From: Bdellovibrionota bacterium | GTDB taxonomy: Bacteria > Bdellovibrionota > UBA1018 > UBA923 | Assembly (NCBI GenBank): GCA_040754655.1 | Contig: JBFMCE010000051.1 | Location: 1-29,650, forward strand | Direction: 5' to 3' | DNA: 29,650 bases | Shown here: positions 1 through 29,650 of the stretch, piece by piece | How the letters are laid out: the number at the start of each line of letters is the position of its first letter | How positions within the stretch are numbered: position 1 is the first letter of the stretch | Notes under the pieces: generated by a model | Seen by the model: the letters and a program-made list of their open reading frames with translations, nothing else | Told to the model about the DNA's origin: nothing | Databases searched by the model: none | Translations under genes and position numbers: made by a program

Positions 1-71
1 ATCCATTAGTATATTTTACCACTAAGGCCTCATGCCGCTCTCGGCAAAAACTTCCGCTGTTCTAATGAGCT

Positions 72-1634
72 CTAATTTTTTTTGTGTGGATTATTGGCTT
101 TAGGATTGAATAGAAAATGATTCTCGCAACTCTTAGCTGAAGTAGAGAGGCGCGCTGGTCTAACGCCCAGCTCAACTTTTTTCACCGATTCCCAATCATG
201 GGTGGTGGCACCAAGCACCCTGATCTCAGCATCGAGCATGCGGATCTGACGATCAATATCATATTCATGGTTGTCAGAACGCAAATGCACCCGCTTGCGG
301 CTCCCACCAGCGGCACGCACTTTCACCACGATCGGGAGCCCTTCGACGGCGACATTCGCATACAGCTCGACGATCTGTTCAGCCTTTAGCACAGGAACAT
401 GCATCGTTTTTCCGTCACGCTGCGCGCGCGCAAGCAGAGCTGCTGCCACAACCCGCACTAGCGGCGGCAGAATTGCATCTTTAGAAAGGCGATGCAGCAG
501 CTTCTGGCCGAAGTAACCCAAATGCTCAGGGCGTTCCGTCATACTGTGTAAAGCTGTAGGTACAAAGTTTTTCTGAATAAGCCAGGCGCCCTGTTCGGGA
601 CCCACAAGTTCAAGCACCTTATCGATAGACCTGTCGGCGAGGATTGCGGTCAACTCGGAGTAAAGAGGAGAATAACGGGCATCATAAAACAGTACCATGG
701 CAGAATGCAAAATTGACTCTGCGACTTCTACAGAAACTCTCTCGGCAGCTTGAGCCTCAGTGAGGCTGCCTGCATTGTTTATCTTGGCCATTATCTCGTT
801 TCTCAGTGGTTCGTCTTTAAACTCACTTTTAAAGTTCATATGAGCAAGGGCCCGAAGGATATTCATGAAATCTGTCGAAGAACTGAGCTTTTTCTTCAAA
901 CCTTCTTCTTCAATGTCTACGAGTGCCTCGGTAAAACTACCGAAGAAATTGAAGAAGGTTTGCTTAGCTAGCTTGTAAGAGTTACTCTCGGTCTCGTTCA
1001 TCTTTGCAGGGTCTTCAAGCTCTTCGTAACCCGCAGGCCAGTTCAGTTCGCGCAGTCTCTTCTCTTCACTTTCGTAATGAGCACGCAACTGAGCACTGCT
1101 CATGGGTTGCGGTTTCACTTCACCGAAGCCTAGCAGATGAAGTGGTTCCCCATTTCGTCCTGATCCAAGGCTCAACCCCCCAAGAGAGGGTAAAAGCTCG
1201 CCACTTTGACTGAGCACCATATTTACCCCGACAAGATTGCGGAAAGAGAACTCAACCATTGATTGAGTAGCCTGTTCATACAGGCGAATTTGATCGGCCA
1301 CTACGCTACGGATGGGTTCTGGCTCAAGATCGGTGAAGTCGCCCAACCATACAAAACCGCGCCTGGCCAGAAGATCTCGAACTTCACGCGCGAATAAGGG
1401 TGCCGTGATCATACTGACCTGATTCGGATATTTATTGACCCAGAAAATCTTTACCTTTGTGTCGAGGTCGTGATCGAGTAGGAGCATATTGATTTCATCA
1501 TAGGCTGCTTGAACGGACTGACCAGGCAGGTGAACCCCATACTGACGAGTGCGCTTAAACTCATAGGGAGGGGCCGCATAGGTCAAAGACCAGGCGAATA
1601 GCACAAGCAATGGCATGAAAATCCGGAAACACAT
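72..1634 (-). CDS. Hypothetical exported protein (520 aa)
   Basis: Long ORF with a hydrophobic N-terminal signal-like segment (MPLLVLFAWSLTYA); the start may be the second Met. No recognisable family motif. Confidence 0.7.
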   Translation of the reverse strand: MCFRIFMPLLVLFAWSLTYAAPPYEFKRTRQYGVHLPGQSVQAAYDEINMLLLDHDLDTKVKIFWVNKYPNQVSMITAPLFAREVRDLLARRGFVWLGDFTDLEPEPIRSVVADQIRLYEQATQSMVEFSFRNLVGVNMVLSQSGELLPSLGGLSLGSGRNGEPLHLLGFGEVKPQPMSSAQLRAHYESEEKRLRELNWPAGYEELEDPAKMNETESNSYKLAKQTFFNFFGSFTEALVDIEEEGLKKKLSSSTDFMNILRALAHMNFKSEFKDEPLRNEIMAKINNAGSLTEAQAAERVSVEVAESILHSAMVLFYDARYSPLYSELTAILADRSIDKVLELVGPEQGAWLIQKNFVPTALHSMTERPEHLGYFGQKLLHRLSKDAILPPLVRVVAAALLARAQRDGKTMHVPVLKAEQIVELYANVAVEGLPIVVKVRAAGGSRKRVHLRSDNHEYDIDRQIRMLDAEIRVLGATTHDWESVKKVELGVRPARLSTSAKSCENHFLFNPKANNPHKKN

Positions 1635-1830
1635 ATCGCGCTATCACTTACCAAGTAAGACGGGCATTATCAACTATACTAAATAAAATTAATATGTAAG
1701 GCGTTATTACCCGGACGAGCCCAGATTCTTTAAGAGCTTTGACCGTGGTTCTTGATGAGCAAAGCGCAGATTCGCCTGAAACTTAGGAACAGGCTCTCTG
1801 GGGCCTACAAGCAATGCGCACCAACCGGAA

Positions 1831-2298
1831 CTACTCGCGAACCAACTCCACAGTATTAGGAATGAGACTATAGCTTCTGCCGCCTATCGAACCATCGCTC
1901 ACGTTCGTTTTCACCCTAATAATAAGATCCCCATTAAGAGCATGCGCCGCCGCATTGTAGAAAATTGATTTCTCAATCGCGTTCTTAAAATAGACCACAG
2001 GCAAAGCTTGGCACTTTGATAAGCCTGTTTTTTCTGTGAAATTTGACTCTTTCCGAACTTGTTCAAAGTATAGCACTATGCCATCGACGTCTTTTTTTGA
2101 AGCATAGTCGTGAAGTTGTTCCATTCGAACAGCCACGGGCTTCCCTGATATCTGCGTATTTTCTTCGTTGTGAGTGATGAACTTGGCGCACTCCGAAGTA
2201 GCGAAGGCTTCGGTGGTGGAAGCCGTCTTTCGTTTTACCTCCCCAACTGCCGCTGTTGAAACCAAACATGGAATTAGGATGGCTAATAACTTTTTCAT
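1831..2298 (-). CDS. Hypothetical secreted protein (155 aa)
   Basis: Sec-type signal MKKLLAILIPCLVSTAAVG; SD AAGGGGAG just upstream of the ATG. Confidence 0.75.
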   Translation of the reverse strand: MKKLLAILIPCLVSTAAVGEVKRKTASTTEAFATSECAKFITHNEENTQISGKPVAVRMEQLHDYASKKDVDGIVLYFEQVRKESNFTEKTGLSKCQALPVVYFKNAIEKSIFYNAAAHALNGDLIIRVKTNVSDGSIGGRSYSLIPNTVELVRE

Positions 2299-2468
2299 AT
2301 GCTCCCCTTGTTAAAGAATAAATTTTGACTCTTGACCAACTTGCATACAATAATAAATATTTACCAAGGACCTACCGTGGGCGGGCTCGCGCACATCGTG
2401 CGAGCGCTCAATGCGCATCTGAAAAAACCCATGGGCTCGCCGAAAATAAATATCTTCCGACAATAGAG

Positions 2469-3395
2469 CTACTCTCCTACATCACCTTTTGTTCTTGTAC
2501 TCGTGTCTGTGTGTTTCTTCTTACGGTACGGTTTTTCTTCGGCGCCAGGATCCTCGAAAAGGATCTCTCTTAACTTGGCAACGCTATTACGAATACCTTC
2601 ATTTTGAACATTCGCACACTTTTCGATAGGGGCTTTAAAAAAATCACGATGAAAAGTGTGTGTGAGGTCCAAAGAGCTTCTGGTCATTTCCAGCCTCTCG
2701 ACGTAAAAACTCAGGGCTTGATGCAACATTTCATTCAGGAACTTCACAGTATCTTGGTCGTTTGCGTCGTGAGACTCCATTCCCAACTCTTCTAAGGCGG
2801 CAACCTCCCCTGGTTTTAGCTCAAGGCAAGATAAACTCTCGTATTTAGTTCGTTTGCGATGGTCGGGACTATTGGGGTCAAATACTTTTTCTTTAGAAGC
2901 CTTAAGGAAAAAGTGAATTTTGTCGCGAATCTTTGGATTCGCCAAATGACCTTCAGGAATACCTTTTCTCTTGATGAATTGTTCAATTTCTTCGTCAGAG
3001 ACAGAGGCTTCACGCGCTGTGAATCCTTTTCCATCAGTATATATAGAGCGATAAACAAGACGTTTTTTGCCTGAAAACGCATAAAGCATAGTTATGATCG
3101 GGATTTTATCTGATGTGCGCGGCAAACTTGCGGAGCCCGGAGTGAATTCAAGGAAAACACTCTTTTGAGTTGTTGTATCAAAAAGATAGGCCCCTTTTTG
3201 AGCATGTCGATCTGCTAAAAAAACGAGCTTATCTTTATCAATGCGACACCCATTCTCAAAGATAGGCTGGATTTTTTCGTAAGTTTTTGTGATCGCAGCC
3301 AAACAGGCAAGCTGTGATTTCAATGCCTCATCGCCATGAGCAATTTGAGAAACCATTATTAAGAAAATGATGAGAGCTGGCATGATAGTTTTCAT
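2469..3395 (-). CDS. Hypothetical secreted protein (308 aa)
   Basis: Signal peptide MKTIMPALIIFLIMVSQIAHG; SD GAGG upstream; visibly AT-rich coding sequence. Confidence 0.75.
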   Translation of the reverse strand: MKTIMPALIIFLIMVSQIAHGDEALKSQLACLAAITKTYEKIQPIFENGCRIDKDKLVFLADRHAQKGAYLFDTTTQKSVFLEFTPGSASLPRTSDKIPIITMLYAFSGKKRLVYRSIYTDGKGFTAREASVSDEEIEQFIKRKGIPEGHLANPKIRDKIHFFLKASKEKVFDPNSPDHRKRTKYESLSCLELKPGEVAALEELGMESHDANDQDTVKFLNEMLHQALSFYVERLEMTRSSLDLTHTFHRDFFKAPIEKCANVQNEGIRNSVAKLREILFEDPGAEEKPYRKKKHTDTSTRTKGDVGE

Positions 3396-3507
3396 AAAAA
3401 CCTCTAATTCTTAGTTTATTCGTTGCGGTAACGTGGTTCCAGAGAATTAAATCTTTTACGGTTGGGCAAAAAATTCCGATGCCACCCACAACCAAGCCGC
3501 CACCGCT

Positions 3508-3532
3508 TTAAACCCGGCCAAGATCTACCGAT
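3508..3532 (+). promoter_or_regulatory. Possible sigma28 (FliA)-type promoter upstream of the PilZ gene
   Basis: TTAAA(3508-3512)-N14-ACCGAT(3527-3532) resembles TAAAG/TCAAG-N14-GCCGAT, about 24 nt before the ATG at 3556. Confidence 0.3.
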
Positions 3533-3555
3533 CCGCAAGATGAGGCAATCATCGA

Positions 3556-3948
3556 ATGTGGCAATCTTACGGTTGGAAAAAGCCTGGCAGACGCATCCAA
3601 AGAACCAAGAAAAAACCTGTTACTCGAAGATTCACGAGAGTAAGCGCTCAGGCGCAGATCGTATCCTCAGGGGAAGTGGTCTCTGGGCGGGTCTTTCTCT
3701 ACGAACTCAGCTCACACGGCGTAGGAATATTTTTAGAGCGGCCTGTCTCGAAGAACGAACAAATCTACCTCGTCATCGAATATCCGAGGCACCTCTTCTT
3801 AAAAGGGCACGTGGCATTTTGCGGTCTCTATTCATCGAACTTGAGAGTTCTTGCCGAAGAATGCTTTCAATACCGCGCTTACCTGAGATTTGATTTCGAC
3901 TCTGAACAAGAAAGACGGATGATCGAACAATACTGCCGCGAGCTTTAA
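3556..3948 (+). CDS. PilZ domain-containing protein
   Basis: RRFTR (RxxxR) followed by ELSSHG (D/NxSxxG-like), beta-rich body, C-terminal YRAYLRF strand; SD GAGG. Confidence 0.75.
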   Translation: MWQSYGWKKPGRRIQRTKKKPVTRRFTRVSAQAQIVSSGEVVSGRVFLYELSSHGVGIFLERPVSKNEQIYLVIEYPRHLFLKGHVAFCGLYSSNLRVLAEECFQYRAYLRFDFDSEQERRMIEQYCREL

Positions 3949-4703
3949 ACCTTAATAAGGCCGACGCACGCGTCTGCGAAATCCCTGAACACAACCTCAA
4001 GGTCGTCTACCCCTTGACGATCAAGTTTAAACCACTCCGGATGCCACTGCACTGCGCGGATCCACGCGCCCTGTTTGTGTTCAATGGCCTCGATGACTCC
4101 ATCTGGCGCATGGGCCACAGCTTGAAAAGCGGGAGAGAGCTCATGGATGCCTTGATGGTGCACAGTATTCACCTTGATTTGCCGCTTCTGATACAGCCTT
4201 TCAATCCATGAATCCTGGGTCAAAACAACTTCATGCACATTCTGCTCGTAGGTTTCCCAATCGCGGTGGTTCAAAGCACCCACTCTTTCAGTGGCCAGGT
4301 CTTGATAGAGCGTCCCACCATAAGCGACATTGAGAAGCTGCAAACCACGGCAAACCCCTAAGATCGGGATTTGTTTTTTTTCTGCCGCCTTCACCAATCC
4401 TATTTCATACCTATCTCTCACCTTATCGCCCGGCCATTTGGCATTGTATTGCATGCGCCCGTACGACTCTGGCGAGACGTCGGCACCGCCGGCAAGCACT
4501 AGTCCTGCGCAACGATCGACGAGTTCTTGCGTTGCTGCCTGGTTTTTCAGATCAGGCAAGACCACAGGCAGCGCACCCGCTCGATAGATGGCATCAACCA
4601 GATGCGACTCGGCGTAGTGCAGCTCCATGTTCTTGAAAACAGGTCTTTGCGGATCAGCTGCGAATCTGTTTGCAGAAACGGCAACTAAAGGACGAGTACT
4701 CAT
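3945..4703 (-). CDS. Gamma-glutamyl-gamma-aminobutyrate hydrolase family protein (peptidase C26, PuuD-like)
   Basis: Class I glutamine amidotransferase motifs GGADV, LGVCRGLQ (nucleophile Cys), NTVHHQG and QWHPE (His-Glu). Confidence 0.92.
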   Translation of the reverse strand: MSTRPLVAVSANRFAADPQRPVFKNMELHYAESHLVDAIYRAGALPVVLPDLKNQAATQELVDRCAGLVLAGGADVSPESYGRMQYNAKWPGDKVRDRYEIGLVKAAEKKQIPILGVCRGLQLLNVAYGGTLYQDLATERVGALNHRDWETYEQNVHEVVLTQDSWIERLYQKRQIKVNTVHHQGIHELSPAFQAVAHAPDGVIEAIEHKQGAWIRAVQWHPEWFKLDRQGVDDLEVVFRDFADACVGLIKV

Positions 4704-4713
4704 CGTGCTCCGA

Positions 4714-5874
4714 TCAAAGCGCGTTACGGTAAAGCGCTTCGAGATCTTTCTTCGTCACAGGTTTTGGATTGTTGTGCCAGCAAGTGTCGTGAAAGGCTTG
4801 CTCCGTGAGCTCTGGCACCAACGATTCTTTCACACCCACTTCTCTTAAGTTTCGTGGAATTGAAATCGCATCGCGAAGTTCGCTAAAATATTCAATCGCA
4901 TTTTCAGCGGAAGCCCTGACATCACGGCCTAGCTCTGCATTCACAAGCCTTGAGATATCGGTGAGTCGCCCCTCACTCACATCACTATTAAATCTCATCG
5001 CGGGCACCAGCATCACGCCGTTCGCTAAACCATGATGAACACCAGCCAATGTCGAAAGCGGATGCGCAAGCGAATGCGTCACGCCAAGGCCTTTTTGAAA
5101 AGCGATTGCGCCCATCATCGAAGCCATGAGCATATCCGCTCTCGCAGCGACATCATGGGGCTGCTTGCAGGCCTTCTTTAAGCTTCTAGAAACCAGGCGA
5201 ATCCCTCCTAAGGCGATACTGTCCGCGATCGGATGGGTGCCCTTGGCCAAGTAACTTTCGATATTATGCGTAAACGCATCCATACCCGTGGCGGCAGTAA
5301 TCTTCTCAGGAAGATCAAGCGTCAACAATGGATCTGCGAAAACATAGTTCGCCAGAAGGTATGGGCTAAAGATAATCTTCTTTGTTTTGGTGTTGGTATC
5401 AACAATAACTGTGGATCTGCCGACTTCGCTGCCTGTGCCCGCTGTCGTTGGAATGGCGACAAAGGGCGCAACGTTTGAAGTGATCTTATCGCAACCACCA
5501 AGAGCATCGTCATAGTCAAAGACCGATCCCGAGTGGGTTGCCATCAACCGAATTGCCTTTGCGACATCAAGCGGGCTTCCTCCGCCCAACCCCAAAACCC
5601 ATTGGCAACGTGTCTTCTTAAATGCATCGCGACCCGCCAAAACATCCTGCTCCGTCGGATTTCCTTGCACGCCAGTGAATGCCTCAAACGCGATGCCGGC
5701 TGACTCAAGCGTCTTCAATACTTTTTGATACGCTGGGGTCTTTGAAAATCCTGCGTCCGTGACGATCAGGCACTTGCCATAACTTTCTTTTGCGACCACC
5801 GCTGGAAGGTAAGAGAGCGCCTCTGCACCAAAGCAGATCTTAGTCGGAAACGAATACCAGTTCACTTGAGACAT
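4714..5874 (-). CDS. Iron-containing alcohol dehydrogenase
   Basis: GGGSPLD, PTTAGTGSE, GMDAFTH, HSLAH and HGLAN metal/NAD motifs. Start moved to the ATG at 5874 (MSQVNWY) because SD GAGGAG lies at 5881-5886 and this removes the overlap with the upstream gene. Confidence 0.93.
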   Translation of the reverse strand: MSQVNWYSFPTKICFGAEALSYLPAVVAKESYGKCLIVTDAGFSKTPAYQKVLKTLESAGIAFEAFTGVQGNPTEQDVLAGRDAFKKTRCQWVLGLGGGSPLDVAKAIRLMATHSGSVFDYDDALGGCDKITSNVAPFVAIPTTAGTGSEVGRSTVIVDTNTKTKKIIFSPYLLANYVFADPLLTLDLPEKITAATGMDAFTHNIESYLAKGTHPIADSIALGGIRLVSRSLKKACKQPHDVAARADMLMASMMGAIAFQKGLGVTHSLAHPLSTLAGVHHGLANGVMLVPAMRFNSDVSEGRLTDISRLVNAELGRDVRASAENAIEYFSELRDAISIPRNLREVGVKESLVPELTEQAFHDTCWHNNPKPVTKKDLEALYRNAL

Positions 5875-5897
5875 CGAATACTCCTCTGTTCTCTTCT

Positions 5898-7295
5898 TTA
5901 AATGATTTCGAAATAGCGTTCGAGTTCCCAGCTCGTGACCGCACGCCTGAATTGCTCTACTTCCCAACGACGTGTAGCGACGTAATGGTCGATAAAAGCC
6001 GAGCCGAGATACTCGCGAGCGCGCTCACTCTGATTGAGCTTTTCAGTCGCTTCCTCAAGCGAGGTGGGCAAGGGCTGGGCCTCTTTGGCCGAGACAGCAT
6101 ATGCGCTGCCCTTGAGCGGACCCTGTAAGACAAGTTTGCTTTCAATCCCATAGAGACCGCCTGCAAGAGATGCCGCTAAAGCATGATACGGATTGATATC
6201 AGCCGCGGCTAAACGATACTCGACCCGAGTGGGCTTTCCAGCGCCGTTTGGCCCTAAGATTACTCTCAGCGCCGCTGTTCTATTGTCTAGAGCCCAAGTC
6301 GCATTGCAAGGCGCCCAAGCCATCGTGTGCCTTCCCGTGCGTTTGTAGGAATTGATCGTCGGTGAGATCAAAGCCATCATTTCAGGCATGAGTTCGAGTT
6401 GGCCTGCGACGTATTGTTTGAACATCGCACTCATTCCAAATTCTGATTTTTGGTCGGCAAAAAGATTTTGCCTCAGGTCTCTATCCCAAAGCGACTGATG
6501 GATGTGTCCGGAACATCCCGGAAGGTTTTGATTCACTTTCGCCATGAAAGAAACCATCACGCCATGGCGAGATGCAATCTCTTTCATTGCAGTTTTAAAT
6601 AGAGCAGCCTTATCTGCAATGTTCAAAATCGTGTCGTATTTGATCGCCGCCTCATAGACCCCGGGACCCGTTTCGGTATGAAACCCCTCAAGGTCGATGT
6701 CGTAATCTTTCATGCTCTTGAGAATCGAATGGACCAATTCTTGTTGCGACGAAGCCCTCACCACGCTGTAACCAAACATTCCGGGAGTGAGAGGCGTAAG
6801 GTGACGGTATCCTTTCTCACGAACCGTTTCCGGGCTCTCTTTGAAAATAAAAAACTCAAACTCAACCGCGGCCATCGGTTCAAACCCAAGTTTATGGGCT
6901 CTTTGCACCACTCTCTTCAAGACTTGGCGCGGGCAAATGGGCAACGCCGAACCGCCTGGCGTATAAAAGTCAGCAAGCATAAATGCGGTATTGGATTCCC
7001 ACGGAATAAACCTCAAGGTCTTTGGATCAAGCTTCGCCAACGCATCGGGATAACCGGTATGCCAACCTGTATACATCTTCCTGGCGGTCTCAGGTTCGTG
7101 ATCATAAAGGACATCGGCAGAGTCCCAGCCAAAGATCACATCGCAAAATCCGAAGCCTGATTCCAAAACCCCTTCGGCCTTTTCTAGCGAAAGATATTTT
7201 CCCCGAAGAACGCCGTCTGTGTCGAATGCGCCGACTTTAAGGCGCTCTACTCCGCGTTCGCGCAAGAGCTGCAGGACAGAATTCGCTGATGCCAT
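5898..7295 (-). CDS. Glutamine synthetase-like gamma-glutamylamine ligase (PuuA/GlnA4-like)
   Basis: D.DGVLRGK, EFEFF, HTETGPGVYE, SGHIHQS, NRT and RVEYR motifs. The glutamate-flap position reads AWAP instead of the YEAP of true GS. Confidence 0.9.
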   Translation of the reverse strand: MASANSVLQLLRERGVERLKVGAFDTDGVLRGKYLSLEKAEGVLESGFGFCDVIFGWDSADVLYDHEPETARKMYTGWHTGYPDALAKLDPKTLRFIPWESNTAFMLADFYTPGGSALPICPRQVLKRVVQRAHKLGFEPMAAVEFEFFIFKESPETVREKGYRHLTPLTPGMFGYSVVRASSQQELVHSILKSMKDYDIDLEGFHTETGPGVYEAAIKYDTILNIADKAALFKTAMKEIASRHGVMVSFMAKVNQNLPGCSGHIHQSLWDRDLRQNLFADQKSEFGMSAMFKQYVAGQLELMPEMMALISPTINSYKRTGRHTMAWAPCNATWALDNRTAALRVILGPNGAGKPTRVEYRLAAADINPYHALAASLAGGLYGIESKLVLQGPLKGSAYAVSAKEAQPLPTSLEEATEKLNQSERAREYLGSAFIDHYVATRRWEVEQFRRAVTSWELERYFEII

Positions 7296-7379
7296 ATTTA
7301 CCCCCCATAAATACGAAACAACCCCGACCCATAAAGAAACTTGGCTTTATGCATTAAGGTCCTAAGATAGGAGGTAGCT

Positions 7380-7745
7380 TTAGGCAACAGTTTTAAAAGG
7401 AATAAGGACTTGGTTTTTTTCTTCGACAAGTCGCTTCAATTCCGACTCATCAAGATCTTTTTCAAATTTCAACCCATAGCGATAAAGGGTATCGATGCAG
7501 TAGTCATTTTTTCCCCAAACCACTTTGGCGGAAGCAACAACAGTCACGACGTTTTTATCTACCCAGACCGGCACTCGCAGCAGAATACCTTCTCCGGGTT
7601 TCAGGTGACGGCTTGTACGTACCGTACACCCACCGATCCCCAAGGAAGTGATCCTTACTTTGTGAGGTTCACTGCCATCTTTTAATGAAGCTTTTAAGCA
7701 AACGTTGAAGCGTTGGTGTGTGCGTGTGTTTTCTCTAATTTTCAT
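7380..7745 (-). CDS. PilZ domain-containing protein
   Basis: RTHQR (RxxxR), degenerate SLGIGG second motif, AKVVW and YGLKF strands typical of PilZ barrels. Confidence 0.8.
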   Translation of the reverse strand: MKIRENTRTHQRFNVCLKASLKDGSEPHKVRITSLGIGGCTVRTSRHLKPGEGILLRVPVWVDKNVVTVVASAKVVWGKNDYCIDTLYRYGLKFEKDLDESELKRLVEEKNQVLIPFKTVA

Positions 7746-7831
7746 AACATGTTAAAATGGTGATAAATAAATGCGGAAACAAACAACCCTACTTGTATGG
7801 CCGACCAACTCCAGCTGAGCGCTCGTTGCAT
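7742..7831 (-). CDS. Candidate 29-aa hydrophobic small protein (not in the ORF track)
   Basis: Hand translation MQRALSWSWSAIQVGLFVSAFIYHHFNML*; SD GGGGGGAG at 7843-7836; TGA overlaps the PilZ ATG (ATGA at 7745-7742). Confidence 0.55.
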   Translation of the reverse strand: MQRALSWSWSAIQVGLFVSAFIYHHFNML

Positions 7832-7860
7832 CGATCTCCCCCCGTGCGCCTGAACAATAA

Positions 7861-7877
7861 TGCAACACATGTACCAA
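7861..7877 (-). promoter_or_regulatory. Sigma54 (-24/-12) promoter
   Basis: Minus strand reads TTGGTACATGTGTTGCA (GG-N10-GC; consensus TGGCAC-N5-TTGCA); divergent from a sigma54 activator gene. Confidence 0.7.
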
Positions 7878-7934
7878 GTTTTTTAAGGTGCAGGCCTAAC
7901 TTGCTCTTTTCGGATCCAAATTCAAAATGGACGC

Positions 7935-9314
7935 ATGACAGACTATCGGGTTCTTGTGATCGAAGACAGCCCAGAGATTTCTCTGCTCATTCAAGAGCTC
8001 TTAGAGTCGCAAGGCTATATCGCTGATACGGCGAACAGTGTCGAAACGGCGGAAAGGCAACTTGAGGCTCATGAATTCGATTATGATTGCGTATTGCTCG
8101 ACTACCGACTCGGTGACGAAGATGGAAGCCAGCTCTTGGGAAGCATCTTGGGACGGAATCCCGCGCAATCCGTAATCGTCATGACGGCTTATGGAACCAT
8201 CGAGAAAGCTGTCGAGACTCTGAATCAAGGCGCGCTTAATTACATTACCAAACCCTTCGACAATCCACAGCTCTTGCACTTCGTAGAACAGGCATGCGAA
8301 CGTTCCGCTTTGAAGAAAGAAAATCGGCGGTTGCAAACCATGCTGACTGGCAAACCCCCGATCGAAAGCATCATCGGTACGAGCCCAATGATGATGAAGC
8401 TTTACGAGCAAATTCGCCAGGTGGCCCAAGTCGACAGCACGGTGCTGATCACTGGGGAATCGGGCACGGGCAAAGAGTTGGTGGCGCGAGCGCTGCACGA
8501 CTTGGGAACGCGGGCGAAGAACCGCTTTGGCGCGATCAATTGCGGCGCGATTCCCGCCAATCTTCTTGAGTCTGAGCTCTTCGGACATAAACGGGGAGCA
8601 TTTACGGATGCCAGGACCGACAGGAAAGGGCTTTTTGAAAGCTGTAACACCGGGTCATTGTTCCTCGACGAAATCGGGGAGATGCCGATTGAGTTGCAGG
8701 TAAAGCTTCTTCGCGTCCTTCAAGAAAAAGAAATCGTCCCTCTAGGCACCGACAAGTCAGTCTCGGTCGACGTGCGCATCATCACCGCCACCAACAAGAA
8801 CCTTCGCGAAGAAGTCAGGAAAACAAAATTCCGCGAAGACCTTTTCTTTCGGATCAACGTCATCCCTCTGCACGTGCCGGCCTTGAGGGAGCGAAAAGAA
8901 GATATCCCGCTGCTCGCTCATCACTTTCTTTGGCAATACTCGAAACAATTCGGCAAGAAGATGGAGCCTATCCCGGAAGAAATCATGCGAAAACTTGTCG
9001 CCTATGATTGGCCCGGAAACGTGCGCGAACTTCAAAATAATATTGAACGCGCCGTCGTGATGTCGGTAGACGGGCGCTTGCACACCGAACATATTTTCAT
9101 GGATACCATGCTCAGCGGAGCGACTGATGGCCCTCGATCTGAGCCCTTGCTGCCGTATTCTGAGGCAAAAGAGCGGTTCGAGAAGAATTACTTGGATCAT
9201 CTTTTAGAGGCCGCCGGCGGCAATATCACCGAAGCGGCTCGGTTAGCGGGCAGATACCGTGCCGACATTTATCGACTGCTCAGCAAGTATCATTTCAAGC
9301 ATTCGAAAAGATGA
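7935..9314 (+). CDS. Sigma54-dependent response regulator (NtrC/AtoC family; REC-AAA+-Fis HTH)
   Basis: Receiver domain (IEDS, LLD, MTAYG, KPF), Walker A GESGTGKE, GAFTDA loop, Walker B LFLDEIGEM, FREDLFFR, WPGNVREL and a C-terminal HTH. Confidence 0.96.
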   Translation: MTDYRVLVIEDSPEISLLIQELLESQGYIADTANSVETAERQLEAHEFDYDCVLLDYRLGDEDGSQLLGSILGRNPAQSVIVMTAYGTIEKAVETLNQGALNYITKPFDNPQLLHFVEQACERSALKKENRRLQTMLTGKPPIESIIGTSPMMMKLYEQIRQVAQVDSTVLITGESGTGKELVARALHDLGTRAKNRFGAINCGAIPANLLESELFGHKRGAFTDARTDRKGLFESCNTGSLFLDEIGEMPIELQVKLLRVLQEKEIVPLGTDKSVSVDVRIITATNKNLREEVRKTKFREDLFFRINVIPLHVPALRERKEDIPLLAHHFLWQYSKQFGKKMEPIPEEIMRKLVAYDWPGNVRELQNNIERAVVMSVDGRLHTEHIFMDTMLSGATDGPRSEPLLPYSEAKERFEKNYLDHLLEAAGGNITEAARLAGRYRADIYRLLSKYHFKHSKR

Positions 9315-9447
9315 TTGCCTTCGCCGTTTTCCAAGTCATGAAAAGTCTCGTCAAACGGCGTGCGGTCAAGCTTCCCTAAAAATCCTTTATTCTCGTTTTG
9401 CTTTCGTTTCATCTTCATATTCTTTGTATTGATGCAAGCGATGTACC

Positions 9448-10017
9448 TCAGGCCGACTTCTTGTCTTCAGGTTTCGAGCTTGCATTTTGATCAAAGAAGA
9501 AAATATTTCGGGGAAGCGCCAAGCTGCCGTCTGGAAGCTCATCTGAAGCGGCAATCACAACAGGACGGCCTGCTTTGAGCCATCTTTCGGCGCTCCAGAG
9601 CGCACGACGTTGCGGGGAAATATGCTCGAGCGCCTGGAGTCCTATAACCGCTAAAAATGAACCCGTCAGCAAGATGCCGAAGGCTGCGGCCGCGATAGAG
9701 AACGGCGAGGGTCGAGTCGTTGTAAAGACATTGATTGAAAAGAGCGCAACCGCGGCTCCGACGATCATCCCTAAGATCCCCAATATAAGAAGTTTTTTCC
9801 ATTTCTCTTCTGAATAAGCCTTCTCACGATCAAATGAAATTTCGCCAACAGAGATGGCCTCATCCTCGGTACGCAAAAGATCGGCGTCGTAGACATGCAA
9901 ATCGGCAGGCTTTGTGAGAATTCGAGACGAAACCAAAGTGGGACAAGTCATGGCAAACTTGTCTTGTAGTGCTTTTGCTTCGTTTAGACTGTGACAGCGC
10001 GCGACGTAGACAACCAT
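9448..10017 (-). CDS. Hypothetical two-TM membrane protein
   Basis: Two Gly/Ala-rich hydrophobic helices flanked by alpha/beta segments. Probable start at ATG 10017 (MVVYV) with SD AAGGAGG; the ORF track starts at 10053. Confidence 0.7.
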   Translation of the reverse strand: MVVYVARCHSLNEAKALQDKFAMTCPTLVSSRILTKPADLHVYDADLLRTEDEAISVGEISFDREKAYSEEKWKKLLILGILGMIVGAAVALFSINVFTTTRPSPFSIAAAAFGILLTGSFLAVIGLQALEHISPQRRALWSAERWLKAGRPVVIAASDELPDGSLALPRNIFFFDQNASSKPEDKKSA

Positions 10018-10082
10018 TCGCCCTCCTTGGGTTGCCTTGGTCTTATGCTGCAAAATATAGACCTCTATGTTAGAAGCCCGTC

Positions 10083-11627
10083 ATGATCTTAATGCGACGC
10101 ACAGTAAGATGCTTTTTTCTAGGTTTCTTTTTTATTATTTTGACCGCCCAAACCAGCTTCAGTGAATTCAAATTCAGGTTGAACGAAGACTTGGGAACCC
10201 TTGACTGGGGTTATGGAGAAATCAACGGAACGATCGTCCAGCAACTCATGGAAGGGCTGACTCTCTCGGATAAAGACGGGAAACCTGTTCCCGCGATAGC
10301 TAAAAAATGGAGGTTCATGCCCGGCAAACAACCTTCGTTCATTTTTCACCTCGATCCAAAATCCGCGTGGTCAGACGGAGCGCCCGTATGCGCGCAACAT
10401 TTCATCGATGCTTGGAAAAGGGTGCTTGATCCGGGCTTTGCCTCTCCGTATGCACATTATCTTTTCGACGTGAAAAACGCGAAGGCGTTTCATTCAGGGA
10501 AGGAAAGAGATGCCTCAACCCTGGGGCTAGAGGCGCTAGGCTGTCACACGTTGAAGGTATTGCTCGAAAAACCTGCTTCGTATTTCGCGGCCATCACGAG
10601 CCATTGGGTTCTTTTTCCGATCAGGAAAGATCTGATTGAGAACGCCCCGCGCGAATGGACGCGCCCCGGAAAACTCGTCGTAAATGGCCCTTATTTGCTG
10701 AGCGAGTGGGCGCCGGACCAGCATTACGTCTTGAAGAGAAACCCTAAGTACCATGGCAGACCCGCTTTCGAAGAAACCTTGAAGGCGGTGGTTGTTCGGG
10801 AAGATGCTACTGCATTCAATTTATTCCAAGACAAGAGATTGGATTGGGTGAAAGACCTGCCGTTCCTCGAAAAGCCAAGATTGTCATCAACGCCGGAGTA
10901 CAAACTCTTTCCGACCCTCGTTGGCTATCACATCGGCTTTCGGCCAGACGTTCCTCGGAACATTCGCTGCGCGCTCTCAAAGTCATTGAACAAAGATGAG
11001 ATCCCGCAGGTGCTCAAAGGAGGCGAGACTCCGGCCTGGGGCGTGGTTCCGGCCGAACTCGCGAGATACGCGCCAAAATCTCACTACGACCCGGTTCAAG
11101 CGAAAAAACTTTGGGACCAGACCGAGGATAAAACTTGGGAAGCGCACTATTATTCAAAAGACATCCACACGCCGCTCATGGAGTGGGCTCAAAGCCAGTG
11201 GAAGAAAAACCTGGGCGCCGAAGTGAATCTAAAGAGGATGGAAGGGAAAACCTATTGGTCTTTTCTGCAAAAATCGCCTCCTCAGATTTTCTTGAGCGGA
11301 ACCACCGCCGCATACGCGCACCCGTATACTTTTTTATCTGAATTCCTGTCTCAGAGCCATGCCAACTGGGGACGCTTCGCCAGCGCTCCCTATGATAGGG
11401 CAGCCATGAAAACTTCTGAGCTTCTGGCCGGTTCTCAATTGAAGCCTTGGGTTGAAAAGGCGCAAAAGATCTTGATTGAAGACCAATGCGCCGTCATCCC
11501 GCTCTACTTTCGCCAAACCGCCTCTCTTGTCTCAAAAGACTGGAATGGATTTCACGTCAATCCAATGACTTATGTTTATTTAAAAGACGTTCGAAAGCGG
11601 ACGCCTGACATGGCGACGAAACCTTGA
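10083..11627 (+). CDS. oppA: Peptide ABC transporter substrate-binding protein (family 5, OppA-like)
   Basis: QLMEGLT, PAIAKKW, WSDGAPV, AWKRVLDP, NGPYLL, RNPKY and IPLYF motifs of SBP family 5; N-terminal signal. Confidence 0.88.
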   Translation: MILMRRTVRCFFLGFFFIILTAQTSFSEFKFRLNEDLGTLDWGYGEINGTIVQQLMEGLTLSDKDGKPVPAIAKKWRFMPGKQPSFIFHLDPKSAWSDGAPVCAQHFIDAWKRVLDPGFASPYAHYLFDVKNAKAFHSGKERDASTLGLEALGCHTLKVLLEKPASYFAAITSHWVLFPIRKDLIENAPREWTRPGKLVVNGPYLLSEWAPDQHYVLKRNPKYHGRPAFEETLKAVVVREDATAFNLFQDKRLDWVKDLPFLEKPRLSSTPEYKLFPTLVGYHIGFRPDVPRNIRCALSKSLNKDEIPQVLKGGETPAWGVVPAELARYAPKSHYDPVQAKKLWDQTEDKTWEAHYYSKDIHTPLMEWAQSQWKKNLGAEVNLKRMEGKTYWSFLQKSPPQIFLSGTTAAYAHPYTFLSEFLSQSHANWGRFASAPYDRAAMKTSELLAGSQLKPWVEKAQKILIEDQCAVIPLYFRQTASLVSKDWNGFHVNPMTYVYLKDVRKRTPDMATKP

Positions 11628-11639
11628 TTCGCTTGGCGG

Positions 11640-12269
11640 TTAATGAAAGTGCAGTTCTTCGGCCCCGGCTTCGTTGACGTCAGGGCTTTTCGCAGGAGCT
11701 TGCGCTTCCTGGCCATCAAAGATGCCCCGGCGCGTGAAGAAAACCTCTTCGGCAGCGCCCGGTTTGACCGGACCTTGACCGGTATTGGCCTGCGCGTCAG
11801 CAGGCTTCGCAGATGGAGGTTTCGCATCGGCGCTGGCGGTCGACGATCCCAACGCCCGGTCGGGTTCTTTTTTGGGACCGGCGGCGTCAGGTTCGGCAGC
11901 CGCCGGACCTTTTTCAGCAAGCTCTTCTTCTTGGTCACCTTCGATCGCCAGTGAGCTCCTCATTTTTGAAAGCTTGTTTTTCTTCTGAGCGATTTTTTTC
12001 ATGTAGTCTTTCGCGATCGTCGCCACTTGTTTTTCGGTCTGCCGCACCTCACTTGCGTAGGCCTTATAGGAATCTGCGAAAAGCTCTTTGTGCAAGGCCG
12101 CGCGCTCATCCACGCTCAAGGGCTTCTTAGCTTGATGTGCTTCATCAACACGCCTGGTGTACTCACGGTAGGCTTTTGCATAAGCCTTCATGTACTCACT
12201 CTCAGCTAGGCCGAGCTGAGGCGCCAAAACCGTTAAAAGCATCGGCAATAATTGTTTAATTACAAGCAC
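11640..12269 (-). CDS. Hypothetical secreted protein with a helical N-domain and a low-complexity tail
   Basis: GTG start with SD GGGGAG; signal peptide; charged helical region followed by an A/P/E/K-rich tail. Confidence 0.7.
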   Translation of the reverse strand: MLVIKQLLPMLLTVLAPQLGLAESEYMKAYAKAYREYTRRVDEAHQAKKPLSVDERAALHKELFADSYKAYASEVRQTEKQVATIAKDYMKKIAQKKNKLSKMRSSLAIEGDQEEELAEKGPAAAEPDAAGPKKEPDRALGSSTASADAKPPSAKPADAQANTGQGPVKPGAAEEVFFTRRGIFDGQEAQAPAKSPDVNEAGAEELHFH

Positions 12270-12357
12270 TTAAAAGCTCCCCAAAAACTTGCCCATTTCC
12301 TGACTAAAATGATAAACTTTATACTTAGAGAAAACAAGGGAGTGGGGGAAATTCCTT

Positions 12358-13668
12358 TTGTTAGCGGAAAAACTTGCTGGGTGTAAAACCCAGCGCCTTA
12401 AGTTTATTGGCCTTTTTTTTGCCTTAAGCCAAGCAGTGGTGAGCCTTGCGCTTGCGCAAAGCGCTCCTCAGCCAAGTTCTGCCACCGCCAATAATCCAAC
12501 CGATCCTTCGAGCATGAATGTGCCATGCTCTGAACGACCTGAATTCGGAAGACGGGCCTGCACGGCGGTCAAAAATGAAATCAGCCAGTATCTCTCGGCC
12601 CGAATTGGCCATGTGATCCATTATTTTTATGAAGGAGCGATGGTCGAGTTCAAGGAAGGCGCTATGGCGGCAACCCCTGGCAGTGGGTCTCAAGATCCGG
12701 GATTCTGCAAAGTCCTCGATACCGCGGTGCCAGTTTGTGAGATCAAATCAGGCGAACTTGCGCGAAACACGCATAAAAGCGGGCAATCTTGTCGAAACCC
12801 TCTCAACGGAAACGAATTCTGCGTCTTCACCCGCCAAGGGATGGACCTTGCCTCATGCGGGCGCGAACTTGCTTGGATCAGGGGCTTTCGCGTCTCGTTG
12901 CTTGAGATGCACCGACAAGCGGTGCTCAATGAGATCCAGGCGGGGGTATTGAACCTCACCGAGATCGGCGGAGCACGCGTCTGCGGCCAGATCGCGCAAA
13001 ACATCCTGGGCGCGACAAGGCAAATTGATGAGGCGGAAGAGTCCGTTCGCGAACGCTACGCCGACGCGAAAGAAAAGCTCAACACCTCTGAAGCCGAGGG
13101 ATGTCTCGGGATAGAAAATGAAAACCAAGTGACAGGCACCGGCACCACCAACAGAGAGCTTGCGACGCAACAATCAAAATCACTGGCCCAAAGGGTGATC
13201 GACCGTTTCTTCAAACCTGTCAGAGATGAGAAGAAGTTCATGGCAGGCAACGATGAAAAACGCATTTCTCACGCGGCCTGCAACCTTGCGATCGCGCGCT
13301 TTCAGACCCAGTCGATGTTCACGAAACTTGCTCAATGCGAAGTCATGATGCGGGCGAAGCGAGACTTTTATGAAGACCACCTCAAAGCCGACGTGATCTT
13401 CAGGCAAATCCTCGCCGAAGTGGTCGACCCCTGCATCAGATACGTCGATGAAAACTCTGGCCTGTTGCAAGAATGCGACGACGAGGCTGAGTGCATCGAT
13501 CTTTTCAACCGATGTTACCGAGGCGAACGCCCTCAAGCGACCCGAGGGATCGCAAACTTCTTTCAGCGCTACAGCCAACGCCACTTCGCAACGAACCAGC
13601 CCACCCAACGACGACCGTTGCCAGGATTGGATATCCCATTTAGCGAGGTGCCCGTATGCGGTCAATAA
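12358..13668 (+). CDS. Cys-rich secreted hypothetical protein
   Basis: TTG start after a G-rich SD; signal ending ALA-Q; 16 Cys in the mature part; overlaps the next gene by 13 nt. Confidence 0.75.
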   Translation: MLAEKLAGCKTQRLKFIGLFFALSQAVVSLALAQSAPQPSSATANNPTDPSSMNVPCSERPEFGRRACTAVKNEISQYLSARIGHVIHYFYEGAMVEFKEGAMAATPGSGSQDPGFCKVLDTAVPVCEIKSGELARNTHKSGQSCRNPLNGNEFCVFTRQGMDLASCGRELAWIRGFRVSLLEMHRQAVLNEIQAGVLNLTEIGGARVCGQIAQNILGATRQIDEAEESVRERYADAKEKLNTSEAEGCLGIENENQVTGTGTTNRELATQQSKSLAQRVIDRFFKPVRDEKKFMAGNDEKRISHAACNLAIARFQTQSMFTKLAQCEVMMRAKRDFYEDHLKADVIFRQILAEVVDPCIRYVDENSGLLQECDDEAECIDLFNRCYRGERPQATRGIANFFQRYSQRHFATNQPTQRRPLPGLDIPFSEVPVCGQ

Positions 13669-14519
13669 CTCGGGCGCTGCTTCCAATGGCAACTCTAACG
13701 GCTTCGATATTCTTCATCGGATGCGATAGCGATCCACTGCTTGCTCCAACCCTGGGAAACGCTGATTACTGCATCTTAAATGGCCAACCCGCCCGAAGAA
13801 ACTCGACCGGCGGCGCGACCGAATGCAGACGCTCAGGAGAAGGCATCGACTCAGCCTTTGAGCAATGCGCCCAAAGCGCAATCGCCCCTTGCGCTGAGCT
13901 GGAAGTAGCGCCGCCCGGCCCATTCACTGTCGTAGAGCTTTCAGAAATCGATAATCAATTGCAGCAGCTCGCGGACGTAAGGGCGGATTCAGGAAATCAA
14001 ATCGTCGAAAAAGGCGACCCCAAGAAAAACCAAGCCTCTTCCTTGGCGAGCGCCAGCAACGACAAGCGTTTTTCATCGAAGAAGTCTCAACAGAACGATC
14101 CTCATAGGCGTTCAGGAGTCGGTGACGCAAAAGGATCAACTCAAAATCGATTTGCGGATGGCTCTTCTGGCCAGTCTGACGCGTCTAAAGAAGCGGCAAA
14201 CTTCGCAAACCAAAAAGATGGCTTCGGAAGCGATTTTGAAAACAAAAACTCAGGCCAGGCCAAGAAAGACGAGGCCAACGCGAGCACTGAAGAATCAAGA
14301 AAACTCGCGGGCTCCGGCGGACCTGGTCGTTTCGTCGCCTCGAATTCAGAACCCAGCGGCGGATTGGGTTACGGGAGCTTCGACAGTTCAGCTCCGGTGA
14401 GCATCTCTGCGGGCACGGAAACCATCGACTACTTCAAACGCGCGGGCAAACTGACTCTATTTGAAGTCGTGAACAAGCGTTACGATAAATGGGGCCGCAC
14501 GCTCAATCCTAAAAACTAG
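13656..14519 (+). CDS. Hypothetical lipoprotein with a low-complexity linker
   Basis: Lipobox FIGC; 4-Cys N-domain; S/G/K/N/D-rich middle; C-terminal LFEVVNKRY helix; SD GAGGTG. Confidence 0.75.
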   Translation: MRSITRALLPMATLTASIFFIGCDSDPLLAPTLGNADYCILNGQPARRNSTGGATECRRSGEGIDSAFEQCAQSAIAPCAELEVAPPGPFTVVELSEIDNQLQQLADVRADSGNQIVEKGDPKKNQASSLASASNDKRFSSKKSQQNDPHRRSGVGDAKGSTQNRFADGSSGQSDASKEAANFANQKDGFGSDFENKNSGQAKKDEANASTEESRKLAGSGGPGRFVASNSEPSGGLGYGSFDSSAPVSISAGTETIDYFKRAGKLTLFEVVNKRYDKWGRTLNPKN

Positions 14520-14583
14520 CCAGTCTCTTGACGGATAGCGTCTTCTGAGGTTGCATTCTGGATCAAGACCTTGGGGGACCTTA

Positions 14584-15882
14584 ATGGGAAAAACTGATTT
14601 CGCGCCAATCTTGCTTTTAACAATAGCCCTGACCAGCGCAAGTTGTTCCAGCCGAAGCAATCACGGCAAAGAACTTGCTCATCAAAAAGAAGATCATGAG
14701 CTTGGCCTTTTTCACATTGTCACCCCAACGCAGCTCGAAAAATCCGGCTCGATGCCGAACGAGGGCGGCATCTCAGAAGTCATTCGCGTGGGCGCCAGAG
14801 CTTTAGAGTGGCTGACTCTTCTTCAAAAAAACACGCCCATGGCCCAACGCACCCAGGTTTGGAAAAAAGAGAGTTCCATCGGAAGAGAATTTTCGCCGGA
14901 ATATCCGTTGATTTACAATGACGCCATCATTCTAGAAGAATTCAATTCAACCTTTGCAAGACTTCCATTGTCGGCGCAACAGGTGCTCTTGGATGCAACA
15001 ATAGGCTTACCCGAATCCGCGCCAAGCGACGTCTCGCACGATGAGCTTATTGGCTTCCTGAGCGCGATCTTCAGCTCTTACTCCCAGGCAAGCCGATGGC
15101 TTTCGCTTTACGATAAAAGAGATGCCTACAAACAAGGCCCGAGAGATGTACGGCCCTGGCTTAAGCTTCGTGATAGAGAGACCGCGCTCAAGGAATTGAT
15201 TTGGAAATGGGATGTGATCTCACCGGAAGAGCGCATGAAATTCGTCGATGAGCTCGCCGGCTCCTGTCCTTTCGCGGTCTCGAAAGAAAAGCAGGCCTGC
15301 ATTAAAGAGTACGAACGCTTAGCGGAATCAATGTTCGCAGGCACCAGGGCCTTTCGTTGGCTCAATGAGCTTATCCGCCAAGGCAAAGAGCGTTACGAAG
15401 AGAAATTTGCGATAAAAAGGGCCAATCAAGGATTGCGCACCTCGTCTGTGGGTGCTCTTAAGAAAATTGAGCTCGGCGTATTTGGGATAGACCGGGAACT
15501 CTTGCAATGGATGCAGGAACAAATTGCCCAATCATGGAATTTCCCGGGCCTTCTCACGGTCGAACTCTATGAAGCCCAGACAGAGACCGAGCAGTCCCTC
15601 GTCGTAGAATGGAAAAGCGGGGAAATGCCGCGTGTCCCGCAAACAGGCGGCAACGTCATTGTAATGGACGCCAACACGCCCCGCTGGCTTGAATACACGA
15701 ACGTCACCTTTCGCCATGAATTCGGGCATATCCTGGGTTTCGGCGACTGTTACACGGAATTCTGGGATGAAGAGTTGCGGGCTTTCACTTTCTATTCTTT
15801 TGATCCCACTAACGCGATGTGCGCACTCAGCGGCGATTATCAAGAGCGTCATTACAAGGCTTTGGTCGAGAGGTACTTTTAG
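14584..15882 (+). CDS. Metzincin-type zinc metalloprotease, probable lipoprotein
   Basis: HEFGHILGFGD (HExxHxxGxxD) plus a downstream NAM Met-turn; hydrophobic signal ending SASC. Start at ATG 14584 with SD GGGGG. Confidence 0.75.
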   Translation: MGKTDFAPILLLTIALTSASCSSRSNHGKELAHQKEDHELGLFHIVTPTQLEKSGSMPNEGGISEVIRVGARALEWLTLLQKNTPMAQRTQVWKKESSIGREFSPEYPLIYNDAIILEEFNSTFARLPLSAQQVLLDATIGLPESAPSDVSHDELIGFLSAIFSSYSQASRWLSLYDKRDAYKQGPRDVRPWLKLRDRETALKELIWKWDVISPEERMKFVDELAGSCPFAVSKEKQACIKEYERLAESMFAGTRAFRWLNELIRQGKERYEEKFAIKRANQGLRTSSVGALKKIELGVFGIDRELLQWMQEQIAQSWNFPGLLTVELYEAQTETEQSLVVEWKSGEMPRVPQTGGNVIVMDANTPRWLEYTNVTFRHEFGHILGFGDCYTEFWDEELRAFTFYSFDPTNAMCALSGDYQERHYKALVERYF

Positions 15883-15964
15883 CCGCGCTCTACCGCGGCA
15901 CGACAACACTTTAATTCCCAGCACATATTGCCTCTAGAGCGGGTTGGCCTAGAATAAACCATAG

Positions 15965-16441
15965 ATGTCGCTAAGGATTGGCTACACACTATTGGTTTTT
16001 CTCATCCTCTCAGGGTTCACTTTTCCTGAACTTCCCACCGAGTCTCGCGGCATTTATCGATTCAAGAACGCGAATCAAGGTGAATCACGGAATCAATTCG
16101 CCCTGCACTCAACGACTTCAGACGCATCGATTGAAGCGCGATTTCAACTCACCGTGGGCTTTAGGCCTTCGGTTTTCAGAGACCTCTCCGAATCCGCATC
16201 AAGGCAAGACAAGGCAAAAGCCTTAGTCGATTTCCTCGCGAAGAATCTCGATCGCTTCCACGAAGGTTTGGTGAACGTCTCGGTCTCTGACATCTATGTA
16301 GACATCAGGGAAGTCATCCTGGATGTCGAAGTAAGCGCTTCTTTGGATGCCGCAAGGGTACGCACGGAACTTCTTAAAAAATTAAACAGACGTCCTGAAA
16401 CCTTATTCGCTGGCGAACCCAGCATCATAACCATCGAATGA
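15965..16441 (+). CDS. Exported protein resembling a subtilase prodomain (I9/fervidolysin-prodomain-like)
   Basis: N-terminal hydrophobic signal; QLTVGFRPSV and ELLKKLNRRPETLFAGEPSII resemble the first strand and final helix-strand of S8 prodomains; ATGA overlap with the S8 gene. Confidence 0.6.
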   Translation: MSLRIGYTLLVFLILSGFTFPELPTESRGIYRFKNANQGESRNQFALHSTTSDASIEARFQLTVGFRPSVFRDLSESASRQDKAKALVDFLAKNLDRFHEGLVNVSVSDIYVDIREVILDVEVSASLDAARVRTELLKKLNRRPETLFAGEPSIITIE

Positions 16442-17964
16442 AAAAAACCTTTCTTCTTGCGCTTTTCGTACTGCTCTTCGCCTCATGTTCTTCGGATGAG
16501 AAGTTGGTCACCAATTCCTTGCCGAACATCGGCGTCAATCCCAACCGACTGCCTCCGGGCAAATACACCCAAAGCGCTTTAGAAATTCCGGCGACAGTAA
16601 ACGACACCTATTACCTGGCGGCTGCGCCGTGGGCGAACTCAAGTCTCGTGCCTTATCTCTGGGGCTTTTCCGATCTCGAAGTCGTTTCAAGGTTTCCCAA
16701 TCTTACATTGCCCGCGGCTGAAATCGTCGTCGCGGTCATTGACACCGGCGTTGATAAAGACCACGAAGACCTCGCCGGCAGGCTCTGGGTGAACCCGCGA
16801 GAAGGCAGTGATGCGCTTTACAACAACTTCGTTGACGATGATTCCGATGGATTCAGAGATAATTTCCTCGGATGGGACTTTGTAAACAATACAAACAACC
16901 CCGCTGATGACGCCGGACACGGCACGCACGTGGCCGGAACGATCGCGGCCATCGGAAACAACTCGCTCGGGATCGTCGGCGTATCCCCGTGGGTTCGCAT
17001 CATGGCGATCAAGGTATGCAATGAAAGCGGCAGCTGCCGAAGCTCTGATATCAGAGCGGCCATCTCTTTCGCGGCTTCACACGGGGCCAAGATCATCAAT
17101 CTAAGCCTCGGAGGATTGAGCCGGGGCTCTGATGCGATCGCTTTCGATCAGGTGATCACCGAGGCCACGAATGCGGGAGTGCTCGTCGTAGCGGCGGCCG
17201 GAAACTCCACCGCAGATACGGCCCTGATGACCCCGGCAAATGCAACGCATTCCATTGCCGTAGCCGCGCACGCCAACGACGGCGGCATCTGCAGTTTTTC
17301 GAATTGGGGATGGAAAGTCGACTTCAGCGCCCCGGGCTGCGCAGTAAACGAGGGAAGGGAAGTCGCGGGGGTTCTTTCTCTCAACTCTCGCAAATGCGGC
17401 CAGAATGCAGACCAGTACTGCTCGCTTCGCAACCTCGTCGGCAATGCCTACACGCTGAAATCAGGAACCTCGATGGCTACTCCTCACGTCGCGGGTTTGG
17501 CCGCCGTGGCTTTCACCGCAAGCCCAACGGCAACTCCGCTTCAAATCCGCCAAGCACTCTTGCGAACCTCGCGAGCAGTATCAACGGGGTACAAGCACGT
17601 CGACTTCGGCGCCGGAAAAGCCTCATCAATAAATTTAATTGATGAAGCCAGAACAGCTCCCGGGATCAAGATCACCTCGCCTTTCTACGGCACGAGCGCC
17701 GAGTCGCATGCCATAGGCATCCGCATCGAAGCGCGAGACCAGCCCGTCGAATGGACTTTGAAATACAAACGATCAAGCGATGGAGAGAACTTAGACGTCA
17801 GCGATGCGACAACCATCGAGAACGGAAGCGCCGTCCTGCCGAGCAATGCGATCAACCACACGGTAAACTGGACTCCCCCCGCGAGCGGCGACTACATCAT
17901 CGTTCTTGAAGGACGGATCGGGGCCGAGCTCTACTATGACACTCACATGGTCAACCGACCGTAG
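16438..17964 (+). CDS. S8 family serine peptidase (subtilase), lipoprotein
   Basis: Lipobox FASC; triad VAVIDTG, HGTHVAG, SGTSMATPHVAG; oxyanion AAGN; acidic DDDSDGFRD insert; C-terminal beta-rich domain of about 100 aa. Confidence 0.95.
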   Translation: MKKTFLLALFVLLFASCSSDEKLVTNSLPNIGVNPNRLPPGKYTQSALEIPATVNDTYYLAAAPWANSSLVPYLWGFSDLEVVSRFPNLTLPAAEIVVAVIDTGVDKDHEDLAGRLWVNPREGSDALYNNFVDDDSDGFRDNFLGWDFVNNTNNPADDAGHGTHVAGTIAAIGNNSLGIVGVSPWVRIMAIKVCNESGSCRSSDIRAAISFAASHGAKIINLSLGGLSRGSDAIAFDQVITEATNAGVLVVAAAGNSTADTALMTPANATHSIAVAAHANDGGICSFSNWGWKVDFSAPGCAVNEGREVAGVLSLNSRKCGQNADQYCSLRNLVGNAYTLKSGTSMATPHVAGLAAVAFTASPTATPLQIRQALLRTSRAVSTGYKHVDFGAGKASSINLIDEARTAPGIKITSPFYGTSAESHAIGIRIEARDQPVEWTLKYKRSSDGENLDVSDATTIENGSAVLPSNAINHTVNWTPPASGDYIIVLEGRIGAELYYDTHMVNRP

Positions 17965-17975
17965 TGAACCCTTGA

Positions 17976-18632
17976 CTAGTTTCGTTGCTCTGCAGGCTGC
18001 CTCTTCACGGTTTCTTGATCAACGTCGATGAAGAGCTGAACCCTGCGATTCCTCGCCCTGCCATTTTCCGAGCTGTTAGTGGCCACGGGTTTTGCCTCTC
18101 CGAAACCCACCACTGACATTTGTTCTTCCTTCACGCCCCGGCTTCTCAGCACCCTTTGAACCGCTTCAGCGCGTTCGACCGAAAGTCGTTCATTGAAAGC
18201 ATCACTTCCGGTATTGTCGGTATGCCCTTCAACTCGAACCCGGTTTTCTTTGTATTTCGCGAGGATGTCACCGACCTCGACCAATTGATCGACCGCCGAG
18301 GGTTTCAGCACCGCGCTTCCGGTTTCGAACAAGAGATCATTCTTAAGATCGACAAGAATCCCATCCTTAAGCCGTTTCGTGTCTGCGACCTTTGAAAGTT
18401 CCTTTGCTTGTTTATCAAGATAGTTGCCAATGGCGGCCCCGGTCGCGGCTCCGGCCGCTGCTCCAATACCGGCGCCAGACCAACCTCCGGCGGCGCCCCC
18501 TAGAGCGCCTCCCACAGCGGCACCCGTACCCGCTCCAATTGCCGTGCGCTTGCCGGGGCTCGTGCAGCCCGACAAAAACACCATTGTGATAAGGGTCAAG
18601 AAAGTGAAAAAAGATTTAATGGGAAGTTTCAT
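17976..18632 (-). CDS. OmpA-family lipoprotein with glycine zipper (YiaD-like)
   Basis: Lipobox LSGC, GAxxGA repeats, OmpA C-domain motifs EGHTD, LSVERA, GFGE and NRRV. Start reassigned to ATG 18632 (SD GAGG). Confidence 0.92.
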   Translation of the reverse strand: MKLPIKSFFTFLTLITMVFLSGCTSPGKRTAIGAGTGAAVGGALGGAAGGWSGAGIGAAAGAATGAAIGNYLDKQAKELSKVADTKRLKDGILVDLKNDLLFETGSAVLKPSAVDQLVEVGDILAKYKENRVRVEGHTDNTGSDAFNERLSVERAEAVQRVLRSRGVKEEQMSVVGFGEAKPVATNSSENGRARNRRVQLFIDVDQETVKRQPAEQRN

Positions 18633-18641
18633 GGCCGCCTC

Positions 18642-18683
18642 GCTCGTTCTGTTGACATTGGTCTTGTTGTCAACAGAACGAGC
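18642..18683. repeat. Perfect 16-bp inverted repeat with 10-nt loop
   Basis: GCTCGTTCTGTTGACA (18642-18657) / TGTCAACAGAACGAGC (18668-18683). Confidence 0.95.
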
Positions 18684-18697
18684 AATGGCTATGCCAA
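18681..18697 (-). promoter_or_regulatory. Sigma54 (-24/-12) promoter of the OmpA lipoprotein gene
   Basis: Minus strand reads TTGGCATAGCCATTGCT (TGGCAT-N5-TTGCT), about 50 nt upstream of the ATG. Confidence 0.75.
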
Positions 18698-18714
18698 TTC
18701 TAATAGTCAGCTGA

Positions 18715-20112
18715 TCAGCTTGTCGCAGGCTGAGCGGCCTTGTTTCCTGGAGATGATTTCTCAAGGAAGTCACGAACCTTGTAGCGAGCAGCGCTGATGA
18801 TGAAAATCACCGATACAGCCAGCATCATCACAGCGAAGAAGAAGAAAAAGTTCGCGCCCTGAAAAATATTGACCTTCGAAATGTACGCGGTGAGCAAATT
18901 ACCCACGAACACCGTCAAGAGCCAGAAGCTCATGATCGTGCTCTTCATCGCTCGAGGGGCTTGAGTGTAAGCAAACTCAAGTCCAGTGATGGAAATCATC
19001 ACTTCCGCCATTGTAATGATCAGGTAAGGGATGATCTGCCAAGCCACCGAAACGATTTGACCTGCATCGATCGCCATCTGTAGGATGCCTACGAAAACAA
19101 ACGAAAACGCAGCCAAAACCATTCCGACCGACATGCGGCGAAGTGGCGTCATCTTGAATCCGAACTTCTCGATCATAGGATAAATCAGATAAGCAAAAAG
19201 CGGGATCAAAGCCATAACCATGATCGGGTTCAATGCAGCGATCTGAGAAGACTCAAGTTTCGTTCCCCAAACATTGAGATCCATTTTCTCGGCTTGTAAA
19301 ATCCAGCTTGAACTGTGTTGGTCAAACAAAGCCCAAAAAGCAGAAACAGTGATGAACACCTTGAAGATGGAAGCCGCGGCTTTGGCTCCTTCAACGTCTT
19401 CAGCGCTGTATTTATTCCTGGCAACATCCAAGAAAGACTGCCCAGGCTTGCGCTTGCTCGCATTCATAAGAGAATAAATAACGATCGGCATAAAGCCTGT
19501 TGCACCCGTCTTACCGGTCGGAGGAACATGCACGTATTGCTTGCGTCCCATCCAAAAAACGAAAGTTGCAAGGAACATCAAAATACCCGGAACACCGAAC
19601 GCCACCGAGGCGCCGTAACGAGGCAGAATCCAAGGAATGAGCAAAGTCGAAAAGAATGAACCGAAGTTGATCGACCAGTAGAAAATATCAAAAACACTCT
19701 TTACGAGATGTTTATTTTTATCAGTGAATTGATCACCGACGTGCGCCGAAACGCATGGTTTGATGCCGCCAGATCCGAGGGCGATCAGCGCCAATCCCCA
19801 ATAAAGGCCTGTCTTGGTTTCCCAAACTGCGAGAACCGCATGGCCTAAACAGTAAACCAACGAAAGATAGATGATCGTTTTGTATTTCCCAAGATAGCGG
19901 TCCGAAATGTACGCGCCAAGGAGCGGCAAGAGATAACATGCGCTAACGAACAAGTGAAAAATGCCTTTGGCATCAGGTTCTGACATCATCAAATGCTGAG
20001 TCATGAAAATAACCAAGATGCTGCGCATGCCATAGAAACTAAAGCGTTCGCACGCTTCGTTGCCTACGATGTATCTGATCTGCGGTGGAAATGAAGTTGT
20101 TTTGGTTGTCAT
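18715..20112 (-). CDS. POT/PTR family proton-dependent oligopeptide transporter
   Basis: EACERFSFYG (ExxERFxYYG), GAYISDRYLGK, GSGGIKP, FYWSINFGS and EFAYTQAP motifs; multiple TM helices. Confidence 0.95.
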   Translation of the reverse strand: MTTKTTSFPPQIRYIVGNEACERFSFYGMRSILVIFMTQHLMMSEPDAKGIFHLFVSACYLLPLLGAYISDRYLGKYKTIIYLSLVYCLGHAVLAVWETKTGLYWGLALIALGSGGIKPCVSAHVGDQFTDKNKHLVKSVFDIFYWSINFGSFFSTLLIPWILPRYGASVAFGVPGILMFLATFVFWMGRKQYVHVPPTGKTGATGFMPIVIYSLMNASKRKPGQSFLDVARNKYSAEDVEGAKAAASIFKVFITVSAFWALFDQHSSSWILQAEKMDLNVWGTKLESSQIAALNPIMVMALIPLFAYLIYPMIEKFGFKMTPLRRMSVGMVLAAFSFVFVGILQMAIDAGQIVSVAWQIIPYLIITMAEVMISITGLEFAYTQAPRAMKSTIMSFWLLTVFVGNLLTAYISKVNIFQGANFFFFFAVMMLAVSVIFIISAARYKVRDFLEKSSPGNKAAQPATS

Positions 20113-20214
20113 ACCTACCCTCGTTTAGAAAACCCGTATAGCACAATATTGACTCAATGCATTAACAAATATTCCCGTGATACACTCTAGTTTAAAGCTC
20201 TTTTAGGTGAGCAC

Positions 20215-21159
20215 ATGCATACAATTTCTCAGGGTTTGAAGGATTTGTTTTTTGAACTCGGTGACTGCAACTATGAGTGGCAGCCCCAGACCCCAGACCG
20301 CTTGCTTAATTTCCGCAAGGATCCGGTAGCATTTCGACCTCTCATACAATGGCTTGGGCTTGGACTTCCCGTATCAGAAGATTCGCTCGTTCAAGACGGC
20401 TTATCACGTTCGGTTTTCCGAACACTTTCGGAGAGAGGGTTTGTAAAAAATTCACGCTCAGCTATGTCGGTGAGCGGAAGTGGCGACCTCTTTATCATTC
20501 ATGACCACTGGCCGCCGCAGCATGGCACTGAGAAGGGTTACGTCCATTACGGAGCGGAGTCGGCCTGGCTTGCCCGTACTTGCAATCGTGACCTCGAAGG
20601 GTTTGTCGGGAAACGCGTTCTTGATCTGGGCTGTGGCTCTGGCGCTTTGATGCTTGAGGTCGCGGGCGTCGCCGATGAAGTCTTGGGTCTTGATATCTCA
20701 GAAAAGGCCGCTGAATGGGCGCAAGTCCTGGCTAGCGCCTACGGGTTTACGAATATCAAGGCTGAAGCTGCAGCAATTGGAAGCAACGCCGCGGAAAATA
20801 TTGTGGCAGGAAAAAAGTGGCACAAGGCGGTCATGAATCCGCCCATGGTGATTCCTGCCCTCGACGCGGCTTATCCGCATCGTGATGGCGGTAAACTGGG
20901 GATAGAATTACCACTTCTTTTCTTGGATTTCGCCGGACGCCATTTGACTAGCGATGGTGAAGTGCTTTGCCTGATCACGAATCCGATTTTGCACGGCAAG
21001 TCAGCCTTCTTCGATGGACTAGCAAAACAGCGTTGGGAATTCATAGAGAGATACTGCCTGCATCCGCATTTCAATCAATCAGTTGCGCGCAAACAAGGCT
21101 ATGCGGCTCGAGGAATTGAGCGCGTTGAATTGTGGTACCTGCACTTGAGAAAGGCTTAG
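20215..21159 (+). CDS. Class I SAM-dependent methyltransferase (HemK/MTS-like, NPPx motif)
   Basis: VLDLGCGSG motif I, LDIS, MNPPM motif IV, RDGG. Confidence 0.85.
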   Translation: MHTISQGLKDLFFELGDCNYEWQPQTPDRLLNFRKDPVAFRPLIQWLGLGLPVSEDSLVQDGLSRSVFRTLSERGFVKNSRSAMSVSGSGDLFIIHDHWPPQHGTEKGYVHYGAESAWLARTCNRDLEGFVGKRVLDLGCGSGALMLEVAGVADEVLGLDISEKAAEWAQVLASAYGFTNIKAEAAAIGSNAAENIVAGKKWHKAVMNPPMVIPALDAAYPHRDGGKLGIELPLLFLDFAGRHLTSDGEVLCLITNPILHGKSAFFDGLAKQRWEFIERYCLHPHFNQSVARKQGYAARGIERVELWYLHLRKA

Positions 21160-22175
21160 GAATTGAGCGCGCCTTGCTCGAGCTGCGCTCGTGAATAAAC
21201 GCCACAATCAAGCACAAGAGCCGTTACGAGCTCACGCGGAGTTACATCAAAGGCGGGGTTAAACGTTTGGCTTTCGGCAGGAGCCCAACGAACCAAACCA
21301 AAGCTCCCTACCGCTCCTCGCACTTCATCAGAGGCGCGGTCTTCGATCGGAATGCCGGCACCCGAAGCGCAATTGAGATCAACTGTCGTGTAAGGAGCGG
21401 CGGGATAGAAAGGAATCCCGTGATGTTTCGCCGAAACCGCGACGCCATAGGTTCCAATCTTGTTCGCGAAATCGCCGTTGGCAGCGATGCGATCAGCGCC
21501 GACAAAGATCCTCTGCACCTTGCCCGACCGCATGACGGTCGCAGCCATATTATCGCAAATCAAAGTGTAAGGGATTTCCAATTTTTCGAGCTCCCAAGCC
21601 GTAAGCCTTCCGCCTTGAAGCAGAGGCCTTGTCTCATCAACATAGACATGAATGCGTTTGCCTTGCTCAAATGCTTTTCTGATCACGCCGACCGCAGTTC
21701 CGATGCCTGCAGTGGCAAGCCCCCCAGCATTGCAATGAGTGAGAATCCCATCGCCGTCTTCTACCAAAGAGGCACCGTGAGTCCCGATGCGTTTGCACAA
21801 CTCGACATCTTCATCGAAGATCTCTTCAGCCAAACCGAACAATCGCGCGGGATCTACTTTGCTTTCCCGAGACGGAACCATTCGGTCAATTGCAGCCATA
21901 AGGTTGACCGCCGTAGGCCTTGCGTTTCGCAGCGCGATAGCAGCTTCAATGATTTGAGTTGAACTTGCCCCCGTTTCGGCGAATTTCGCCAAACTCAAGG
22001 CCGCAGCCACTCCGATCAACGGGGCGCCTCGCACCTTAAGTGACTTGATGTAAGAGATCATTTCGTTGGGGTGATTGCACTCAAGCCAAACCTCGCGGTC
22101 GGGCAAGAGCTGCTGGTCAAGAACCCATAGCTTTTCATCGACGTGTTTCAATCCCAGCGAAATCATGTCTTTCAT
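21156..22175 (-). CDS. mtnA: S-methyl-5-thioribose-1-phosphate isomerase
   Basis: LDQ, VRGAPLIG, ARPTAVNL, THCNAGGLAT, DETRPLLQG.RLT, GADRIAANGD.ANKIG and NPAFDVTP motifs. Confidence 0.95.
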   Translation of the reverse strand: MKDMISLGLKHVDEKLWVLDQQLLPDREVWLECNHPNEMISYIKSLKVRGAPLIGVAAALSLAKFAETGASSTQIIEAAIALRNARPTAVNLMAAIDRMVPSRESKVDPARLFGLAEEIFDEDVELCKRIGTHGASLVEDGDGILTHCNAGGLATAGIGTAVGVIRKAFEQGKRIHVYVDETRPLLQGGRLTAWELEKLEIPYTLICDNMAATVMRSGKVQRIFVGADRIAANGDFANKIGTYGVAVSAKHHGIPFYPAAPYTTVDLNCASGAGIPIEDRASDEVRGAVGSFGLVRWAPAESQTFNPAFDVTPRELVTALVLDCGVYSRAQLEQGALNS

Positions 22176-22831
22176 AGATTGCGATCTCCTAGTTTTCTTC
22201 TCATCTCGCGCAATGCTGCAATTTCCTCCGGAGGCAGTCGATTCAACCCTCCCAAACTGTGGGCAAGCAAGAGGATGTGCGCTGAATGTTCAAGCCGCTC
22301 CATCCCGTTGTAAGCCTCCATCAAGCTTTCACCCCAGCTCAGCGCCCCATGGCTGGCCAGAATCATCACGCGATGACTCGGCAAAACCGGCTTAAGGCCA
22401 TCACCCATCGACTGCGTGCCTGGCCTGGCATAAGGGATGATTGGAATGCGCCCTACCGCGAGAATCACTTCCGACAAAGATTCCGAAGGAAGTTCGACAA
22501 GCCCCGGCCTGGCAATACTCCACGCGATCGCCGCGGGAGGGTGGGCATGCACCACGCACTTGGCTTGCGAACACCGGCGGTAAACTTCAAGATGCATCAG
22601 TCTTTCACCAGACGGTTTTCCCGTAAGAATGCGATTGTCCAAGGTGATCACCGCTATATCGTCCGCCGTGATAAACGCCTTGTGTTTACCTGTCGGCGTG
22701 ATCAAGATCCGATCATCAGAAATTCGGTAACTCACATTGCCATCAGCCGCCGCAAGCATATTGCGTGAATGGAGCAAACGGCAAACATCAAGGATTTCTT
22801 GCGAGATCTGTTGCTCGTCCATAGACTTCAT
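22172..22831 (-). CDS. Class II aldolase/adducin family protein (FucA/Ald2-like)
   Basis: DGNVS, ITPTG, PSGE..MH, HAHP and SHG metal ligands; ATGA-coupled to mtnA. Confidence 0.88.
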   Translation of the reverse strand: MKSMDEQQISQEILDVCRLLHSRNMLAAADGNVSYRISDDRILITPTGKHKAFITADDIAVITLDNRILTGKPSGERLMHLEVYRRCSQAKCVVHAHPPAAIAWSIARPGLVELPSESLSEVILAVGRIPIIPYARPGTQSMGDGLKPVLPSHRVMILASHGALSWGESLMEAYNGMERLEHSAHILLLAHSLGGLNRLPPEEIAALREMRRKLGDRNL

Positions 22832-22894
22832 GGCTTATCACGCTCGCAGAAGCCTAGGCAAACGAACCGATAGGGAAGACTTAGATTTTCTGAT

Positions 22895-23686
22895 TTACTC
22901 AGGGCGATCGTACGAGAGGATGAATTCGACTCTGCGATTCTTTTTCCGGCCTTCGAGATCCTTATTCGAAGCAAAAGCTCGCCTTGGGCCCCTGCCCACA
23001 GGGGTCACTAGCCTTTCATCAAACCCATGCTTTTGAACGAAGTAATCCATGACGGAGACTGCTCGGGCCAGCGACAATTGCCAGTTGTTGGAATGCTGAA
23101 CGCCCTGCACGGGCACATTGTCGGTATGACCTTCAATAGTGATGAATCCCTTGAATCCTTTCAGGACCTGCCCCAGCAGATCAAGCTTCTTCTTGCCCTC
23201 GGTCAACAACTGACTCGAGCCCGCATCAAATAAAACCTGTTCAGAGAGCGAAAACTTCACGCGCTCTTGATTCACATCCATGCCGTAGACTTGCCCCTCG
23301 AGAAGATCTTCGATGAGAAGGCTTAAGGTCCTGTTCTCTTTCATCACATCTCGAAGCGGACGAGGCCTCTCAATCAAATCCTCAGGATAAAATCCATCCA
23401 TTCCATTCATGGTCGAATCACCAGAACCCTCTTTTTCACCCATGGGGTGCACTGAAGTGGAATGAGGGTCTTTTCCGTCTTTATAGGGCGTATTGGGATG
23501 ATTGAAATAATGGGCGACGGCCGCCTTGGTTTCTTCGTCGCTGCCCATCAACCACATCACGAGAAAGAAACACATCATCGCTGTCACGAAGTCAGCGTAC
23601 GCGACTTTCCAGGCGCCACCATGATGACCATGCCCTCCGCCGCCTTTTTTCTTCTTGATGATGATTGGCTGCTGCTCACCGGCCAT
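22895..23686 (-). CDS. motB: Flagellar motor stator protein MotB
   Basis: HGGAWKVAYADFVTAMM with the conserved Asp; OmpA-like domain EGHTD, NWQLS..RA, NRRVE. Confidence 0.95.
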   Translation of the reverse strand: MAGEQQPIIIKKKKGGGGHGHHGGAWKVAYADFVTAMMCFFLVMWLMGSDEETKAAVAHYFNHPNTPYKDGKDPHSTSVHPMGEKEGSGDSTMNGMDGFYPEDLIERPRPLRDVMKENRTLSLLIEDLLEGQVYGMDVNQERVKFSLSEQVLFDAGSSQLLTEGKKKLDLLGQVLKGFKGFITIEGHTDNVPVQGVQHSNNWQLSLARAVSVMDYFVQKHGFDERLVTPVGRGPRRAFASNKDLEGRKKNRRVEFILSYDRPE

Positions 23687-23692
23687 AGTTCT

Positions 23693-24562
23693 TTACGCCG
23701 CCTTCTTCGCCGCGCCCCCGCCCGAGGTCGCCTGGTCAACTTCAGTGAATGTTGGGCGGAATTCCGGCGGAATTGAACGGCGAGCGAATTCAACGCACAC
23801 CTTGGGTGAGCAGTTCTTCGCATAAGCCAGGAGGCAAACCTTGATGACCTGCAAAAACTTTCCTTCCGCTCCGATATTGCTTTCCATCTTCGCCGCGAGA
23901 GGTTGCATGAAACCGTATGAAAGCAAGATCCCGATGAACGTTCCCACGAGAGCGGCCGCAACGCTGTGACCGATGACTTCCTTACCCTGGGTCAATTTAC
24001 CCATGGTGATCACGACCCCGAGAACCGCGGCGACGATCCCAAGGCCAGGCATCGCATCACCGACTCGAGTCACCGTAGCCGGAGCTTTGTGCTCTTCTTC
24101 GTGGGCAGAAGTCATATCGGCATCCATCAGGTCTTCAAGGTCGTAAGGCGACATTGAACCGCTGAGTTGAACTTTCAGGGTGTCGCACAAAAAATCCATG
24201 GCGTGATGGTTCTTCAGCACCGATGGGAATTTTTTGAAGATCTCGCTGTTCTCAGGCTTATCGATGTGAGCTTCGATCGACAACGGATTGGCCTTCGCCG
24301 TTTTGCAAAGTTCGAAGAGAAGCTGCAAGAGATCCATGTAATCTTTCTGACCCGGACCTCCGCCTTTCAATACACCAACCACCTGGTGCACGATCGTCTT
24401 CAACAGCGACATCGGGCTTGAAATGAGCAATGAGCCGGCACCAGCGCCACCGATGATCAAGAGCTCGATCGGTTGGAACAAGACTTCGATGTGGCCTCCT
24501 TCTAGAAGGAAGCCTCCGAAGACGCTGATGATGACTACAAGTGCACCCACTATGGCTAGCAT
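23693..24562 (-). CDS. motA: Flagellar motor stator protein MotA
   Basis: GGH, QP.E..IIGGA, DAMPGLGIVAAVLG, ALVGTF.GI.LSYG and EFARR motifs; adjacent to motB. Confidence 0.96.
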   Translation of the reverse strand: MLAIVGALVVIISVFGGFLLEGGHIEVLFQPIELLIIGGAGAGSLLISSPMSLLKTIVHQVVGVLKGGGPGQKDYMDLLQLLFELCKTAKANPLSIEAHIDKPENSEIFKKFPSVLKNHHAMDFLCDTLKVQLSGSMSPYDLEDLMDADMTSAHEEEHKAPATVTRVGDAMPGLGIVAAVLGVVITMGKLTQGKEVIGHSVAAALVGTFIGILLSYGFMQPLAAKMESNIGAEGKFLQVIKVCLLAYAKNCSPKVCVEFARRSIPPEFRPTFTEVDQATSGGGAAKKAA

Positions 24563-24642
24563 CTTATGTTCAAGTCTCTCAAAGTTGCGGTGGTGCCCTT
24601 CGTAAAGCAGAAAACTCTCTAGAGGGCATCACCTCCTAGAAT

Positions 24643-24670
24643 TCATCGACTGGAACTGTGGGAAGCTTCA
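24643..24670 (-). promoter_or_regulatory. Possible sigma28 (FliA) promoter of motAB
   Basis: Minus strand TGAAG-N15-GTCGATGA versus consensus TAAAG/TCAAG-N14-15-GCCGATAA; motAB are commonly sigma28-dependent. Confidence 0.45.
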
Positions 24671-24746
24671 GAGAAATGTTCGAAATAGTGCGATTAGGAA
24701 TGCGTAAGATTTGCCCGTCCGCAGGAAAGCTCGGGGTAGGCAAAAA

Positions 24747-25643
24747 TTATCCCCTCTCAAACGAACCTTTAGGGGGTTCCCGCAGATCCCAAACAAGGCC
24801 GAGTTTCGAGAAGAGCTTTAAGATGTAGTAACTCATGTCGATCTCCCACCAAAAGAAGCCCTGGCGGGTGCTGCTCATATAGTGGTGATGATTATTGTGC
24901 CACCCTTCACCCATGGTAATGAGCGCGATCCAAAAGTTGTTTCTGCTATCATCGCTCGTTTGGTAACGACGCTTCCCCCAGACATGGGCAAGCGAGTTCA
25001 CCGTCATCGTACCGTGCCAAAGAAGGACGGTGCTCATGAAAAAACCCCAATAAAGCCCCCACCAACCTTGCGAAGCAAAAAGCAGTACAGCCATCAAAAT
25101 CGGTGGAACCAAAAAATACTTATTCAACCAACGCAATTCAGGGTATTTCGCGAAATCCTTGATTTGGTCAAAATGGGTGGTTGTATGTTTTTTGCACAAG
25201 ATCCAGGTCACGTGCGACCACCAAAAACCGCGTTGAACGGGCGAATGCAAGTCTTCCGGCTTATCAGAATAACGATGGTGATGCCGGTGATTGGCCGCCC
25301 ACCAAAGAACGCCTTTCTGCACGGTAAGAGTGCCGAGCAAGGCCATGAAGAACTGAAAGAATCGGCCCGTCTTGTAACTTCGATGCGAAAAGTAGCGGTG
25401 ATAGCCTGCCGTAATTCCAAACATCCCCAGGTAATAAAAACCAACGGCCAACAAGATGCCTTGCCAATTGATGTCGACGAAGAAAATCCCGATAAAGGCT
25501 GCTAGGTGGAAAAGCAAAAAAGGTGAAGAACCGATCCAATCAATTCTTTCATCTGTATCACGGGCCTTGCTCTTAAAATGTGGTTGTGAAGCCAATGTGG
25601 CAGATGATGAAAGGGGAGATTCAATCGCGGTTGTTTGACGCAT
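24747..25643 (-). CDS. Acyl-CoA desaturase (delta-9 type membrane fatty acid desaturase)
   Basis: His boxes HRYFSH, HRHHH and GEGWHNNHH, plus VNSLAH; TM helices. Confidence 0.94.
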   Translation of the reverse strand: MRQTTAIESPLSSSATLASQPHFKSKARDTDERIDWIGSSPFLLFHLAAFIGIFFVDINWQGILLAVGFYYLGMFGITAGYHRYFSHRSYKTGRFFQFFMALLGTLTVQKGVLWWAANHRHHHRYSDKPEDLHSPVQRGFWWSHVTWILCKKHTTTHFDQIKDFAKYPELRWLNKYFLVPPILMAVLLFASQGWWGLYWGFFMSTVLLWHGTMTVNSLAHVWGKRRYQTSDDSRNNFWIALITMGEGWHNNHHHYMSSTRQGFFWWEIDMSYYILKLFSKLGLVWDLREPPKGSFERG

Positions 25644-25761
25644 CGTATAGGCCTCTAAAGGTTTCGTGTTTATTGTATTAATAGTGGCGCAAATCGATGG
25701 GCCGGTCTGTCAAAGTTCGGTAAAAATATCGCTTACAGGCCTTGTCGGCCAACTTATTAGA

Positions 25762-27234
25762 CTAGTTGCCCGGGGTGCAGCTTACGACATCCAGAATGTT
25801 CTTAAGATTACGCGCCACATTTGCCGGAAGATCTTCCAGCGGAAATTGATACCCCTCGGTTGTCTGGCCAGGGGATAGGCGATGAGACCGCCGCACGATG
25901 GGCTCGAACTCGATGAAAGGTCGAAAATCAACGCGCCCCAGCTGCTGATTTGCGACATAGGTTGTTCGGTCAAAACTAAAAAACTTCACATGCGTCAAAG
26001 AGTACATGTCACCGATCATTTCGGGGGTTAAACCGCCCGGGGTTGCATGTCCCCAGCCTTCATAATCGTCGCTGAACAATACGATCACCTTTTGAGCTCC
26101 CGGCCTGAAATCCAGGTTCAAATTCTCGGTCGCGCTCTGATTGGGGCTTCCCGCTTCCCAAAGGCATTTGTGGTGAGGACCATAATTGGGAAACACTTGC
26201 CCGATCGGAGGAATGAGCAAATGATTTCCATCGAAAAAAGCCAACGCTTCCTGGGGTGTCAAAAACGCCGTAGTACCGGCCTGTCGAGAGCTTGGAAACC
26301 CGACCGGGGATTGCAGTGTGTTCCATACTCCGCAACTGCTCCAGCTTTCGTCTCCGGGCGAAGAGACGACCGCCATACGAAGATCATGCGCACCAAACTG
26401 ATTGGCGCTGGCAAACTCTCGCAAGGCGAAGATCGCCGTTTCCCAATCACCAGTGGGCGAGTCCCAGCGGTCGATCATTGAAGGAGTTCGATCAAAAACC
26501 ACGACGAGATCGATCTTTTGACCCATGCCGCCTGCAAGATCCGGCTTACCGTCACAGTTATTGTCTAAACCATTGGCACAATTTTCAGCCTGCGGAGGAA
26601 CATGCGGACCGCCACAAACCCACTCAGCCCTTGTGCCCATCGGGCCATTTGGGAAATGCCTGCATTCCCATCTGCCCTCACTGCAAATCCCGTAAGGAAG
26701 CCCGGTCACAGGGTCTCTATTTTCAGCGTCTCCCTCGAAACAAAACTCGCTCTCTTTCCCGTCAAGGATGGGGTCAAGATAACGAAGCTCGTCTGTAAAA
26801 CCATTGCAGTTGTCGTCTTTGCTATTGCAGCTCTCTGCTCTGGGCCACACTCCGCCCTGGCAGACCATCTGCCCACCTTCGCAGGTCCATCGACCTTCCC
26901 TGCATTCTCCCTTGGTTTCGCTGCAAAGAGTGCCTTCTTCGCGGACTTCGCAAGAACTCCATGTGGTTTCGGTGGAGCAGCTTTGTCCGCCGGGCTGATC
27001 GGGGTCGCAACTAGGGTCTTTGAGGACGCACGTTTGCACGCCACCGCATTTCTCTTCAGAAACGCATGGGAGGACCGCACCTCTCACGCAATTTTTAGGA
27101 AGTTCTGGCGCCTTAAAAAGCTTATCTTCGTCCTTACAACCCGCGAATAAAACGAGAAAAGCGATCACAAAAAAAGATCTACCGAAATACCCCATACTGG
27201 AATCGGAACTAACAATATTGACCTTCTGCGTCAA
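25762..27234 (-). CDS. Cys-repeat / vWA-like lipoprotein
   Basis: Lipobox FAGC; Cys-rich repeats ESCNSKDDNCNG and ENCANGLDNNCDG; DLVVVFDRTPSM (MIDAS-like) and VLFSDD. Start is TTG 27234 or ATG 27195. Confidence 0.8.
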   Translation of the reverse strand: MTQKVNIVSSDSSMGYFGRSFFVIAFLVLFAGCKDEDKLFKAPELPKNCVRGAVLPCVSEEKCGGVQTCVLKDPSCDPDQPGGQSCSTETTWSSCEVREEGTLCSETKGECREGRWTCEGGQMVCQGGVWPRAESCNSKDDNCNGFTDELRYLDPILDGKESEFCFEGDAENRDPVTGLPYGICSEGRWECRHFPNGPMGTRAEWVCGGPHVPPQAENCANGLDNNCDGKPDLAGGMGQKIDLVVVFDRTPSMIDRWDSPTGDWETAIFALREFASANQFGAHDLRMAVVSSPGDESWSSCGVWNTLQSPVGFPSSRQAGTTAFLTPQEALAFFDGNHLLIPPIGQVFPNYGPHHKCLWEAGSPNQSATENLNLDFRPGAQKVIVLFSDDYEGWGHATPGGLTPEMIGDMYSLTHVKFFSFDRTTYVANQQLGRVDFRPFIEFEPIVRRSHRLSPGQTTEGYQFPLEDLPANVARNLKNILDVVSCTPGN

Positions 27235-27255
27235 TAGCTGAGTAAACTATTCTCT

Positions 27256-27588
27256 TCAGGGTTCGCACTGATAAACAGGCACGGGAATTTGAGGCTTCTT
27301 GCAATGCAAGACTTTCGCTTTTGGCAAACACTCTAAAACGACGCTGTAGTGATCGCATTTCGGTGACTCGCCAGAAACCCCACACTGCATTTTCTGAAAT
27401 CGCTTCTTCCCCTTCGGGCAAGGCTTGCGATCATCGAGCAAAACCGTCTCGTTGGGATCGTTCATTTCTTTGCCAGGAGCAAGATTGGGATCGGGCTCGC
27501 CCGGCGCGAAGCCTTCTTGCGCCCATGAGACAGAACCAAGACTAAGACCGAAGATCAGCGTTGCAACCAATGCTTGTATGCGACTCAC
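27256..27588 (-). CDS. Small secreted Cys-rich protein
   Basis: GTG start with SD GGGGAG; signal ending SWA-Q; 6 Cys in the C-terminal half. Confidence 0.75.
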   Translation of the reverse strand: MSRIQALVATLIFGLSLGSVSWAQEGFAPGEPDPNLAPGKEMNDPNETVLLDDRKPCPKGKKRFQKMQCGVSGESPKCDHYSVVLECLPKAKVLHCKKPQIPVPVYQCEP

Positions 27589-27730
27589 TTGAAGCTCCCC
27601 TTGTAAAGACGTTCCCTTTCTTTCATTCCTACTGACCTCTCATAATTCCGGCAAGCGCTTTCCAAATTCAAAAATCTTTGTCATCCTGTTTGGATCGGCT
27701 TCTGGTTCATTTTGACGCAAGGGGTGTTTG

Positions 27731-29086
27731 ATGTCGCTCAAAGAAGATGCTCTCAATTATCACTCGCGCGGACGCAAGGGAAAGATCGAAGTCATTCCCA
27801 CAAAGCCCGTGGCGACCCAACAAGACCTCTCGCTTGCTTACACGCCAGGCGTGGCAGAGCCTTGCCGCGCGATCGCAGAAAATGATGAAGCTGTTTACGA
27901 ATACACGGCCAAAGGAAATCTGGTTGCCGTCATCAGCAATGGCACCGCCGTATTAGGGCTTGGAAACATCGGGCCTCATAGCGCAAAGCCCGTGATGGAA
28001 GGCAAAGGCATTCTCTTCAAACAACTTGCAGACATTGATGTCTTTGACATCGAACTCAATGCTCCTTCGGCCGAGGAAGTGATCCAAGTTTGCAAGGCCC
28101 TAGAACCCACGTTTGGCGGCATCAACCTTGAAGACATCAAGGCGCCAGAGTGTTTTGTGATTGAAGAGACGTTGAAGAAAAGTTTGAATATCCCGGTTTT
28201 TCACGACGACCAGCATGGCACCGCGATCATTTGCGCGGCCGCTTTTTTAAACGCGATCGAACTTACCAAACGCGATATTTCTCAAATAAAAGTCGTTTTT
28301 AATGGCGGCGGGGCGGCTGCGATCGCGTGCGCCCAATTGTTCTTGGAAATTGGCGTCAAAAAAGAAAACCTCATTCTTTGTGACACCAAAGGAGTGATCT
28401 ATTCGGGGCGGCTTGAGGGCATGAACGCTTACAAGGAGCGTTTCGCCGTAGATACCGACAGCCGTTGTTTAGAAGAGGCCTTGGTCGATGCAGATGCATT
28501 CATCGGGGTTTCGGTCGCAGGCGCGCTAAGCCCCGAGATGCTCAGGAAAATGGCGCCAGAGCCCATAGTATTTGCGATGGCAAACCCTGATCCCGAGATT
28601 TTGCCAGAGGTGGCGCTTCAAATCAGGCCTGACGCCGTAATCGCCACGGGTCGAAGCGACTACCCAAACCAGGTGAACAACGTCTTGGGTTTTCCGTTTT
28701 TGTTTCGTGGCGCGCTCGATGTGCGAGCAACGCAGATCAATGAACCGATGAAACTTGCGGCGATGTACGCCTTGGCAGAACTTGCAAAGCAACCCGTGCC
28801 AGAAGAAGTTTGCCGCGCTTATGGCGGCGAGAAACTGGTGTTCGGAAAACATTATTTGATTCCGAAACCCATCGACCCGCGCGTGCTGACGTGGGTGACG
28901 CCAGCGGTGGCAGAAGCAGCGATGAAAAGCGGGGTCGCACGCAAGCCGATCGCAGACCTCGAGCAATATGCCGCTGATCTTGCAGAGAGACTGCGCGCAA
29001 ATGCAGCAAACCAATCGCGCCTGCCAAAGAAAACCGCCTCAAGCCCTCATCGAAGCAAAGACGTGGACGAGGTTCTTGTTTTGTAG
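27731..29086 (+). CDS. NAD(P)-dependent malic enzyme (MaeB catalytic module without PTA domain)
   Basis: [39 protein letters not shown] and [12 protein letters not shown] motifs; SD AAGGGG. Confidence 0.93.
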
Positions 29087-29220
29087 GATCGTGTGAATGA
29101 TTGTGATCTACGATTAAACAAATAGTGAAAAAACCACAAAAGTTTACGACCTGCTCTTCCTTGTCATTGCTCCGTTCCGAACGATTTGACTCCAATCCAT
29201 CCTTAACCTAAATTTCTAGC

Positions 29221-29486
29221 ATGCGATGCCCACAATGCCGCCTTGAAATCCAGATTCTACTTTGACGTGTGACTGTGGATTTGATTTTCATACTAAAAAC
29301 AGAAGAAACCAAACAAAGGCGATAGGCAACACTTACAGCGCAGGGGTGCTGTTCTTACTCGTAGTTGCTTTTACGATTGTATTTATCCTGTCGAAGAATT
29401 GGTGGTTGTACCCCTATATTTTAGCAGACCCTTTGTCTTGGGTTAAACCACTGCTGAGCTTATTTTGGCAGGATCTCCAAATTTAA
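29221..29486 (+). pseudogene. Zinc-ribbon small membrane protein interrupted by a 1-nt frameshift
   Basis: Frame from ATG 29221 gives MRCPQCRLE; the -1 frame continues NPDSTLTCDCGFDF plus a TM helix. One extra A in GAAAT (29245-29249) fuses them. Confidence 0.6.
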
Positions 29487-29606
29487 TAAACTAAACTTTG
29501 TTCGAAAGCAGGTTGAGATTTGAGTTTCAGACTCAGCTCTCACAAATCACACGAACCCGAGGCGCAAATCGACGTTTTTATAAATAAAAAGATCGATTCA
29601 ATTCGC

Positions 29607-29649
29607 TTGTACTTTAGATATCTAAATACTATAATTTAGATATAAAGGA
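29607..29649 (+). promoter_or_regulatory. Sigma70 promoter with palindromic operator, for a gene beyond the window
   Basis: TTGTAC(29607-12)-N17-TATAAT(29630-35); perfect palindrome TTTAGATATCTAAA (29613-26) in the spacer; partial copy TTTAGATAT (29635-43); SD-like AAAGGA (29644-49). Confidence 0.7.
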
Positions 29650-29650
29650 T

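Follow-up and report, generated by a model that had tools for sequence, protein, structure and literature searches.

Subtilisin prodomains, the textbook intramolecular chaperones, can also function in trans in vitro. Both stand-alone inhibitors of the prodomain-like type and protease inhibitors coupled in operons have precedents, and the targets of four of the former (POIA1, proteinase B inhibitor, SPI-1 and MIC5) retain cis propeptides of their own. The binding mode of cis propeptides has been described as a sheet packed on surface helices of the enzyme with a product-like tail in the cleft, and the same source names as stand-alone propeptide-like inhibitors Pleurotus POIA1, the yeast proteinase B inhibitor, Arabidopsis SPI-1, Toxoplasma MIC5 and Plasmodium SUB1-ProM (PMC6993865). 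The SUB1-ProM gene adjoins subtilase genes, and SUB1 retains its own cis propeptide; as far as that account goes, the natural stand-alone propeptide-like proteins described to date act as inhibitors in eukaryotes, on proteases equipped with a prodomain themselves (PMC6993865).

Operon-coupled partners are known from bacteria. In the potempin/KLIKK-peptidase operons of Tannerella forsythia, the stop of the upstream ORF overlaps the peptidase start or lies at most 5 bp from it, and the two genes are co-transcribed (PMC9890683). Potempins are specific 1:1 inhibitors, the target of PotC (mirolase) being an S8 enzyme; they are lipoproteins with an OB-fold or an eight-stranded beta-barrel that place loops into the cleft, and all KLIKK peptidases are described there as retaining a prodomain (PMC9890683). 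The dentilisin system of Treponema denticola, PrcB-PrcA-PrtP, has an acylated S8 protease with upstream helper genes, of which PrcB is needed for PrtP accumulation (PMC8167434). PrtP carries an acylated 15-kDa N-terminal cis propeptide (residues 19-158) that is lost with the lipid on activation, after which the lipoproteins PrcB and PrcA1 alone keep mature PrtP at the surface (PMC8167434).

Two more distant arrangements also bear comparison. The lipase-specific foldases (Lif) of Burkholderia and Pseudomonas are separate periplasmic steric chaperones, each for one secreted hydrolase, and have been grouped by their authors with the propeptides of subtilisin and alpha-lytic protease (PMC3352829, PMC7046727). 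Lif differs from the pair described here in having another fold, in having a lipase as its client and in being itself membrane-bound. The Lif fold is multi-domain and helical. The popC and popD genes are co-encoded. In Myxococcus xanthus, the subtilisin-like PopC, which lacks a signal peptide, is found in complex with PopD; PopD blocks PopC secretion and undergoes degradation during starvation, and the account reports for it no prodomain-like fold such as is predicted for the partner protein described below (PMC6434023). In literature titles and abstracts, subscription-only papers being outside the scope, we found no description of a naturally split bacterial pro-subtilase.

The overlapping gene pair and its protease

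We analyzed a DNA stretch of 29,650 nucleotides (the window), in which the gene of an S8 (subtilase) putative lipoprotein is directly preceded by that of a small exported protein, hereafter the partner (Table 1). The preliminary description had claimed that the two ORFs share an ATGA stop/start overlap, which the gene coordinates bear out, and the partner peptides that it quoted (QLTVGFRPSV, VILDVEV and ELLKKLNRRPETLFAGEPSIITIE) were all found in the translation. The overlap suggests translational coupling, by which both proteins would be made from one message in approximately equal amounts. A promoter and terminator scan gave a promoter-like site scoring 9/12 at 15928-15955, but with three found against a shuffled mean of 1.7 the count is not above controls. 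The arrangement resembles that of potempins in that the partner ORF lies upstream and overlaps or abuts the protease start. Here, however, the putative lipoprotein is the protease, and the partner resembles a prodomain. The AlphaFold model of the partner has an alpha/beta fold and no barrel, and 17 of 18 partner homologues lack a Cys where the signal peptide ends (P0131 is the exception).

Table 1. Features of the gene pair (positions in the window)
Feature	Positions	Strand	Content or basis
Partner gene, 158-aa exported prodomain-like protein	15965..16441	+	ORF; end ...ATC GAA TGA
Putative partner signal peptide, ~residues 1-16	15965..16012	+	Arg4, hydrophobic stretch, small residue before conserved Gly-Phe18; sequence and alignment
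Conserved N-terminal motif of mature partner, F18..F33	16016..16063	+	GFTFPELPTESRGIYRF; F18 invariant, Y31 near-invariant
Partner fold block	16130..16414	+	AlphaFold strands 56-66, 103-111, 116-124, 146-150; helices 80-94, 129-141; pLDDT mostly 82-95
Partner C-terminal tail, residues 151-158	16415..16438	+	EPSIITIE; predicted in substrate cleft
ATGA start/stop overlap, partner/protease	16438..16441	+	Four bases common to both ORFs
S8 (subtilase) putative lipoprotein gene, 508 aa	16438..17964	+	PF00082; start ATG AAA AAA
Putative lipoprotein signal peptide	16438..16488	+	Lipobox F-A-S-Cys17; read from sequence
35-residue tether, putative lipid anchor to mature-type start	16489..16593	+	Alignment; contains conserved NPNxLPPGxYxQ motif
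Catalytic domain, residues 53-400	16594..17637	+	Asp102 16741-16743, His161 16918-16920, Asn256 17203-17205, Ser345 17470-17472
Surface helices 202-214, 230-245 of catalytic domain			Predicted docking site; AlphaFold helices and predicted interface residues
C-terminal all-beta domain, residues 409-508	17662..17961	+	AlphaFold pLDDT >90; kept across family

Residues 95-393 of the protease match Pfam Peptidase_S8 (PF00082; E 1.1e-57, 196 bits against a cutoff of 21.8). The catalytic order Asp-His-Ser with the oxyanion Asn is that of S8 enzymes, the codons were checked, and the triad and Asn256 are invariant in 18/18 aligned family members. Among solved structures, AK.1 protease and thermitase are the closest, and PDB matches ranging from E 1e-36 to 1e-25 include subtilisins. 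Identification with dentilisin PrtP was rejected (NCBIfam denti_PrtP, 89.6 bits against a cutoff of 300), as was that with a mycosin (T7SS_mycosin, 139.8 against 278.75). The C-terminal domain has no Pfam match.

At its N-terminus the protease reads MKKTFLLALFVLLFASC, with a putative lipobox L-F-A-S-C17; the position is Cys in 16/16 N-terminally complete family members, and the Pfam lipoprotein model LPAM_1 matches weakly, below its cutoff (E 0.21). Between Cys17 and the motif TVNDTYY (residues 53-59) lie 35 residues, and residues 1-36 are disordered in the AlphaFold model (pLDDT <50). In those more distant relatives that have a cis prodomain (PF22148), it ends in ...VEYAEPNYLV, directly ahead of the equivalent ...PNDP.. 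motif, and therefore the window protease has no room for a cis prodomain, as had been claimed. None of the 19 members of its family (43-61% identity) has a prodomain Pfam domain; counted from the table of relatives, PF22148 occurs in cis in 48 of the next 100 listed (P0022-P0121) versus 0/20 family rows.

The partner protein and its predicted complex with the protease

A word-index homology search with the partner matched the query alone, and exhaustive phmmer of a 1.84-billion-protein library was needed to find 14 other homologues of 137-165 aa. The signal region is modelled as a helix (residues 3-15), and the signal-peptide cleavage site would lie before Gly-Phe18. Classical prodomains have nothing corresponding to the F18..F33 motif that follows, of which residues 29-30 and 32 fall in the predicted protease interface. 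At the other end, the tail extends exactly 10 residues past the invariant Phe148 in 16/18 homologues, with one extra residue in the other two, and all 18 have E, Q, D or N at the last aligned position.

The best PDB fold match of the partner model in a Foldseek search is the subtilisin E propeptide (1scj_B, probability 0.98, TM 0.64 on the target, E 0.048), and further matches are 3whi, 1spb_P (probability 0.95) and 8gkp_J. No match was obtained at E 0.001, and ribosomal S6, ACT, Pop5 and further ferredoxin-like folds rank among the propeptides. The partner is predicted to have the fold of a subtilase propeptide (I9), though the match is weak in E-value. By sequence, searches of Pfam and NCBIfam gave noise alone (MinC_N, E 0.085; GluQRS, E 0.11), Pfam over the full set of 18 homologues yielded 18 noise matches, all different and each with a single member, and 0/18 match the I9 (PF05922) or PF22148 profile at E values as high as 10. 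When PDB sequences were searched with a profile, the uninformative result was a set of de novo designed alpha/beta proteins, at E 0.023 or weaker. Alignment by hhalign with 15 cis prodomains gave a probability of 5% (local P 0.0074, global P 0.084), a similarity that is not significant. The weak local match places partner residues 134-153 in the expected register on the helix2-strand4 end of cis prodomains, where the partner's ..P..lFAGEP.. resembles their ..P.VEfAEPNY.... The earlier proposal that the partner is an S8 prodomain of the I9/fervidolysin type is thus supported by the predicted fold and not by the sequence.

Prediction of the partner-protease complex gave a score of 0.78 (runs 0.77-0.79) versus 0.00 for the best of three controls. 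Of solved complexes, 116 of 157 pass the same mark, as do 2 of 215 mismatched pairs; this calibration is only rough because our own alignments were used, and the predictor's earlier exposure to solved subtilisin-propeptide complexes may account for part of the score. Between runs, at least 82% of contacts agree, with a partner pLDDT of at least 76. In the prediction, the partner sheet lies on two surface helices of the protease, and the tail enters the cleft beside Asp102, His161, Ser345 and Asn256, as the preliminary description had anticipated for the C-terminal strand. The predicted interface includes partner residues 63, 65, 109-118 and 147-158, and protease residues 102-103, 161-162, 198-214, 223-239, 253-256 and 343-348; it takes in the catalytic residues and both substrate-binding strands, with partner residues 154-156 pairing with protease residues 198-202 and 224. 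Partner positions in this interface are more conserved than others (permutation p 0.007), and the three positions that are invariant after Phe18 (G65, E116 and F148) all belong to it, the invariant E116 being set against the invariant protease R206.

The predicted docking, sheet on two helices and tail in the cleft like a cleaved product, would match that of cis propeptides of the subtilisin, thermitase and fervidolysin type (MEROPS I9; PF05922/PF22148). The partner differs from these in having its own gene and signal peptide, so that no autoprocessing is needed, and in its extra conserved N-terminal motif, its acidic or amide last residue and its lack of significant sequence similarity.

Proposed function of the partner

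Taken together, the findings suggest that the function of a subtilase prodomain is supplied here by a separate polypeptide, the partner acting as a prodomain-like inhibitor in trans, a reading to which we assign a probability of roughly 70%. By analogy with cis prodomains, the partner possibly is a folding chaperone as well. The naturally two-gene protease that had been proposed is supported by the conservation of the pair, the prodomain-like fold and the predicted complex.

The overlapping stop and start would yield partner and protease from one message in nearly equal amounts. The two would be exported separately, the partner on an ordinary signal peptide and the protease on a lipoprotein signal followed by lipidation at Cys17. 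Outside the cytoplasm, the four-stranded partner sheet is predicted to dock on protease helices 202-214 and 230-245, with the 10-residue tail between substrate-binding strands 198-203 and 223-226 and its last acidic or amide residue beside Ser345, His161 and Asn256, mimicking the product complex that a pro-subtilisin forms on autoprocessing. This complex would be inactive, and the partner may template folding in the manner of cis prodomains. Activity would appear once the partner departs or is degraded, and the active protease would stay membrane-tethered because no bond between anchor and enzyme needs cutting. Were a cis prodomain to follow the lipobox, it would instead carry the anchor away with itself. 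Dentilisin is the published counterpart of this anchor problem, with the difference that PrtP has a cis propeptide and the window protease has none.

We further consider, tentatively and at somewhat worse than even odds, that the pair arose by fission, a pre-pro-subtilase gene having split naturally in two, and that its prodomain is now an obligate intermolecular chaperone and inhibitor that is separately exported and coupled to a lipid-anchored catalytic subunit. Some subtilases without a prodomain, such as mycosins, fold unaided, and therefore a chaperone role of the partner is not implied.

A protease that folds unaided is what the foremost alternative assumes: the partner would be a dedicated inhibitor alone, a periplasmic safety catch like potempins or staphostatins, with a convergent or distantly related fold. 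The predicted binding mode is inhibitory in itself, and sequence homology of the partner to cis prodomains was not found. Upstream overlapping genes for 1:1 inhibitors are known in bacteria, one with an S8 target (PMC9890683), and the stand-alone propeptide-like proteins known to date have all been characterised as inhibitors independent of chaperone activity and, like the modelled partner, as small independent gene products with a propeptide fold and little propeptide sequence similarity (PMC6993865). Those named above, however, are eukaryotic and seen as regulators without a chaperone role, whereas here the setting is a bacterium with overlapping operon genes and a prodomain-less protease. 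It is this last feature that makes an inhibitor alone unlikely in our view: unlike in the published cases, as these sources describe them (PMC6993865, PMC9890683), the cognate protease has no prodomain, which nearly half of its next listed relatives do have. With the prodomain missing from the protease, its function is either dispensable or supplied in trans.

We regard as very improbable that the partner is an unrelated protein of ferredoxin-like fold, exported and co-expressed with the protease (as a factor in sorting or assembly, a substrate or a regulator, for example) but leaving the active site unoccupied. The ESM Atlas gave no usable feature match, and its structural rows are generic (phage hypothetical proteins, AcrB subdomains), as an unrelated protein would have it; the Atlas's own model of the partner is poor (pLDDT 0.50). 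The motif at residues 18-33, having no prodomain counterpart, also fits such a protein. Against it stand the contrast between complex and control scores with the tail in the cleft, the concentration of conserved residues in the predicted interface, the constant tail length and the subtilase propeptides at the top of the fold matches.

Conservation of the gene pair

The small gene lies directly upstream of the orthologous protease in 4/4 reference-genome loci (L001-L004, Oligoflexia-type MAGs), and a profile search of the ORFs of the other 76 S8 loci gave 0 matches. The L003 copy was recovered at E 6.9e-22 though absent from the profile. The junctions vary: an 8-nt overlap in L001 and L003, a GTGA overlap in L002 (or an ATG 2 nt past the stop) and abutting genes in L004. 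The pairing count is thus five orthologous loci, window included. Conserved two-gene pairs and fused homologues had both been suggested as things to look for; the pair is present in 5/5 loci, and fused forms of the partner were not found. All 15 library matches, the partner itself included, are 137-165 aa, and a profile search of 8000 candidates of 351-2000 aa revealed no longer fused form, which is weak evidence.

An artefactual split, arising from a frameshift or misassembly of one pre-pro-subtilase gene or from a chance ORF, is rejected as extremely improbable, because the same small gene recurs at all four independent reference loci with a separate stop and then a fresh signal peptide and lipobox, so that five independent assemblies have a stop, new start, new signal peptide and lipobox Cys in four junction geometries, and all library matches are short proteins. 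The tight 1:1 coupling and strict co-occurrence of the two genes are compatible with an inhibitor alone and with a prodomain in trans alike.

For annotation, the partner represents a small uncharacterised protein family of 15 representatives without a Pfam match. If the fission reading is true, it would be the first bacterial 'intramolecular chaperone' to act as a stand-alone protein in vivo, and the arrangement could be a general way for a protease with an N-terminal lipid to remain at the cell surface once it is active. The suggested rule for lipid-anchored proteases is that a prodomain after the lipobox costs the anchor, as described for dentilisin (PMC8167434), and that one in trans does not. 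The pair would also be a natural two-piece system whose halves can be expressed, mixed and mutated apart, which suits studies of assisted folding, kinetic stability and inhibitor release.

Gene pair and its conservation

The protease is a 508-aa S8 enzyme and putative lipoprotein that matches Pfam Peptidase_S8 at residues 95-393 (E 1.1e-57); among solved structures it comes closest to AK.1 protease, thermitase and the subtilisins. Its N-terminus, MKKTFLLALFVLLFASC, reads as a signal peptide with a terminal lipobox (Cys17); here and in the partner, the exported protein encoded directly upstream, signal-peptide and lipoprotein cleavage sites were read from the sequence by eye. A word-index search recovered 19 further family rows (P0003-P0021) at 43-61% identity, mostly 489-524 aa long with some shorter fragments, each carrying PF00082 as its sole domain. 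In the alignment of the window protein with 17 of these 19 rows, two sequences being N-terminally truncated, no sequence deviates at Asp102, His161, Ser345 or the oxyanion Asn256, and 16/16 N-terminally complete sequences share the lipobox Cys followed by a short tether that bears a conserved NPNxLPPGxYxQ..L.IP motif. In the AlphaFold model of the protease, residues 1-36 are disordered, the catalytic domain that follows is normal, and residues 409-507 form an all-beta C-terminal domain modelled with confidence. Six further cysteines (Cys194/200/285/301/320/328) are family-invariant, two of them flanking the substrate-binding strand 198-203. Between Asp102 and His161, in the region of residues 118-145, lies an Asp-rich insertion (..VDDDSDGFRDN..) that presumably resembles calcium-binding loops.

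Outside the family, identity in the word-index search falls to 46% or less, and 48 of the next 100 relatives listed (counted from the table of matches) carry a cis PF22148 domain, the fervidolysin-like N-terminal prodomain. Its end (...P.VEYAEPNYLV) immediately precedes the ..PNDP.. motif, which in the window protease is residues 54-57, within the thermitase-like mature-start motif TVNDTYY (residues 53-59). Unlike this nearest outgroup, the protease is, judged from its sequence, devoid of a cis prodomain.

Coordinates of the gene pair, its parts and its neighbours
Feature	Position	Strand	Detail
Family-5 solute-binding protein	10083..11627	+	PF00496, E 2.1e-50
Cys-rich ORF	12358..13668	+	436 aa
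Cys-rich ORF	13656..14519	+	287 aa
Upstream lipobox-like protein	14551..15882	+	443 aa
Partner ORF	15965..16441	+	158 aa
Motif after partner signal peptide, G-F-x-x-P-x-L-P-x-x-S-R-G-I-Y-R-F	16016..16063, residues 18-33	+	alignment
Partner strands	residues 56-66, 103-111, 116-124, 146-150		AlphaFold
Partner helices	residues 80-94, 129-141		AlphaFold
Protease ORF	16438..17964	+	508 aa
OmpA-family protein	17976..18773	-	PF00691, E 2e-23; PF13488
POT-family peptide transporter	18715..20112	-	PF00854, E 1.8e-90

The partner stop and the protease start share an ATGA at 16438..16441, and the preliminary description of the sequence was right in every checkable detail (ORFs, ATGA overlap, Cys17 lipobox, TVNDTYY position). 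Reference genomes, scanned once with the alignment of the protease family, yielded 80 S8 loci, four of which (L001-L004; 49-58% identity) are orthologous and are labelled Oligoflexia (two), 'Deltaproteobacteria' (one) and candidate division WWE3 (one). A partner homologue lies directly upstream of the protease in 4/4. The two genes overlap by 8 nt in L001 and L003 and abut in L004; L002 has a GTGA overlap or, alternatively, an ATG 2 nt past the partner stop. A partner profile that included L001, L002 and L004 and left out L003 was searched against all ORFs of at least 50 aa from the window and the 80 loci. Matches came from five places only, the window and L001-L004, with 0/76 among the other S8 loci, and the L003 copy, outside the profile, scored E 6.9e-22. 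The conserved two-gene pair that had been anticipated was thus found, its scope being five loci with the window counted, and the partner is therefore neither a chance ORF nor an assembly artefact.

Pfam and NCBIfam matched no family to the partner, and a word-index search returned only the partner itself. Exhaustive phmmer against 1.84 billion representatives gave 15 proteins including the query at E ≤0.001; since all are 137-165 aa long, none is a fusion to a protease, and the fused homologues also envisaged did not appear among them.

Fold of the partner and predicted complex

In an alignment of 18 homologues the partner shows four segments: first a hydrophobic signal peptide, then a conserved motif (residues 18-33) that has no counterpart in classical prodomains, a poorly conserved linker and finally a strand-helix-strand-strand-helix-strand core. 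Four positions never vary (F18, G65, E116, F148); beyond Phe148 the chain has exactly 10 residues in 16/18 homologues and one more in 2/18, and in 18/18 the aligned final position is occupied by Glu, Gln, Asp or Asn. AlphaFold, run with this alignment, models the core confidently (block pLDDT mostly 82-95). The first-ranked Foldseek match in the PDB is the subtilisin E propeptide (1scj_B, prob 0.98, target TM 0.64, E 0.048). The list also includes 3whi (pro-subtilisin E), 1spb_P (prosegment of subtilisin BPN', prob 0.95) and 8gkp_J, a propeptide-sized 91-aa chain of an Aspergillus alkaline protease. No PDB match reached E 0.001 or better, and the ferredoxin-like folds of ribosomal S6, ACT and Pop5 ranked among the propeptides. 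I9 and PF22148 profiles matched 0/18 homologues, a PDB profile search gave nothing relevant and the ESM Atlas only generic look-alikes. When the partner was compared with 15 cis prodomains, hhalign found a 20-column local match (probability 5%, P 0.0074; global P 0.084) that pairs helix 2 and strand 4 in the register expected (..P..lFAGEP vs ..P.VEfAEPNY). Of the prodomain expected in the preliminary description, the fold is borne out in the predicted model and the profile match is not: the likeness is structural and positional, without a significant sequence match to a prodomain family.

Protease residues 18-400 were folded with mature partner residues 19-158 using the two family alignments. 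The complex scored 0.78 (runs 0.77, 0.78 and 0.79) vs 0.00 for the best of three controls. In the calibration of the predictor, 116 of 157 solved complexes scored this high, as did 2 of 215 mismatched pairs; for the present pair these counts are only rough because custom alignments were used. The runs share at least 82% of contacts, with partner pLDDT of at least 76. On the protease side the confidently predicted interface comprises Asp102-103, His161-162, Ser343-345 and residues 253 and 255-256, the substrate-binding strands 198-203 and 223-226, and the surface helices 202-214 and 230-245 (limits from the AlphaFold protease model). The partner contributes one sheet face (63, 65, 109-118), residues 29-30 and 32 of its N-terminal motif and the whole tail 147-158, modelled in the substrate cleft as had been proposed. 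In the published mode of subtilisin propeptide binding, the sheet rests on a pair of long helices and the active-site groove takes up the C-terminal tail (PMC6993865); the predicted docking is of this kind. The score may partly be recall, because subtilisin-propeptide complexes are already solved, and the prediction shows likeness to such complexes rather than binding by this pair. Partly independent support comes from conservation: partner interface positions are more conserved than the remainder (permutation p 0.007 for residues 19-158, 0.016 for 55-158), all three invariants past Phe18 (G65, E116, F148) fall within the predicted interface, and Glu116 is modelled against the invariant protease Arg206.

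Proposed mechanism and known systems

Sequence comparison shows the overlapping genes, absent cis prodomain and conserved pairing, with separate export signals and a protease lipobox as read from the sequence; modelling predicts that the partner folds like a prodomain and docks in an inhibitory, product-like manner, its free C-terminus at the catalytic centre. In the most likely course of events, translational coupling would give about 1:1 synthesis of the two proteins, an inactive complex would assemble outside the cytoplasm, the partner possibly templating protease folding, and its loss or degradation would activate the enzyme. The proposed rationale, anchor retention, is topologically sound, and dentilisin offers a published parallel. 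There, residues 19-158 of acylated PrtP are a cis propeptide, an acylated N-terminal fragment of 15 kDa is lost on activation, and mature PrtP, without lipid, is retained at the surface via the lipoproteins PrcB and PrcA1 (PMC8167434). A prodomain in trans would avoid such anchor loss.

That the partner is an inhibitor without chaperone role is rather unlikely; inhibition only is the role of all published stand-alone propeptide-like proteins and of potempins, and our computations fit this and the chaperone reading alike. The subtilases targeted by stand-alone propeptide-like inhibitors, SUB1 apart, carry propeptides of their own. For SUB1 itself this is stated in PMC6993865, which describes such inhibitors from eukaryotes only (POIA1, yeast proteinase B inhibitor, AtSPI-1, TgMIC5, SUB1-ProM). 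In bacteria, some secreted peptidases, the S8 enzyme mirolase among them, have 1:1 inhibitors encoded by upstream, overlapping, co-transcribed genes; these inhibitors, the potempins, are beta-barrel lipoproteins whose targets all retain prodomains (PMC9890683), whereas the window protease has none. An unrelated co-expressed ferredoxin-like protein is very improbable in view of the propeptide fold matches, complex score and interface conservation, and an artefactual split, contradicted by five assemblies, is scarcely credible.

Further partial precedents are the separately encoded steric chaperones of lipases (Lif; PMC3352829, PMC7046727) and, in Myxococcus, subtilisin-like PopC kept in complex by PopD (PMC6434023). 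In the non-subscription literature searched, no account turned up of a bacterial pro-subtilase that is split in nature; the novelty lies in the combination of a bacterial host, a lipoprotein subtilase that lacks a prodomain and a prodomain-like partner coupled to it in an operon.

Neighbouring genes and reference loci

The WWE3 label belongs to L001, the closest full-context locus, the other three being Oligoflexia or 'Deltaproteobacteria'; possible explanations are wrong binning of its contig and transfer of the cluster. At ~205..330 of L003 the protease frame reads a lipoprotein signal (..ALALVAGAGCGDD..) and then an in-frame TGA ahead of the catalytic domain, which may be a sequencing error, pseudogene or recoding; the deposited protein (P0012, 458 aa) starts downstream of it.

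The gene just before the pair encodes a 443-aa protein with a HEFGHILGFGDCY zinc-metalloprotease motif and an N-terminus that resembles a lipobox. This protein matched no Pfam family, and NCBIfam gave a weak M6-domain match at the motif only (E 0.075). A clear 445-aa homologue with the motif kept occupies the equivalent position in L001 (4173..5510) and is absent there from L002 and L004; the protein could be another lipoprotein protease, from a family not yet described. The overlapping 436- and 287-aa ORFs, Cys-rich, secreted-looking and without Pfam match, bear a visual resemblance to the N-terminal and C-terminal portions of one 952-aa L001 ORF (1243..4101). The cause could be gene splitting, gene fusion or a frameshift in either assembly. 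The convergent OmpA-family gene, with a glycine-zipper segment, ends 11 nt beyond the protease stop, and a similar gene directly follows the protease in L003 (1729..2406, -). Peptide transporter and solute-binding protein genes border the protease cluster on either side, and the surroundings look specialised for breaking down proteins and taking up peptides.
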